64,000 nucleotides of DNA from the sequence record OM319461.1, one strand, 5' to 3'. Both the position numbers and the translations under genes were made by a program. Below the pieces are notes generated by a model. That model had not been told where the DNA came from. It ran no database searches and saw nothing but the letters and a program-made list of their open reading frames with translations. Of the stretch, positions 1 through 64,000 are shown one piece after another; the first letter of the stretch is position 1, and the number at the start of each line of letters is the position of its first letter.

Positions 1-1038
1 ATTCTTATTAATAGACGGAAGATCCAGAGCCATCATCGTAGCCGCCTCATCCTGTCCGTCTTTTATTTTTTGCTTCTCCACCTTCTTGGACCAGATGATC
101 TGTTTGTCACCAGCCAGTTCAGTAGCAGAATCAAGAATACCATCACCGAATAATTTACCATCTACTAACAGACGTATGTTGCCATACTCCATGTCATCAA
201 GACTATTCTTGATTACCTGTATGGCAGGGTCCATATCCAACCCTACTAGATCAAGGGTAACAAATGGAGTTGCATCGTCGTTCACGATAAACTTAGAAGC
301 TACCGCATTCTTCTCCGGAGTCACAATCATCTTGAAGATGCCTTTGGCTTCTTCTTCATTATGACTCAGACGATCAGGTGAACCCTGTGCAAAGATCTTG
401 CCGTAGTTGGATGAACTATGGATATGGCCAACAGTGATAAACCAATTAACAATAGACTCGTAGTTACTTGCCTTGTGATGATCACGCATGATTCCATTAG
501 GCAACTGATGACCAAACATCCCGTGCATTATTGCGATGTCTACGGAATCCAATCTTTGTTGGCGCATTAACTCCCTGACTTCCTGCCAAGTTTGATCTGT
601 TTCTCCACGCCATTCATCCGGAACATAAAGTATATTGATTCCGAACTCTTCCTCGTGGTCGATCTTTAAAACGTCAATGTATCGCAAGTCACAGCCCTTT
701 TCACCCAAGGCATTATTGATCGTCACAATAAGCTGCGATTGGTTTCGGTCATGAGATGGAGTACCTTCTAAGACTCTGAGGCGGACACCGCGTTCCTTTA
801 GCATACTTAGCCAATACATCATGAAATCCATTACCGCATAGACTTCGTTATCGGCCAAGGTGCGCAGTCTATCAAACAAGTCACCTGCCACCAGGATATA
901 GTCGAGTTCTCCAGTCAGATCATTGTCCGGAAAGAATCGATTGATCGTAGCAAGTAGTCTACTGATAGGTACACGCGGATGACAAAGGTGCACGTCGGAA
1001 ATCGTAGCAAATGCTAGATCACCAATCTGCTTCCTCAT
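1..1038 (-). CDS. SbcD/Mre11-like metallophosphoesterase nuclease (runs off the window start, partial)
   Basis: Read manually from ATG at 1038: MRKQIGDLAFATISDVHL...VAGDLFD...EGTPSHD...IMHGMF...VGHIHS. These are the calcineurin-like phosphoesterase motifs; the frame is open to base 1. Confidence 0.85.
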   Translation of the reverse strand, partial: MRKQIGDLAFATISDVHLCHPRVPISRLLATINRFFPDNDLTGELDYILVAGDLFDRLRTLADNEVYAVMDFMMYWLSMLKERGVRLRVLEGTPSHDRNQSQLIVTINNALGEKGCDLRYIDVLKIDHEEEFGINILYVPDEWRGETDQTWQEVRELMRQQRLDSVDIAIMHGMFGHQLPNGIMRDHHKASNYESIVNWFITVGHIHSSSNYGKIFAQGSPDRLSHNEEEAKGIFKMIVTPEKNAVASKFIVNDDATPFVTLDLVGLDMDPAIQVIKNSLDDMEYGNIRLLVDGKLFGDGILDSATELAGDKQIIWSKKVEKQKIKDGQDEAATMMALDLPSINKN

Positions 1039-1495
1039 AGGCAGCTGGTCTATTGTTTTGAGCACCAGACTCTCCTTCTTCGCTATCTGTTTTTGGTAAG
1101 TATCCGTAACGCGTTAGGATGAATTTCCATGCGTCTAGATCTTCCTGTGGTGGCTCTGACGCGTCGATTACTTCGCGCAGTGCACTTACCGCACCATTAA
1201 GGAACGCAGGGTTACGCTTGTGACGTGTGTCCTCTAATCCCTTGTTGATGATATTACCCATGTTCGTACCGACCTGGGTTTCAGGAGTATAAACAAGTGG
1301 CGGTACACGATAAAGTACTTTTGAATGATCTTCATCGTCAACTACTTCTACTGCCAGTGTCGGCTGTATTGCAACTTCTTCCACCCAGCGCATGCGGCCG
1401 TTTGGATTTTCGTTATCAAGTAGAAGCGGCAGATAGTTCTTTACGAAGTTGTGTTCGTTTATCTGAGGAACATCTTCAAAATTTTCAGGTTTCAT
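1019..1495 (-). CDS. Hypothetical protein, jumbo-phage core region
   Basis: ORF track 1019..1513; start moved to ATG 1495, which follows GAGG; overlaps its neighbours in operon fashion. Confidence 0.7.
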   Translation of the reverse strand: MKPENFEDVPQINEHNFVKNYLPLLLDNENPNGRMRWVEEVAIQPTLAVEVVDDEDHSKVLYRVPPLVYTPETQVGTNMGNIINKGLEDTRHKRNPAFLNGAVSALREVIDASEPPQEDLDAWKFILTRYGYLPKTDSEEGESGAQNNRPAAYEEADW

Positions 1496-1496
1496 A

Positions 1497-1898
1497 TTAA
1501 CCTCTCGTAGCATTGGTAATGCGAGTTAATGTTTTATCTGGGTCAATGCGGAGTACTTCAGACAACTGGTAGGACTGGCCACCGTGTGTTATTCGTGCAG
1601 ATAGCTCGATAGTGTATCTTGCTGACTCATGCGAATCAACGTCACTCACTATTACCGAAGCACCTTCTGGGAAATACGCTCGTAGGTATTCACCGAACTG
1701 TGATTCCATTTGGCGTATGAACTCTTTTGGTTCATTACCATAAAGTCCGGTCAGATATTGAAAAGAAAAAACATTGCCCAGGCCTTTGCCCTGCTGGGCT
1801 GTGGCTGTATATGCCTGGATAAAAAGCATACGCAAAAGGTCTTCAGGGTCTTTGACCACATTCTTTGCACCAAGGTGCAGAACAACGGGTTGTTTCAT
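1497..1898 (-). CDS. Hypothetical protein (133 aa)
   Basis: ORF in a co-directional operon, tightly packed with neighbours. Confidence 0.7.
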   Translation of the reverse strand: MKQPVVLHLGAKNVVKDPEDLLRMLFIQAYTATAQQGKGLGNVFSFQYLTGLYGNEPKEFIRQMESQFGEYLRAYFPEGASVIVSDVDSHESARYTIELSARITHGGQSYQLSEVLRIDPDKTLTRITNATRG

Positions 1899-1931
1899 AG
1901 AGGGTCCTTAAAAGGCCCCGAAGGGCCTTAA

Positions 1932-2543
1932 TTACATTAGGTCGTTTTCTGGTGAAGTCAGGTCGTAGTCTGTCTCGTCGATCATCCATGCAGCAGTTGT
2001 CATCAACACAGCTGCATTTCGTTTCTCTGAGATAGATAGGTCTTGTTCTTCTTTGTGTGACTCGTAGTACCAAGAAGCTTGAGAACGAGTTGTTCCGTCT
2101 TCTTGAGTGCTAGTTTGAACCACACCACTGGTGAACGCACGGTAGTCGTAGTGAGTACGACCGATGCCAGTAGGAGAAGCATCGACATAAAGATCACCAT
2201 AACCACGCAAGTTGCCTGCTTGGTATTCCTCACGGATTACTGGCGTTGCCATGATTACGCGACGTTCTTTTGAGTTGGCATGCTGGAAGTCACCTAAGGT
2301 AACTAACAAGCGCATTGGTTCTGCTTGCAGGATTACTTCATTTTTAGCACGCATCGAATCGATGATCTTGGCTGTTGTGCCGAAGTTTAGATCATGGAAT
2401 TTTTGCTGTACTTGTTGAAGAATACCTGTTGCTGCCACGGCAGTACCTACATATGATTGGTGAATCTGCTGGATAGCATTTTGCAATCCAGTCGATGGCT
2501 TACCAAACATAGAGGCGATTGCCATGTTGTGGGACATCATCAT
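1932..2543 (-). CDS. Conserved phiKZ-like hypothetical protein (203 aa)
   Basis: ORF with AGAGAG RBS, in the position usually found downstream of nvRNAP beta' in Chimalliviridae. Confidence 0.7.
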   Translation of the reverse strand: MMMSHNMAIASMFGKPSTGLQNAIQQIHQSYVGTAVAATGILQQVQQKFHDLNFGTTAKIIDSMRAKNEVILQAEPMRLLVTLGDFQHANSKERRVIMATPVIREEYQAGNLRGYGDLYVDASPTGIGRTHYDYRAFTSGVVQTSTQEDGTTRSQASWYYESHKEEQDLSISEKRNAAVLMTTAAWMIDETDYDLTSPENDLM

Positions 2544-2589
2544 GGGGTCTTCTCTCTTTTTGCTTTCAACACAAGATTGTGCTGAGGCG

Positions 2590-2745
2590 TTATAAATAAA
2601 GGACTAGGCCTTCATGTGTGATTTGAGGAACTGTGGTTTTACCAAGAATTAANTCCTGTGANTCNTCNTGNCGATANAGAGTACCNCCAAGGAANGGNGA
2701 NGATTTNGCATCNGCNAGNATNANCTTAACCTTNTCACCNCTCAT
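2590..2745 (-). CDS. Unlisted 51-aa protein (MxGxKVKxILADAKSSPFLGGTLYR...HEGLVLYL)
   Basis: Below the ORF-track cutoff; 17 of its 18 N bases fall at codon position 3 in this frame; overlaps the stop of the upstream ORF. Confidence 0.75.
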   Translation of the reverse strand: MXGXKVKXXXXDXKXXXFLXGTXYXXXXSQXLILGKTTVPQITHEGLVLYL

Positions 2746-3112
2746 GCGCTCNGCAGNTATNTCTGACTAGNGGCTCNCGGTNNTTNCCNTGCATNAGNGT
2801 AACCATCATNGANGTNTCNTCTANCCANCTNAGNCCTTCNAANTCANNNAGNCCATCTTGAGACTCCATGGCANNNATNNCTGGATTNTATACCATNANN
2901 GTNANNGNATCNGTACGNGCCATCATCATNGTNACAATGANCTTTTCNACACCNTTCCANTTNCCAACCAACATNNNATCNGTATTNGTNGTNAGTTCNT
3001 TCATGCGCTCNGGNAGNTTNTTNCGNGCCCACNCACTNACTTTNTCGTTCTTAAGTGCATTGGTCCANGANGNCAANANNTTGGCNTTGTCTAAACTAGA
3101 AAGCTTGAACAT
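2735..3112 (-). CDS. Hypothetical protein (125 aa, N-rich)
   Basis: Open frame through the ambiguous region; TCTATATAAC promoter-like motif upstream at 3146-3155. Confidence 0.6.
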   Translation of the reverse strand: MFKLSSLDXAXXLXXWTNALKNXKXSXWXXXXXXERMXEXXXNXDXMLVXXWXGXEKXIXXMMMXRXDXXXXMVXNPXXXAMESQDXXXXXEXXXWXXXXXMMVXXMXXXXXEXLVRXXCXAHEX

Positions 3113-3157
3113 ANNATGTTCCTNNTGTGGTTTNAATACANNGTNGTTATATAGAGA

Positions 3158-3544
3158 TCACTTTGCGTTCATTGCATCNGCGATCNGNNTNAANANCTGG
3201 AANNCCNNNNNCATNANTNNCATNGGTGGGTAAAANCCNTAGCCATCNTCNNCNGGGAAGAAGTNNGTNTGNCNGTATTCNCCNACAGTNAANTTNCCNN
3301 NGNAGATCNCTTCNACTTCTGTTTGAGNNTGNANCATACGNGCATTCTGATCTNNNGTCATTNNTTTNGCTTCNNCATCNNANGGNGANGANTCAAANCN
3401 CAATNNNGNNAAGTNGAANNNNCCANNNTCNACNTNCGNGAAGTCGAACCANATNTCATGGTTGTGNTCATAAAATGTGAANGACGTGTGTTTCTTNGGN
3501 TCNAGTNTTTCTTTGTTNNNGAANNTNANTTCTGANCGNAGCAT
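3158..3544 (-). CDS. Hypothetical protein (128 aa, N-rich)
   Basis: Open frame, follows a terminator-like hairpin near 3575-3597; many ambiguous bases. Confidence 0.5.
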   Translation of the reverse strand: MXXSEXXFXNKEXXXXKKHTXFTFYXHNHXXWFDFXXXXXXXFXXXXLXFXXXXXDXEXKXMXXDQNXRMXXXQTEXEXIXXXXXTXXEYXXXXFFXXXDGXXFYPXMXXMXXXFQXXXXIXDAMNAK

Positions 3545-3603
3545 GNGNNATTNCTCNANTAAAAAATAAGNTAAGNGANGAGGGGTTTTACCCCCTCCTC
3601 NTT

Positions 3604-3795
3604 TTAGATTACCATNACTTCACTTGCNATGAAGTTGGCGATTGTTTGNACAGTNGGACTAGGTAAGTCAGCGATGTGNCGAATAGTACCAGGNTTNANN
3701 GTATCNTGGATACCGTANTGTGGCGCTAGTGTTTCGAANCCATCAGCTGTNGCATTATCNAGGATAAGCTCACCAGTCATCATGTCGCCNTCNAA
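3604..3795 (-). CDS. Non-virion RNAP beta' N-terminal subunit, exon 2 (phiKZ gp56.1-like)
   Basis: Begins TTN GAN GGC GAC ATG (F-D-G-D-M) immediately after a G at 3796, completing the NAD|FDGD active-site motif. Confidence 0.85.
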   Translation of the reverse strand, partial: XXGDMMTGELIXDNXTADXFETLAPXYGIXDXXXPGTIXHIADLPSXTXQTIANFXASEXMVI

Positions 3796-5128
3796 CGGNG
3801 TCTTCACATAGGTCGTTAATCTATGCAGTTCTCTTATGAACTTCTCCAGGNTTTCACTGGACGCCGAGACTATATCAATCCTCGGGNNTAAGACTTCTTC
3901 AGTCAACCCGAGGCGTGTGCNTTTGGNNGCCACTTGGCCNCTACAGGGNGCAGAATCCCTTAGTCGTTGAACCTTTACCATATNTATCNTCACNGATATA
4001 CNTAGGCACTTGGCTGCTNGAANTGTCCATTATCAAAANCCTTAGGCTCTCACCATAGNNCATCCCAACGTCTTTTCTGACTTTCGTCACCNTTGCCGTN
4101 TATCCTTTCGGATTCCGTTTTGGTGNTGGGCTTTAGACTTTACCAGCAATTAACACACTCTCACCCGTATGTCACCATANGGGCGGACTTACAATTTAAA
4201 NTTCCANNCNTTGAAAGAAGNNTTTTCTCTTCTTCATCCTANNNAGTCGNNTNCCNTTNATCTTNGTTTTCNNTATNANNTCNCGAATACTNNTNCCAGN
4301 GANNTCNNNGCNNGTNCTCATNAACCANGCANTNATGTCNTCNNNNGTNCNNTGATTNTNCCTGAANNNTTCAGGAAANTCACCNTCNAGACTAAANAAG
4401 AAACCNCNNGTNGGGTANTCCTTGCCTTTCTTTANTACNCGCTTNATNTTTGANTTNGGTACATNTATCTGTCTNGCNANNGANGCNACATTGANATCNA
4501 CANANANNTTTCCTGTNTCNATNTGNTTAGNATANACAGAATCAGTTACCNNNAANGTNCCNGGANTNACTCNNTCTTCTANNTTNGGCANTTGNACGAT
4601 AAATGACTATCGTTCTCATACCANCCNGAAACNNTCANNTGATATGAAAGCTNNGCNGNAGANANACCNATCTTTATCNGANGTNNCNTTNANNCCNTCN
4701 GANTTAAACCAAATNTNNTTGNCTTTNTCNAAAACNTCCAAGGACTTCATTTCNGTCCTNAGNCCCANNNNATANGCATGTAGAAGATTNCCNCNATANG
4801 NNGTNNANTCNAAATTNNTNGCATNNGGNTTNTGNTTNTCNCCATNTANATGATTNACNACCTTNAANNATNACTGGNTCTGGATTTATNACCCANGATT
4901 CNGCAACNAGACGATGNANNANAATNGTCTTGNTCGNCATCNGGNGAGGNNAGAGTNAGATACCANTTTTCCTTNGGTGGATTGATACTCTNCTTCTTGT
5001 TTNNNNTNCAGNTTATAGACNNTTCCNCANNCANNNANNGCNAGNGAAGGATGNTGNNNNGANCGTCTGAAAATCATGCCGTTNATCANGATTTCCATNN
5101 ANCCTCCTGAGAGGTATTGNNTTANTTT
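3796..5128 (-). mobile_element. Group I intron 1 (in the nvRNAP beta' DFDGD motif)
   Basis: Minus strand: P AATTGCTGG (4151-4143), R TTCAACGACTA (3971-3961), S GATATAGTC (3876-3868), terminal G at 3796, IGS GTCCGC at 4188-4183; splicing restores the motif. Confidence 0.88.
4189..5098 (-). CDS. Intron-encoded HNH homing endonuclease (apparent frameshifts; artefact or pseudogene)
   Basis: CAGGAGG RBS then ATG at 5098; fragments HRLVAESW.INP and KVVNHxDG.K.N are HNH-like but lie in shifting frames in an N-dense region; TAA at 4189-4191 abuts the IGS. Confidence 0.65.
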
Positions 5129-6463
5129 GTCTGCNTTTGGNCCNTTAATGGATATGACAGAGATCTTTATATCGTCTCGTGACAAACCAACGATGCGGAA
5201 ACGCTGAGTCGATAGACGGTCCAATGANGGATAACGNGTCAGTGTGGTGATAANACCACGACCTTTTCTTACCGAGCGAGTTGTCAATGTACAGCCGATC
5301 TCTGCTTCAATAGGTGAAACTTCATTCGGCTTGAGTGGAGGAGTCTCATCAATGAGATCTTCCAGGATGCGCCATAGTAGTGGATCACGATCCTTGGCAT
5401 GTTCATTGACATACGACATTGCTCTGGAAAGTGAGAAACCATGCTGTCTAACAAGTCGTCGTACTACGACGTGCTGGAGACAAGACAACATTTGGTTATA
5501 TGGCACAATCAACGTATCGTACTCATGTGGCTCATGGCGAGAAGTAATGATACCACGGTACGAGAAGTTTAGACGGTTACCATAAAGTACACGACGCAAC
5601 CAGCCAGGCTTACCAGACAGAACATTAGTTACTACATTCTGATAGTATTCACCTAGGTTAACCATCACTGACGTAAAGCGTGCTTCTAGTCGAGTAATGT
5701 CACGTTCTTCTTTAATCCCTGCTGCTGTGAAAGCTGCTTCTACCGCAGAGTCAATTGTCTGGTCGTAATACGTACCGACAGAAGTCTCTTCGATAATCAT
5801 TGCTACTTTACTTGGCAATGGGATTACACGTGTAAAGATTGCGTTGCGATACTTTTGAACGAACAATTGAAGTTCTAAGCGACGCTGAACATTGGTAATG
5901 TTCTTCAGTATGATCTTATCCAAGATAACATCAAAGTTTTCAATCACACTACGCAAGCCACGACGAATTCCTAGGTTATGGAAACCTTCGATAATACGAG
6001 TTGTCTTACAGTTAGCACGGTTAGAGGAAACTTCTGGCGTTACCTTGTTTGGGTTACACATCCACTCGAGGCCACTGAACTTACGATGCGTTAGTGGCTT
6101 ACTTAACATTACCCATGCAAGGGGCATGAAAAGAAATTCGATTTCATGTGGGGCTGCAATCCAAAGATCGGACTGGATAGCGCGTAAGTTTGGGGAAGCG
6201 ACGACTTGTCCACAAACATCACATTGAATACCTACTTGGTGTGCTTTATTGTATTTACCACACAAACAACGAGGACGGTTTTCCAAGACGTCTGTTGTAG
6301 AACATGTGGTTACAGTCAAGCTCTCCAGGAAGCGTTCATCATCTTTCGTATCTACCGACAGTTCATTTACAATGATAGGCGGAGTCTTCAAAGCATTGAA
6401 TTGCTCTTCGAAGTTTACCGGTCGGAATACAAGGCCCTTTTCTTTCAGTGTTGGTTTTGTCAT
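5129..6463 (-). CDS. Non-virion RNAP beta' N-terminal subunit, exon 1 (phiKZ gp55-like)
   Basis: Zn finger RCLCGKY...CDVCG; WLRRVLYGNRLNFSYRGII resembles RpoC [20 protein letters not shown]; ends P-x-A-D; lies directly downstream of chimallin. Confidence 0.9.
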
Positions 6464-6505
6464 TACTATCTCCTCGTTGACAAAAATAAAAATTAAAAGA
6501 ATACA

Positions 6506-6532
6506 TGCCCAGTAGCACGGGGCTACTGGGCA
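6506..6532 (-). terminator. Rho-independent terminator after chimallin
   Basis: 11-bp stem TGCCCAGTAGC/GCTACTGGGCA followed by a U-rich run on the minus strand. Confidence 0.8.
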
Positions 6533-6555
6533 AGGTATTAGTTAATCAACACTTA

Positions 6556-8493
6556 CTAGATGTAGATGTGACCAGGGATGTGGTTACCGAATTGGCTACC
6601 TGCTGCACCAACGTTTGCACGGAACACATTGTTAACTACGTTACCGTCAATTGCTTGACCGTAAACGAAGCCGCTTGCTAGCTGGCTGATGATTTGAGTA
6701 TCAACTAGACCACGTGGGTTCATGTTGATGCCCGCAACAGACATAGCAGCTGCCATGCGTGGACCTAGCTCAGGGTTGAAGAATACACGGATGTATAGAG
6801 TATCGAAGTTACCTTCAGCCGATGGCTCAAGAGCAACGATATCTTTACGACGACCGTCTAGACGTTCTAGACCTTGAGCACCGTCAGTTGCACCAGGGAT
6901 GAATGATTCAGAGAATGCATTCACTGGAGAATCGATTGATGCTGCTTGCTCTTTAGCTGCTGCTACTGCAAATAGCGTATCGATGTGACGGATGTCAGAT
7001 GGAGAACCATCAGGTAGGTTGTATTCACCACCGTGAACGATAACTGTGTTAGCTTGGACAACTTCTTTGTCTTTAGCTTGAGCCCACTGTTTAGAGAACT
7101 CACCGCCAGTCATTGCGTCGAACAGGTTGATCAATGCATCGTTAGCGCCAGATACACGTTTAGCCGCAGCTAGGAATAGCTGTTGAGTCCAAGATTCAGC
7201 AGTACCGATACCGATGTCCATTGCTAGTGTCATTGAGTTATGCACGAAGTATGCGTCACAGAATGCACGGAATGTAACAGAGTCAGTAGAAGAAGCTGCT
7301 TGAGTGTACTCAATCATTTTTGGCTTAGGAGTAAACTGAACACCAGCACCAGCGTATGGTTCGTATTGGTAACCTAGTACACCTAGATCACGAGAGATAG
7401 GACCACGCTTAGCAGGGTTAGCGAAGATTGATTCCCAGTTACGACCAGATGCCAACAGAGTTGTAGACATTAGACCGATTACTGGAGTTAGTGGGTTTTC
7501 GATAGTTACACGTGCACAAGACTCAGATGCATCAACACCTGTTAGTACTAGTAGCGCATGGTTTTCTGGACGAGCGCCATTGTGCATCATACCTGGTTGC
7601 ATTTGTGGCATGATGCCAGGAGTACGGATAGTATCGAACTTAACTGCTGTACGAGAAAGTAGAGCAGACATACCGTCGTCATGTGGGTCGAAGCTGTTGT
7701 TCTTACGCTCTGAAGCGCGAACTGTGATAACTGCGTCACATGCTGTTGCACGGCCATTGCTCATTACAACGTTTTGACCAGGCAGGATTTCTGTGTCAAC
7801 GTCAACTTGAACTTCTTGGCTCTTGAACAGAGACACGTCAACCAAGTTAGCAGGGTTTGCTTTAGACTTGATTGCGTTTGCTGCTAGGTTGTAGATGCGC
7901 TCAACGTTACCTTCTTCAAGGATTGGTTGGTTCTTACCTACAGCGTAGAAGTGTACAGGCACAACTGCTTCACCAGCTACTTGGAATTTCTCTGCTAGGA
8001 AAGCACGTACTTTACCGATGTAGCGTTCGTTCCAGCATTTAGATACTGGGAAGTCGATTGTGATTTTCTTACCGCCGCCTGCGAAGTTTTTGTTAACTAG
8101 CTCTTCGTGTTGACGCATTGGAGCGTAAAGAAGTGCTTCAGGTAGAAGTGCGTAGAAGAAAACACGAGACTGAACTTTCTTAGCGTATACCATGATAGGT
8201 AGAGCTAGATCAGCTGGCTTAGCGTGGAAGAACTTAACTGCGTCTGCGCTACCGTCGCCTTTTTGGATTTCTTCAGTCGCTTCTACGAACTTAGCGAATG
8301 TACCTTCACCTAGAGAAGATACTTGAGTGTGACCGAATGCTGCAAGCATAGACTTGAAGCCGCCAGTTTGTTGTGCAGTTTGTTGTGGTTGAGCTGCTGC
8401 TGGAGCTGCTTGAGTTTGCACTTGTGGCTGAGCTACTTCTACTTGAGTTTCAGCTGATTTGTTTTGTTGTGCGTTTGGTGCTACGAATGTCAT
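6556..8493 (-). CDS. chmA: Chimallin (phage nucleus shell protein)
   Basis: 645 aa with a disordered Q/A-rich N-terminus; diagnostic synteny (DNA pol - opposite-strand core gene - ChmA - nvRNAP beta'). Call rests on size and synteny, not on alignment. Confidence 0.8.
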   Translation of the reverse strand: MTFVAPNAQQNKSAETQVEVAQPQVQTQAAPAAAQPQQTAQQTGGFKSMLAAFGHTQVSSLGEGTFAKFVEATEEIQKGDGSADAVKFFHAKPADLALPIMVYAKKVQSRVFFYALLPEALLYAPMRQHEELVNKNFAGGGKKITIDFPVSKCWNERYIGKVRAFLAEKFQVAGEAVVPVHFYAVGKNQPILEEGNVERIYNLAANAIKSKANPANLVDVSLFKSQEVQVDVDTEILPGQNVVMSNGRATACDAVITVRASERKNNSFDPHDDGMSALLSRTAVKFDTIRTPGIMPQMQPGMMHNGARPENHALLVLTGVDASESCARVTIENPLTPVIGLMSTTLLASGRNWESIFANPAKRGPISRDLGVLGYQYEPYAGAGVQFTPKPKMIEYTQAASSTDSVTFRAFCDAYFVHNSMTLAMDIGIGTAESWTQQLFLAAAKRVSGANDALINLFDAMTGGEFSKQWAQAKDKEVVQANTVIVHGGEYNLPDGSPSDIRHIDTLFAVAAAKEQAASIDSPVNAFSESFIPGATDGAQGLERLDGRRKDIVALEPSAEGNFDTLYIRVFFNPELGPRMAAAMSVAGINMNPRGLVDTQIISQLASGFVYGQAIDGNVVNNVFRANVGAAGSQFGNHIPGHIYI

Positions 8494-8561
8494 CGTGGAC
8501 TCCTGGTTTCTTTGTGGTTAATCAATTCGAATTGATTGGTTTAATGTTCCAATCCATCATT

Positions 8562-8571
8562 GTTATATAGA
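8562..8571 (-). promoter_or_regulatory. Early-type promoter motif TCTATATAAC upstream of chmA
   Basis: Variant of TCTATATTAC repeated before several operons; phiKZ early consensus is TATATTAC. Confidence 0.6.
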
Positions 8572-8642
8572 AATCAATATTTCTTGAAATCAACTCTAAA
8601 GGGGGTGGTAATCACCCCGTACTGGTTTCCCAGTACGAGTGT

Positions 8643-8655
8643 CATACTATTAGGT
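8643..8655 (-). promoter_or_regulatory. Late-type promoter motif ACCTAATAGTATG
   Basis: Identical 13-mer at 22430-22442(+); near-identical copies in the 18-19 kb array; ends in TATG like phiKZ late promoters. Confidence 0.55.
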
Positions 8656-8830
8656 ATAAACACTAGTAAGTTTTACTGGGAGATTCATTATCGAAAGAGA
8701 TCGACTGATCACTTCCTATATAATGGAGATAGAGTGTTAATTTTGAAATACATATTCATAAACATCTGGGTTATATAGATATCGGCTTTTCTTGAAATCA
8801 AATTAAATAGAGGATTAACAGGAGGAAACT

Positions 8831-9895
8831 ATGTACAGCCTCATTAACAAAGACATTACTCTATCTCGAGGTACAAAGGTCAATCCACATGTATCTCGAC
8901 TTGTGGCTCAACATAAGACAAACGTTGAGAAACAGATTGCATGGTATAAAGAGAACTACCAAGAAGTTAATGGGCGCAACCCACTTGTTCGTTTAGCTTA
9001 TGGTATTCTATCTTATCGTCAAGACAATGCGATGCTTGCCTATCAGACTGCAAAAACATTCATGCAGGAACTCATCAGCCCAATTGGCTTTACGTCAGAT
9101 GTACATGAAGGCAAAGTCCACTATGAGTTCTTCGGTGAAACACCTACGGCTATCCTTGCCCTGGATCGTTCCAATCCAGCTGAAGTATTCGTGTCGAGTA
9201 ACAACTATCAAACCTTACGTCCTGTAAAGGTAGTCCATGTTCCGAGTGCAAAGGATAATCTATTGCGTCCGGATCTTGCCGAGCACGAAACTGGCTTTGG
9301 TCTCATTACTGTCGATGTTCCATTGTTTGCAATGGGTCTTGCACAGTGGATGAAGCAAAACATGAAGAAGGACCCAGACAAGCGAGAAGGTGTTGAACAA
9401 TTCATTGGTCGTTGGGTATTGCCGAATGCAATGTATGGTCAAGCAGATAACTATCCCTTGGCTGTGCTAGAAGCAAAAACTTTTGAAGCGTGCGAAAGTA
9501 GCTCGAAACAAATGCTTCCTGATGTTGGCAAAGACTTCTTTAAATATCTGAACGAGTTTAAAGATGAACTAAATGCAGCAAACACAATAGAAGATGTTCT
9601 TAAGACTCTACCAGCTGTTTTCAAGAAGACTCAGTTCGATGCGATCTTATTTCCTCGTGGCTATGTTCCAAAGCAAAGTCACTGGGCAAGAAGTTCTGCA
9701 TTCCTGCGTCCATTAAAGATAGCAATGGAAATCGCAACAGATAACCAAGATGGACGAGCACTGAAGAATAAGTTCAAGCGCGAGCAGCGTCGCATGGACC
9801 AAGAGAAAACATATGACTCACTGGATGACACACTAATGTCAACCGAGTTATCTCTTTATCGCCTAGATATCCAATTCATGTTCGAAGCAATGTAA
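8831..9895 (+). CDS. Conserved Chimalliviridae core protein (phiKZ gp52-like)
   Basis: 354 aa, AGGAGG RBS, opposite strand between chmA and DNA polymerase as in phiKZ. Confidence 0.65.
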   Translation: MYSLINKDITLSRGTKVNPHVSRLVAQHKTNVEKQIAWYKENYQEVNGRNPLVRLAYGILSYRQDNAMLAYQTAKTFMQELISPIGFTSDVHEGKVHYEFFGETPTAILALDRSNPAEVFVSSNNYQTLRPVKVVHVPSAKDNLLRPDLAEHETGFGLITVDVPLFAMGLAQWMKQNMKKDPDKREGVEQFIGRWVLPNAMYGQADNYPLAVLEAKTFEACESSSKQMLPDVGKDFFKYLNEFKDELNAANTIEDVLKTLPAVFKKTQFDAILFPRGYVPKQSHWARSSAFLRPLKIAMEIATDNQDGRALKNKFKREQRRMDQEKTYDSLDDTLMSTELSLYRLDIQFMFEAM

Positions 9896-9908
9896 AAAAA
9901 AAAAGAAT

Positions 9909-9932
9909 CTCTGTCCCCATCGGGGGACAGAG
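9909..9932. terminator. Bidirectional terminator
   Basis: CTCTGTCCCC/GGGGACAGAG stem with A-run on the left and T-run on the right, between convergent genes. Confidence 0.8.
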
Positions 9933-9939
9933 GTTTTTA

Positions 9940-12111
9940 TTAAAGCTCTACAGGGAAGAACAATGCTTTCTCTGCTTCTTCTTTGCTGTACAAGTCAGAG
10001 TAGAAACGAGTATTGCGTTTGTTAAGTGAGTATAGACCGTAACATTCACAAGTGATGTAGAAAGCATCTGTCATCGTACGTAGGATTTTACGTTCATCGA
10101 TGATGCTTCTAAGTTCAGATGGAATCTTACCGTCTGCCAATAGCTCGACAGGTACCAACAAGTTAGTGTAACCTTTTGATGCCTTACCCCATTCCTCAGC
10201 ATGACGCATTAAAGCTTTGCCCATCGTATCGTCAAGTTTAGAAGCATACTCAAGTAGCTTTTCTTTCTTGTCGATAGTTACTGGGATTTTCACACACTGC
10301 ACAGGCAGCTGTTCAGCTTGACCATACTTAGGACCAAACACCGTATTCCATAGTTCGATCTTCTCGTAGTTAGAAGACTCAGGACGAGCATATGTTTCTT
10401 TTGTCTTAGCCTGCTCATAACGATAGAACGTAGCACCACCAGAACGAATGTCCTCGAGTACATCATGTTCAACCATCGCAATAGGAGCAATGATATTCAT
10501 CGGAGTCAGGTTATTACCCTTACCTATCTGATCCATAATGTTTAACTGGTAATCTTCCAGTACCTTACGGATTTTAGGTGGCAGCTTAGAGTTCTTAAGG
10601 TTTACGCCTTTGATCTCTGTTTTGTTCTTTCCGTATACTTGACCTTCACATGCAGAGATGATTGCCATGTAGTGTTTTGTACGCGTTGTTACTACCATCA
10701 CTGGGAAGTAGAACTCGTTCTTCATCGTACAACGGAAAAGCGCATTACGTTCTACACCTACCTGTGCACAAAGCATACCAAGGTTGTGTGCGATATTCTG
10801 AGAAGCAAAGTAAGTCGTGATTGCCGCTACAGATACCATCTCCGGTGTGTTAACCAAAGAGTTACAGAACCATTGACATTGATGCTGTGTCGTAAAGATA
10901 GACGAGTCAGTATCCGATGCTACCACACCGTCACGCAGCATACTAGGGAAGCTATGCAAGTGAGCAGGATAGTTAAGAGTAGTGATGAACGCCTTAACAA
11001 AGTCAGAGTATTCAGTAAAGATATGGTACACATGTTTCAGACGAGAAGCCATGAAGCAGTATAGCTCAGGTTCCTCTTTCATTACATTGCGTAGTTCTTT
11101 ACCTTTCATCTCTTTCGATGTCAACATACCAGCAAGTGCCAATAGGTCATCATCTGCCGACTTCATGAACTCAACCGAATCATCAAACGACATGATGTTT
11201 GATGGCTCTTGCATTAGACGTTCGTACATCTGACGCATGAACAGGTTGTTGTAAATCGTTAGTGCTTTGATATCACCACACATTGCGATGATTGCACGTT
11301 CAACCGGAGTAACACCTTCGATGAACTCACGTAGTGAAGCTTCTTCAGCTGCATCTTCCCAGTACTTACGAGTAGAGCGCAGAACTTGCTCGAACACTTC
11401 TTCAGCAGTAGGGATATGTAAGTCGTACTTAACGATGGCGTTGTTGACTAGAGCATAGTCAGTATTGCGGACAAGGTAAACCAAGTTCTCCATTGTAACT
11501 TTAGGGCTAAAGTAATGACGGTTAGACGCAAGCATCTTCTCGTTAATAGAGTTAGCCGTAGTCGTAATCGTACGACACAGTGACGTTAGTGTTGTGTGTG
11601 CACTAGCGTAGTACAATGGGTTATGTGGAGATGAAGTAGCACCAGAGATCGAGTTGTTACGGATTTTGTAGTTGGCCTGCAATAGGTCACAGAAATCTGC
11701 ATATACTTGGTCGCCGTTTTGTTTTGCTACCTGACCTGCCTTTTTAACCTTTTTACGCAAGCCCAAGTTAACGTCGATAAAATCAGCAACGAATGCTCGG
11801 TGGACTTCTGGGTTTGCATAGGCAATAAGGTTAGGTGCCAGAATATGTGAGTTGTTACTAACCCAATCAAGATAGCTCACGAGATCACCGCGAGACTTAA
11901 CACGGTCCTGCATAACTTTGCGACGGAGCATGTTCATTGTCGGTGACTTTGGTTTAAGCTCCAAACGTTCGACAATAGCTTCTGCCTTTTCTAGGGGCAT
12001 GTTTCGTTTCACAGACAGATACTTAGCCTGTGACTTCTTGTAGTTACCTACCAAGTCCAAATCACGCTGGTATGCGTCAAGTGGTAAAAAGAATGGGTTT
12101 TGGAAGGACAT
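9940..12111 (-). CDS. Family B DNA polymerase, catalytic part (phiKZ gp50-like)
   Basis: Motifs YKIRNNSISG (KxxxNS) and VASDTDSSIF; no exonuclease domain evident, consistent with the split phiKZ-type polymerase. Confidence 0.88.
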   Translation of the reverse strand: MSFQNPFFLPLDAYQRDLDLVGNYKKSQAKYLSVKRNMPLEKAEAIVERLELKPKSPTMNMLRRKVMQDRVKSRGDLVSYLDWVSNNSHILAPNLIAYANPEVHRAFVADFIDVNLGLRKKVKKAGQVAKQNGDQVYADFCDLLQANYKIRNNSISGATSSPHNPLYYASAHTTLTSLCRTITTTANSINEKMLASNRHYFSPKVTMENLVYLVRNTDYALVNNAIVKYDLHIPTAEEVFEQVLRSTRKYWEDAAEEASLREFIEGVTPVERAIIAMCGDIKALTIYNNLFMRQMYERLMQEPSNIMSFDDSVEFMKSADDDLLALAGMLTSKEMKGKELRNVMKEEPELYCFMASRLKHVYHIFTEYSDFVKAFITTLNYPAHLHSFPSMLRDGVVASDTDSSIFTTQHQCQWFCNSLVNTPEMVSVAAITTYFASQNIAHNLGMLCAQVGVERNALFRCTMKNEFYFPVMVVTTRTKHYMAIISACEGQVYGKNKTEIKGVNLKNSKLPPKIRKVLEDYQLNIMDQIGKGNNLTPMNIIAPIAMVEHDVLEDIRSGGATFYRYEQAKTKETYARPESSNYEKIELWNTVFGPKYGQAEQLPVQCVKIPVTIDKKEKLLEYASKLDDTMGKALMRHAEEWGKASKGYTNLLVPVELLADGKIPSELRSIIDERKILRTMTDAFYITCECYGLYSLNKRNTRFYSDLYSKEEAEKALFFPVEL

Positions 12112-12292
12112 GAGAATTCTCCTTTTAGACTATCCTATTATCAGGGTCGGTCGAAAAAGAAAAAAAAAAGAAAAAGGATGAGTCGGGTCCCAACACCCGA
12201 CTCATCCTCTCACCACCCCAATGGAACATCTTTCAATGTTCCGCAGCATAGATTACTCGCAGCACTCTTTGCTATACTATTGGGGATGCATG

Positions 12293-12709
12293 TTATTCTT
12301 CCAAGATAGAAGTAATTACGATTCCGAACTGGCCAAGGTACGTACGGATATCTTCTTCAGAAATCTTAGTACGGTCCCAGTTACGACCTTCAATGCGGAA
12401 TCCACGTTGGGTTACTTCTTGTAATGTAGATTCGATTATCCACTGTTTAGCGACATAGACACCTGTGCCTTCTGTCGTCATGACTAATACGAATTCACAT
12501 TCACGATAATCCACCGGAGTGGAAGCTTTGTTTTCTTCTGGCAATAACTGATAGATCGCCTGATGGTACGCACGCATTTCATTAGCATTTGGTACAGCGT
12601 AACCTTTAAAGGTACCGTAAACCTCGCCAACAATAGACGTGCGACTATCTACTTCACCATAGAGAGAGAATTGGAGTTTCTTTCCAACGGTGATTTCACT
12701 GAGTCTCAT
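12293..12709 (-). CDS. Hypothetical protein (phiKZ gp49-like position)
   Basis: 138-aa ORF with AGGAG RBS upstream of the DNA polymerase. Confidence 0.65.
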   Translation of the reverse strand: MRLSEITVGKKLQFSLYGEVDSRTSIVGEVYGTFKGYAVPNANEMRAYHQAIYQLLPEENKASTPVDYRECEFVLVMTTEGTGVYVAKQWIIESTLQEVTQRGFRIEGRNWDRTKISEEDIRTYLGQFGIVITSILEE

Positions 12710-12726
12710 TATACGTCTCCTCTTAA

Positions 12727-13077
12727 CTATAAGATTATACGCAAGGCTTTTGGCTCTAGGAACTCAATGTGGCGCACACTCATCTTATCTAGACAGATAC
12801 CTAGATCTTCTTGAATGAGCCCTTTGATCTCTTCGACAACATCGATCATCTTCAATTCAAAATCAGTTTCGACATCATCGTAGTTACCATCTGCTATTGC
12901 TGCATAGTAGTCTCGGATAATCTCATTGGCAATAATGAGCTCCATCAACATATTCAGGTTGTCCATATCTACAACTTCTGGACCACCGTGAACGTATTCA
13001 ACAATACCTTTTAGTAACACTTCGATCTTTGGTGAGAAGACAACAAAAGATGTTTCTTTGTTTACTCTCAAATCCAT
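12727..13077 (-). CDS. Acidic hypothetical protein (116 aa)
   Basis: Tightly packed minus-strand operon ORF. Confidence 0.7.
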   Translation of the reverse strand: MDLRVNKETSFVVFSPKIEVLLKGIVEYVHGGPEVVDMDNLNMLMELIIANEIIRDYYAAIADGNYDDVETDFELKMIDVVEEIKGLIQEDLGICLDKMSVRHIEFLEPKALRIIL

Positions 13078-13424
13078 ACTAGGTTCCTCTCATTAAACCG
13101 TGCATCATACACATGGAAATACAAGCTGCCTGCTACTTCTTCCACAAAACCCAAATCCAAGAATTCTAATCCGGGCAAGCCAACCAAGCATTCTCTGCCT
13201 ATCCGCTTAAGCCCCTCTATTAGAAAAGTATTGGGTGTCCGCACGTAGTCATTACTATATTGGATCGTCCCGTTACCATGGATGGAAAAACTAAGGGCAT
13301 GTTTAAAGTAGGCATCCATTGTGATGCGCTTGTGTAGATTGTAAGTTACGTAATCTCTTGCTGCTGCTTCATATAGGCCGTCAGAGTAACTGACTACCTG
13401 ATTTAGGTGCTTCATCAATATCAA
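13068..13424 (-). CDS. Hypothetical protein (118 aa)
   Basis: Overlapping operon ORF. Confidence 0.65.
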   Translation of the reverse strand: MILMKHLNQVVSYSDGLYEAAARDYVTYNLHKRITMDAYFKHALSFSIHGNGTIQYSNDYVRTPNTFLIEGLKRIGRECLVGLPGLEFLDLGFVEEVAGSLYFHVYDARFNERNLVWI

Positions 13425-13734
13425 ACCTTAGTGTCTCATAATCATGCATTGAGACACGGACAATTAGATCCCGGTCACGATAGCTACTCACTCGGAATAG
13501 TCTCGCGGCCTCTTCACCTAATTCGGTTGATATAGACGTAAATGAATCAGCAAGATCTTCGAACTGTTCTGGCTCTATATCCATGTTGCTTATATGTTGC
13601 ATTGTATGAAAATCATCACCATGGCTTGAAAAATACTCACCGGCCCAGGAGGCCAGTGAGTTATCAAACAGCGGGTCCGATGGTGCAAGGTAGTCTGAGA
13701 GATGCGGTACTGGTAACAGGACTGTCCGGTACAT
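13381..13734 (-). CDS. Acidic hypothetical protein (117 aa)
   Basis: Overlapping operon ORF with GGAG RBS. Confidence 0.65.
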   Translation of the reverse strand: MYRTVLLPVPHLSDYLAPSDPLFDNSLASWAGEYFSSHGDDFHTMQHISNMDIEPEQFEDLADSFTSISTELGEEAARLFRVSSYRDRDLIVRVSMHDYETLRFDIDEAPKSGSQLL

Positions 13735-14077
13735 GACAATACTCCAAGGTTATCATTATTACCTCTGGTTCCAACAGGATAAGCTTTAAGTCACCCTCGC
13801 CATTAGTTAACTCCCAGGAAGTAGCCAGGGCAGTTAGGTCCTCTTGATTTAAAGAAGAGCGAAAGATTTCATAAAGCTCATGTACGTACTCCTCATAGTC
13901 TTCCCCAAATAAAGGAAAGGCTATGGGATGGCAAGCCTCGTTGATGGTAGTCGAGTCAACCGATTCAATCATTCCTCGGATGATGATCTCTGACATCTCT
14001 ATCATTTCGTGGTTTGCCGTACCCAAGAAAGCAGAGGCATTTTCCATTCGGATTACAACCGTCTTGCTTATATTCAT
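13664..14077 (-). CDS. Acidic hypothetical protein (137 aa)
   Basis: ATGA-coupled to the upstream ORF. Confidence 0.65.
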   Translation of the reverse strand: MNISKTVVIRMENASAFLGTANHEMIEMSEIIIRGMIESVDSTTINEACHPIAFPLFGEDYEEYVHELYEIFRSSLNQEDLTALATSWELTNGEGDLKLILLEPEVIMITLEYCHVPDSPVTSTASLRLPCTIGPAV

Positions 14078-14655
14078 ACAAACTTCACCATCACTGTATC
14101 AGGACCAATAGGATCAACTCCCATACCTCCGACATAGTTCCTAGGCAGAGCATGGAAAGGAATAATCGTACGAGTCATGATATCCCAAAGGATGGCTTTG
14201 TATAACTCCATCTTTTCTTCGGCAGCCTGACAGGTACGACACACTCGACCCATCGTACACGCACAGAAGGTTTCTGTAAATGTAGGACAGCAGTCTTCCG
14301 GCATGTAGTTCTCGGCCAGGTACTCAACCAGATCTTCGACACGTAAACTTCCATCCATATCCGCCGTACTAGGAAGGATATTTTGGAACGTACATTGTAG
14401 GATCAGGCCTTCACTTGGTGACTCGGCTACTGAACGACAAGCGAATGACAATACCGCCACTAGGGCACGTGTACACAATTCTGCGTTGTAGTTCATCGAC
14501 ATCATGATATCAGTAGCGATCATTACTGAAGGGTACTTGAGCTGAGCCGGAGTAGTCGCAGGCTGTGGTGTCTGTGCCAAAGGAGCACCAGGTGACACGG
14601 CGATGTTTGATAGTGTACTCACTGGAGTCACTTTATTGATTTGGATGTTTTGCAT
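14074..14655 (-). CDS. Hypothetical protein with Cys cluster (193 aa)
   Basis: TAATG-coupled; contains CC-x7-C-x-C-x5-C-x2-C. Confidence 0.7.
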   Translation of the reverse strand: MQNIQINKVTPVSTLSNIAVSPGAPLAQTPQPATTPAQLKYPSVMIATDIMMSMNYNAELCTRALVAVLSFACRSVAESPSEGLILQCTFQNILPSTADMDGSLRVEDLVEYLAENYMPEDCCPTFTETFCACTMGRVCRTCQAAEEKMELYKAILWDIMTRTIIPFHALPRNYVGGMGVDPIGPDTVMVKFV

Positions 14656-15113
14656 TATACGTATCTCGCTTGTACTTCTTCTGCGGTGATTTGAGTTTGA
14701 ACTTGGTGGATCACATCGTTTTGATATGCTTGGTTCACCGTTTGCTCAATCACAAAATCAGTATCAGAAATCATATTCACAACTTGGAATTCTCTTTGAT
14801 CGATTGTTCTGATTGTATTTGCGACAATACCAGAGAACATACCGACAATACCTTTAGCTAGCCATACGGCATGTTGGGGTGTTAGCTTTAGGTATTCGAA
14901 CTCAGTATAGAGCATGTTGTTGGCTGGATAAGTTTCTTCCACAACATCCATGCCTGCGATGTAGCTTTGGAACATATCACGAACAATATCGGCACAGTCA
15001 GAATAATGTACTTCTTCTGATTCGAGTTCGTTCATGACAAGCGAGAGTTGAAACTGTAGCCAACAGGCTACAGGATGCAAAGAATAAGTCACGGCCATTG
15101 TTGGGTTTGGCAT
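14655..15113 (-). CDS. Hypothetical protein (152 aa)
   Basis: Operon ORF with GGAG RBS. Confidence 0.7.
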   Translation of the reverse strand: MPNPTMAVTYSLHPVACWLQFQLSLVMNELESEEVHYSDCADIVRDMFQSYIAGMDVVEETYPANNMLYTEFEYLKLTPQHAVWLAKGIVGMFSGIVANTIRTIDQREFQVVNMISDTDFVIEQTVNQAYQNDVIHQVQTQITAEEVQARYV

Positions 15114-15122
15114 AACTATCTC

Positions 15123-16085
15123 CTAGTTTTTCTTTTTCTTAGATGCTTTTGGGGCAGATGAAGTATTAAGGAAGCCTACGATCGTTTCCTCTGATACTAC
15201 ATGGATCCCACGAGCTTGTGCGTTTGCTAATGACTGGCGATCTACCGGAGTCAGAGTTTCTAGACGACTGGCTACAATCAAATCCGTTTGGGCGGACAGA
15301 TGCGAGGTCGGGTTTGCCCCAAGTCCACGTAAAACAGATTTCATACCAGAATGATCGAACTCGTGTTCGCCAATCAAGTTAAAGCCGATAACACACACTT
15401 CACGATCTTTAAGGATGCGGGACGATACTTGAACCGGACTTGTGATGTAGGTATCCAGGTCAACATCAGTACCAAGATGATGTGGGCGGATGTAAAGACC
15501 ATCTTCGTCCAACTTCATCATTTCCCATTCGATGATTCGGAAGTCGCCTTCGTTCTTACAAACAAGTCGTCCTTCTTCATTCTCATGAGTAGTCCATAGA
15601 TCAGTACAAGGACGTCCAGTAAAGCCATAGACTTCATCGTAGATCTCGAGCGTGAGTTCACGGAAGAACAATTTGTATTTTACAATATGTTCACGCAGGC
15701 GGATTTTGTTCGCTTTGAGATTGTCCTGATGCTGTTGGTTCATCTCGCTTACTGTGATGCCAGATGGAGCATAGTACTCTTTAAACCATTCGTCACGGGT
15801 GATCTCAACGATTGCATCCAAAGCAGAATCCAGGAGATCTTCTGCCTTCAGTGTACTACACAGACCAGGGATACCAGCATTGAGTGCATTAACGAACGCA
15901 TCTTCATATGTGGTACGAACATAATCATAAATAAAGCGCACGTCCCAGTGGATGTTTTGAGCATCGGTGTACTCAGTAGGGACATGAGGGATTTTACCTA
16001 ATAGCTCAACGGCCTTAGCTCGCCAATCAATTGTTATTTCTTTGAATTGATCAACATGGTTGGTCGGTTTCTTTTGGTTAGTCAT
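15123..16085 (-). CDS. Protein with C-terminal BRCT domain
   Basis: C-terminal VCVIGF...LRGLGA...TDLIVA...AQARGIHVVSEE matches the BRCT pattern of NAD-dependent ligases; N-terminal 230 aa unassigned. Confidence 0.7.
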   Translation of the reverse strand: MTNQKKPTNHVDQFKEITIDWRAKAVELLGKIPHVPTEYTDAQNIHWDVRFIYDYVRTTYEDAFVNALNAGIPGLCSTLKAEDLLDSALDAIVEITRDEWFKEYYAPSGITVSEMNQQHQDNLKANKIRLREHIVKYKLFFRELTLEIYDEVYGFTGRPCTDLWTTHENEEGRLVCKNEGDFRIIEWEMMKLDEDGLYIRPHHLGTDVDLDTYITSPVQVSSRILKDREVCVIGFNLIGEHEFDHSGMKSVLRGLGANPTSHLSAQTDLIVASRLETLTPVDRQSLANAQARGIHVVSEETIVGFLNTSSAPKASKKKKN

Positions 16086-16402
16086 TATACTTCTCTCAAA
16101 ATGATGGTTTCGAAATCCAGCAACTCCAACTTCAAAGGTTTGTCCGCAAGGGGACGTTCAGTGATTTGGATTTGCAAATCCGCTACATAAACACTGAGGT
16201 CATTATAAGTCTTTGACAACAATGCGAATCCATCTGTACAAATAGATTCGTCGGTAGCAAGACGGCGTCCCGTCTGCCTTTCAATGATTGCCAGAACCCA
16301 TGCCAAAATCATATCCGGATAGTCGGGATCTTTCACATCCTCGACTACTTCTTTGAAATCCTCAAAGAACCCGGCATCGCCGATAGTATAAATTGCGTCC
16401 AT
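16085..16402 (-). CDS. Acidic hypothetical protein (105 aa)
   Basis: First gene after the TCTATATTAC motif; TAATG-coupled to the next gene. Confidence 0.7.
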   Translation of the reverse strand: MDAIYTIGDAGFFEDFKEVVEDVKDPDYPDMILAWVLAIIERQTGRRLATDESICTDGFALLSKTYNDLSVYVADLQIQITERPLADKPLKLELLDFETIILREV

Positions 16403-16435
16403 AGTTTTTTCCTTAGAAGATTAAACACCATCGTG

Positions 16436-16445
16436 GTAATATAGA
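16436..16445 (-). promoter_or_regulatory. Early promoter motif TCTATATTAC
   Basis: Exact copies at 22388, 26651 and 63693, each just upstream of a minus-strand operon. Confidence 0.7.
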
Positions 16446-16544
16446 TTACAAATTAGCTTGGGATTTGGCCTCATGAGCCGTATTATATAGAGTCTTTACA
16501 TACTATTGACTCGGTATGTCCATTTGTACAAAAGAGGGCCAACA

Positions 16545-17309
16545 ATGTCATACAACAGCTGCATCGCCTTATGTGTTCAACGCATTATGGCGGATATCGA
16601 CAAGAACATTCTAGCGCGTGCGTTTAAACCACAATCGCAATGGAGTGCGTATGATACATATAACTTGGAATACTATATTGAACAAAAGGTCGTACGTGAT
16701 TACTTGATGGTTGATCTTAACTTAGTCAGCGGTCAAAGCGAAACCATTCCTGTACATGATCTTCCTTATCAGCAGATCAATAATGCACATGTCTTCAAGA
16801 TTCCTACAAGTCGAACTCACGGCCGCCGCATAACGGCTGTACATAGTTTGGAAATGGACAATGACGACATCGGTATGGCACAGGGTGGTTTGTCTGCTAT
16901 TGTCGGTGAGGCTTCGATGGGACCACGTGGTACAGGTACTGCTCGAGCAGAGCTTGTTGCTCCGAATACCATTGCTGTTTACGAATGGAGTCTGGGATGG
17001 AGAACATTTGTAAGATGTCAACTTGCCCACGATGACAATCTAGGGAACATTAATCCGCGCTTCCAAAGATCAATTGCACAATTGGCAGTCCTGGCTGCTA
17101 AGCATCTGATTAACGTTGAGCTTGCAGGTAGTGTCGGCGATGGTGATGGTTGGGGTGGTGCGCCTTCCTCATATATGCGTCAGATTATCGACGAGTATGC
17201 TGGTGCTAAAGACATCTACGAAGAAGAACTGAAGAAGATCCCTGCCAAGGCAATCATGAACGATCGTAAAACATATAATCGTATTTTGCGTTTAGGTATT
17301 ACACGATAA
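16545..17309 (+). CDS. Probable virion structural protein (phiKZ-like)
   Basis: ORF track 16506..17309; start moved to ATG 16545 after AAGAGGG; structural call is from resemblance and position only. Confidence 0.55.
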   Translation: MSYNSCIALCVQRIMADIDKNILARAFKPQSQWSAYDTYNLEYYIEQKVVRDYLMVDLNLVSGQSETIPVHDLPYQQINNAHVFKIPTSRTHGRRITAVHSLEMDNDDIGMAQGGLSAIVGEASMGPRGTGTARAELVAPNTIAVYEWSLGWRTFVRCQLAHDDNLGNINPRFQRSIAQLAVLAAKHLINVELAGSVGDGDGWGGAPSSYMRQIIDEYAGAKDIYEEELKKIPAKAIMNDRKTYNRILRLGITR

Positions 17310-17318
17310 ATAAGAAAC

Positions 17319-17343
17319 CCTATCCCCCGTAATGGGGGATAGG
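17319..17343. terminator. Bidirectional terminator
   Basis: CCTATCCCCC/GGGGGATAGG stem between convergent genes. Confidence 0.75.
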
Positions 17344-17354
17344 AGTATCTATTT

Positions 17355-17744
17355 TTAACCCACTTGCTCAACCATGAGGTCATGCGATTTTAAAGCTGCT
17401 TTAATTCGCTGATATGGCTTTTCCATTTCTGGTAAGCCTCTACTCATAAGGACTTGGTATCCTTCGCGATAAGCGGCTTCCAATTTACTTAGACGGTTAC
17501 TTGATAGCTTACGACCTGTTGACGTGACATGATCGCGTGCATAAATAGTAAACAAAGCGATGTAAAGATCTGCCTCTCCTATCTCAGCAGGAGGTGCTTT
17601 CTTCTTCTCGAGTATCTCTTCTACGTTTTCCATGTGCTGTTGGTTAACTTCATCCCTTTTCTTACTGACAGTCCAGTAAGATGCTAACGCAACTAAGCCT
17701 ATCACCAACGCGAGAGCAATATAACCGTAACTTGTCATGGCCAT
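17355..17744 (-). CDS. Membrane-anchored hypothetical protein
   Basis: N-terminal hydrophobic helix YIALALVIGLVALASYW followed by basic residues. Confidence 0.7.
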   Translation of the reverse strand: MAMTSYGYIALALVIGLVALASYWTVSKKRDEVNQQHMENVEEILEKKKAPPAEIGEADLYIALFTIYARDHVTSTGRKLSSNRLSKLEAAYREGYQVLMSRGLPEMEKPYQRIKAALKSHDLMVEQVG

Positions 17745-17792
17745 TCCTCTTGTTGTTATAATCTATATTGGTTGTTGTTTTTGTTTTTAGTC

Positions 17793-18074
17793 TTAGAGAC
17801 TGCAAGCTTTATCTCGGCATACACGCTTGATGTCATCGTCACTGATGCCTGGAACCAACTTATTACCCAGCCCATTGGATCGTCTTACTTGTGCGATCTG
17901 TTGAATCTTCTTCTCTGCTGCATCGGGTTGCCATTTATGGGTGGCCAATGAATGGAGTTTACCCAGCGTTGAAGTTTTCTCAGATTCACACTCTCGTAAA
18001 ACTGACTTTCTTTCCATAGAAATTATGAGCCAGCTAAAGCCGATTAAAGCTGCGAATAGTATCGGTGTACCCAT
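17793..18074 (-). CDS. Membrane-anchored hypothetical protein
   Basis: N-terminal hydrophobic helix ILFAALIGFSWLIIS; GAGGTAGG RBS. Confidence 0.7.
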   Translation of the reverse strand: MGTPILFAALIGFSWLIISMERKSVLRECESEKTSTLGKLHSLATHKWQPDAAEKKIQQIAQVRRSNGLGNKLVPGISDDDIKRVCRDKACSL

Positions 18075-18164
18075 ACTTCGCCTACCTCTTATTAACTAAT
18101 ACGATTGAAGGAGTAACTTTAATTAACTAAAATTATACCCATAGGATTCGCTGTCATGAATGAA

Positions 18165-18285
18165 AAGAAAAAAAAAATAAACTATAACCTCCCACCCCGA
18201 AGGGCAGGAGGAATAGCAAGAGAGAACCTGAATGAATCCAGGTGTCCAATCCCGACCAAAGAATTGGATGCGTCACTTAACCATA
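18165..18285 (-). ncRNA. Candidate small RNA, array unit 5 (about 120 nt)
   Basis: ACCTAATCTTATG at 18294-18282; two hairpins (TCCAAT/ATTGGA, CCTG/CAGG); C/U-rich linker; terminator 18211-18188 plus long U-run. Confidence 0.6.
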
Positions 18286-18302
18286 AGATTAGGTGACCGA
18301 AT

Positions 18303-18595
18303 AAAAAATAAGATAAGGGGGTAGGGGCAACACCCCTACCACCATCGATGTTTAGGGACCAACTCATCCCGAGTCAATCCGTAACGATACAAACGTTATG
18401 AAATTTAAAAAAGCAGTAACTATTAAGCATTGTGCTTGTGGACCCTAAGGAAAGTCCGAAGGTAGGACAACACGAGAATGTCATCACAACTCACTTAACC
18501 CATGGTAACAGGACATGACCATTTAGAAGTAAGTCAGCTTTATTGAGGTTAATCATTAAAAGCTTAAGTTCAACAACAAAGGTTTCTTTGCTATA
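18303..18595 (-). ncRNA. Candidate small RNA, array unit 4 (about 290 nt, may be two RNAs)
   Basis: TAATCATATAG at 18601-18591; terminator GGTAGGGG/CCCCTACC 18340-18320 plus U-run; no ORF. Confidence 0.5.
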
Positions 18596-18613
18596 TGATT
18601 ACACTAGGCGGTT

Positions 18614-18785
18614 AAAAAGAAATTCACCCTCCCACCAAAGGCAGGAGGGTAGCTCTAGGAATCATTATGTCTAATATCAGAAAGCCACCACCACGATCAG
18701 AGGAGTGAACAGTTTTCCAAACGATGACGTGCCTAACCAATTAGGCAAGCAGAAAAAGCAGAAAGAGATCAACACTTTTACTATA
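18614..18785 (-). ncRNA. Candidate small RNA, array unit 3 (about 170 nt)
   Basis: ACCTAATAGTATA at 18794-18782; GCCTAA/TTAGGC hairpin; CACTCCTCT; terminator 18650-18626 plus U-run. Confidence 0.6.
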
Positions 18786-18804
18786 CTATTAGGTAGAAAC
18801 AAAC

Positions 18805-19117
18805 AAAAAGAATAATTAGCTTCCCCGCCATAGGCAGGGAGGCTTCACACTCTTAACGGTTTCGTTGCAGATCATAAGGTAAACTGCAATGGGTCAATCT
18901 CATGCAGATGACTTTAGAAGGCAGCCTCCCAACCATAGGAAAGGAGGCATCACAACTAAAACAATCTAAATTGGAGGCTTCACTCAAACAATTACCAAAC
19001 AGGTAAGAAATTAGAGAGACTATCATGCGACAAAGGTACAGGATACCAATGAACAATGAAAATGACTTAAGGAGATTCATCAACACTTAGGAGAGTAATT
19101 AATGTACTGAAGTCATA
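18805..19117 (-). ncRNA. Candidate small RNA, array unit 2 (about 310 nt)
   Basis: ACCCAATAGTATG at 19126-19114; multiple CTCC motifs; three GTGA(A/T)GCCTCC repeats; terminator 18843-18819 plus U-run. Confidence 0.6.
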
Positions 19118-19149
19118 CTATTGGGTGTGGTTGTTTTTTTTTAACGACA

Positions 19150-19270
19150 AAAGAAAAATACCTACCCCCTCCCGTTTGGGAGAGGGATGGTAGTTCAGAG
19201 GAGATAGACAACACAGAGACTACTCGCCAGTCTACTGCATTCACGCCGTCGTCATAACATGATTGTCTAC
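19150..19270 (-). ncRNA. Candidate small RNA, array unit 1 (about 120 nt)
   Basis: ACCCAATTGTGTAG variant at 19280-19267; closing stem TAGACAA/TTGTCTA; TCTCCTCT; terminator 19193-19161 plus U-run. Confidence 0.5.
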
Positions 19271-19379
19271 ACAATTGGGTATAATCCTTTTGAACTTTCT
19301 TCAGGTCTTATGGGGACAGGCTTCAGCACCATCTGATCAAAAATAACCAGTTGATTAAATTATTTGACACGAGCTTATT

Positions 19380-20600
19380 ATATCTTTTACTTATATCTTT
19401 AGATATAATTAGGAAAAAGATATTAATAACAGATTAAAAGAATATAAAGAGAGGTCCATTTACTTTATCTAAAGATAAAGATAAATATAATAACGCGCGA
19501 GAGCGCGTGGTTATTTTTCTCATAAAAATGATTTTTGAAGATTTCTCCCGTGAGGGAGGAATCATGATTATTTATATCTTTCGTAGATTCTAAGGATTCT
19601 AGGGATTGAATCATTTTGAACATCTCATGGGTATTATGTAGTAGAATCTCGTGATGTGTAACTTCATCTTAGTAAAACTAGATACAATATCATAATCTAA
19701 CTTAACTAACATGAATTTATAACATATCATAATTTTATTGCACTATGTGGTAAGGTTATTCTTATTCTACGACACAATATATTAAGATCTTTTGAATTTT
19801 ACTATGAGCCTTTAAATCTTAACAAAGTTTCTATTTTGTTTGCTTCTCTTAAAGGACTTAGTTAAAACTTGTGTGAGTTAATTCAATCATTAACTCCTTA
19901 GAGCTCCTGTATGGTTCTCTAAGACAATTATCCATTTCTATCTGATGCATCAATCAGATACAATAAGTTAAACTTCCTCATGGGTTATGTGGAAGCTAGT
20001 CGAACTTATATAGCTAAGTGATAACTTTCACAGAAGTTATCGGTATCAGATAAACTCATCTGATCCAGAACAACTCAATACTACCGAATTAACATTAAAA
20101 AATTCCCCAGTATCCAGAGTTATCCACATCGATGTATCCACCTCTCCCCTTAACGGGGGAGGGAGTGGGTATATCTCCGTCTACGAGCAAATAGCATATC
20201 CCTATACACGAAAATCACCAGATTTCACATAGAGACAAAAATAATAATATCTCCAGCTCTTTCGAGCCAGATGAAAAAAAAAATCGAAAATTTTTATATT
20301 AGCTTGTGGTTGTTGCTTATATCTTCTTCCCTATGCTTCTCTATCGATGATAGTCTAATGACATAGCTAGCTACTAGTTCTCATCTATCTTACATCTAGA
20401 TGAATCCTATCTATCTCTGTCTAGTCTTTCTATCTCTATCTCCCTATTATCTCTTTCTAAGATATACGCAAAAAACCCCCTCCCAGACGGTTCCCCCTTT
20501 CGAAAACTAAATCATTAGATTTAACTGTTTTTTATGATTTATAATTGAGAGAAAGAAAAAAAAAGAATAAGTACAGGAGAGAGGATAACCCCCTCTCCAT
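19380..20600. other. AT-rich ORF-free region, candidate replication origin
   Basis: No ORF of 60 aa or more; many TATCT/AGATA repeats, palindromes (19489-19515, 20140-20170), homopolymer tracts, one perfect TTATCCACA. Confidence 0.45.
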
Positions 20601-20604
20601 AGTC

Positions 20605-20955
20605 TTACAAGGCCAGATGTATAGATTCCTCAGGTAGATCATCGAATAGCTTACGATAACCTCGATTCAGATACCATCTACGAAAGTATCGATTCTCATC
20701 TAGGTTACGTGCAGCAGCTAACGAGTAGACAAACATCGTCCAGTCAGATAGCTTACCCTGTTTAGCATAGTCGATTAGCATCTCTGAGTCGACAAGCTCA
20801 CGATGGAACTCGGTAAACTCAGCCAGTAGCTTACTGTCGTAAGTATCGATACCTTTGTCATATGCAGTCCATCCGAAGATGATTGCTATTAGGCTACCCA
20901 ATACTGTTAGATCTAGATTGGTTAAAACATGTAGAGGATCAAAGAACATCTCCAT
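20605..20955 (-). CDS. Membrane-anchored hypothetical protein
   Basis: Hydrophobic LTVLGSLIAIIFGWTAY; GGAG RBS. Confidence 0.7.
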   Translation of the reverse strand: MEMFFDPLHVLTNLDLTVLGSLIAIIFGWTAYDKGIDTYDSKLLAEFTEFHRELVDSEMLIDYAKQGKLSDWTMFVYSLAAARNLDENRYFRRWYLNRGYRKLFDDLPEESIHLAL

Positions 20956-21289
20956 TGTCTACTCCTGGTACGTTAGTTAGTTTGTTGAATTCACGTGAGA
21001 AGATCCGTACGGCTATCTGAGGGGATTTCATCTCACGAGGTATGAGGTTGTCAGGGTACTGATCTAAAAACTGCTTATGGAGCTTTAGAGCGCATTCTCG
21101 ACCATGTGAATAAGCATCGTTACGATGACTAGCGTCAGCTAGATCACGAATAAGATCTACGAACTCGTGATTCCATCGAAGGATAAGACGACGCTGTCTC
21201 TCAGTCAAGAAGCGAACATAAATAAGGTCACCGAAGATACCGGTGAACATAAGAACTAAGATTGCGATGTCGAACATGTTAAACTCCAA
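20939..21289 (-). CDS. Membrane-anchored hypothetical protein (paralogue of 21279..21584)
   Basis: N-terminal TM helix; motif LHKQFLDQYPDN. Confidence 0.7.
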   Translation of the reverse strand: MEFNMFDIAILVLMFTGIFGDLIYVRFLTERQRRLILRWNHEFVDLIRDLADASHRNDAYSHGRECALKLHKQFLDQYPDNLIPREMKSPQIAVRIFSREFNKLTNVPGVDNGDVL

Positions 21290-21584
21290 AGTAATGTTCT
21301 TGACGTTTGTCTATAAACTTGCTGAAGCTGAAGTTACGTACAAACGGGTTATTAGGATACTGATTGAGGAACGAAAGATGAATTGTCCTAGCAGCCTCTG
21401 CTGCGGCTTTTGGGTCATCTGTCTTGATGGCGTACTCGCGATAAGCCTGACTCATGCGTTGGACCATGTAGACACTTTCACCATTGCATGAATCAGATTG
21501 TACTTGTGGCCAGATCTTTATTCCGCACCAAACAGCAAGAATGATGAGGGTCCCTATTGCGGTGGTAGCAAGAATAACTTCCAT
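21279..21584 (-). CDS. Membrane-anchored hypothetical protein (paralogue of 20939..21289)
   Basis: N-terminal TM helix; motif IHLSFLNQYPNN. Confidence 0.7.
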   Translation of the reverse strand: MEVILATTAIGTLIILAVWCGIKIWPQVQSDSCNGESVYMVQRMSQAYREYAIKTDDPKAAAEAARTIHLSFLNQYPNNPFVRNFSFSKFIDKRQEHYFGV

Positions 21585-21719
21585 CAGTTCTTCTCCACGG
21601 TTTTGGCATTATGGTCAACTACCCAGCATGAGGCACAAGAGCCACACGTGAAGATTTCCTTGTCTCCCGCATCCATCGAGTCCGTTAACTTGGCTGTGCA
21701 GTTAGGACACTTGTTCCTT

Positions 21720-22346
21720 TTAATCAGCTGATAAGCAGCTTGCATCATTTGTACTATAGACATGGTGTTTCTCCCAGTGGTATTTTAGTGGAAAGGCATC
21801 GTCCGACAGAGGGATAGAAACCACGATTAGGTTTTCCTCTACTGGCACAGATGCCGAATAACGGTTTGTTGGATTACCATCGCCTTCTTCGGCAATGGCT
21901 TTGGTATAGTTGTGCAGTAGACATGATACGGCATCGGTATCAATATCTTGTTCCATTGCCTCTGTGATCTCTTTGTCGAGCACAGCAAAGTAACGACATT
22001 GGATCTCTGGGATGTCAAGTGCATCCATCACATCAAATGAGCCTTCCTGGTTTAACCGTAGACGACTCATGTTAGAGCAATTGGTTTTTACTAGCTTAGC
22101 GCTGTAATAACGATACCCAGTCCAGCGAAGAAAATCTTCCTCTTCGTTTTCCGGACGACCGGTCACAAGATATTTCACTAGTGGACCGATATGGTGGACG
22201 ACGAGATAAAGCGGAGTATCCGACTTACGACGCGCGAGTAATTGGAGTAGAAACGAAACAGCCTCTTCCTCATGGTAGAAAGTAGCTTCTAGGTTTGTAT
22301 TGAAGTGTAGGCCAGTAGGCATTGTTTTGAATGTAATGTCTTCCAT
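21720..22346 (-). CDS. Hypothetical protein (208 aa)
   Basis: AAGGA RBS; first gene after the early motif at 22388. Confidence 0.7.
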   Translation of the reverse strand: MEDITFKTMPTGLHFNTNLEATFYHEEEAVSFLLQLLARRKSDTPLYLVVHHIGPLVKYLVTGRPENEEEDFLRWTGYRYYSAKLVKTNCSNMSRLRLNQEGSFDVMDALDIPEIQCRYFAVLDKEITEAMEQDIDTDAVSCLLHNYTKAIAEEGDGNPTNRYSASVPVEENLIVVSIPLSDDAFPLKYHWEKHHVYSTNDASCLSAD

Positions 22347-22387
22347 TGGTTTATTCCTTTTTGGTTTTAATGCATCAATCTACATTG

Positions 22388-22397
22388 GTAATATAGA
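22388..22397 (-). promoter_or_regulatory. Early promoter motif TCTATATTAC
   Basis: Exact repeat of the motif upstream of a minus-strand operon. Confidence 0.7.
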
Positions 22398-22438
22398 GCT
22401 GATCCTCCAATGAAAAAAAAAACAACCATACCTAATAG

Positions 22439-22691
22439 TATGCACAACTCTGCCTGAACGATTACGTTTCGTGTGGAACTCCAAATGAAAGTGTGCATTG
22501 AATGTGAGTCATAGAGCTACACCGTAGGACTATGCATGCCGAGCTGCTTAATCGAATCACATCGACCCTGGGACTTTACCCCAGTAAGTTGACGTGTGTA
22601 GGTTTTGACCTCGCTCGTTGAATTGCCCGAGAGGGCAGGTAGGTACGGACGGCCCTTGTGGGTCGTCCGTGCTCTATACCTCTATTTTTTA
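22439..22691 (+). ncRNA. Structured RNA upstream of TROVE gene (Y RNA or leader candidate, about 250 nt)
   Basis: Starts at the TATG of ACCTAATAGTATG; stems ATGCACA/TGTGCAT, CACATCGAC/GTTGACGTGTG, GAGA-tetraloop hairpin 22623-22637; strong terminal hairpin 22642-22673 plus U-run. Confidence 0.65.
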
Positions 22692-22704
22692 TTGAGGACT
22701 TGTT

Positions 22705-24255
22705 ATGAACAAAAATAAAATCACCCAGACTCTTTTCGAAAGCGAAGTAGAATTAAGTACTTTGCTGGATTCCCTTAAGGAACGCAATGTGATCAGTCTC
22801 GAGACTACACTTAAGCGCATTCTATTGACGGGCACGAATGGTCATGTGGCATCTATCGATTGTGGCGATCAAGTTTATTCCGACGTAGCCTTCAATGGTT
22901 ATGAAGAACAGATCAAGCAACGTGGTAGAGAGATCACTAGTTTTGTTACATCCCAATCATATCCTTTTACAAAAGAAACAAAAGCAAATCGATTATTCGT
23001 CTTGGCAAAAATCGCCGGTAACACAGACGACTTCGAAGCGAGTAGTTATGCATTGAATACAGCAGTTGATCTCTGTATGGATGCTGAAGACATACTTCGC
23101 TTTGCATGTTTCATTTCATACTATCGTGGCTTTGGCCGCATGGTTAAGAAAGTACTTAGCCGTTGGTACCTTGAACGAGATCCTCGTGACTTGTTGTGTG
23201 AGGTATTGGCATGTAAGAAGGTAACGGTACAGTTCGATGAAAAACCGATATCATTTAGCCACCGTAATCTTGTACGTCGTTTGTTTCTGCGTGGCAGTGA
23301 TGACTTACAAGACGCATGTCTGCGAATTATCAAAGGATACCGTGGAGACGCCTCAGAGATCCCTCAGCGCTTCTTGACCCTACAAGAGGTGTTAGGCCTT
23401 AACTTATGTACTAAAGGCTCTGTGGAGACCGCTGCGAAGATCATAGAAGGATTACCTTTTGATCATACCGTATATCCGAAGAAGTTCTTGTACTACACGG
23501 AAATAATGAGTGCTTTGTTTTATGGCAAGCATGTCACTCCTGAGAAGTTCCTTGACTTCGTGAAGATTGATCCGACATTCGAATTCTTAGATGACCGATT
23601 GGCAGATCGCTTTATTCATATTGTCGGCGGATGGCTTCGTGACCAACGCATCACTCCAGTAGATCTTTTAATCTATCGTGAGCTACTCGATGCTGATCGT
23701 TTCAAAGAGACACGTAGACTATTGCTTCGTCGCTATGAAGAAGTCGAGTATCCAGAACGTGGTGTGGAAAACAATGTAGTATTCCTTTACCTCAACTGGG
23801 ATCAGATCAACCGAGAAGTTGTTGCTAATGCACTTGATCGTGCCAAGTCACTTCGCTGTATGTTGGTCATCGTTGGTGAGGGTACATTTGTATTGGATCC
23901 TAAGGACGTAACCCTGGATGCATTATGTAAGCACCTGTCAGTTGTTGAAAAGGATCATGTCATAATGCCTTCTATGTCGTTTATTCAGATTCTGATGACA
24001 CAGCCGGTTGCCTATGACAACGTAGTTATCTATGAGCATCGTCCTGTAGTTAAGTCAGACCATTATCGTAAAGGCTTCCTAGACGCCCTGGATACGTATT
24101 TGACTGGTCGTAACCCATTGACCAAGATAATCCACCAAACGGCCGTAGAGGACGCTACAGTGATTCTGGATGAACCACGACATGCTGGTCTACTCACAGT
24201 AAAAGGACTAGGTACACTACAAACTAAGATTGTAGATATCTTCCTTGGAAAATAA
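22705..24255 (+). CDS. Divergent Ro60/Rsr-like TROVE-domain protein
   Basis: RGFGRMVKKVLSRWYLERDPRDLL...FSHRNLVRR resembles the TROVE GxGR...WY...SHRDLLRL signature; alpha/beta C-terminal domain in the vWA position but lacks DxSxS. Confidence 0.7.
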   Translation: MNKNKITQTLFESEVELSTLLDSLKERNVISLETTLKRILLTGTNGHVASIDCGDQVYSDVAFNGYEEQIKQRGREITSFVTSQSYPFTKETKANRLFVLAKIAGNTDDFEASSYALNTAVDLCMDAEDILRFACFISYYRGFGRMVKKVLSRWYLERDPRDLLCEVLACKKVTVQFDEKPISFSHRNLVRRLFLRGSDDLQDACLRIIKGYRGDASEIPQRFLTLQEVLGLNLCTKGSVETAAKIIEGLPFDHTVYPKKFLYYTEIMSALFYGKHVTPEKFLDFVKIDPTFEFLDDRLADRFIHIVGGWLRDQRITPVDLLIYRELLDADRFKETRRLLLRRYEEVEYPERGVENNVVFLYLNWDQINREVVANALDRAKSLRCMLVIVGEGTFVLDPKDVTLDALCKHLSVVEKDHVIMPSMSFIQILMTQPVAYDNVVIYEHRPVVKSDHYRKGFLDALDTYLTGRNPLTKIIHQTAVEDATVILDEPRHAGLLTVKGLGTLQTKIVDIFLGK

Positions 24256-24264
24256 ACCAAATAG

Positions 24265-24368
24265 TATGGCTTTTTAAAAAGCTTCGGGACAGAGTAAGTG
24301 AGGGCTTACTGGTTCTTCTATTTGGTTAAGATACTATTTCTTCCCGCCCTTCGGGGTGGGTATTTTTT
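24265..24368 (+). ncRNA. Candidate small RNA downstream of TROVE gene (about 100 nt)
   Basis: ACCAAATAGTATG at 24256-24268; hairpins GCTTTT/AAAAGC and AGTAAG/CTTACT; UUCG terminator 24343-24360 plus U-run. Confidence 0.5.
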
Positions 24369-24431
24369 TTTTCGCCAAACAAAAAAAAAGAATAAAAGAT
24401 AAGCCTACTCCCCGAAGGGAGTAGGGCTTTA

Positions 24432-25466
24432 TTAGAACTCGATCTCGTCGAAGTTGATGTCGTTTTGTAACGGTGTTTGTTGCTGCGGCGCTTCTTGATG
24501 TTGAGGCTGTTGCTGCTGCGGTGCAGAATTGAACTCATCAGTTTGCTGCTGTGGCTGTTGCGCTGGAGCTTGGCTTTGACCTGAGTTTACAGATGGAATA
24601 GCCGCTGGCGGAACATAAGCAATACTTTCACGAATAGAGAATGGACCAGCTGAGATAACTGCGCCACGGAAACCATCGCGTGATTGCTCATTGATTTCTT
24701 TCATTACTTGGAATTCTTTCGGTGCTAGACAGCGCTTCATGAATTCAGGTAAGTTGTCGTACTCGGCAACCATGTTAACTTCATTGTTCTTGACTTTAAC
24801 TTTGCCTTTCTTAACAAGACCGTATTGACGACCATCTAGATCCATACCAAAGTCATGCGAGTACGTACGGAAACCGTAGTCTACAAAATCATCTGGTAGA
24901 GCAGAGTATGCCATAAACATTAGGAAGTCAATGCTTACTTTTGACAAGCGGTTAGCAGGACCATCAGGAACTAGCTCGGCCATGAACTTGTTAGCTGGTT
25001 TTACTTCCATGCCGTTGTAGGCATTAAGAATACGGCGGTGTTTGTCGATCACGTAACGTGTGTAACAAGGAATGTGACGGAAGTCTGTCTCTTCGCTGTT
25101 ATGGATCCACATGATAGGTGAACTGTACTTAGCGTGATAGAAGTTACTTTCGTAGTTCGTATCAAACTTTTCTAGACGTGGGAATTCCGGATGAGTGTGG
25201 TGAATACCAAACTGCATTGTGTTGTACATTGCTGCTACTGGAATCGGTAGAGGTGTACGACTTGGATCGCCATCTAGAACAATCGTTTCTTTAGAAACTT
25301 CAGTACCGCGTGTACCGTAGTCACGTAGAGCTGCTTTGTTTTCGTGTTTGCATGCTGCTTCGATAAGAGGGTGAAGTTCATGCTCGCGTGCTAGTTGAGG
25401 ACGAGGTTTAGGTTGAAAGCCACCACCACCGCCTCCGCGGCGACCGCCACGATATCCATAGGACAT
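24432..25466 (-). CDS. Putative nucleic-acid-binding protein with RGG N-terminus and SSB-like acidic tail
   Basis: MSYGYRGGRRGGGGGG start, P/Q-rich linker, ends NDINFDEIEF; own terminator 24404-24425. Confidence 0.6.
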   Translation of the reverse strand: MSYGYRGGRRGGGGGGFQPKPRPQLAREHELHPLIEAACKHENKAALRDYGTRGTEVSKETIVLDGDPSRTPLPIPVAAMYNTMQFGIHHTHPEFPRLEKFDTNYESNFYHAKYSSPIMWIHNSEETDFRHIPCYTRYVIDKHRRILNAYNGMEVKPANKFMAELVPDGPANRLSKVSIDFLMFMAYSALPDDFVDYGFRTYSHDFGMDLDGRQYGLVKKGKVKVKNNEVNMVAEYDNLPEFMKRCLAPKEFQVMKEINEQSRDGFRGAVISAGPFSIRESIAYVPPAAIPSVNSGQSQAPAQQPQQQTDEFNSAPQQQQPQHQEAPQQQTPLQNDINFDEIEF

Positions 25467-25543
25467 GTTGATTCTCCTGACAGGTTAAATATTTTAAAAG
25501 GGGAGACGCAGCTCCCCGCATATAATTTATCAAAAAAGAAAGA

Positions 25544-25864
25544 TTAAATGTAGACCTGCCCAGAAGCGGGCAGCACGGTGTGATAAAGACTCGCCATTGA
25601 GGCAACTTCTTTGTTTGCATCCATCTGTAGAGTTTCCAATTGCTCTAGGTTAGCCGCAACTAACTGTCGAACAATCGGATCTTCGTGAATAGATAATGCT
25701 TGGTAATCCTCTGGACCTTGAATTGAATTCTCTAGGAATAGAGCTTCTAGTTCTTCTGCATTAGAATAACTATTGAGGCCGATGCGTTGGTGCAAACGAC
25801 CTCTCCAAAAGAAGTGTTGTCCTACAATGACGAGTGGATGGTTTTTTACAATTGCGCGAATCAT
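25544..25864 (-). CDS. Hypothetical protein (106 aa)
   Basis: Operon ORF; short HEAT/LRV-like segment EDPIVRQLVAAN. Confidence 0.65.
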   Translation of the reverse strand: MIRAIVKNHPLVIVGQHFFWRGRLHQRIGLNSYSNAEELEALFLENSIQGPEDYQALSIHEDPIVRQLVAANLEQLETLQMDANKEVASMASLYHTVLPASGQVYI

Positions 25865-25865
25865 C

Positions 25866-26567
25866 TTAGTACCTGTTAGTTACGTCGATGTCCCCTTTGA
25901 TTTCTATGCCTGTGAGGTCTTGATTCAAAACGTCCTCTAGATAAATATCGGCGTCGATAGAATGTACGTTAGTCATATCGAATAGAAAGGGACCATACAA
26001 CTTTAAAGTTTTTCCTTCTATTCTAATTCCTGCGTCTGTCTCTTTTGAAGACAAGTCAGGTTGAGTAACTGTAATGTAGCTTAGTAAATCTATCTTCGGC
26101 GATTCTTCCGCAGACACAATGAGGTCTTTGCGCAGGTCTTCTTCTGACTTAACAAAGATCGTCAGGTTGGCCATCATTTTCGAGTGACGCTTTTTCTCCT
26201 GATAGTATTCGAAGCTTGCAGGATCCATAAAGAAGTCACAACGAGGTTGACGCATCTTTGCAACAATCGACATGTCCGAATCGATTAGCGTGATGCCTCC
26301 TTCAAACAGACAATCTGACATTGTGCTGATGATTGAGTTAACAATAAACACACGACCACTACAGCGCCAGTTACGACGAATGCGCAATGGGTCAGTAGTA
26401 TCAAAGCCGACAAAGATGATGTCGCCATTGTGTGGCGGTATTGAGTAATTCAAGTCCTTCAGCATCTGTGGATTGATAATGATTGTCTTGCCGTTAGCAC
26501 ACCCAGTTTCTATAGTCTCGAGAAAATACTGACATGTATAGTCTCTTTCCTTATTAATGTTAAACAT
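25866..26567 (-). CDS. Hypothetical protein (233 aa)
   Basis: First ORF after the early motif at 26651. Confidence 0.7.
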   Translation of the reverse strand: MFNINKERDYTCQYFLETIETGCANGKTIIINPQMLKDLNYSIPPHNGDIIFVGFDTTDPLRIRRNWRCSGRVFIVNSIISTMSDCLFEGGITLIDSDMSIVAKMRQPRCDFFMDPASFEYYQEKKRHSKMMANLTIFVKSEEDLRKDLIVSAEESPKIDLLSYITVTQPDLSSKETDAGIRIEGKTLKLYGPFLFDMTNVHSIDADIYLEDVLNQDLTGIEIKGDIDVTNRY

Positions 26568-26650
26568 GTTATATACCTTTGATTATTAAATAAATTATTG
26601 ATAGACCCAACATAGGCCCATTGATAATTCATCTGTGAATCATCATGTAG

Positions 26651-26660
26651 GTAATATAGA
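26651..26660 (-). promoter_or_regulatory. Early promoter motif TCTATATTAC
   Basis: Exact repeat; a divergent late-type CTAATCATATAG lies at 26682-26693(+). Confidence 0.7.
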
Positions 26661-26723
26661 CTTCACAATACATTGAGAAAACTAATCATATAGTAAAACA
26701 CGTAGCCAAGACGAGGAGATATC

Positions 26724-27938
26724 ATGGCTTATTCTTCCATTCGTGCAGTGTTCGATGATTTCAGTAACCTGACCGTAGATAAAAACTTTATCCAAAAACT
26801 TACGTTTTATGTTTACGGATTCATCAACAAAAACGAAACCCATACTGCTCACTTTGGTAGTAACCTGGTGGGTGTTCGTCCTGTCCGTTATGTAGATGCC
26901 GATGCGATTCGCTGGCTAGAAGACATACTGGGCATTGACGAGAAACGTGACTGTCAGCAGGCATTGTTCACTGTAGATCACGTAGAAAAGAATCACCGCG
27001 TTCGCAGTGACATCGTCAACCTGTCTTTCATCTATATAATGCATCGTATCGCAACTTCTAAGTTAGATCAAAAGACAAAAGATGAAGCGCTAATACTTAC
27101 GATCATCATGAATCTGTCAAAGCACATGTGTTCACTTCTATCGCATCGTTTTAAATTCCCAAGTGATGAAATCATCGCACAACAACTATATGAATCGCTC
27201 GATAACAAATCGCATCTAAAGCGCTACGGTAGTTGGTTTAACATGATGCGTAATACGGCCCTGGAAATGCTGGAGCCTAAGGGTATTCATACTGCACGCA
27301 AAACATGGCAGACGATGGCCCGCGACAAAGATGTGCTCTACATGTGTGGGGATATACAGGACCGCCTGGCCGGTCAGATTAACCTATTGACAGAGAAATA
27401 CCATGAAATCAAGAATAACTCAGATCGCCTTACCCTTAATTCTCCAATCAACAGTATTGAAGGTGAAGCAGTTCTCGCTGAATTCATTTCAAAGGAACGG
27501 CATCTTGTTAAAGACATGCTCGAAATTGCCAAAGATCCCCGTGACTTTATTCGCGATGAATTAGTCGACGCAACATTAGAGATCATCTCGACAGCAGAAG
27601 AAACGCATTTCCGTAAAACCCTAAACTACCTAGCGGATAATATTTCGGCAGTGCCTGCTTATCAGGAAACAGTCTCTAAGCTAGTTGTCTTTATTCTTAC
27701 CGAAGCACGCCAAGGTCGCATCAATCTAAACCAAGCATCAGAAATCATTGGTCGCTTGCGTTCTACGATGCGCTCGTCTCGTGTCAAGAAGAAAGATGCA
27801 CTGGAGCTCAAAGAGATCTTCCGTACTTTGGTAGAGGATGCGATTCCTACTGCCCGTGACCCAATCAAGGTCGCTACTCAGATTGCCGTGATGATTTATA
27901 TTGCATTGCGCATGCTGACAATCAATCGTTACCGATAA
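26724..27938 (+). CDS. Virion structural protein (phiKZ gp32-like)
   Basis: 404 aa, HFGSNLVGV motif, convergent with the terminase. Confidence 0.55.
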   Translation: MAYSSIRAVFDDFSNLTVDKNFIQKLTFYVYGFINKNETHTAHFGSNLVGVRPVRYVDADAIRWLEDILGIDEKRDCQQALFTVDHVEKNHRVRSDIVNLSFIYIMHRIATSKLDQKTKDEALILTIIMNLSKHMCSLLSHRFKFPSDEIIAQQLYESLDNKSHLKRYGSWFNMMRNTALEMLEPKGIHTARKTWQTMARDKDVLYMCGDIQDRLAGQINLLTEKYHEIKNNSDRLTLNSPINSIEGEAVLAEFISKERHLVKDMLEIAKDPRDFIRDELVDATLEIISTAEETHFRKTLNYLADNISAVPAYQETVSKLVVFILTEARQGRINLNQASEIIGRLRSTMRSSRVKKKDALELKEIFRTLVEDAIPTARDPIKVATQIAVMIYIALRMLTINRYR

Positions 27939-27985
27939 AAATAAATAAGCTCCCCCTCCCGAAAGGGAGAGGGAGTATTATTGTT

Positions 27986-30175
27986 TTAGCCTGCACGGCG
28001 GAAGCCGTATGGATTTGCATTTCCGTGACGCTTAAGTTTTTGTTTCTTAAGAGCCTTCGACAATGATTTATGTTCCGCTTGCTCTTGACGAGAACGAGAC
28101 ATAAGTTCTTCCATAACCTTATCGGCATCTGAATCATCAAGCTTGCGAGTAAGTTTTGCAATCTTCATTTCGGCAGTGCGACGAAGTATTTCATTACCTG
28201 CCACATCCAGTTGCTCTTTAAGGAAGTTGATTTGTTCCATAATCTGTTCTTGTTCTTTGCGGTGTGCAATTTCTTCTTTAGAAACTGTAGCACCTTGCTC
28301 AGATACAAGAGATTGAACTAGACCAGGCTCAATGCCATAGTAAGTCAAATGAATAGCTTTCGTAGCGAACCAGTGTCCCATTAGCCATGAGATTACCATA
28401 TCGTCATTGCCACCAACTTCGTGGTCGATACGGTTGTTACGAATAACAAGAGAACGAATCTGACGAGATAGGTCAGTAGAAGCAATAAGGTGACCGGTTG
28501 TCTTGGCTGCACGTTGGAATACTTCCCCGTATAGTGTTAGACGTGATTTGCCAGTCGTCATAAAACCAAATTTCTTCTTGTAACGCTCGTAGAACGATTC
28601 TGTTACTAACCCTTGGCGTTCACGTTCCTCTAGTTCTCTCCATGCCTTCTCGTTGACTGTGCGGTCATTTACGATGTAGTTAAACATTCTTCTGAATGGA
28701 TTGATACCCATAGCGATCATCTTGATTGCCAATGCATCAAAGATACCTTGTGCAGACATCTTGTTTTCCATGATGAGTGTAACGCGATCGTATGCAACCA
28801 ATAGACGGAATAACCAATCGTGGTAACGGTACAATGAACCTTCGTTGATATCTGAGGAAGCAATAACTTCCATTGTTTTCAGATCCATGATGGTCATTGA
28901 GTTCGCATCGAGTCCACTCATGTTCGCCGTATCGAGAGTCATTATATAACGACCTGTGGCCATACGTCGTGGAATCTCATCTTTAGGAATATACCAATGA
29001 AGCATGTAGCCTTCTTTGGATACTTCTGTGTATTGTGGGTCCCGTTCTGATTGTTGGATGATTTCCAACAGATGAGGATCTAGAGGTGACTCAGCAGAAC
29101 CAAAGGTCCACTTGTTTAAGTAATCTCGTTCCGCGTCCTCACGAGGACCACGGGCGTTCGCAATCTTGTTACGTAGCCATTCAATGGACTTGCCGATTTG
29201 TAGAGCAGAGAACGTACCATTGATCATCAAGATGTCTTTGTTGCGTGAGTTAACACGAACCATCTCTTTCGCAGACTCTTTGCCTGCACAATCAAGTAGC
29301 TTCTCATTCCAGTACATACCGTCATGAATAAGATCGTACATGTACTTACCTTCTTTCGAGTCTCGTTTACCAGCTGTTGTAGTAAACAAGTTCCCCATGA
29401 AGGTCCCGCGTTTCTCAGCCCAGTCACGTGCTGCACCGGTCGAACCAAGTGCTACCGGAAGACTGATTTCAATGTTAGGACAGAACGGACCCTCATCCAC
29501 CTGGATACAAGGTGAGGTAAGTCCACGACCAGCGTTGTGTGCTGCGTCTTTATCTTTCTGTGCTACTGATGTTAGGTATTCTGTACCCAATGCATTACAA
29601 GCCAAACGTTCTTGGTTGTCTGGGTCAACCCCAGGCTGGAAGAAGTTTAGATAGTCTGGCAATAGGTCACGGATTTCTTTTAGACGCTTAACGTTGGCAT
29701 TACGTAGCTTGTTCGAGTGAGTGAACAGCTGGATAACGGTGTTGTTACCTGCAATGTGCAATAACCAGTTGTTGAGTACGTCGGCCCCTACTGACTTACC
29801 ACACTGACGAGGCATGATGTTAGCATAGTCAAAGCCATTAAGGAAACACCACATCATTGCAACGTTGGCACGGTTAGCTAGATAAGGTGTCGGTTCCGGG
29901 GAACCAGAAACGGGAACGCGTGCAATTTCGCGTAGGTAATACCAAGGATTGTATTTTGTTTCGTCAGCAATCCTGATTTTCATTTCTAAAGATAGGTTAG
30001 GGTCAAACGGGTCAACGCCTTGTAATTCCGGCTGATAGAGGGCTAGCGGGAACATACAGTTAACAATACCCATCTGGCGATAAGTTTCTGCTAACTCTAA
30101 GAAGGACGTATTTGTCGTTTGGGTATCAACGATCGCTCGTGGATATCTTTGCCAATCGGACAAATAAAGAATCAT
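27986..30175 (-). CDS. terL: Terminase large subunit
   Basis: Walker A MPRQCGKS, Walker B IQVDEGPF, nuclease YIMTLDT and DDMVISWL. Confidence 0.92.
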   Translation of the reverse strand: MILYLSDWQRYPRAIVDTQTTNTSFLELAETYRQMGIVNCMFPLALYQPELQGVDPFDPNLSLEMKIRIADETKYNPWYYLREIARVPVSGSPEPTPYLANRANVAMMWCFLNGFDYANIMPRQCGKSVGADVLNNWLLHIAGNNTVIQLFTHSNKLRNANVKRLKEIRDLLPDYLNFFQPGVDPDNQERLACNALGTEYLTSVAQKDKDAAHNAGRGLTSPCIQVDEGPFCPNIEISLPVALGSTGAARDWAEKRGTFMGNLFTTTAGKRDSKEGKYMYDLIHDGMYWNEKLLDCAGKESAKEMVRVNSRNKDILMINGTFSALQIGKSIEWLRNKIANARGPREDAERDYLNKWTFGSAESPLDPHLLEIIQQSERDPQYTEVSKEGYMLHWYIPKDEIPRRMATGRYIMTLDTANMSGLDANSMTIMDLKTMEVIASSDINEGSLYRYHDWLFRLLVAYDRVTLIMENKMSAQGIFDALAIKMIAMGINPFRRMFNYIVNDRTVNEKAWRELEERERQGLVTESFYERYKKKFGFMTTGKSRLTLYGEVFQRAAKTTGHLIASTDLSRQIRSLVIRNNRIDHEVGGNDDMVISWLMGHWFATKAIHLTYYGIEPGLVQSLVSEQGATVSKEEIAHRKEQEQIMEQINFLKEQLDVAGNEILRRTAEMKIAKLTRKLDDSDADKVMEELMSRSRQEQAEHKSLSKALKKQKLKRHGNANPYGFRRAG

Positions 30176-30221
30176 GGGTTCTCCTAGAATATCTCTCCCT
30201 CCTTGGAGGGAGAGGTTATTA

Positions 30222-31883
30222 TTATACTAAGTCTGCTTCAGTCATTAGTGGACTGTGGCCCAACACGCCATATTCCGAACCGTCTCTGAACAACCAAACA
30301 ATCGTAACTGTTTTGTGTGGCTCAAAGGCAGGAATGCCGGAAAGCATATCGATCTCATCGTTCCAACGACCAACTTCGAAGATCTCTGATTCAAGTCCAT
30401 CATAAACATAACGGAAGTGTGTCGGAGTAACAGGCGCAACAAGTGCACTCGTATCGAAGATTGGTTCGATCGTATGGTAAAGCTGATGTAGCCAGTTATC
30501 GACAGAGCCACGGTCATTACCAAAGTGAATTCGGTTATTGCCGCGAACTGGTTGACCGATGCCCGGACCAATGGATGCTTGAGCATTAAGGCCAAAGCGG
30601 TTGTTGCCGTCGGTGTTGTAATCGATAACCCATGGGTCTTTCTCAAGAATGCCAGGCAGGTTAACCGTAAGCAGAATTCGCTCGGTGAATACAAAACCAG
30701 GATAAAGTCCAGGTGCTACCTTATCTAGTTCTAGCATACAGTCGAGGATCTGTTCCGCACCGTAGTTGGTAGGTTCAAATGTAACACCACCAGCTTTACG
30801 TACAACAACTGAATCCGTAACATCGATATCGACGTCACGCTCAACACTACAAAGACGGAAGTTGATTTTGTAACCACGTGCCACATCAATAAACTCAGGA
30901 ATCAAGTATAGTTTCAATCCGTATGAGTTTTCTTTGTAGATGTTTTGTAGACGATAGTGTTTAACGAGATGCGGTACCGTACCAACTGCATTGACGTAAG
31001 GTTCATTGCTGTCAGGGAAGTACATCAACGCGAACTGTTGTGGTTTGATTGCCTGAGTATAGTTAACATCAGACAAGCCACGTAGTACACACTTGTTACC
31101 ATCAATGTCAATTTCTTTTGATGTGCCATCTGCATAATGCAGGATAGCTTTTGTCAAAGAACTTGCAAATGGAATGTTCAAGTCGTTCTTAATCAATGTA
31201 CGATCGATAGGGTCGATCAAATCTGATTTGAGGCTGACACCCGTCAAGCTGTTGTCGTTCTGGCTGGCAGGTCGAATCGCCGCACTTTCTTCAACAACAA
31301 AAGTACGCTTACCGATTGGACGGTCGTCCTTGTTGAATACCACGCCAGTAACGAATTCGTTTTGGCGCAGAACAACTTTTGTGGTAAACGGCTTAGGTCT
31401 TTGAATTACGGAGCCAGGGTAGATCTCTTCCAGCTCTACCTTGTTGTCAACAATAGTATCGCCAACGTAAACCTGACTCACCACTGTACCGCCAGTGCTT
31501 ACATCCGTACCTTTAAAGAACACCATGTATTCACCCGCTGTGTCCATGATAGGATAACTTGTATCCACTACCATTTCATACGGGTTCTTTGTGGTATCGT
31601 AAAAGATAGGAGTTGTTAGTGATGGCTGGTATTCACTGATCGCCGTGATGATTGAATCGTTTTGAGCACTTAGACTTGGGTCTCGCTGCCATCTGAAAAG
31701 CAACTCGAGTTGTGGGATGCCGATATTGTCAACTACTACAACTGACCAAATGCCAGTTTCCAAGTTAACGACTAAGTCACCTACACTAGGCCAGACTTGG
31801 TGGCCTGTCTCCACGCCACCAAAATACATCTGGTCCCAAGACCATACTCGAAACCGTTGGTCTTCTGGTCTTAAAAGAGCCAT
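30222..31883 (-). CDS. Virion structural protein (phiKZ gp26-like)
   Basis: 553 aa, conserved order gp28-gp27-gp26-terminase. Confidence 0.7.
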   Translation of the reverse strand: MALLRPEDQRFRVWSWDQMYFGGVETGHQVWPSVGDLVVNLETGIWSVVVVDNIGIPQLELLFRWQRDPSLSAQNDSIITAISEYQPSLTTPIFYDTTKNPYEMVVDTSYPIMDTAGEYMVFFKGTDVSTGGTVVSQVYVGDTIVDNKVELEEIYPGSVIQRPKPFTTKVVLRQNEFVTGVVFNKDDRPIGKRTFVVEESAAIRPASQNDNSLTGVSLKSDLIDPIDRTLIKNDLNIPFASSLTKAILHYADGTSKEIDIDGNKCVLRGLSDVNYTQAIKPQQFALMYFPDSNEPYVNAVGTVPHLVKHYRLQNIYKENSYGLKLYLIPEFIDVARGYKINFRLCSVERDVDIDVTDSVVVRKAGGVTFEPTNYGAEQILDCMLELDKVAPGLYPGFVFTERILLTVNLPGILEKDPWVIDYNTDGNNRFGLNAQASIGPGIGQPVRGNNRIHFGNDRGSVDNWLHQLYHTIEPIFDTSALVAPVTPTHFRYVYDGLESEIFEVGRWNDEIDMLSGIPAFEPHKTVTIVWLFRDGSEYGVLGHSPLMTEADLV

Positions 31884-31894
31884 TGGTTTTTCCT

Positions 31895-34540
31895 CTATAG
31901 GTTATTGTAGATTTTCTTCGTGGCATGCAGACGCATGTCTTCGTGGAAGTTATCTACTGTGTTCGCGTCACCGATGTCAAGGTATTGTGGTAAAACACAA
32001 CGACCATTCAAATAAAGACGGTTGACGATGTCAATGAATTGGTGTTCAGCAACAGTAACACCTATACGAGCACGACCACCGTGTGCTGCTACTTCGATGT
32101 ACGTGTGCTCTAGGGCTTTGTTACTGATGTCGATATCGAGTAGTTCTCGATAAGGCTGGAACTTAACTGCCGCTGCTAGGTCCGATAAACCAACATCTGG
32201 AATAACGAGTCGACCAGTAAGGATATCATCGATGATTGTCCTAAGAACAATACTCACCACAGTATGCTTGACTTCTATGACAACAGGAGGTAACTTCGAA
32301 GTATCCGGAGATGGATAGTACTCATCCAGTGCAAGTCTAGCAAACTCGTCAGTCTGTAGGGCCTCTGTTTGAGTTTCGGTAATTGCCTCGATGTCTTCTA
32401 GTCCCATGTGGTTTGTATGGTCATCGATGCCAAACAAAGCACCTTCACGATAACTAGAGTCTAAGCGATCATTAAAGTTATGTGCTAACTTGTAACCAGA
32501 GTCAAAAACTACTTTGTTTTCATCTACCAAGCGACCGTTGACAATGAAGTCACGGTTTCTATGGAGCAGTGGACGGAAACCATTTTTGGTGGTAATCAAA
32601 CCACGCTCGATGAAACCAACTTCTGGATCAGCGTTAAAGTTAGGAGCACCATGGGCCAAGATAATAACTTTGTTCTCGCCGCCTTTGTCTGCATATTCGA
32701 CACTGTTGATGTAAACCTGAGGAAAACGAATTTCGTAATCCACACCATAAACCAACATACGGTTATTCAAAAAGACATAGTAGTGACCGAAGTCCAAACC
32801 AGTATACGTCGTACTGTAGTCATCGAACATGTCCAATGGCTTACCCAGATCAACCGAGTCGATCGAGTATTCACGGTAAACGTAGTGGTCTGCTACACGC
32901 TTGCGTCGCTCATAGTTAAGAAACGCAGAGTTCCAGTTGGCCTTACCATCTTTTAAAAAGAAGTCTTTGCCTAGTCGCGCCATTGTCCAAACTTTGTTGT
33001 TTGGAGATTTATAATAGCGTTCTTCGTACCATGTAGTTACTGGATCGTCAATGTAATCGGAAAACTGATCTAGATCAGAAGCACTGAATACCTGCTTGCC
33101 AGGAATGGTACGAATCAAGTCAACCTCTGCGTCAGGGTAGTAACGCAACTGAATGTGTCTATCCACCCACGGTTTAACTCGAAGCAAAATGCCTTCCTTA
33201 TCAAACTCAAGTAGTAGCCCGCCATCAACCATCGAAGGAGGAATGCGGAAAATACCATCTCGGATTTTGTAAGGCTGATTAGAGTAGTATTGGTTTCCGT
33301 AGAAATTAAAGATGTTTTTCAGTGGGTAATCCCATTGCTTCAGTGTAAATGCAAACTGCATAAAATCAGAAGCTTCTAGGTTAGCCGCCGTCCAATGATC
33401 AAACTCAGCTGACTCCAGTCCCTTAAGAATACGAATGCGTTTATCATGAGGGATAATAAAGAAGTCATGGAGATTTAATCCATCTTTAAACAGGAACTCA
33501 GGACGATCCGGTTCTCTTAGAATCATGCGGATTTTCGTGTTACCGAAATCATCTACAAAACCATGAGATTGGAAAAGCTCGATTAGATACTTTTCATCCA
33601 TCGAGTAATCGTTCGTGGTTACGTTGCGGATGTCACCGATTTTGGCTTTTGGAATGTAGACGCCTTTGTCATTGGCAGGAGTAGTCTTTTGATCCTCGAC
33701 CAAAAGAAACTCAATGTCGTCATTCCATTGGATGCCCAATCTTAATTCTTCTGGTACGGGCAATAAAAGTTTGCGTCGACCAACATCAAGTTCGGAAAAG
33801 AAGTAATGGGCCCCTTTCAAATCAATGTCGAAACATTCTCGAATGGAACTGTCGTGATAGATGTTAAAGCAATCACCTGTCCGAATTTCAGGAACATTAG
33901 GATTCGTAACATAGTAACCATTACGAAAGATCATGATTTGTTCAGCAGGATAAGCTGTCGCGTACTCGTTATATTTTGATATGACTTCACCACCTGTAAA
34001 ATCATCACCAACGACACCACTAAAGGAACGAATGCCTATAGCCTCTTTACCTGCTTTTGTAGTAAAGAACCACGCGTTGGAGTAGAAACGAATTACAAGA
34101 TCTTGTTTGAAGTCATAAGTCCCTTTAAGGTTGTCGATTTCTACAGCAAAGAATAAAGCGCCGGTTTCAATGCGGCGCAACCACACCTTCGTTAAAGGAA
34201 GTAGTCTCTGCTGGATGTATGGAAACGCTAACATGTCTTCACCTTGCACAACGTCCTCAAGACGCTGCCAAGATAATAAACTGTGATCTTCAATACCTAG
34301 TCGTTTAGACCATGTCCCACCAAGAGAATAATAAACAAAGTATTTATCAGCTACTGGTTTGGCCAGGTTAATGTAAGGAAGATCTAGGTTTCCTCGTGTG
34401 CCGCGTGCCGGAGAAAGGCGGGTTAGTTTAAACACCGCCTGTCTATCTTCAGCCTGGTTGGCCCACATCAAATCGATTGCTGCATTTCGAACAACCGTTT
34501 GAACAAGGTTAGCCACGGGCAATTGCCTTGTGCACGCCAA
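31895..34540 (-). CDS. Baseplate/virion structural protein (phiKZ gp27-like)
   Basis: 881 aa, synteny. Confidence 0.7.
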   Translation of the reverse strand: MACTRQLPVANLVQTVVRNAAIDLMWANQAEDRQAVFKLTRLSPARGTRGNLDLPYINLAKPVADKYFVYYSLGGTWSKRLGIEDHSLLSWQRLEDVVQGEDMLAFPYIQQRLLPLTKVWLRRIETGALFFAVEIDNLKGTYDFKQDLVIRFYSNAWFFTTKAGKEAIGIRSFSGVVGDDFTGGEVISKYNEYATAYPAEQIMIFRNGYYVTNPNVPEIRTGDCFNIYHDSSIRECFDIDLKGAHYFFSELDVGRRKLLLPVPEELRLGIQWNDDIEFLLVEDQKTTPANDKGVYIPKAKIGDIRNVTTNDYSMDEKYLIELFQSHGFVDDFGNTKIRMILREPDRPEFLFKDGLNLHDFFIIPHDKRIRILKGLESAEFDHWTAANLEASDFMQFAFTLKQWDYPLKNIFNFYGNQYYSNQPYKIRDGIFRIPPSMVDGGLLLEFDKEGILLRVKPWVDRHIQLRYYPDAEVDLIRTIPGKQVFSASDLDQFSDYIDDPVTTWYEERYYKSPNNKVWTMARLGKDFFLKDGKANWNSAFLNYERRKRVADHYVYREYSIDSVDLGKPLDMFDDYSTTYTGLDFGHYYVFLNNRMLVYGVDYEIRFPQVYINSVEYADKGGENKVIILAHGAPNFNADPEVGFIERGLITTKNGFRPLLHRNRDFIVNGRLVDENKVVFDSGYKLAHNFNDRLDSSYREGALFGIDDHTNHMGLEDIEAITETQTEALQTDEFARLALDEYYPSPDTSKLPPVVIEVKHTVVSIVLRTIIDDILTGRLVIPDVGLSDLAAAVKFQPYRELLDIDISNKALEHTYIEVAAHGGRARIGVTVAEHQFIDIVNRLYLNGRCVLPQYLDIGDANTVDNFHEDMRLHATKKIYNNL

Positions 34541-35450
34541 GTACGTCGATACGTTTGCGTTTCTGTGTCTCTACTGCTTGACCGATACGAGAACGACGGT
34601 AAAGAGGAGTTACAGATGCAATAGCTATCATCGATGTAAGGATGGCAGGATGTTGCACAGCGTTCATAGAAAGCATCGCAGCATTGTCACCCATCCAGCT
34701 ATTGGTGGATAGCGTAGCCATTGTAGCGCCATCTAGAGTAATCGCTTTTGTGTCCACGATCATGTTCATTGCACGACACATGATGTCAAGTGAACTTCCG
34801 TGAAGACCACGACCATAGCCGAAGGCATCGTTAAGTGCTTCGATAACAACTGGTAGGTTGTCACCTTCAAAAATAGAATTAACAACAATCGATGCTGTGT
34901 TTAGTCGAGAAGTTAATAGTCGACGATAGCCATTGATTAGCTCTTCGGTTTCTGTGCCTGGTTCACCTTGAGAGGTGATTGCACAATACATGTACAAACC
35001 AAACAACAATTCAAATTGTGCTTGTTGAACCGGAGTTAAAGATGCGTTAGTGCGAAGTAAACCGCCGACCCAATCCATATACACTGAAACAAGAGGTAAA
35101 CGAATACCAGTATAAATAGAAGGTTCTTCATACCAAACTCTCACTGCACGTGCACGTTCTACTGCTAAATTGTATTGCACAGGGTTGTGTCTACGGTTCG
35201 CATTTTCGTATGGACGAGCATCGATGATGTAAATAGTTTCACTGCCGACTTTCATATCAATGACCATGTTCCAGTTTGGAATTTCACTGTCTTTGATGTC
35301 TGGTCGAACTTTGTAAAGTTTGAAGTCTGAAACTTCAGGAACAGGGATAAACATCCCGTTGTCTAGCATGAGTGCCTCTTCGGCCATGCGCTTGACCTCG
35401 GCGATTTGTTTGCCGAAAGCAGAGTTCACTCGTGTAGTAAGAACATTCAT
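34509..35450 (-). CDS. Virion structural protein (phiKZ gp28-like)
   Basis: 313 aa, divergent from the sheath gene as in phiKZ. Confidence 0.65.
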   Translation of the reverse strand: MNVLTTRVNSAFGKQIAEVKRMAEEALMLDNGMFIPVPEVSDFKLYKVRPDIKDSEIPNWNMVIDMKVGSETIYIIDARPYENANRRHNPVQYNLAVERARAVRVWYEEPSIYTGIRLPLVSVYMDWVGGLLRTNASLTPVQQAQFELLFGLYMYCAITSQGEPGTETEELINGYRRLLTSRLNTASIVVNSIFEGDNLPVVIEALNDAFGYGRGLHGSSLDIMCRAMNMIVDTKAITLDGATMATLSTNSWMGDNAAMLSMNAVQHPAILTSMIAIASVTPLYRRSRIGQAVETQKRKRIDVLGVHKAIARG

Positions 35451-35668
35451 TTTTGTTCTCCTGGGTTAAAATCAAAATAAGCTTATTTGTTTAGGATGTT
35501 TTTTGTAACCTAGATCAATCCAATTGTATAGGTCTTGTCCCCGTTTCAGCTTAGGCTTAGGAGACAGGGACATCCTATTCGATTCGTCCTAAGCGTTTCG
35601 AATCTGCTGAGAAGCAGAGGTTTAAATTTAAACGAAATACCTCAAATAGAATTCTAGAGGAAACAATA

Positions 35669-37699
35669 ATGGCACAATTTACTTTAGCTACGCCACGCGC
35701 ATACTTGGATGGTTTCAAGGATGAGTCAATCGGCGAAACTCCAGTAGAACTTCAAGCCATCCCACAAAACTGTCCGCTTTACTTTATCATGGCTCCAAAA
35801 GGCCGTGCTGGTATTCAGTTTGGTGCAGGTGCTCACCTTACAAAAATGTACGGTAGCAAGGCGTTTGAAGAAACAAGTAAGTTCTACTCTCACCAAACTC
35901 ATTTGATGACAACGACTACTGGCGCAGGTCAGCTTGTTGCAACAAAACGTTTGTTCGCTGACGACGCTCGTGCTCCGGTAATCTGTATCGGTGTAGAAGT
36001 TGTTGAAAACGAAAACGTAGTTTGGGAACTATTGCCTAACGGTCAATACAAACTAGATATCAACGGCAAGCGTGTTGATTCAGGTACAACTCAAATGGGT
36101 TACCTGGCACGTGTTGTTCGCATGACTGGCGTTGATATGTACAACTGGAACAAGCAAGTCGTAAGTGACGGCACTTGGACTGGTAGCACAGGTAAGACTT
36201 CTAAGATCTACCCTGTAATGGCATTCATCGGCGAAGTCGGCGAAGACGGTAACAACGTTGGTTTCCGTCTATCTCAAGAAAGCTCTCTTTCTGCACAGCC
36301 TTCTTCTCTGTTTGCACAACGCGATCAAGAAGCAATCCTTTACCGCTTCTCTTGGATGAAGCGCGCTAAAGTTGGTGCAACTCCGGTGATCCAAAAATCA
36401 CTTTTGTCTGCTGACTCAATTGACTTCAGCTTCAAGCCTGGCATGACAAACATCAAGACCAACCAAGTTTACGATTACCGTAAGCTTCAAACACAGTGGG
36501 AAGATACTACCGCAGGTAATATCCCTCGCTTCGGTCCTGTACAGAATGTACATTTCTACAATGCATTTATCGACCAACTACAAGAGCTGCTTTACGCAGC
36601 AGAATCTGCGGTAGCTGGTACTAAGGTAAAAGCTAAAGAAGAAATGAACATCTTCGGTGAGCTAGATTACGAAGGTCGTGCTTACTCTACTCTTCAAGCT
36701 GGTCCTGTTGTAGACAACAGCCTAGTTATGGATGGTATCACAACTAATTACCTACAAGGTGGTCTAGACGGTACTGTTTCTGAAGAGAAACTAGATGAGC
36801 TTGTTAAAGCTTACCTAGAGGGCGACTGGAATGATTCAGAAGAACCTTTGAACTCTTGGGCAGATTACCCATTCAGTGGTCTTCAAGATTCAGGCTTCTC
36901 ACTAGAAACCAAATACGCTTTCCTTGACTGCATGTCTAAGCGTGACGACATCACTGTTGACGTTTGTACGTTTATTGCAGCTGAGCCTGAAAATGATTTG
37001 GCTACTGAACTGGCAATCGGCCAAGCACTTGTTGCTCGTGGTCTATTGAACCCAGAGTCAATCATTCACGGTACACAAGCATGTCGCTTTAGTGTTTGGG
37101 GCTCTGAGGGTCAAGCAGCATCGTCTATCTATGGTCGTCGTTGTTCTTCATTCGTTGACGTGGCGAAGAAATTCGCTGAGTTCGGCGGTGCAGGTTCTGG
37201 TTTCCTTAACGCACAGCGTGACTACACAGATCGTACTCGTAACTCTGTTTCAGAAGTTGTTAAGCTTACTCATACGTTTAAGCCTGACGAGCTACAAGAT
37301 CAATTCTGGGCAACTGGTATTAACTACCCTCAGAAACGTTCTATGTCTGATGTATTCTGGGCAGCATACCAAACTGGCTACGAAGAAGATACGTCTGTAC
37401 TTAACGGTCGTCAATACGTTAACATCCTAACGTACTTGAAACGTCTAGCACGTTACCACTGGTCTATCAACACAGGTTCTACTGGCCTGACAGAAGACCA
37501 ATTCAAGTTGCGTTCTGATGATGACTGGGCTGAACTGATCGAAGGTCGTTTTGCTGGTAAGATGGTAATTAGCGGTACAACCGTTATTACTCCAGACGAC
37601 AGTCTACGTGGCTTCTCTTGGGCGCTGGACATCAATGCAGCTGCGGATCCAATGCGTACTGTTGGCCAATACAACATTACCGTTAACCGCCTTTCCTAA
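35669..37699 (+). CDS. Tail sheath protein (phiKZ gp29-like)
   Basis: 676 aa; ATPRAYLDGFKDES start; C-terminal sheath-like fold region; followed by the tube gene. Confidence 0.85.
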   Translation: MAQFTLATPRAYLDGFKDESIGETPVELQAIPQNCPLYFIMAPKGRAGIQFGAGAHLTKMYGSKAFEETSKFYSHQTHLMTTTTGAGQLVATKRLFADDARAPVICIGVEVVENENVVWELLPNGQYKLDINGKRVDSGTTQMGYLARVVRMTGVDMYNWNKQVVSDGTWTGSTGKTSKIYPVMAFIGEVGEDGNNVGFRLSQESSLSAQPSSLFAQRDQEAILYRFSWMKRAKVGATPVIQKSLLSADSIDFSFKPGMTNIKTNQVYDYRKLQTQWEDTTAGNIPRFGPVQNVHFYNAFIDQLQELLYAAESAVAGTKVKAKEEMNIFGELDYEGRAYSTLQAGPVVDNSLVMDGITTNYLQGGLDGTVSEEKLDELVKAYLEGDWNDSEEPLNSWADYPFSGLQDSGFSLETKYAFLDCMSKRDDITVDVCTFIAAEPENDLATELAIGQALVARGLLNPESIIHGTQACRFSVWGSEGQAASSIYGRRCSSFVDVAKKFAEFGGAGSGFLNAQRDYTDRTRNSVSEVVKLTHTFKPDELQDQFWATGINYPQKRSMSDVFWAAYQTGYEEDTSVLNGRQYVNILTYLKRLARYHWSINTGSTGLTEDQFKLRSDDDWAELIEGRFAGKMVISGTTVITPDDSLRGFSWALDINAAADPMRTVGQYNITVNRLS

Positions 37700-37753
37700 T
37701 GCGAGGGGCCTAGCCCCTCTCTAAAAAGCTTAGTTAAATAGAGGAAACCCAAA

Positions 37754-38620
37754 ATGGCTGAAGCACTTTTGAATGCCGAGAACCCGCTATCTGCACATAC
37801 TCGTGTGATGGATATCAGTACTGGTTCTCAGCTAGGTCACATGCAAGACCCAGAGAACTGGACTAAGGCCGCATTCTACATGCGACCACAAGTTATGCCA
37901 GTTCTTTTGCAGGCTCCACTTGGTTTTAAGTGGTTGCCAGACGGCGCTGGTATGACCAAGCGTCTTAAAGCTTTGGTGGAAACCAAGGCAAAATCAATCA
38001 CCGGTCTAAACTCAACACTTACTGCTGAGTTTGAAGAGATCCAGGTTAGTAAGTCAGGTGAAATGCATCAGACGCTAACAAAGGTAAGTCGTGAACGTTC
38101 TAATCCGAACTTTGTTTGGAACGAATACCGCGGTATGCCTATCTACAAAGACTTGTCTCGCTGGATGATTGATCTAATGGAAGATCCGATGACTGGAGCT
38201 CCTGGTGTAATCAAGTACCAAGCTTATGCTGACGACGGTTACCCTGAACTGCTTGATCATCTGACTTCTATGATTGTGTTGTTCATTCAACCGAACCACA
38301 ACCTAACTGGCGTTGACTTCGCGTACCTATGTTCTAACATGAAACCAATTTCGATTCCTAACGAAGCGGCATTGGAGTACGGCACGGCACGTACAGCTGT
38401 AGAGCACGCAATTGACTTTACTGCACTTACACTAACAAGTGACCAAGTTGTAGCAGTTGCTGATCTAGCTAAAGCGTACCTAGATTCGATCAATAAGCAA
38501 GGTTACTCTCCGGCAGCACTTAAGCCGTTCATCTCTCAAATCAACCCTGATCTGATGGAAGACGCAACAGGTGGTGTAGGTCTACGTGGCGGCGCTCAAG
38601 CCGTAGCTGACAACCTTTAA
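37754..38620 (+). CDS. Tail tube protein (phiKZ gp30-like)
   Basis: 288 aa, LLQAPLGF and ERSNPNFVWNEY motifs, directly after the sheath. Confidence 0.8.
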   Translation: MAEALLNAENPLSAHTRVMDISTGSQLGHMQDPENWTKAAFYMRPQVMPVLLQAPLGFKWLPDGAGMTKRLKALVETKAKSITGLNSTLTAEFEEIQVSKSGEMHQTLTKVSRERSNPNFVWNEYRGMPIYKDLSRWMIDLMEDPMTGAPGVIKYQAYADDGYPELLDHLTSMIVLFIQPNHNLTGVDFAYLCSNMKPISIPNEAALEYGTARTAVEHAIDFTALTLTSDQVVAVADLAKAYLDSINKQGYSPAALKPFISQINPDLMEDATGGVGLRGGAQAVADNL

Positions 38621-38717
38621 TCTTGCCACGGGCTAGCTGTTCGCTAGCAACGTTGGTGAAAAAAAAAATAAGACAAGATAGCCCTCCTGCCCGAAGGCAG
38701 GAGGGTGTCTTTATTTT

Positions 38718-39728
38718 TTAAAAGTAAAACTTGGCGACAACTGATTCTTTTTCATCTAGTGACCATTCTTTCGTGTACTGCATTGTACGGTTACGGATAG
38801 TTAGACTGTAAAGAGCACCATCATCATTAAATTGATACTCGAATTTAAAGATAAGTGAATCGCGCTTTGTTGTCGTTGCTTCTAAATACGTAGCGGCAAG
38901 TAACTTCTCTTTACCTTCGGTATAGTAGAATCTTGTCAGATCAGTATCATCTCGTTTTATATCGAGTGCAAGACCAAGGTTATTGTACTCAGTGATGACA
39001 TCCTTGCCTTTGAGTTTCGGATGTACCGAATCAGATTTTGTACGGATGAATCTACGGTCATCGAAAGTACTGACGGTTGTTTCAACACGCGGGAGGTGTG
39101 GCACATGTAGCTGGTACTCTTTGCGTGATGCCGCAGGGTTGTCCGCAACAACCTTGGTGATAAGAACTTCTGGAGTCTTTTCGATTTTGTTTTCACCGTT
39201 TTCGGAGTACCAACGTCCAGTAATTGCATGGGCACCAAACGACGATGTTTCAACCCAATCTCCAATTTCTTTCTTAGGGTGCATCCCAGTATCGTCATAG
39301 TCGAGGTACAAGCGTTCTCTTGTATAGTCTTCTAATTCAAATACTTCTTGCGCTACACGAGTGCTGTGCTCCATGACTAGTTCTTGATGGTCGGCAAGTA
39401 CCTTGTCAAGACTTGGCAATATCCCGCCGAGAGACATATGCTCGCGTGCCTTTGCTTGTAGTGTGTCAGTATTAATGTCCTTTGTCACAAGACAAAGTGT
39501 ATGACTGCGCGCAGTGACAACATATAGTCTGTTGATGCCATAGTCCATTTTTGTGCGAACTATCGCAGACTGATCTTTAACTGGTTTCCACCCCCAAGCC
39601 TCTAGAAGTTGGCTCTTAAAGATCTGTTCCCATGTCAGTGTTTCTGACTTTACAAGTCGGTCAACAAGTACCGCTGTTTCAGTAGGAATGTTAAGAATTT
39701 CAGCTAGGTTTAATTCACGAGTAAACAT
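38718..39728 (-). CDS. Hypothetical protein with beta-rich C-terminus
   Basis: ORF track 38718..39833; likely start ATG 39728 after GGAG. Confidence 0.7.
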   Translation of the reverse strand: MFTRELNLAEILNIPTETAVLVDRLVKSETLTWEQIFKSQLLEAWGWKPVKDQSAIVRTKMDYGINRLYVVTARSHTLCLVTKDINTDTLQAKAREHMSLGGILPSLDKVLADHQELVMEHSTRVAQEVFELEDYTRERLYLDYDDTGMHPKKEIGDWVETSSFGAHAITGRWYSENGENKIEKTPEVLITKVVADNPAASRKEYQLHVPHLPRVETTVSTFDDRRFIRTKSDSVHPKLKGKDVITEYNNLGLALDIKRDDTDLTRFYYTEGKEKLLAATYLEATTTKRDSLIFKFEYQFNDDGALYSLTIRNRTMQYTKEWSLDEKESVVAKFYF

Positions 39729-39774
39729 AATGGGTTCTCCATACAATGGCAGGTTCTCTACCAAAGGTTTAAAA

Positions 39775-40200
39775 AAATAAAAATAATGAGAATAGGCCCA
39801 TATCCAAAGGAGACGGGCACTCACACGTTTCATAGCTTTTGTAAGGTCAATGACTCTTAAAGAAACGAACTACACGCTAGGACGCTTCCCGAAGAGAAAT
39901 TGAGCCACTTGCCTGAGACAGAGTGGCGTTCACACATTAAATGCTAAATTGCTTCTGTAATGTAATCCAGAAGTTAATTGGAAAGTGCGCTGATGCGCGA
40001 GTATTACCATTTGGTAATTAGGTAAAGAGACATAGCCATCGGGAGGAGACTTAATTCCTGAGGCCAAAAGTTTTACAATCGTAACATTCCGCTAGATTGA
40101 AGATGCCCGAACATCTCAGTTACACATATCGTTTCTAACAACGTTGGTTAGCTATGTCTCTTAAATCGTAATAATCAGAGGCCATAAATCATGACCTCTT
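39775..40200 (-). ncRNA. Candidate structured ncRNA locus (about 425 nt)
   Basis: 12-bp long-range stem AAGAGACATAGC/GCTATGTCTCTT (40162-40151 with 40036-40025), at least six further hairpins, terminal hairpin plus U-run at about 39818-39770. Confidence 0.55.
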
Positions 40201-40211
40201 GTTATTAAGAC

Positions 40212-40301
40212 TTAGTCGGCAAACATGCCGTCTTCGTAGTCTGCTTCTTCTGGATCATCAAACGCTAGGTTTGGATCGCATTCGTAATCTTGATCTTCCA
40301 T
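40212..40301 (-). CDS. Unlisted 29-aa acidic peptide MEDQDYECDPNLAFDDPEEADYEDGMFAD
   Basis: TAATG overlap with the stop of the upstream ORF; codon-like periodicity. Confidence 0.65.
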   Translation of the reverse strand: MEDQDYECDPNLAFDDPEEADYEDGMFAD

Positions 40302-40621
40302 TATGCTAGTAGACCTTCATACTTTGCCAGCTCGACTTTCTGTGCTTCGATCTGTGCCTGTACTGTAACAGTAGTTGCACGTCCATTGTTTCCAGGAATC
40401 TTTTCGCGTTTAACACGACCAGGGAAACGTTTGCCGAGCTCAGCCAACTTGAATGAGTTCTTGCAAAGCTCTGCAAGCATGCCTACCAATACACGATCCA
40501 CTGATGGGTCTTGCTTAGGTTGCTTGTGAACAAAACGAGGACTATTGCGATGCTCATCACGAGGTGCTGAACGACGACGATCACCAAAAGTACGACGGCC
40601 ACGGCCATAAAGAGTAGTCAT
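40301..40621 (-). CDS. Basic protein with Arg-rich N-terminus
   Basis: GRGRRTFGDRRRSAPRDEHR; GGAG RBS. Confidence 0.7.
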   Translation of the reverse strand: MTTLYGRGRRTFGDRRRSAPRDEHRNSPRFVHKQPKQDPSVDRVLVGMLAELCKNSFKLAELGKRFPGRVKREKIPGNNGRATTVTVQAQIEAQKVELAKYEGLLA

Positions 40622-40666
40622 AATAAAAATCTCCAGATTGAGTGTGTGATAAATTGAGGGTTGGTA

Positions 40667-41095
40667 TTAAGCGTCTGATTCTAGATCGCCAGCGCCAAAG
40701 TCCATACCAGCGACAAGGTCGGTAGCGTAAGACAGAACATCGTCTTTGCCATGCGAGACAATATTGAACGCTGTAACCGAATAGCCGTTTTTAGTTTCGC
40801 CGGCAATTTCAATTTCTTTGTCTACTGTGTGTTCGATTGAGCCACGGGTAGTTTCAAAGTGCGTAGTGATGTGATCTAGATTGTTTTCAGCCATAACTCG
40901 TGCAGATGCAATAAGTGATGCCGCACCAAAGTCAGCCACAAACTCTTCTGCTTTTTCCAGAGTAGCCATTGAAAGACCTTCTGGTAGAACCGACTCCATT
41001 ACTGACTTGTCACCGCTAACGTGGTTACCTGTGATAGTCACGTTCTTTTGTACAGTTTCAGCCATGGTGTTGATCATATCGAATTTAGAAGACAT
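40667..41095 (-). CDS. Hypothetical protein (142 aa)
   Basis: AAGGA RBS; downstream of TCTATATAAC at 41186-41195. Confidence 0.75.
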   Translation of the reverse strand: MSSKFDMINTMAETVQKNVTITGNHVSGDKSVMESVLPEGLSMATLEKAEEFVADFGAASLIASARVMAENNLDHITTHFETTRGSIEHTVDKEIEIAGETKNGYSVTAFNIVSHGKDDVLSYATDLVAGMDFGAGDLESDA

Positions 41096-41252
41096 GTGTA
41101 TTCCTTTTAATGAATGGTTAGTTGCACACTATTGTGCATGCATGTAAATATCAACAATTAGAGTTTAACAACCCTATGCACTTCAGTTATATAGAAATGA
41201 AAAAGCTTTGAAAATAAGATACGGGGCCGAAACCCCGTATCTTTTATTATTA

Positions 41253-41513
41253 TTATTGTGTTGCCAGCTTTAACCATCGGTTACCAGCAGCATGTATAAA
41301 GATCTGTACGATTTCAGGTAAGTCCTGTTCTTGTGCAGAGTTACGTGCTGTTTCCCAGTTGGTTAGGTCGACCTTGACGTTGTTAGTACGCAGTACGTTT
41401 TCAGCAATAAGGTCCAAAGACTTTGTGGACTTAGCTCGCTGTAAGAATACCTCGCAATCTTTTGCGGTACTTAATTTTTTAAGATAGCGACATTTTGTCA
41501 CAAGATGTGGCAT
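41253..41513 (-). CDS. Hypothetical protein (86 aa)
   Basis: TAATG-coupled to the protease; terminator at about 41220-41241. Confidence 0.7.
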   Translation of the reverse strand: MPHLVTKCRYLKKLSTAKDCEVFLQRAKSTKSLDLIAENVLRTNNVKVDLTNWETARNSAQEQDLPEIVQIFIHAAGNRWLKLATQ

Positions 41514-42334
41514 TAGAAAAGATCCGTCGCATGTAGTGACAATAGCTCTACTTTGTTCCAGCCAAGTTCATCTTTGATCATGGTGGTTGAAACGGCTTTC
41601 GAGTCTTCGATGCCAGTTAGACTAGATAGGTGATCTGCTACAGCTGCTGCTGCATTCAAGTCTTCTATAGAGAACTCAAGTTCAAGCAGAGAATCCATGC
41701 CTGCGTTGTCCACATAGCCTTCAGTATCAAACTGTGCTGGGGAATTGTACTTCGTGCACAAGTCAACGCCTGGTAGGTTAACGTAGTCCCATGTAAAGAT
41801 CGTGTGGATCTCTTTCTCAAGACGCATGTTGCCATCTGGGCCTTTGCGTTCATGGCGCTTAGACGCAGAACGAATCGAGAACGAACAGTTTTGTTCATCG
41901 TTACCGAATGCAGACTCCAGACAAGAAGCATAAGGACCGAAAGGTTTAACCCAGCCCATTGCTAGGACAACGTCGTTTCCTTCGTGGTCTTTTGCATGTT
42001 TAAGAACGATGTCTTTGATGTGGTGTGACATGTGCTTTTCCGTAATCGTACGAAAACGGTTAACAAATGACTGAACGCTTTCACCCGGTTGTAATGTAGG
42101 ATGTCCCCATTCACCGTAAAGGTTACGCTCACGTGCACGCGTCATCAACTGAGAGGAAGCCTTAAATAGGTTTTCTAGCTCTCGAGTAAATTTGTAATAA
42201 GCTCGACCGTCTCCGCGGTTCGAGTAGTTAAACGCACTAAGGGTTACTAAACGATAGCCCTTACTGTCTGTTTGTAATTCAGAAGCTTGTTGTACGTTTA
42301 GTACGTCACTTCCGAAGTATGCAATATTATCCAT
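41513..42334 (-). CDS. Prohead (head maturation) protease (phiKZ gp175-like)
   Basis: LYGEWGHP and CSFSIRS catalytic motifs, TWDYVNLPG. Confidence 0.88.
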   Translation of the reverse strand: MDNIAYFGSDVLNVQQASELQTDSKGYRLVTLSAFNYSNRGDGRAYYKFTRELENLFKASSQLMTRARERNLYGEWGHPTLQPGESVQSFVNRFRTITEKHMSHHIKDIVLKHAKDHEGNDVVLAMGWVKPFGPYASCLESAFGNDEQNCSFSIRSASKRHERKGPDGNMRLEKEIHTIFTWDYVNLPGVDLCTKYNSPAQFDTEGYVDNAGMDSLLELEFSIEDLNAAAAVADHLSSLTGIEDSKAVSTTMIKDELGWNKVELLSLHATDLF

Positions 42335-42342
42335 GCCAACCT

Positions 42343-43071
42343 CTATGAGATAAGTATTTGCTCTACTTCTTCGATGTTTTCCGACGGGTTAACTAATGCA
42401 GAGTTAAAGCCCTGTGCCAGATAAGAACCAAGCAAACGCGTGGTTGTGTTATCGGCAACATAAGCAACGGAACGTAGAGCGATGCGGTCTACCTTCATTG
42501 CGTGGAAATCACTTTGCTTCTTATATAGTTCACGAGCCGGTTGTGTTCTATCTTGCGTCGCACGAGTTGTGGTAGCATTATAGATACGAAGAAGAGAGTA
42601 GTTTGTTTGTAGGTCAACGCCAGTAAACTCTTTGATTGAGTCAAGTAGCTTACATTGGTCGATGTTGTCCATGTATGGAGGAATTCGGTTTTTGGTAACG
42701 AACTCATCGTAAATCTCGAACGCCAGAGAAGAACGCTGAACAAGATTAAGGTTTGGACAAATCACGTCACCTTTTTCCCAAGTGAGTTCATAGTAATCTA
42801 CTTGGTTGATTTTGGTGATCGTTGAACCTGCCGGAGTCAAAGGTATGATTGAACAGATAGAACATACGTCCCATGTCCCGTCTTCCAATACAACCACGAA
42901 GATAGCGACTGTATTAAAACGTTCATCAAGATTACCAAGCTTACCACCTAGATAGCGCTTAGGAAAAAGAATTCTGATTTTTTCTTTAGCAATCCATTTA
43001 TGATATTTTGTTTCTTCATGGATGGCCGCCATAACTTTATCGCGATTTCTTTTCTTTTGATCAAATTCCAT
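42343..43071 (-). CDS. Conserved core protein (phiKZ gp176-like)
   Basis: 242 aa, synteny between gp177-like gene and protease. Confidence 0.7.
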   Translation of the reverse strand: MEFDQKKRNRDKVMAAIHEETKYHKWIAKEKIRILFPKRYLGGKLGNLDERFNTVAIFVVVLEDGTWDVCSICSIIPLTPAGSTITKINQVDYYELTWEKGDVICPNLNLVQRSSLAFEIYDEFVTKNRIPPYMDNIDQCKLLDSIKEFTGVDLQTNYSLLRIYNATTTRATQDRTQPARELYKKQSDFHAMKVDRIALRSVAYVADNTTTRLLGSYLAQGFNSALVNPSENIEEVEQILIS

Positions 43072-43125
43072 CGATAAATCCTTAAAAGGAAAATGCGACC
43101 AGGATTACCCCAGCCGCATCCTTTG

Positions 43126-44616
43126 TTAACCTACAGAGACAGGAGTACTGAGCTCATTGCCAACGCTAAAAGGTTGGGTAATGGTTTGCTTAGCCATAAA
43201 GCGAGCAAGCAGACGTGCGATGCCAAACTCAAGAGCTTTTTGTAGTGATGCATCTTCGTTGCCGTCACGCTCTAGGTAGTTTTGCATTTCTGTGATTACC
43301 ACTTCGGCATCAAGACCACGACCGATTGTTTTACATACAGCGCGTGTCACATAAGCTACGTCTGTTGTCAACTGATCTTTACGTGCATGGTTGAAGTACT
43401 CGCGTACAGCAGCAACATCATCGCGTAGTGATTCTTTTGCTGTTTCTGAGCGCTCTGCTTCTGAGTTAAGATGACGAACGATTGCACTTTCTGTGATGCG
43501 TTCGATTTGTGACTCTGAAACAGTACGTGAAATCACTGACGCTTTCTTCATTGCGAAGTTGTAACGATCAACAAGTTCTTTCGGATCTTTGATCTCGCCA
43601 TTAAGAACATTTGTCGCAGTAGTGCCGTAAGCAACAAGAGCACCGAGAACCAACTCTTTTGTATTCTCTTCAGCTTCGACCCATTTCATGTAACGAGCTT
43701 CGTCAGCATGAACGATCTTTTTGTTTTCAGTACCAAGGAATACGCGTTCGTTCTTAGCTTCACGAGCAAGGTAATCCATGCGTTGGTTAACTGCCCATTG
43801 GTAAGAAGAAATAGCACCTGCTAGTTCAACACGCTCATTTGCATCTAGTGCATCAGGCGATACTAGTGGATGGTTACCAGCACGAACACCACGCAAGAAC
43901 ATAAACGTCAATAGGTCACTGTGCTCTAGATAAGCAGACATCAAACCGATACGCTTTGGCTCTAGGAAGATAACGCCGCTTACTTCAAAGCCAGTGTCAA
44001 CATAGCTCTTTTCGTTGCCCACGTACGCTTCGTTTGATTTAGTTACGAGAGCTGCAAGTTCAGTATTGATTTCAGCAGAAGGTGTCTTCATTGTTTCGAT
44101 AAGCTGTGGAACAGTTAGATCAGAAACAAGTTTGCGAAGCAGTGAACCACCGATAGACTTTTTGCGTTGTTCACGAAGACTTGGGTTTTTAACTGCCTGC
44201 TCTAAATAAGAACTAGAGTAAACGTTTGGAAGACGATGTAACTGAACACCAAGACCTAAAGCATTTTGCTCTGCGATCTCAATACGAGCACGTGTAATTT
44301 CACTGCGGATTTCACGAACTAGAGGATTGATCTCTTCTTGAATAAGACGTAGTGTTTTACGCTCAAGAACACTCTTCAAGTTGTGTGCAAGTACCGCTAC
44401 TTCTTCACCGTGATCATGTGGGTTCAGAGCATGTGGAGCCGAGGCAGACATAATTGCATCAGCACCTTTGTTGCGGAATTCTGCTTCAGTAATGCCACTT
44501 AGAGTAGTCACAAGAGCCGCAAGCGGAGATGCTGGGATAGCAGAAAGAACTAAACCGCGTGCACTAGCATTGCCTGCAACTACCATGCCTTGGGCAGTAC
44601 TATGTGAATTAAGCAT
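43126..44616 (-). CDS. Conserved core/virion protein (phiKZ gp177-like)
   Basis: 496 aa, synteny downstream of vRNAP beta. Confidence 0.65.
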   Translation of the reverse strand: MLNSHSTAQGMVVAGNASARGLVLSAIPASPLAALVTTLSGITEAEFRNKGADAIMSASAPHALNPHDHGEEVAVLAHNLKSVLERKTLRLIQEEINPLVREIRSEITRARIEIAEQNALGLGVQLHRLPNVYSSSYLEQAVKNPSLREQRKKSIGGSLLRKLVSDLTVPQLIETMKTPSAEINTELAALVTKSNEAYVGNEKSYVDTGFEVSGVIFLEPKRIGLMSAYLEHSDLLTFMFLRGVRAGNHPLVSPDALDANERVELAGAISSYQWAVNQRMDYLAREAKNERVFLGTENKKIVHADEARYMKWVEAEENTKELVLGALVAYGTTATNVLNGEIKDPKELVDRYNFAMKKASVISRTVSESQIERITESAIVRHLNSEAERSETAKESLRDDVAAVREYFNHARKDQLTTDVAYVTRAVCKTIGRGLDAEVVITEMQNYLERDGNEDASLQKALEFGIARLLARFMAKQTITQPFSVGNELSTPVSVG

Positions 44617-44794
44617 TGTGTTCTCTCCGATTGATAAGTTCTTGGTTGTATTCAGCAGCAGCGATTTGTGCTACTGATTCCATATCGATCTTGCCAAGGT
44701 AGCCACCTTCCATCTTTTGCATGGTTTGGCACACAAGATCAATAGCTGCAACAGCAACTGTTGCATTTTGTTTTCTTATTTGATCTGTTAACAT
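44609..44794 (-). CDS. Small hypothetical protein (61 aa)
   Basis: GGAG RBS, overlaps the next gene. Confidence 0.6.
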   Translation of the reverse strand: MLTDQIRKQNATVAVAAIDLVCQTMQKMEGGYLGKIDMESVAQIAAAEYNQELINRREHNA

Positions 44795-44892
44795 GTTAAA
44801 CTCCAGTTTGTCCTTCTTTTGCCAATGCGCTTTTGGCTAGGACGCTGATTTATAGAAAAGGGCGCGTACGCCCTATCCTATTTGTGCTGCTT

Positions 44893-46023
44893 TTACTTCT
44901 TTGGCCCGTTGACTAGGATGTCCATTGCCATTTCAGTAACGCGAATCATCGTGGTATTCACAGTACCTTGTTTGATAGGTGAACCTACGATACGGTCGTT
45001 TACGGAACGATAACCAAAGATAACATCTAGCTCTTTTCCGTCCATGGTTTGGTTAACACCATCCAGTGTACCGCCTGGAACAGACTTGAGCTGGTTACCC
45101 ATCGCATGTTTATCACCGATAGAGTGAGGCAGCAGGCTATCGATAAAGATAGAGATTACCATCGTACCTTCGATTACTTTCTCACCACTTACGAAAGTAG
45201 CACGAGAGATCTGTCCGGTCTTGGCAATACGTCCACCCATTTCACGAGCATGTTTTGCACGTCGTTTGTTATCGGCTTCAATGATTGTGCGTAGACTAGG
45301 ACTGAAGTCTTCAAGCTTACCATTGTAAACAACTTCGATTCGCGTAATCTTACCTTGCTTACCAGCAGTCGGGTTAGAGCCAACTAGTTTATCAAGAGCA
45401 GCAAGAGAAGCATCTGTATTAGCAATGCCTTCTGTACCGCCTTCAAGAATACGACAAAGAATCGTATCGTCTTCTACATCAGTACCAACTTCTAACAAAC
45501 CTTCGACTGATTGATCTGCACGAATCAAAAGACCTTTTTCTTTTGAAGTCCATGTACTAAGTTTCTTAGTAACACGTGGACCGATGCGAGAACCATCTTC
45601 TAGGGTATCATTGTTTTCCATTAGTGCCGTGCGGAACATTGCACCAGTCTTCATAACTACGTTACGAGGACTAAAGAAGTCACGCTCAAAGAAGCCAACG
45701 TTCCATGCAAGAATGTCACCGGCTACAAATGTATCGCCAGCTTTCAAATCAGTTTCGAAGTGATGAGGAATAGCTTTACCTTCGGCCTTGCCGTGGATAA
45801 TGCCAATCTCAAAACCTTTCGTAGAACCGTCTTTGTATTCTAGTTTCATGTAACGATCATCGATCTTCGCAATCTTGCCTTCCTGTTCCGCCTTAACAAC
45901 ATACAGTGAACCAAGACGCGATGCAACAACTGCATCATAACCAGTGCGACACGGCATTACGTCGTAGCCAATGGCAGGAGTAAATGCTGACATCTGAACT
46001 GACCCTAAATTCTGTCGCTTCGC
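44893..46023 (-). CDS. Virion RNAP beta subunit, exon 2
   Basis: Starts GCG AAG CGA after terminal G 46024; spliced HHDD|AKRQNLGSVQ resembles RpoB EHDDANRALMGANMQ; also GDKHAMGNQLKSV. Confidence 0.9.
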   Translation of the reverse strand, partial: AKRQNLGSVQMSAFTPAIGYDVMPCRTGYDAVVASRLGSLYVVKAEQEGKIAKIDDRYMKLEYKDGSTKGFEIGIIHGKAEGKAIPHHFETDLKAGDTFVAGDILAWNVGFFERDFFSPRNVVMKTGAMFRTALMENNDTLEDGSRIGPRVTKKLSTWTSKEKGLLIRADQSVEGLLEVGTDVEDDTILCRILEGGTEGIANTDASLAALDKLVGSNPTAGKQGKITRIEVVYNGKLEDFSPSLRTIIEADNKRRAKHAREMGGRIAKTGQISRATFVSGEKVIEGTMVISIFIDSLLPHSIGDKHAMGNQLKSVPGGTLDGVNQTMDGKELDVIFGYRSVNDRIVGSPIKQGTVNTTMIRVTEMAMDILVNGPKK

Positions 46024-47462
46024 CAATATCTTCAGGAAGTTCGTTAAGCTTCCCCTGTTTATACAGCTCTGTCATTACAACAGAAAGTAACAGCGCGACT
46101 CACTGTTACGTTGAGACTATATCATACCTGCTTCACTATTACCGCTAACAGGTTCCTTCCGCTTCCATTTAAGGGATTCAATACCCACCCACTTGGGCCG
46201 TACTCTACTCGCTTCTTCATTGTGGTATTTCTCCACAAATCTGCTTTCGATAGTCGTTGAACTTTCCTCGTATCCGTAGACTTAGAGGCTTAGCTGCGCT
46301 AGGGACTTGATGTCCGATTTTCCCAGGTAAAGCATTCTTACGTTGTCTTCTCTATTTCTAGGAAGGATAGTAGCTTTACTTTTAACAGGAGGTTCCCGCA
46401 ATTCAAAAGGATTTAAAGACGACCCGTGTTTTTTCTATCACTATAAAAGCAATAGGTACAGTTGTCGAAAATTCTTTCACCCTTTGTTTTACATCTGTAG
46501 AACAAAGTAGTTTTATTTATTTCCAGGGTCTCATAAGCGTCCTTGGCCGTGAGAAAGATTGTCTCTTTGCCAATATCCATATTTTTGACTATGACCACTC
46601 TCTGTGATGTACAGCGCTCATAATCTTCATATGGATCTTCAAAAGTTCTCCAGTCTTCATCGCCGAGCTTAAATTGCAGTAGCTTGGTGGTGGTTAGCTG
46701 GTGACCTTTCTTTAGCCATTCGCTTATGTAGGTAGGAACAATATCGAAAAAACTAGCAGCCTCGTTGATCTTGGAAAATTCAAAAATCTCTCCAGTCAAA
46801 ACTTTCTTGACGCAGATCTTTTTGGTATTACCAGGAGTCATCGTTTTAGTATTCTCGGTCCATTTTGGTTTTTCTAAAACCAAAGAATATTGTTTCTGTT
46901 CTGGCCAGATAGTCCCTTCGGAAAACTGGACCCGATATTTTATTGCCTCGTATGACATATCCAAGCATACTCCAGCTTCTTTGAGACTTGGATAAAAATC
47001 CACTTCCCCTGTTGAAGCGTCCCTAACTAAGACTGGCTTACATTTGCTGCTTAACTTGTTAAGTCCAGCATGATGACAGTTTTGTTGTGGAGTAGCCCAC
47101 TCTAGGTTGTCGAGGAAATCATCACCCTTTATTCCATTCTTGTGGTTAACATATTTTTCTTCTGGGTTGGCAATTGGCTTAAATGTCAAGCACATTAATC
47201 GATGTCTGCCGATAGTCATCGTATCGCCTTTGTCATTACGTAGACGATAGTGACAATACCCAGCCGGGTTTATCGAACCACTAAGTTCCTTTGTGGTAAT
47301 CGAACTGTAGACAGTGCCGTCTTCATCGATACCATAATCAGGATATCCTGGAATCTGGAAATATTTTAAATTTTCTCTAAGTCTAATCATTTTTCAATGT
47401 CCCAAAATTATTACCATGTAATTAGGGGTATAAACTTAGTTTTTGTACAAGCACCCTTATTG
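46024..47462 (-). mobile_element. Group I intron 2 (in vRNAP beta)
   Basis: 5' exon ends in U (GAT 47463); IGS GTCGTC at about 46423-46418 pairs exon GACGAT; P AATTGCGGGAA, R TTCAACGACTA, S GATATAGTC. Confidence 0.92.
46413..47390 (-). CDS. Intron-encoded HNH homing endonuclease (NUMOD4-HNH-NUMOD1 type)
   Basis: IPGYPDYGIDEDG; HRLMCLTF...VNHKNGIKGDDFLDNLEWATPQQNCHHA; repeated F.S..EAA units. Confidence 0.9.
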   Translation of the reverse strand: MIRLRENLKYFQIPGYPDYGIDEDGTVYSSITTKELSGSINPAGYCHYRLRNDKGDTMTIGRHRLMCLTFKPIANPEEKYVNHKNGIKGDDFLDNLEWATPQQNCHHAGLNKLSSKCKPVLVRDASTGEVDFYPSLKEAGVCLDMSYEAIKYRVQFSEGTIWPEQKQYSLVLEKPKWTENTKTMTPGNTKKICVKKVLTGEIFEFSKINEAASFFDIVPTYISEWLKKGHQLTTTKLLQFKLGDEDWRTFEDPYEDYERCTSQRVVIVKNMDIGKETIFLTAKDAYETLEINKTTLFYRCKTKGERIFDNCTYCFYSDRKNTGRL

Positions 47463-50279
47463 ATCGTCATGGTGCATCGCAGGTAGCAATAGACCAGTGG
47501 TTGACAGTACAGAGGTAGCGCCATCACGTTCAAAGTCGAATGAACCATGCATGCCACGTTGGTTGCGGATCTTCGTATTAGGCGGAGCAAAGGTACGGAT
47601 ACCTACTTTACCCGAGTCAGGTGTATCTGCCGAGAAACGACCAACATCTTCTTTGTGGAAAACACGAGAAGACTTAACCAGAGTTTCTGCCGCACGACCA
47701 CCTTCACCAGATAGTGAAACCGCTTCTAGTTGTTTAAGAGTATGAACAGGGTTTAGTTCTTTAACTAGCTGACAAGTACTGTCAGAAGTAACCGCTGTCC
47801 AGACGTCACGAGGGCCAACATAAACCGGATGTAATGAAGGGTTAGGTTTGTTACGTTGTTCACGTACTGCCTTAACCATTGCCGAATAAACGAATCCAGG
47901 GATACGCTCTAGTCGACGCTCGCGCATGAAGTTAGGGTCTGTTTCATCTGGGAACTCATCGTTGGTAACCAGCTCAGAACAACGAACATACAGATCAAGA
48001 ATGTCTGTTGGTTCTTTCATCTCTTCCAATACTTCTTTTGTAATTGGGTCGACGAAAAGTTCTTCGATTAAATCGATTTCGTTCAGATGGTAGTTACCAA
48101 GACCAAGTGACTTGAAGATTGGTGTGTACGAATCACGTTTGTTTAGGTCACCCGCATTGAAGCCTTTGAGGATATCGTCAGCCACAGTAAAGCCAGCAAT
48201 GATGAATTCAGCTGTCTTATTAGGGAACGTAAAGTGATAGCGGTAATCAGCAAACGTAATAGTAAACTCATTGTCTTTTGCCGTAGAGCGAACGTTAGAT
48301 GGTTCGTTGCGGTATTTTACATTTAGCTTACGCAGAAGCTTTGTAAAGGACATAGAGTACGCCAGAAGAATACCGATAGGTACACGCTTGCCTTTTAGGT
48401 TCTTAAGCTCTGAGAACTCCTGAGGACGTTTGCCCCATCCACCACCAATCGCTTCCATGAAGTCACCAACCGGTTCAGACTTCTTAGGTTGATGTCGATG
48501 CACGACGTCATTCATGTCAATCGTGAATGCCCAGTCTTTGTTCTTACCGATTAGGACATGACCATTCTTTTCATATTTCTTGATTGCGCCCTCGCCAAAG
48601 AACTCATCGCGATGGACATATTCAAAGTAATACGTAATACCTTTTGACTTGAATTCAGAAATGGTTTGCATTACAGCGGTATAAGCACGTGGCAATTGAA
48701 TCTTCTTCGGAATATGGTTCTCACCAAAGCGGATGTTTTGAACACGACTATCGTCTGAAAGCAAACCAGCAGAACGAATGTTCTTTTCAACCCAGGCCGA
48801 GTAGTTGTACTTAACTAACTCAGAGCGCTGAATGAATAGCTTACCAAAGTAAGAAGTCAACGCCGCACGATGTGGATGTGTCTTACGAATCGGTACGTCC
48901 ACCTTTTGGCTATCAAGTGCGTATCTCACTCCGTCGGCCTTGAATGTACCGTCTTCGTTTACATTGAATAGCTCGATTGGTAAGGTAGTAGACTTACCAT
49001 TAACCGGCAGTAGCTTAACCTTCAGAGTCATCGCGTCATTCAATGCATCGATTTTGTCTTCTTTCTTGATGTCTTGAATCATTACACCAGCAGCAGAGAA
49101 ATGCTGTAACATATTCAAGATGTCTGCTTCATAGAGACCTGACTTAACATAGTCGGCATAAAGAGAGTTAGTCGATGCATTCAACGCATGTGATGGAACC
49201 GACAATGGGTTAACAGAGGAAACAAGACGCTCTTTAACCTTTGTCATTTCCGGAGTAATCTTCGATGCTTCTTCGATGGACTTAGAAGTATCAAAGGGAT
49301 TAGGCAATTGCTTTGTTCGTTGTTGAACATTGATCATTGCACGTGCTTGACTAGGAGTCAGTTTACCTGCTTCTGCTAGTGAAGATACTTTGCGAATAAG
49401 GCTATTTGGAGTGCCAGGAAGAATCTGTTCCTCGCTTGTGATATCCGGGCCACTTGTATCTTCATCTGCCAATGCGTCATTATCACCGCCAGGACGCGTA
49501 GCAAGTGTCTTCTCAAACATGTCATAGATCTTAGTGACTTGTGACTCACCGCGCTCTATGAGTTGTTGTGCTGATAATACAACACTGTTACGACCTTCGG
49601 TAATAACAAACCAAACACGCTTAGGCTCAACCAGCTTTAATACTTCGGCCTTGCCTAGCATTAAGTTACGTAGTTCACGTAGCCAAAAGTGACCTGACTC
49701 AGTGAAGTCATCCATTAAGTCACGCGGTAGTCCATCTTCAGCCTTTTTGAAGTTAGCTTCGGTAGGCAGGTTTGAAGGGAACTTGATTGGGATGATGTGG
49801 TTACGCAGATAGGTCTGGTCGTTGACTTGTGCAACAATAGCAGTTGTTAGGTTACGCCATTCGTCATAGAAACGACCAACTGAGTTAGTGTAACGGAACA
49901 TACGAGTAAGTAGACTATAGTCCACAACGGCCAGTTCTCTTTCGCGGGCAATTGCGCGATCGACTGTGCCGAAGTATTGCATCCCGCGTTGACTAGCACG
50001 ATAAGCTTTAATTAGACTGCTGGTATTCGAGTTGATTTTCGAGTAGTTACCAAACTTACCATAACCTTCGGTACTAAAGGCAATTCGTGCGCTGCCTTCT
50101 TCTTTTTGTAGTAGGGGATGACTACCACGAATACCGATATCTGCTTGAGAGTCACTGATGTGGTGAATCAAAGCACCCAGCGGCAACTCAATTTCCCATG
50201 CATCAATAAGTCTCGGTGTAGATAAAGAAGCGCTGAGTCGATGCTCATACTTCTTTACAAATGATTCTAGTTGTAACAT
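47463..50279 (-). CDS. Virion RNAP beta subunit, exon 1 (phiKZ gp178-like)
   Basis: RFSADTPDSGKVG resembles RpoB CPIETPEGPNIG; ends MHHDD at the splice site. Confidence 0.9.
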
Positions 50280-50287
50280 TTTAATTC

Positions 50288-50455
50288 CTATTCGTTACCA
50301 GTCATAAATGACAGCACCCATTCGGAAACGTCATCGAATGATTTAACGGTTAGACCACCATTAGGAGATAGATAGTTTTTCCAGCTTCCCATTAGTTCGT
50401 CTACTTCTTGTACAGAGTCACGACTCCACACGTAGTTACATGACAACATGTCCCC
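50288..50455 (-). CDS. Virion RNAP beta' subunit, exon 2 (55 aa, unlisted)
   Basis: GGG GAC ATG TTG after terminal G 50456 gives GDMLSCNYVWSRDSVQEVDELMG...MTGNE*, completing GADFD|GD. Confidence 0.88.
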   Translation of the reverse strand, partial: GDMLSCNYVWSRDSVQEVDELMGSWKNYLSPNGGLTVKSFDDVSEWVLSFMTGNE

Positions 50456-51849
50456 CAACATGTTAGTTCGACTATATCATCACTCTAACCTTACTCACTT
50501 CTTCAGTGCTAATTAGAGGCTCCGCACTTCGCCGCCTGTGATAGGACTTACGCTACTCTACTCACTGCCCGAAGGCGCTTTCGATAGTCTGTGAACACTG
50601 ACCGTATCTTGTCATCTCGACAATACTTAGGCCCATAGCTGCTGATACCCACTCTTTTGGTCACTTAGTGCTATTAACACATATGACAATAGAAATATCT
50701 TTTCTGTCTTTAGACGACCGTTGCCGCATATCCTTTCGGATTCCGTTTTGGTTATTTCTATAGTGTGTGACGTCCCAGCAATTCACGGAGTTTTATTTCG
50801 ACAGGGATTTTTAGTATGTAACTATAAAATTTTTGTATTTGCCAGTTTTGGCTATGGCGGTTTTTACATTCGTGGTGGACCTTGATTTCCCACCAGTAAA
50901 AACGTAAAAGGCATAGAGACTAGGAAACGTAAACTCATTACCCTTCTCATCAATTGCCTTGACTACTTTTTTGTTTGACCTATCTTCTTTGGCTACTCTT
51001 TCTGGCGTCCAAATTTCCCATTCGGTAATGTCTTTTTTGTACTTGACTGAAAACGAACCAATTGGAAACTGGTCTTTTTCGCGTAGTCTTTTTCGCAGTA
51101 CAACAGACGAAACTTTTAACTCTCGCTGAGCAGCGGACACAGATTTAAATTCTAAAATTTTTCCTGTGTTAATGTCTCTCGCTAAAACAGAGTCAAAAAC
51201 TTTTTTCCGTGGTAGTTCTTTTGCCGTTACGTACTTGGTGTCTTTTAATGTTTCAAAATCTCTGGGATCACAAACATATTTAAAGACATATTTGCCTTCT
51301 GGATCAACGTGTCCGTATTTTAACCAAGTTCTAAACTTAGTCGGTGGCCATTTGAAGAAGAGTGCAGCACGAGTAAGAGATTCAAAAATAAACTCTCGAC
51401 CGTCTTCAAGTGATTTTATTTGTATGTCGATGGCGTCCTTATTGAGATCGGTCAAAATCGCATGGATATTGTTTTCTCGTTTGGTGAGCCATTCCAAATT
51501 TACACTTCTTGGGTCGGTTTTATCGCCATTGATGTGATTAACAACCATTTCCTCGTGATTGGGTGGTGGATTGTTATGTGTCAATGCAATGAGTCTATGC
51601 AAACGAACTATGGCATAACCGCGCTTGTCATGTTTTATGCGAAGCACAGGATAACCAGCGTCATTTACGTAGGTTTTTAGTAAATTTCCAGTAGTCTTAT
51701 TTTTTATGACGCCATCGGCGTCAATAACATAGCCAGTGTAGTCTGGTATTTCTTTGGCATTCATTCTATATCTTTTAACTCTTTGTTATAAGTCCATGTG
51801 ACTAGACTCAACTATAAAGTTGTTAATAGATATGCTCGTCCCAGGTTAA
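50456..51849 (-). mobile_element. Group I intron 3 (in the vRNAP beta' DFDGD motif)
   Basis: IGS GTCGAAAT (50802-50795) pairs 8 nt with exon ATTTCGAT (U.G at the splice site); P10 TCCCT pairs the 3' exon; P AATTGCTGGGA, R TTCACAGACTA, S GATATAGTC. Confidence 0.93.
50811..51764 (-). CDS. Intron-encoded HNH homing endonuclease
   Basis: IPDYTGYVIDADG; LHRLIALTH...VNHINGDKTDPRSVNLEWLTKRENNIHA. Confidence 0.9.
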   Translation of the reverse strand: MNAKEIPDYTGYVIDADGVIKNKTTGNLLKTYVNDAGYPVLRIKHDKRGYAIVRLHRLIALTHNNPPPNHEEMVVNHINGDKTDPRSVNLEWLTKRENNIHAILTDLNKDAIDIQIKSLEDGREFIFESLTRAALFFKWPPTKFRTWLKYGHVDPEGKYVFKYVCDPRDFETLKDTKYVTAKELPRKKVFDSVLARDINTGKILEFKSVSAAQRELKVSSVVLRKRLREKDQFPIGSFSVKYKKDITEWEIWTPERVAKEDRSNKKVVKAIDEKGNEFTFPSLYAFYVFTGGKSRSTTNVKTAIAKTGKYKNFIVTY

Positions 51850-53325
51850 ATCGAAATCAGCACCTAGGCCGGAGAGGAACGATGGATGAACTGCCATTGA
51901 TTCGTAGAACGACATGCCTGGTTTCGGATATTCCAAAACCTCGTTGTCAGTTTCTGCCCAATTGTCATCTAGTTGTTTTAGACGATACCCCGTGTTCGTG
52001 GACTTGATGTAGATTTCACTCGGGTAGTTTGAGCCAAGACCAGTTACAGGATATCGTGTATTGAACACACGAACGTTAGGCATGATCTCCGCACAATGAA
52101 GATAGAACATTTCTACCCATGTCATCGGAGATACGTTTTCTTTCGGATAGCCTTCAGGTAACTCATCAATAGAGTTCATAACCTTGAAGTACTTGTCATC
52201 GCGATAGATAAGTTTGAGATAGTAGCCGTCAACCATAATAGGTTTGTGACGAGACTTCGCATTCTTAAAGCCGTTGATCAATTTTTCACGGCCTTGCTTA
52301 GTGCCCCATTTATCGCGCTGTTTTGGCGATACCACAGTATCTTCTGCTTTCCATGTGTCCCGATTGATAAGACTAACCGTTTGGTCAATGTTTTCAATAA
52401 AGTCAGCAAGGAAGCCTTTAGGCAATTTGTTCAATGCAAGAATTGGTTCCACACCTTTCATGAATTGGAACAAGCCGTTGATCGTTGTACTCAAATCAGG
52501 TTGTCGTACGTCACCCAAAAACTCAGAACCGGTTTCCATCGAAGTAAGTACGTTACGAGTAGTACCAAATACACGACGAGAACCAAACTTACCAGATAGG
52601 AAGCCTTTCTTACCTGCTAGGATATTGATGATGTATTCTGAGATGCCGTTGATAGCAATCTGAACCGAACGGCGCGGGCCATCAAATAGTGGGCTGTTCT
52701 TGTCATCCAGTCCAACTGGAATGGCATTCGTTGCAGAGATAGCTTTTCGGTACAGAGGACCGATCTCTTCTTCTACTGGGCGACCAGACGCTTCGTCGAA
52801 CTGGACGTCACGAAGACCAGCCGGTAAAACAGGAAGAAAGTCTACTAGTGCTACCGAACGATACTCTTCGAGTACTTCGATGCGGAGCTGACGTTCTTTT
52901 GACTCGCCTTGTTTAAATTCGAGTTCATTGAAGTGACTCAAGAAAAAGCTAAAGCCAGTTTGACCATCTAGGATGCCTTCTTTAGAACGAACGAAATCTT
53001 TTTCTTTTTCGTCCCATACGGCATATTCGCGACCTAGGATAATGTCAGTATAAAGAGACTTAAGGCGCTTAAGTTCTTTAAAGTAAATTGGGTTGAATAC
53101 AGGAACTTTCAAGTCAATGTAACTACGACGTTTGTCGCGTTGTGGTGTTCCTTGTTGACCAAAGATCAAGGTGGAATATAAACCATCTTGTTGAAAGTCT
53201 GAGGACAAGTGATCCATCGTAGACAAAGAACGAACTGGTAGTAATGTTTTCAGTCGTCCTCTGCTATTATCCAACAGAGATATGTTGAATGGGATCTGTC
53301 TCAGTTTAAGAGACGCTTTTGGCAT
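51850..53325 (-). CDS. Virion RNAP beta' subunit, exon 1 (phiKZ gp180-like)
   Basis: Start moved to ATG 53325 after AGGAG; GKFGSRRVFGTTRNVL; ends LGADFD. Confidence 0.9.
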
Positions 53326-53391
53326 TGGTATAACTCCTGGTTTTCGAAGCGGCCAAATCAAATAGACCGTACACAATTAAAGGGGAATGTC

Positions 53392-56300
53392 GTGAGCGAA
53401 TTCAATCTCGATGATGACGACCTAGATATGGACGACTTGTGGGACGACGATTTCGGAATCGATGATATCGATGAAGATAAGCGCCAACCCATCGAAGCAT
53501 TGTTTGACGGTGCTTTAGAGTCTGTCCTTGATCGTGACATGCAAGCCGATGTGGCTCGCATCGTTCTAGAAAACTCTTTGCCTGAGGGCTATGGTACCGC
53601 ACTTACTTCAGTTCGCAATTTGACAAGAGATGCAACATCTCTATACAATGACACGAAGAAGCAACTGAAAGGTCCATTTGATGCAATTCGAAAAGACTTG
53701 GCTCAGATGGCAGAAGAAAGCAAAAAAGAAACCTTTATGGGTTTCAAGATGGATTCCATCGCTAGCTTTCTAAGACCAGAAGACGAAGAGACTCGTTCTA
53801 ATTTAACATCCCAGAATCCGCAAGACAACGCAGTCGATGCGGTACTCAATTCCATCTTTACTCGTGAAAACGAAAAGAAAGAACAAGATGCCAAGTTACT
53901 TGAAACCGAACTCGTAGCAGGTAGACAAAATACAAACGCAGTTGTGGCTGAACTGAATCGACTTACGTCTTTCCAAGACTCGATTCAATACAACTACATG
54001 CGTAAGTCATTAGAACTACAGCAACGTATGTTCTTCGGTCAACAAGAGCTTGTGGCTACAACAAAGGCTTTTGCTGCGGATAGCGTATCAAGCAATAAAG
54101 CTTTAATTAAGAATACCTCTTTGCCAGACTTTGCAAAACAAACTCTGATGGAAGGCTATTCTGAAGAAGCACAGAATCGAATCTTTGGCAAGGTATCTGA
54201 AAAGGCAACTGACTACTTCCGTAATTTCGGAGGTAGACTACAAGAGAATATTCAAAACCGCTTGAATGAACTCGTGGGCAATGTAGTTGAGTTTGCCGAG
54301 GCAATCAGTGAAGCTACCGGTGCTATGAGTGGCATGGGTGATGAAATCAACCCAATGGAACTCGTTGGCGGCATGGGCGTCTCCATGACTGCCGAATTTG
54401 CCGGCGAGGCACTGGGGGATAAATTCCGTCGTGTACTTAACAAGTATCCGAAGATTGCCAAGTATGGACAAGAACTCGCGTTCTATGCTGAAAACTATCC
54501 ATCCGAACTTCAGGAAGCTCTTGATAATTGGGATGGTGGTTTCCCAGAGGAGGTTGTTGAGAAGTTCCCATTCTTAGGCCGCATTCGTTCAGAAGCAATG
54601 GCAGATGAACTACGTGCGCTTATTCCGCGAATGGACGATATCTCTCTGGGTATCAACAACAACCTAGCCGGAGATGGTGCAACAAAAGAACGCTACTTCG
54701 ACGAAATAACTCGTAAGTCTATTATTGAAATCATTCCTGGGTTCCTTTCTCGAATCCTTGAACAAACAATGATCTTTAATAATGGGCCTGGTGTTGAACG
54801 CGTGGTTTACGATGTAAATACCGAGACGTTTACGACTGAGAGCGAGGCAGCTCAAACTGCTCTCAAAATGATTCAGGGATCAGCAGGCAAGACAAAACGC
54901 GAACAAGAGTTGGAAGTAATGAAGCTCTTGAACGGTGGTCGTCCTATGGATCCTAAGGTCATCGATAGTCTCATTGGTACGATCAAAGAGTTTCGTGAAG
55001 CAGGTAAGGAAATCAATGCCTTTAGCATTGTCGACCATTTCTACGACACCGGCAATGACCGCATGGGTAAACGTATTGACCAAGCCTTAACAAGAGCTTC
55101 GGAAGATACTGATGGTCAGAATGATATCATTGATCGTCTAGCCGCTGGTCAGGATTCCGGCCTTCGTAAGACAATGATTGCCAAAGACGCACTGCGTCGA
55201 ATCAATCCTCGTGCAGATGCTGTTTCGAAAGAAGCATTGAATGCACTAGAGCTTTGGTTTACTGACAATGCACTTGAGTCAACTCGTCCTAAGTTCGAAG
55301 AGATGGCGGATGCATTTGCACGCCGTGGTTTTGGACCAGAGATTGCCGAAGAAATCCAGAAGGTAGTCGACAGCTCAGAAAACAACCAACGTGAAAACGA
55401 TCGTATCATTGCCAAGGCAGCTCGTGAGACAGGTGATGTTTTCCACGATATGCAAAATCAAATCAATCGTCTGTACGCAGCTGGTGCGTCTGATACGCTG
55501 CAATCAACTGGGATCATTACACGCAACCAGAATTTGCGTGGACGAAATGAGATTCGCGATGACCTCATGTTCGGTGAACAGAAAACACCAGAACGAATGG
55601 ACAACCCATTCGAAGAGATGCAGTCTGCTGGACGTCGCCCGACAACAGCACAGCGCAGTGAGATGGACTATACTCCGTCAGGTGCAGCTACTGCTTTCGA
55701 TTTTTGGAAAATGTTTACTGTTGTCCGTGACAAGGTCGAGGGTGTCCCGGTTCATGTCGTAAGTCAATTTGGTCGCACTCAACCAGAAGTGGATACTGGT
55801 GCACCTGTTGCTCCGACTGATGATGGTTGGCGCAATAACATGTTTGGTATGGTTGAACGTGGCTTTGTCACACAGGCTGAATTACTGAACATGATTCTGC
55901 AAAAAGACCTTACTGTGGAAGTACAAGCACCAGAAGGACTGATGAGTAAAATCATCGGTGGTGGTTCTGCTGTTACTTCTGCCGGCTTGAATTTATTGAG
56001 CAGCTACACAACTGGCGTTTATAAGATGACAGCGGCTGGTATTGGTGCAGGCGGTAATATCATTGGTGGTGGCTTAAATGCAATGGGTGGTGCTCTAGGT
56101 ATTCTGGGTGATCGCTTTAGACCACGCGATATTTATGTCGCAGGTAGCACCACTCCAGTTATCAACATCGGTGACCTTAAAGCAGGTCGCTTTATCGATG
56201 AAAACTCCGGCAAGCCAGTACGCAGTATAAAGGACATTACCGGTCGAGTAATCGATGCAGATGGTAATGAAATCATTTCTGCCGAAGATGCGTCCAAGAA

Positions 56301-59187
56301 CCTTTATGATCGCCAAGGCACTAAGTTGTCTGCATTAACAAACATCATCGGCGGTGGTCTTAATATGATCGGCGGTGCAATGGGGATGCAATATCGAATG
56401 GCATTCGCAGCTATGCGCGCAGCAGTAGGTGTTCCTGTTAAGCTACTTAACAAGATGCTGGATCGACCACGTGACGTATTTGTAAAAGGTGAACCAGAGA
56501 TACCTGTTCTGTCAGCACTAATGATGAAGCAGGGTGGCTACTATAGTGAAAATGGCACGCCGATTACAAAGCCGTCTGATATCGATGGTCAGGTATTTGA
56601 TAAACAAGGCAATATTGTTCTAAGTCACCAACAAATCCTTCGTGGACTTGTTGACCGTTTCGGTGTACCTATTGATGCTAACCGTGCTTTCCAGTTAGCG
56701 AAGAGAAGTGTGCAGTTGGGCTGGAGTGCTGTTAAAGGCTCTATAGGCCTCGGTGTTGCCGCTGTTAAAGGTGGCGTGGACATTGGCCTTGCTTTAACCA
56801 AAGGTGCCGTTAAAATGCCGCTGGCGGTCCTAGACGCTATCCGCGGAACAGGCCCGAGTACCGGAATGAGCGAAACCGGTGGTCAAGAGGCAATGGCTGG
56901 AAGAAGCGAACAATACCTGCATGGCATCCTAAGCTTTATGATGGAACGTTGGCCTATTGGTACGGCTTCTCCTACTGAAACTTTATTGCAGACTTTGGTT
57001 GACCAAGGTAAGCCTAAAGAGAAAGCAGGAGACCTAGATGGTGATGGTGATCGTGACAATTCATTGATGGATCGTATCCAACGTAGACGCGAAGGTGCAT
57101 CTACCGAAGACGTAGAACAGATTGCTAAAGAAGAAGCCAAAGACGATGATAGCCCATGGGCTAAGTTGTTGATGGGACTTAGTGTAATCGGTACGAGTCT
57201 AAGTGGTTTGGTCGGCACGGCTAAGGCCTGGATGGAACGCATGTTCATGGCTAAGACAGCAAACAGCATTGCTGATGGTCTTGGTGATGCAGCAGATGTT
57301 GCAGGCGACATGGCTGGACGTGGACGCAAAGCCGGCAAGGTAGGTAAGCTGGGTAAACTAGGCAAGTTCGGTGGTGCAGCCATCCGTGGTGCAAAAGGTT
57401 TGATTGGTGCTGCTGGTACACGTATTGCTAAAGCGGTAGGTGGACAAATAGTCAAGAAAGGTTTGCTTGCAGCGGGTGGTGCGGTACTTGGTGGTATTGC
57501 TGCTCCTGCACTCGCGGCAGCTGGTGCGGCTTGGACGGTTTGGGAAATCGGAGAATACTTCTATGAACGCTCTGATGCAGAAGAACTAGAAAAGCTACGT
57601 TTTATGCAGTATGGTCTTGATCCTGAAAATGGAGATTACCTTGCAGCTATTCGTAATACAGAGAAAGTGCTATACAAGTCCGTCAGTAAAACTGGTATGA
57701 AGCTAAAAGTGAATACAAGTGATATTGACTGGGAAACAATCGCCGACTTCTGGGGCGTGAGTATGGACAACCGTGCGGAGATCGGTAACTTTGCTGATTG
57801 GATTCGCATGCGTGTTGCTCCTGTACTATCGCTTCATGCTAAGGCTGTTTTTGAAATTGACCGTAAGTTAGATCTTTTTGATATTGACGACGAGATCGAT
57901 GACAAAGACATTATTCGTTTCCTTAAGAAAGTAAATGCATTCTCTGGCAAGCAGCCATTGCAGTATCTTGGCTCGGCCGCTCCGATGATTGACCGTCTAT
58001 TGTCAGAAGCAGAAGTTAAAATCTACCACGACAGCTTGATTGCGAAGTACTCTGATAAAACAGACGTAACGAAACAAACACGCGAAGCTGGTAAGACTTT
58101 AAAAGAAGCACACAACGACAGCACGGCAGCTCAGTCTAATAGTGCAGCTTATCGTGCTTACGCAGAGGCAGAGAAAGCCAAACTAGCAGCCAACAAAGTC
58201 GACGATGTTCCAATCGTGGCTTCCAAAAATAATCCACAAACAAAAGCCGCACAAAAGACTTCCCTGGAAACACTTCGTCAAGGAGTAATGTCCAAAGAAG
58301 AACAATTCGGCGGTAAGAAGATAAAACTTATCAAACCATGTGGCGGACGATTAACCTCTCCGTTTGGTATGCGTCCTGTTAATGGACGTCAACACATGCA
58401 CAAAGGTGTCGACTGGGCAGACTACGAAGGTTCTCCTATTGTAGCCGCAGCCGACGGTATTATAATGCGTCGCGAATACAGTGAGTCTTACGGCAAGTGT
58501 ATTTACATCCGACATCCTGGTGGTTGGCATACTCGTTATGCACACCTTCATAGCTTTGCTTCGGGAGTCGGAAAAGGCGATCGTGTTAAGCAAGGTGACT
58601 TATTAGGGACAATGGGTAACACGGGCCATTCTCGTGGTGTACACTTGCACTTCGAACTGCGCGACGGTATGTGGAATGATACTAATGCTTATGACCCACT
58701 TAAATACATCGTCAATGGCTCGAAAGAAGCTCAACAGGCGAAAACTCAAGAGCGCGACATACGCAAAGAACAGAAGGCGGATCCGGAGAAGTCGATAGAA
58801 GGGATCGATACAATCGAGACTGCGGCTAATCCAAATGCAATGCCGGAAGAAGTCATCAAGAAAACCGATGATAATAAACGTGCATTCATGCCAACTCAAA
58901 TTGCGAAAGAAACGCTCGATACCGCACAGCGAGATGCAACCAACAAGCAATTGGCCAACCTGGGCAATGCTACTGGTAAGTCTACTGCTGAACTCAAAAC
59001 ACAGACTGGTCATTTGGAAACTATTGCCAATAAGCAAGATGAGTTGATTAAAGCAATCGGCTTGTTGACTGAGGCAATCCAGAACAAAGAACCTGTTGTG
59101 ATTGATGGCGGTAACGCAAGTAAAACGAAGTCCAAGAGAACAGGACAGTCAGCTAACCTGACTCCTGTGGTAAACTTGGGTAGTTAA
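53392..59187 (+). CDS. Large tail protein (phiKZ gp181-like) with C-terminal M23 peptidase domain
   Basis: 1931 aa, helical and Gly/Ala-rich segments; HKGVD...YAHL...HLHFE M23 motifs at about 58330-58670. Confidence 0.85.
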   Translation: MSEFNLDDDDLDMDDLWDDDFGIDDIDEDKRQPIEALFDGALESVLDRDMQADVARIVLENSLPEGYGTALTSVRNLTRDATSLYNDTKKQLKGPFDAIRKDLAQMAEESKKETFMGFKMDSIASFLRPEDEETRSNLTSQNPQDNAVDAVLNSIFTRENEKKEQDAKLLETELVAGRQNTNAVVAELNRLTSFQDSIQYNYMRKSLELQQRMFFGQQELVATTKAFAADSVSSNKALIKNTSLPDFAKQTLMEGYSEEAQNRIFGKVSEKATDYFRNFGGRLQENIQNRLNELVGNVVEFAEAISEATGAMSGMGDEINPMELVGGMGVSMTAEFAGEALGDKFRRVLNKYPKIAKYGQELAFYAENYPSELQEALDNWDGGFPEEVVEKFPFLGRIRSEAMADELRALIPRMDDISLGINNNLAGDGATKERYFDEITRKSIIEIIPGFLSRILEQTMIFNNGPGVERVVYDVNTETFTTESEAAQTALKMIQGSAGKTKREQELEVMKLLNGGRPMDPKVIDSLIGTIKEFREAGKEINAFSIVDHFYDTGNDRMGKRIDQALTRASEDTDGQNDIIDRLAAGQDSGLRKTMIAKDALRRINPRADAVSKEALNALELWFTDNALESTRPKFEEMADAFARRGFGPEIAEEIQKVVDSSENNQRENDRIIAKAARETGDVFHDMQNQINRLYAAGASDTLQSTGIITRNQNLRGRNEIRDDLMFGEQKTPERMDNPFEEMQSAGRRPTTAQRSEMDYTPSGAATAFDFWKMFTVVRDKVEGVPVHVVSQFGRTQPEVDTGAPVAPTDDGWRNNMFGMVERGFVTQAELLNMILQKDLTVEVQAPEGLMSKIIGGGSAVTSAGLNLLSSYTTGVYKMTAAGIGAGGNIIGGGLNAMGGALGILGDRFRPRDIYVAGSTTPVINIGDLKAGRFIDENSGKPVRSIKDITGRVIDADGNEIISAEDASKNLYDRQGTKLSALTNIIGGGLNMIGGAMGMQYRMAFAAMRAAVGVPVKLLNKMLDRPRDVFVKGEPEIPVLSALMMKQGGYYSENGTPITKPSDIDGQVFDKQGNIVLSHQQILRGLVDRFGVPIDANRAFQLAKRSVQLGWSAVKGSIGLGVAAVKGGVDIGLALTKGAVKMPLAVLDAIRGTGPSTGMSETGGQEAMAGRSEQYLHGILSFMMERWPIGTASPTETLLQTLVDQGKPKEKAGDLDGDGDRDNSLMDRIQRRREGASTEDVEQIAKEEAKDDDSPWAKLLMGLSVIGTSLSGLVGTAKAWMERMFMAKTANSIADGLGDAADVAGDMAGRGRKAGKVGKLGKLGKFGGAAIRGAKGLIGAAGTRIAKAVGGQIVKKGLLAAGGAVLGGIAAPALAAAGAAWTVWEIGEYFYERSDAEELEKLRFMQYGLDPENGDYLAAIRNTEKVLYKSVSKTGMKLKVNTSDIDWETIADFWGVSMDNRAEIGNFADWIRMRVAPVLSLHAKAVFEIDRKLDLFDIDDEIDDKDIIRFLKKVNAFSGKQPLQYLGSAAPMIDRLLSEAEVKIYHDSLIAKYSDKTDVTKQTREAGKTLKEAHNDSTAAQSNSAAYRAYAEAEKAKLAANKVDDVPIVASKNNPQTKAAQKTSLETLRQGVMSKEEQFGGKKIKLIKPCGGRLTSPFGMRPVNGRQHMHKGVDWADYEGSPIVAAADGIIMRREYSESYGKCIYIRHPGGWHTRYAHLHSFASGVGKGDRVKQGDLLGTMGNTGHSRGVHLHFELRDGMWNDTNAYDPLKYIVNGSKEAQQAKTQERDIRKEQKADPEKSIEGIDTIETAANPNAMPEEVIKKTDDNKRAFMPTQIAKETLDTAQRDATNKQLANLGNATGKSTAELKTQTGHLETIANKQDELIKAIGLLTEAIQNKEPVVIDGGNASKTKSKRTGQSANLTPVVNLGS

Positions 59188-59229
59188 AAGAGGGCTTCGG
59201 CCCTCTCTTATTTTTAGACTGGAGTAATT

Positions 59230-61254
59230 ATGGCGGAAGAAACAACTGCCAGAGGCAGAGATACTGCCTGGGTACGACAGGCTTTCTTTAAACGTGGCGG
59301 TAACCGTGGTTATGCGGGTAAGGCCTTGGGTGGTGCTGGTACAAACAGTGCAGATATCAATAGTAGCTATAACTTTTATGATACCACTCTGGGCGGAAAC
59401 CGTGTACTTAACCCACCTCCACAGTTCTGTCGTTGGAGTGACCCAAAGGTGAATACTATCGCCTCCGGATGTCGTTCTATGGGACAGGGATATAAAGAAG
59501 CCATCGACGACAACGCTCAGCGAATATCATTGCAGTTCGGTATACCAAAGTACAACTCAATGACTTCGTTTATGTCAAACTTCTATAGTCCTGCTGCGGC
59601 AGCTATGGCAAAATATGGTACGGTCAATGGCAGTGTCTTCCACTCCATTGGCTATACAGCAGGTGTATTGTTTACTTTACCTCTGCAAACATTCTTTGGT
59701 ATAAACCACTTAGTCAACCGAATCTCTGCTGCAATCAGTGGTAACCCTTATAGTAAGTTTTATTACATGCAACCAACAATGGCTCTCTATTGGAATGCCG
59801 TGGCGTTGATGTTTAACAAACTTGCTGTAGACATGGGCGTGATGGATCCAGTGGCAGCCGATGAAATCAAGGATGGCAAAATCGCACTTGGGGGTCAAGC
59901 ACCAAGCAAGGTAGATGAACTACAGCGTCTTTTACCAGATGTTTTCCTTGGCGGCGGCGGTGAAAACGAAAGTGGTTCAGCATACATTGATGTTAAGGCA
60001 ATTGCGTCTCGTTCACAGCGAATGGCCAACCAGTTTAACGAAGCACTCTATGAATTAGAGAATGGCATCAGTACGACCGGTGAACAAGCAAGAGAACAAT
60101 ACGTCAATGGATTAAAGAACCTCGGTAGAGAAAACGCCCTGTCGAATGAACGTCCACAAACTCATACGCAATCTATGAATGAGTATACCGGATACTTCGG
60201 TACCGACAACTTAAATAATGTCGAGGCTGAAAACCAACAGGCATTGCAGGCTGCTAAGGATCGTAATACCGGTGCCGTGGCACAAGACGGTGGTCCGGCA
60301 GTTGAAAAAGAACAGAAAGTCTGGAATGACTTGGATAGTCTTTGGAAATACATGAAGGCCGACTTACAAGAAGGTTCTGCGTTTGTTAGTTTCCATGTAG
60401 ACAAGACTGGACCGATCAGCCATTCGTTCAGCAATACAACCAAAGAAGCTCCGTTGAAAGAGACGGCCAATGGTGTTGCACAACAAGCACGTGATATCCA
60501 GATCAGTATGTTTGGTGGTAACATCGGCGATAACGTTGTCTTCAATGCAATGGAGAGTACAGTAGGTGCAATCAAGGATTTGGTTGCAGGTGCGGTAAGT
60601 TCTATCGGTATTGGTTTAGAAGGCGCTTTGTCTGGTGCAATGATGGACATGTCAGATGTCTATGATAATAGCTCGGCAGAAATAGCAAGCCAAGATTACT
60701 CGATGACTTTTGCCACTCCGTATGGTAACAAGTTCTCGATCTTGACTCGTGTGTATCTCCCACTATGTTGTATCTTGGCAGGTGTATTGCCTCGTCGCTC
60801 TGGTAAGAACTCTTACGTACAACCATTCCTATGTCGTCTTCATTCTCAAGCATTTGAGGATATTCGCCTGGGTATTATTAGCAGTGTTAACATTGAACTA
60901 GGTACGTCAAACATTGGACGCCAAATCAACCAATTGCCAACGGCCATCAAAGTAACGATGACTGTTGAGAACATGGATAAGATGATGTCTGTTCCATTGA
61001 GTGACAGTGTATTAGATAGCATCACAAGCTTCTCTGCTTTTGATGAAGATACTACATTGACCGACTTCCTTGGTTCATTGGCCGGTGTAAGTATGTACGA
61101 CCAATACTTTGCTGTCCCACGATTGAAACGCGCATGGAAGAAGACGGTTGCGGATTGGAATACCTTTGCGTCACCAACATACTTCTCACAATGGTTTGCT
61201 GGTACGATACCAGGGAAAACCGTTTCGGCATTCTTGAAAGCCGGAGATATTTAG
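59230..61254 (+). CDS. Baseplate hub-like virion protein (phiKZ gp182-like)
   Basis: 674 aa, YDTTLGGNRVLNPPPQFCRWSD motif, directly after the gp181-like gene. Confidence 0.75.
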   Translation: MAEETTARGRDTAWVRQAFFKRGGNRGYAGKALGGAGTNSADINSSYNFYDTTLGGNRVLNPPPQFCRWSDPKVNTIASGCRSMGQGYKEAIDDNAQRISLQFGIPKYNSMTSFMSNFYSPAAAAMAKYGTVNGSVFHSIGYTAGVLFTLPLQTFFGINHLVNRISAAISGNPYSKFYYMQPTMALYWNAVALMFNKLAVDMGVMDPVAADEIKDGKIALGGQAPSKVDELQRLLPDVFLGGGGENESGSAYIDVKAIASRSQRMANQFNEALYELENGISTTGEQAREQYVNGLKNLGRENALSNERPQTHTQSMNEYTGYFGTDNLNNVEAENQQALQAAKDRNTGAVAQDGGPAVEKEQKVWNDLDSLWKYMKADLQEGSAFVSFHVDKTGPISHSFSNTTKEAPLKETANGVAQQARDIQISMFGGNIGDNVVFNAMESTVGAIKDLVAGAVSSIGIGLEGALSGAMMDMSDVYDNSSAEIASQDYSMTFATPYGNKFSILTRVYLPLCCILAGVLPRRSGKNSYVQPFLCRLHSQAFEDIRLGIISSVNIELGTSNIGRQINQLPTAIKVTMTVENMDKMMSVPLSDSVLDSITSFSAFDEDTTLTDFLGSLAGVSMYDQYFAVPRLKRAWKKTVADWNTFASPTYFSQWFAGTIPGKTVSAFLKAGDI

Positions 61255-61295
61255 ACAAGCCCCTTCTCCCTTTCGGGAGAGGGGGCATGCTTTTT

Positions 61296-62390
61296 TTATC
61301 TTGTTTCGTGAAAACGAATGGTTGGAAAATCACGATAAGCAACTTCCTTCCAAGGAAGAGTAACTGGATGAAACATGTCAGCTACAATACCGATCGGCCA
61401 ATAGGTAGGGTGATATGCCATGAGCATTGCGAAGTCACGTGGAACTTCACGCAAGTACTTCGTAGACAACACTTGACCATTTGCCGTATTCTGATAAAAC
61501 CAGTTCGGATGGATTTCAGTAAGAATATCGGCGATGCGTACAGCTTCCTCTTCGTAGTCTTTCGGACTCAGGTTGCGATTGATCTTGTATCCAGAAATCG
61601 TACCCTCCAAAACAGCAGCTCTATCGTCTGCACCGAAATACTCTTTAGCCTTGTAGATCCAATCTTGAACAAAATCAAAACGCTGCATGATAGCAGCTAC
61701 TCGGCTTGCTCTTGCTAGAATCTTACCAATCGTACCGTCTGACAACAAACCACCACTAAGGCCATCAACAATCGATAATGCTTGTTCCCATAGACTACAG
61801 CGAAGTAGATCTTCTAAGTCATGTAATAGAATAGCACCTTCCCAATATTCGGAATCAGGATAATTACCACCGTATTGATTACCTAGCTCACCACAGATGC
61901 CTTTACAAAAGTCACATTCGAAACCTAGTGATTCTGCCAGATATGACATGTTGTCAAATACACCAGTAAGAAAGTCATTGCCTATCTTTTGCCAGCGACT
62001 AGGAGATAGAATACTACGGATCTTTCTCAGTCCTTCTGTCAAGGTGGCGATATCGTAGGTAGCCATAAGTTTGTCTAACATAGCACCTGGAGGAATATTG
62101 GACTTCAGGATACGAATGGTTTCAAGTAAGTTTTCACTTGAGCCGATGTTCTTTAGTTTGTCTAGCCCGCCGGCAGTATCAGAGATAACACCAAGAATCT
62201 CTTTTGATGGACCGAGACTCAAAACATCTGATGGAACATCTGGGAAAACAGAAGATAAAGAAAAATCACCTTCTGGTAAAACGTTTTCTAAAAATGACTT
62301 TACTGCTTCCTCATTATAGATGTCAGGAACAAGTGCGGTATCTTTAGGGTCGTTAGAAAAGGTGCTCTTACTTAGATCAGCCTTTGCCAT
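61296..62390 (-). CDS. Probable virion protein (364 aa)
   Basis: GAGG RBS; convergent on terminator 61260-61286; function inferred weakly. Confidence 0.55.
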   Translation of the reverse strand: MAKADLSKSTFSNDPKDTALVPDIYNEEAVKSFLENVLPEGDFSLSSVFPDVPSDVLSLGPSKEILGVISDTAGGLDKLKNIGSSENLLETIRILKSNIPPGAMLDKLMATYDIATLTEGLRKIRSILSPSRWQKIGNDFLTGVFDNMSYLAESLGFECDFCKGICGELGNQYGGNYPDSEYWEGAILLHDLEDLLRCSLWEQALSIVDGLSGGLLSDGTIGKILARASRVAAIMQRFDFVQDWIYKAKEYFGADDRAAVLEGTISGYKINRNLSPKDYEEEAVRIADILTEIHPNWFYQNTANGQVLSTKYLREVPRDFAMLMAYHPTYWPIGIVADMFHPVTLPWKEVAYRDFPTIRFHETR

Positions 62391-62488
62391 GGTTAAGTCC
62401 TCGTTGGTTGAAAATAGTTCTATCTAATTTGAGAAAAAAAAAAGAAAGCTGAGTGCACAGGACCCCGTGAGGGGCCCTGTACTTTGTT

Positions 62489-63148
62489 TTAAGGTTTCTT
62501 TATAACTAATTGGATAGAGATGGGCACCTTTGGTGCAGAACGCTTGTACACGGTGATAGAGAACTTAATTCCATCGAAGTCATGAATCAACAATCCTTTG
62601 TAGAATGAGTTCCAAGTTAATGCTTCCGCATCTAAAGAACGAGGCAAGTTAGAAACCGCATCTACTTCAAGTCCTTCGACTTCTTTGCAGTATTGGCGAT
62701 ACTTGTCTACGTGTTCTTTCCAGTTCTCAGTACAGTGAGGAAACTCCTTAATCATCTTCAGCCATAAAACTTTAAGATAGCGACCGCCCTTTTCATCAAA
62801 GGTAGGTGGAATCTCAATCTCTAGTGTTTTCTCGACACCGTCTTTAACAAGGTCAAGAGAGATCATTGTTTTATGGAAGTTAAAAACACTAATACCACGA
62901 CAAAGGTTTTTAAAGGTAACTTCTTCACAAGCCAGACGTTTAGGCAGATTGCCCTTTAGATTGGTTGCTTCTTTTTGACCTTTGAAATCCCTTGCTTTAG
63001 AAATATAAGTAGTTAAAAGAGTATCCCATCCAGATGGTGGTACTTGTAGCTGAAACAACAGATAGCGCCAAGCGCGTGCAAGTACATGGTTCGTCGAAAC
63101 GACGTGTTGGATGTCTTCTTTTAACAGATCATAAATGTGGGTATTCAT
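62489..63148 (-). CDS. Hypothetical protein with internal two-fold repeat (219 aa)
   Basis: Two similar halves ending GNLPKRLACEEVTFKNL.RGI and SNLPRSLDAEALTWNSFYKGL. Confidence 0.7.
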   Translation of the reverse strand: MNTHIYDLLKEDIQHVVSTNHVLARAWRYLLFQLQVPPSGWDTLLTTYISKARDFKGQKEATNLKGNLPKRLACEEVTFKNLCRGISVFNFHKTMISLDLVKDGVEKTLEIEIPPTFDEKGGRYLKVLWLKMIKEFPHCTENWKEHVDKYRQYCKEVEGLEVDAVSNLPRSLDAEALTWNSFYKGLLIHDFDGIKFSITVYKRSAPKVPISIQLVIKKP

Positions 63149-63150
63149 GA

Positions 63151-63663
63151 TTACCTTTGTTCGATTATCAAGTTAGCGATAAGCTCCAAGTCGTCACATA
63201 GGGGCTTCAACATTCTTTCGTTGTGGCGAGTCAATTGATTCTTTTCTAGTACAGCAGCTAGGCCACAGAGAGATTCTTGTATCTGCTCAAAATGTGTTTT
63301 GGAGTCTTCTTCCTCTTCGTCTTGTTTTCCACAGACATAGCTGAAAGCATTTATTGTTTTTAAATGCGATGCATCCCCGATAGCAAGTTTGCGCTTATCG
63401 AGCAATGCCAGCCGAGTTAAGTCAAGACATTGAATCAACTCTTGTGGACTATAGTGCCATAGTGGATTGCTCTCACATAGCTTGGAAGAATTAACATCTT
63501 CTGATTTTAGCGAACCCAAAACTTTTGACATGTTTCGAATGTATTCCCCTGATTGAAAGAGGGCTCCATTCGTGTCATATTTTTCTTCTGTCAGCCACAT
63601 TCGATAGTGGGCGACAATCAGTCTAACCTTAGACCTTATCTTTTTTAAATAAACCACAGTCAC
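63151..63663 (-). CDS. Hypothetical protein (170 aa)
   Basis: GTG start after AAGGAG; early motif at 63693. Confidence 0.7.
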   Translation of the reverse strand: MTVVYLKKIRSKVRLIVAHYRMWLTEEKYDTNGALFQSGEYIRNMSKVLGSLKSEDVNSSKLCESNPLWHYSPQELIQCLDLTRLALLDKRKLAIGDASHLKTINAFSYVCGKQDEEEEDSKTHFEQIQESLCGLAAVLEKNQLTRHNERMLKPLCDDLELIANLIIEQR

Positions 63664-63692
63664 TCCTTAGTTAATGCTACTATATCACATTG

Positions 63693-63702
63693 GTAATATA
63701 GA
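63693..63702 (-). promoter_or_regulatory. Early promoter motif TCTATATTAC
   Basis: Exact repeat, preceded and followed by the same context (…CAATG) as 22388. Confidence 0.7.
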
Positions 63703-63738
63703 TTTTAAGACAGACTGAAACTTACGAGGTAATTAACA

Positions 63739-64000
63739 ATGTCAGATACTACAGACCAAGATGTAGGCAATCCAGCATTGCCGCAAGATGACGAGATGAT
63801 TGATATTATTCAACAACGTCGTTATCAAATGATCTTGGATGGCCATGCACCGGATAAAGATTTTCTTCAGCTGCTAAAGCATACGGCTGATACTTCAATG
63901 GCGAGAAAACGTCTTCAATCAGATAATGAAAACTCTGAGAAGGACCGCGCTACCATTCAAGCGATTGCTGCAAACCTACGTCAATCAAACCAGAATCCAT
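63739..64000 (+). CDS. Hypothetical protein (partial, runs off the window end)
   Basis: GAGG RBS; MSDTTDQDVGNPALPQDDEM... open to the window end. Confidence 0.7.
   Translation, partial: MSDTTDQDVGNPALPQDDEMIDIIQQRRYQMILDGHAPDKDFLQLLKHTADTSMARKRLQSDNENSEKDRATIQAIAANLRQSNQNP

What the first reader, a model, noticed from the sequence alone, without database searches (positions are those of the whole stretch)
39775..40200. Large highly structured non-coding locus embedded in an early operon
Minus strand: hairpin AGAGGTCAT/ATGGCCTCT, then a perfect 12-bp stem closing a roughly 115-nt multiloop domain, followed by ATTACC/GGTAAT, GCGC/GCGC, CTTCTG/CAGAAG and GCCACT/AGTGGC hairpins. A final stem displays CUCCUUU in its loop before a U-run. 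The density of pairing exceeds what a spacer needs, so it is a candidate new ncRNA class or large cis-regulator.
Basis: partly seen in the sequence, partly recalled or inferred. Interest (0 to 1): 0.65.

Follow-up and report, generated by a model that had tools for sequence, protein, structure and literature searches.

The report
Structured RNA tail of phage early operon
A giant Vibrio phage carries about 430 bases of non-coding but tightly folded RNA after a three-gene early operon; evolution has preserved the fold, it matches no catalogued RNA family, and it is known from only two sister phages with no expression data.

Summary
The window is Vibrio phage C-ZP2022, a phiKZ-like jumbo phage. 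The 483-bp gap at 39729-40211 (minus strand) has no conserved ORF. It folds far better than shuffles (z -5.4) on the minus strand only.

With the fold predicted from C-ZP2022 alone, sister phage vB_pir03 keeps 16 of 22 changed base pairs, 7 by double compensatory changes (chance expectation 0.9). Among the 360 window/strand tests across the 64 kb with at least 10 changed pairs, this is the most extreme.

No Rfam family matches even at E<10, although the two real group I introns in the same window score E~1e-7. ARAGORN finds no tRNA or tmRNA.

The locus has no promoter of its own. A canonical phage early promoter at about 41195 drives three small genes, and the first terminator-like hairpin with a U-rich tail downstream closes this RNA. 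I therefore read it as the structured 3' end of an early transcript (confidence 0.45), possibly processed into a stable RNA.

Two more distant relatives carry differently sequenced but similarly built folded spacers at the same position. The RNA itself occurs only in C-ZP2022 and pir03. Function is untested.

The scan has noted comparable orphan structured RNAs in other jumbo phages, but not this one.

The parts
41186..41214 (-). Phage early (virion-RNAP type) promoter, TTTCAA-N12-TCTATATAAC. It directly follows the terminator of the upstream late operon.
   Evidence: PWM built from 29 genome copies scores this site 38; background is below 10. Sequence read. The core is conserved at the same place in pir03, sm033 and L022. 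The phiKZ early motif TATATTAC is given in PMC7058600 and PMC7598289.
40212..41095 (-). Early operon genes: 238 (40667-41095, 142 aa), 237 (40301-40621, 106 aa, arginine-rich N-terminus) and 236 (40212-40301, 29-aa acidic peptide ending YEDGMFAD).
   Evidence: Annotation; translations; homologues of 237 aligned. The acidic ORF motif YEDG[HMQ][FW] is also present in sm033, L022 and L026.
40163..40214 (-). H1: an irregular hairpin of about 22 bp that includes the UAA stop of gene 236. The upper stem is AGAGGUCAU/AUGGCCUCU; the lower stems are AAUAAC/GAUUAUU and UAAGUC/GAUUUA.
   Evidence: Folds. It is 98% identical in pir03. The same architecture, with covarying upper and lower stems, occurs in sm033 and L022.
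40025..40162 (-). Domain 1: 14-bp closing stem P1 (40149-40162 / 40025-40038); hairpin Ha (40111-40144); inner helix P2 (40106-40110 / 40039-40043) enclosing hairpins Hb (40076-40099) and Hc (40044-40059).
   Evidence: RNAalifold. Compensatory double changes: two in P1, one each in P2, Hb and Hc. It is 82% identical, and its 4-nt indel lies in a single-stranded linker. Covariance model R1 finds it only in C-ZP2022 and pir03.
40003..40018 (-). H2 hairpin AUUACC-AAAU-GGUAAU, preceded by CCUAAU.
   Evidence: It is nearly identical to CCUAAUUAC-AUG-GUAAU inside the HNH group I intron at 47409-47426.
39987..39998 (-). H3 hairpin GCGC-AUCA-GCGC.
   Evidence: The only change in pir03 is in the loop.
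39931..39982 (-). Segment around H4, almost invariant (a 43-nt invariant run spans alignment columns 223-265). Two alternative folds are possible (CUUCUG/CAGAAG or UCCA/UGGA plus UACAU/GUGUG).
   Evidence: No substitutions are available to choose between the folds.
39904..39927 (-). H5 hairpin GCCACU...AGUGGC.
   Evidence: One compensatory double change (U-A to C-G) and one wobble change.
39847..39903 (-). H6: a 57-nt three-tier hairpin (UCAAU/AUUGA, CUCUU/AAGAG, GGAAGCG/CGUUUCU, CUA/UAG).
   Evidence: Its few changes lie in internal loops or are U-A to U-G.
39819..39846 (-). Conserved, mostly single-stranded A-rich stretch (CCUUACAAAAGCUAUGAAACGUGUGAGU). It has one change in 28 nt.
39770..39818 (-). 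Terminator-like hairpin (39796-39818) with a pyrimidine/U-rich tail (39770-39795).
   Evidence: Two compensatory double changes and three wobble changes at 70% identity. The simple scan did not call it, because the U-run is offset by about 12 nt. Other terminators of this phage also have a spacer before the U-run.
38718..39745 (-). Downstream gene 235 (P0001, 336 aa, possibly YD/RHS-repeat-like) with its RBS GGAGAACCC.
   Evidence: The in-frame upstream extension to 39833 is closed by a stop in pir03 (alignment, read by eye).

Best explanation
The 430-nt element is the structured 3'-terminal part of an early transcript of a nucleus-forming Vibrio jumbo phage.

Proposed course of events: transcription starts at the early promoter near 41195 and runs through genes 238, 237 and 236. 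It continues through hairpin H1, which has no U-run, then through the closed multi-helix domain 1 and a string of hairpins (domain 2). It ends at the hairpin plus U-rich tail at 39770-39818, just before the separately expressed gene 235.

Shown here:
- The region is non-coding.
- It folds on the minus strand only.
- The fold is kept by compensatory and wobble changes.
- H1 and domain 2 are far more conserved in sequence than neutral sites.
- The locus has no early-type promoter of its own.
- The nearest upstream promoter is a canonical early one.

Inferred:
- The RNA acts in cis to end early transcription ahead of gene 235.
- Its stable helices protect the early message from 3' exonucleases.
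- H1 and P1, each about 20 bp when stacked, may be double-strand-RNase processing sites that release a stable RNA of about 215-400 nt.
For: - No Rfam match and no conserved ORF.
- z -5.4 on the minus strand against -3.2 on the plus strand.
- 7 double compensations, 9 wobble-compatible changes and 6 breaks, against 0.9, 11 and 19 expected.
- Empirical control over the whole 64-kb alignment: kept fraction 0.76-0.78 on the minus strand, against a median of 0.37 and a 99th percentile of 0.69; the plus strand gives 0.35.
- Identity is 0.98 in H1 and 0.92 in domain 2. Four-fold degenerate sites are 0.65 genome-wide and 0.49-0.68 in the neighbouring genes.
- The early-promoter PWM scores the site at 41195 at 38, and the TATTAC site at 40173 at -24.
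- Early operons elsewhere in this genome end at a hairpin plus U-run directly before the next promoter (contexts).
- The same promoter-to-three-genes-to-H1-to-closed-domain layout is present in sm033 and in Logan contig L022, whose spacers are also strongly folded (z -2.6 and -6.0).
Against: - There are no transcript data for either phage, so the 5' and 3' ends are inferred.
- The terminal hairpin's U-run is offset and failed the simple terminator scan.
- A stabiliser or insulator would not need 400 nt, a multi-way junction or long invariant unpaired stretches, so a more specific function is likely.
- Middle and late promoters of this phage group are poorly defined (PMC7598289), so an internal start cannot be excluded.
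- Intergenic DNA in these phages is generally well conserved (0.88-1.0), so sequence identity alone is weak evidence.
Confidence: 0.45

Rival explanations
1. It is a trans-acting, stable non-coding RNA or RNP scaffold, either cut out of the early transcript or started from an unrecognised promoter. Its specific fold would be the function, for example binding the arginine-rich protein 237 encoded just upstream, or a host factor.
For: - It is large and has a multi-way junction.
- Domain 2 is 92% identical, with 43- and 47-nt nearly invariant runs that include unpaired bases.
- The same genome has other promoter-plus-terminator small-RNA cassettes placed after early operons (scan note s1-156893).
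- The basic N-terminus of protein 237 is conserved in sm033 and L022.
Against: - No promoter of its own by the early PWM, and only a defective match to motif B.
- No paralogue, and no antisense target of 13 nt or more shared by both phages.
- No expression data.
- The sequences of the relatives' spacers are unrelated.
Confidence: 0.25
2. It is a cis-regulatory leader (attenuator) of the downstream gene 235. A sensor fold would be followed by a conditional terminator and then the RBS, controlling read-through from early into late expression.
For: - The layout fold-terminator-45 nt-RBS-gene matches classical attenuators.
- The RNA and gene 235 co-occur only in C-ZP2022 and pir03.
- In sm033 and L022 the folded spacer runs straight into the next gene without a terminator.
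Against: - I found no conserved antiterminator pairing. The only complement to the terminator's 5' arm (CGGGCA in domain 1) is not maintained in pir03 (by inspection).
- No riboswitch or leader family matches.
- The terminator's lower stem evolves freely, as expected for a constitutive hairpin.
Confidence: 0.12
3. There are two units, not one. H1 plus domain 1 would be the 3' UTR or intercistronic element shared with the relatives. Domain 2 plus the terminator (about 215 nt) would be a separate small-RNA cassette like those at 18.1-19.3 kb, started at the CCUAAU...AUGG element.
For: - ACCTAATTACCAAATGG at 40007-40023 resembles the cassette promoter ACCYAATAGTATG.
- The relatives have only the H1-plus-closed-domain part.
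- Domain 2 is sized and terminated like the cassettes.
Against: - The element has 3 extra bases and AATG instead of TATG. In phiKZ all four bases of TATG are required (PMC7598289).
- The motif forms hairpin H2. Its only other copy is inside an intron rather than at a cassette.
Confidence: 0.1
4. It is a decaying remnant of a gene or mobile element (for example an ORF-less intron) with no function of its own.
For: - The slot between the acidic ORF and the tail tube gene is variable among relatives.
- An 18-nt motif is shared with the HNH intron.
Against: - Compensatory evolution and strand-specific wobble changes show selection on the RNA fold.
- There is no group I core and no RF00028 hit, whereas the true introns score E~1e-7.
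- The flanking ORFs are complete.
Confidence: 0.05

Closest known systems
Intercistronic RNase III processing hairpins of phage T7 early mRNA (R sites). This comparison rests on my own knowledge and was not tested here.
   Same: Irregular hairpins of about 20 bp (H1; P1 stacked on P2) placed between or after the cistrons of a phage early operon. Their expected role is 3'-end formation and protection of the upstream message.
   Different: Here the element is 430 nt with a multi-way junction and six further hairpins. No cleavage is shown. The phage transcribes with its own multisubunit polymerases inside a phage nucleus.
3'UTR-derived small RNAs of enterobacteria and Vibrio (CpxQ, OppZ and CarZ type). 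This comparison rests on my own knowledge.
   Same: The non-coding RNA shares the terminator of an upstream operon and has no promoter of its own. A conserved single-stranded stretch lies just 5' of the terminator (39819-39846).
   Different: It is several times larger. No processing site, Hfq dependence or target has been identified, and no antisense match is shared by both phages.
Large structured phage- and prophage-associated RNAs in Rfam (ROOL, GOLLD and similar).
   Same: It is a phage-borne, several-hundred-nucleotide, highly structured RNA of unknown function.
   Different: No match to any Rfam 15 model even at E<10. It is not next to tRNAs. It is single copy and known from only two genomes.
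Small-RNA cassettes of the same phage (window 18.1-19.3 kb and 22.4 kb; scan notes s1-156893 and s1-157153).
   Same: Same genome and same strand logic: non-coding units after early operons, with terminators whose 5' arms are CCUCC-like.
   Different: Those units each have an ACCYAATAGTATG promoter and are 150-330 nt long. This locus lacks that promoter and shows no sequence similarity to them.

Membership tests
Any Rfam 15 family | Covariance-model match at the gathering score, or at least at E<10 | tested here: not met
   0 hits at gathering over the whole window. Over 39650-40300 there were only two chance-level hits (E 1.2 and 6.5): one inside gene 235 at 39669-39703, the other on H1 at 40162-40208.
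Group I intron | RF00028 similarity and the conserved P/Q/R/S core (AAUUGCGGGAA, GUUCAnnGACUA, GAUAUAGUC) | tested here: not met
   The two real introns in this window score 40 bits, E~1e-7, in the same search mode, and they show the core strings. The locus gives no hit at E<10 and has none of the strings.
Group I intron | Interrupts a gene whose exons join into one reading frame | tested here: not met
   The upstream ORF ends at a stop that is conserved in relatives, and the downstream gene has its own RBS and ATG. The in-frame extension is closed in pir03.
tRNA / tmRNA | ARAGORN detection | tested here: not met
   0 genes in the window.
Autonomous early-promoter-driven gene of this phage | TTTCA-N12-TCTATATWACC-N4-TG promoter immediately upstream | tested here: not met
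   The best PWM score near 40173 is -24, whereas all 30 real sites score above 18.
Small-RNA cassette of this phage (motif-B promoter plus terminator) | ACCYAATAGTATG (or TATR) promoter at the 5' end | tested here: inconclusive
   The element at 40007-40023 is ACCTAATTACCAAATGG. The CCTAAT half matches, but the spacing is 3 nt longer and TATG is replaced by AATG.
Intrinsic terminator | G+C-rich hairpin directly followed by a U-run | tested here: inconclusive
   The hairpin at 39796-39818 is kept by two double compensations. The U-run starts about 12 nt after the stem, or 3-6 nt after a possible GAG/CUC extension, and the simple scan did not call it.
3'UTR-derived sRNA / processed 3' fragment | A discrete stable RNA that shares the 3' end of the mRNA | not testable with these tools
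   No RNA run holds this phage.
RNase III intercistronic processing site | Cleavage by RNase III within an irregular hairpin of about 20 bp | not testable with these tools
   The geometry of H1 and of P1 stacked on P2 is compatible. Cleavage cannot be computed.

The most novel reading that the evidence does not exclude
It is a previously uncatalogued family of large (about 400 nt) structured RNA in nucleus-forming Vibrio jumbo phages. It would be made early in infection from the 3' end of an operon that also encodes an arginine-rich protein and an acidic peptide, and would act in trans as an RNP scaffold, decoy or catalytic RNA. The differently sequenced folded spacers at the same position in sm033-like and L022-like phages would then be fast-evolving counterparts of the same functional slot.
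Probability: 0.25. Interest if true: 0.65.

Novelty: new member of a known kind. Interest (0 to 1): 0.45.

Why it matters
Nucleus-forming jumbo phages transcribe their genomes with their own polymerases inside a protein shell, and almost nothing is known about their non-coding RNA. In phiKZ, dRNA-seq predicted one 75-nt sRNA that a Northern blot did not confirm (PMC8244752).

This locus shows evolution-backed folding in an early transcript. Relatives keep a matching architectural slot at the same position. If the RNA is processed and stable, it would be an accessible first case for studying RNA-level control, or an RNP, in this phage group. If it is only a 3' stabiliser, it is still useful for annotation and for engineering these phages, which are considered for aquaculture phage therapy (PMC7765460).

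Tried and rejected
**Searches for more homologues (all blank)**
- Phage GenBank set by blastn: only C-ZP2022 and pir03.
- IMG/VR by protein and by three DNA patterns.
- JGI metagenomes by tail tube protein and by one DNA pattern.
- GTDB genomes by two patterns.
- Downstream protein P0001 has only two variants among 5.8 billion proteins.
- The laid SRA runs (X1, X3, X4, X5) hold only C-ZP2022-like or pir03-like DNA, and no RNA run is listed.
- Covariance model R1 for domain 1 finds nothing in sm033, BONAISHI, Yong XC31 or the Logan/JGI relatives.

**Readings rejected**
- Group I intron.
- tRNA or tmRNA.
- A small protein. The pir03-annotated mini-ORFs are frameshifted or truncated in C-ZP2022, and their changes are mostly non-synonymous.
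- An own early promoter at TATTAC.
- A DNA-level cruciform. All one-sided changes are G-U-compatible on the minus strand only, and the plus strand behaves like background.
- A CsrB-like sponge. By my reading of the sequence there are about five GGA motifs in 430 nt, roughly the chance number.
- A long-range helix closing domain 2 in the C-ZP2022 minimum-energy fold. It is not kept in pir03.

**Context proteins that gave nothing**
- Pfam and PHROGs have no hits for P0001 or for proteins 237 and 238.
- The ESM Atlas gives only weak RHS/YD-like leads for P0001.

Full report
**Identity of the DNA**

The window is Vibrio phage C-ZP2022 (OM319461.1, bases 186001-250000), which gives a 100% match. 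Its tail tube protein has phiKZ-like jumbo phages as relatives. The genome carries split multisubunit RNA polymerase genes, a TROVE gene and a phiKZ-type sheath.

The only close relative in the GenBank phage set is vB_pir03. It is colinear and about 87-88% identical over the window. The next relative is vB_VpaM_sm033, with 75% tail tube identity.

**The observation**

The finding lies in a 483-bp gap (39729-40211) on the minus strand. The gap separates a 29-codon acidic ORF (gene 236, 40212-40301) from a 336-codon hypothetical gene (gene 235, P0001, 38718-39728).

The 436-nt stretch folds at -131 kcal/mol, against -100 +/- 5.8 for shuffles (z -5.4). The other strand gives z -3.2.

The region is non-coding:
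- C-ZP2022 annotates nothing here.
- A 4-nt indel, a 1-nt indel or a premature stop in C-ZP2022 breaks each of the three mini-ORFs annotated in pir03.
- The few codon changes in those mini-ORFs are mostly non-synonymous.

**Is the structure selected?**

RNAalifold on the two sequences gives 132 pairs. Eight are kept through changes on both sides, eleven through one-sided wobble-compatible changes, and none is broken.

That structure is fitted to both sequences, so I repeated the test with the minimum-energy structure of C-ZP2022 alone. In pir03, 7 pairs are changed on both sides and kept, 9 are changed on one side and kept, and 6 are broken. With 52 substitutions placed at random, the expectation is 0.9, 11 and 19 (P<2e-4). 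The reciprocal test gives 6, 8 and 8.

As an empirical control I ran the same procedure on 360 window/strand combinations across the whole 64-kb alignment.
- The locus on the minus strand keeps 76-78% of its changed pairs.
- The median is 37%, the 99th percentile 69% and the maximum 78%.
- The locus ties for the most double compensations (7) while having half the substitutions of the other leaders.
- On the plus strand it scores 35%, like background.

All one-sided changes are transitions that pass through G-U on the minus strand. On the other strand, or in DNA, they would be A-C mismatches. The selected object is therefore a minus-strand RNA.

**Sequence constraint**

Four-fold degenerate sites are 65% identical genome-wide and 49-68% in the three neighbouring genes. 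The parts of the locus compare as follows:

| Part | Identity with pir03 |
|---|---|
| H1 | 98% |
| Domain 2 | 92% |
| Domain 1 | 82% |
| Terminal hairpin | 70% (pairs kept) |

One caveat: intergenic DNA in these two phages is generally 88-100% identical. Identity alone is therefore weaker evidence than the compensations.

**Anatomy (minus strand)**

- H1 (40163-40214) is an irregular hairpin of about 22 bp that contains the stop codon of gene 236.
- Domain 1 (40025-40162) has a 14-bp closing stem and one hairpin. An inner 5-bp helix abuts the closing stem and encloses two more hairpins. Domain 1 holds five of the eight double compensations, and its 4-nt indel lies in a linker.
- Domain 2 (39820-40024) is a row of hairpins. 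H2 is AUUACC/GGUAAU and H3 is GCGC/GCGC. An invariant 43-nt run around H4 has two possible folds. H5 is GCCACU/AGUGGC with one compensation, and H6 is a 57-nt three-tier hairpin. A conserved A-rich, mostly single-stranded 28-mer follows.
- A terminal hairpin (39796-39818) has two compensations and an invariant apex CUCCUUUGG. It is followed by a pyrimidine/U-rich tail.

The U-run is offset from the stem and the simple scan did not call it. Other terminators of this phage also carry a short spacer before the U-run and have CCUCC-type 5' arms.

**Transcription context**

The phiKZ early promoter core is TATATTAC, centred near -10 (PMC7058600 table 2; PMC7598289). C-ZP2022 has 29 exact copies of TCTATATWAC, all on one strand. 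Their extended consensus is TTTCA-N12-TCTATATWACC-N4-TG. A PWM built from them separates 30 sites (score above 18) from everything else (below 10).

- One site (score 38) sits at 41186-41214. It lies directly after the terminator of the protease operon and upstream of genes 238, 237 and 236.
- The TATTAC just 5' of domain 1 (40173) scores -24, so it is not an early promoter.
- A second motif, ACCYAATAGTATG, contains the late-type TATG of phiKZ (PMC7598289). It precedes the small-RNA cassettes at 18-19 kb and 22.4 kb (lead from scan note s1-156893). The element between domains 1 and 2 (ACCTAATTACCAAATGG) matches only its first half, with different spacing and AATG instead of TATG.

The simplest reading is that early transcription from about 41180 runs through the three genes and the whole folded region and stops at about 39790. 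That makes a 1.4-kb RNA whose last 30% is this structure.

**Relatives**

I found more distant relatives through the tail tube protein and fetched their contigs. In sm033 (L003) and in a Logan contig (L022, 70% tail tube identity) the layout is the same:
- an early-promoter core;
- a gene of about 145 aa;
- a basic protein of about 110 aa;
- a small acidic ORF ending YEDGH(F/W);
- an H1-like hairpin with conserved base AAGAG/CUCUU and covarying upper and lower stems;
- a domain of about 150 nt closed by a long-range stem of 8 bp (sm033) or 10-15 bp (L022).

These spacers give z -2.6 and -6.0. Their sequences are not alignable with domain 1, and covariance model R1 does not find them. They have no domain 2 and no terminator; the next gene follows directly.

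In L026 (55% identity) the slot holds a motif-B promoter and a 52-codon membrane ORF instead. In BONAISHI and L042 the arrangement differs again. The position is therefore a conserved 'structured spacer' slot with fast-changing content. The 400-nt version is specific to C-ZP2022 and pir03.

**What it is not**

- No Rfam 15 family matches at gathering or at E<10. In the same permissive mode the two real group I introns of this window score E~1e-7. They show the canonical core strings that this locus lacks.
- No tRNA or tmRNA.
- Single copy per genome.
- No copy in IMG/VR, JGI metagenomes or GTDB genomes by the probes I used.
- The downstream protein has only two variants among 5.8 billion proteins.
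- Of the listed public runs, the four I laid hold only C-ZP2022-like or pir03-like DNA, and no RNA run is listed.

**Mechanism**

My best reading (0.45) is a cis-acting 3'-terminal module. It would end early transcription ahead of gene 235. Its stacked helices would shield the early message from 3' exonucleases. It may also be processed at H1 or P1. This resembles the RNase III sites of T7 early mRNA and 3'UTR-derived sRNAs (my own knowledge, not tested here).

The size, the junction and the invariant unpaired runs argue that something more specific is going on. A processed trans-acting RNA or RNP therefore remains a serious rival (0.25), perhaps with the arginine-rich protein 237. Lesser rivals are:
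- an attenuator for gene 235 (0.12; I found no conserved antiterminator);
- a two-unit reading, with domain 2 as a separate cassette (0.10);
- a functionless remnant (0.05; contradicted by the compensations).

**Novelty and score**

The locus is a real RNA structure backed by evolution and absent from Rfam. So far it is a two-genome orphan with no transcript data and no function. This scan has already reported comparable orphan structured RNAs in other jumbo phages (s1-412091, s1-156032) and in this genome (s1-157153, s1-156893). I rate it a new member of a known kind (an uncatalogued phage structured RNA or 3'-UTR element), with interest 0.45.

Noticed in passing
window 41186-41214 and 7 other sites (63700, 26658, 22395, 16443, 8777, 8569, 3153, minus strand); 29 exact copies in the whole genome: There is a very sharp early-promoter consensus, TTTCA-N12-TCTATATWACC-N4-TG. 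All copies lie on one strand. Most directly follow a hairpin plus U-run whose U-run overlaps the TTTCA element. The core is also conserved in sm033, BONAISHI and metagenomic relatives.
   Followed up: yes
window 22431(+), 19125, 18793, 18293, 12284, 8654 (-); L026 7655-7667(-): A second promoter-like motif, ACCYAATAGTATG (containing the phiKZ late-type TATG), sits in front of the small-RNA cassettes and a few genes. It is conserved in a relative with only 55% tail tube identity.
   Followed up: partly
window 40003-40023(-) and 47409-47426(-): CCUAAUUACC-AAAU-GGUAAUA in this locus is nearly identical to CCUAAUUAC-AUG-GUAAUA, which lies 36 nt upstream of the HNH ORF inside the group I intron of the RNAP beta gene. 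These are the only two copies in the genome, and pir03 lacks that intron. The meaning is unknown (a shared protein site, or a relic of exchange).
   Followed up: partly
L003 9663-9917(-) (sm033); L022 11806-12024(-) (Logan SRR23478455): The syntenic spacers are also strongly folded (z -2.6 and -6.0). Each has an H1-like hairpin over the stop codon, then a multi-hairpin domain of about 150 nt closed by a stem of 8 bp (sm033) or 10-15 bp (L022). Their sequences are unrelated to C-ZP2022 domain 1.
   Followed up: partly
window 40212-40621(-) and homologues in L002, L003, L022, L026: A conserved early gene pair: a small basic protein with an arginine/lysine-rich N-terminus, translationally coupled (UAAUG) to a 29-50-aa very acidic peptide ending (D/E)YEDG[HMQ][FW]. 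Neither has a Pfam or PHROG match.
   Followed up: partly
run X5, contig record 13, matching window 39763-39786 and 40170-40193 only: A 2.3-kb contig from the sample that holds a pir03-like phage matches just the two borders of the locus (H1 and the U-rich tail, 2 mismatches each). About 515 nt of unrelated sequence lie between the matches, against 383 nt between the same two stretches here. It may be a third variant of the slot from another phage, or a chance low-complexity match. I could not fetch it.
   Followed up: no
window 18075-19400(-), 38671-38706, 39796-39818: Terminators of this phage typically have CCUCC-like 5' arms and GGGAGG-like 3' arms, with a short spacer before the U-run. 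In pir03 the terminal hairpin of this locus reads UCACCUCCUU, which by my recollection equals the 3' end of 16S rRNA; I did not check this with a tool and it is probably coincidental.
   Followed up: no
window 13735-14073 and 8494-8830: Two further non-coding gaps of about 340 nt, 93-94% identical to pir03. The first follows the early operon driven from 16443. The second lies upstream of gene 6556-8493 and holds two early-promoter cores (8777, 8569) and one motif-B site (8654). I did not examine either for RNA structure.
   Followed up: no
window 2735-3981 (record 188.7-190 kb): The C-ZP2022 record contains 1,994 N in all, many of them scattered through this stretch. Gene calls and identities there are unreliable.
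   Followed up: no
L026 6980-7678(-): In a 55%-identity relative the slot after the acidic ORF is 700 nt long. It holds a motif-B promoter, a 52-codon hydrophobic ORF and a strong terminal hairpin (CCCCUCCUCUAUCC/GGAUAGAGGAGGG).
   Followed up: no
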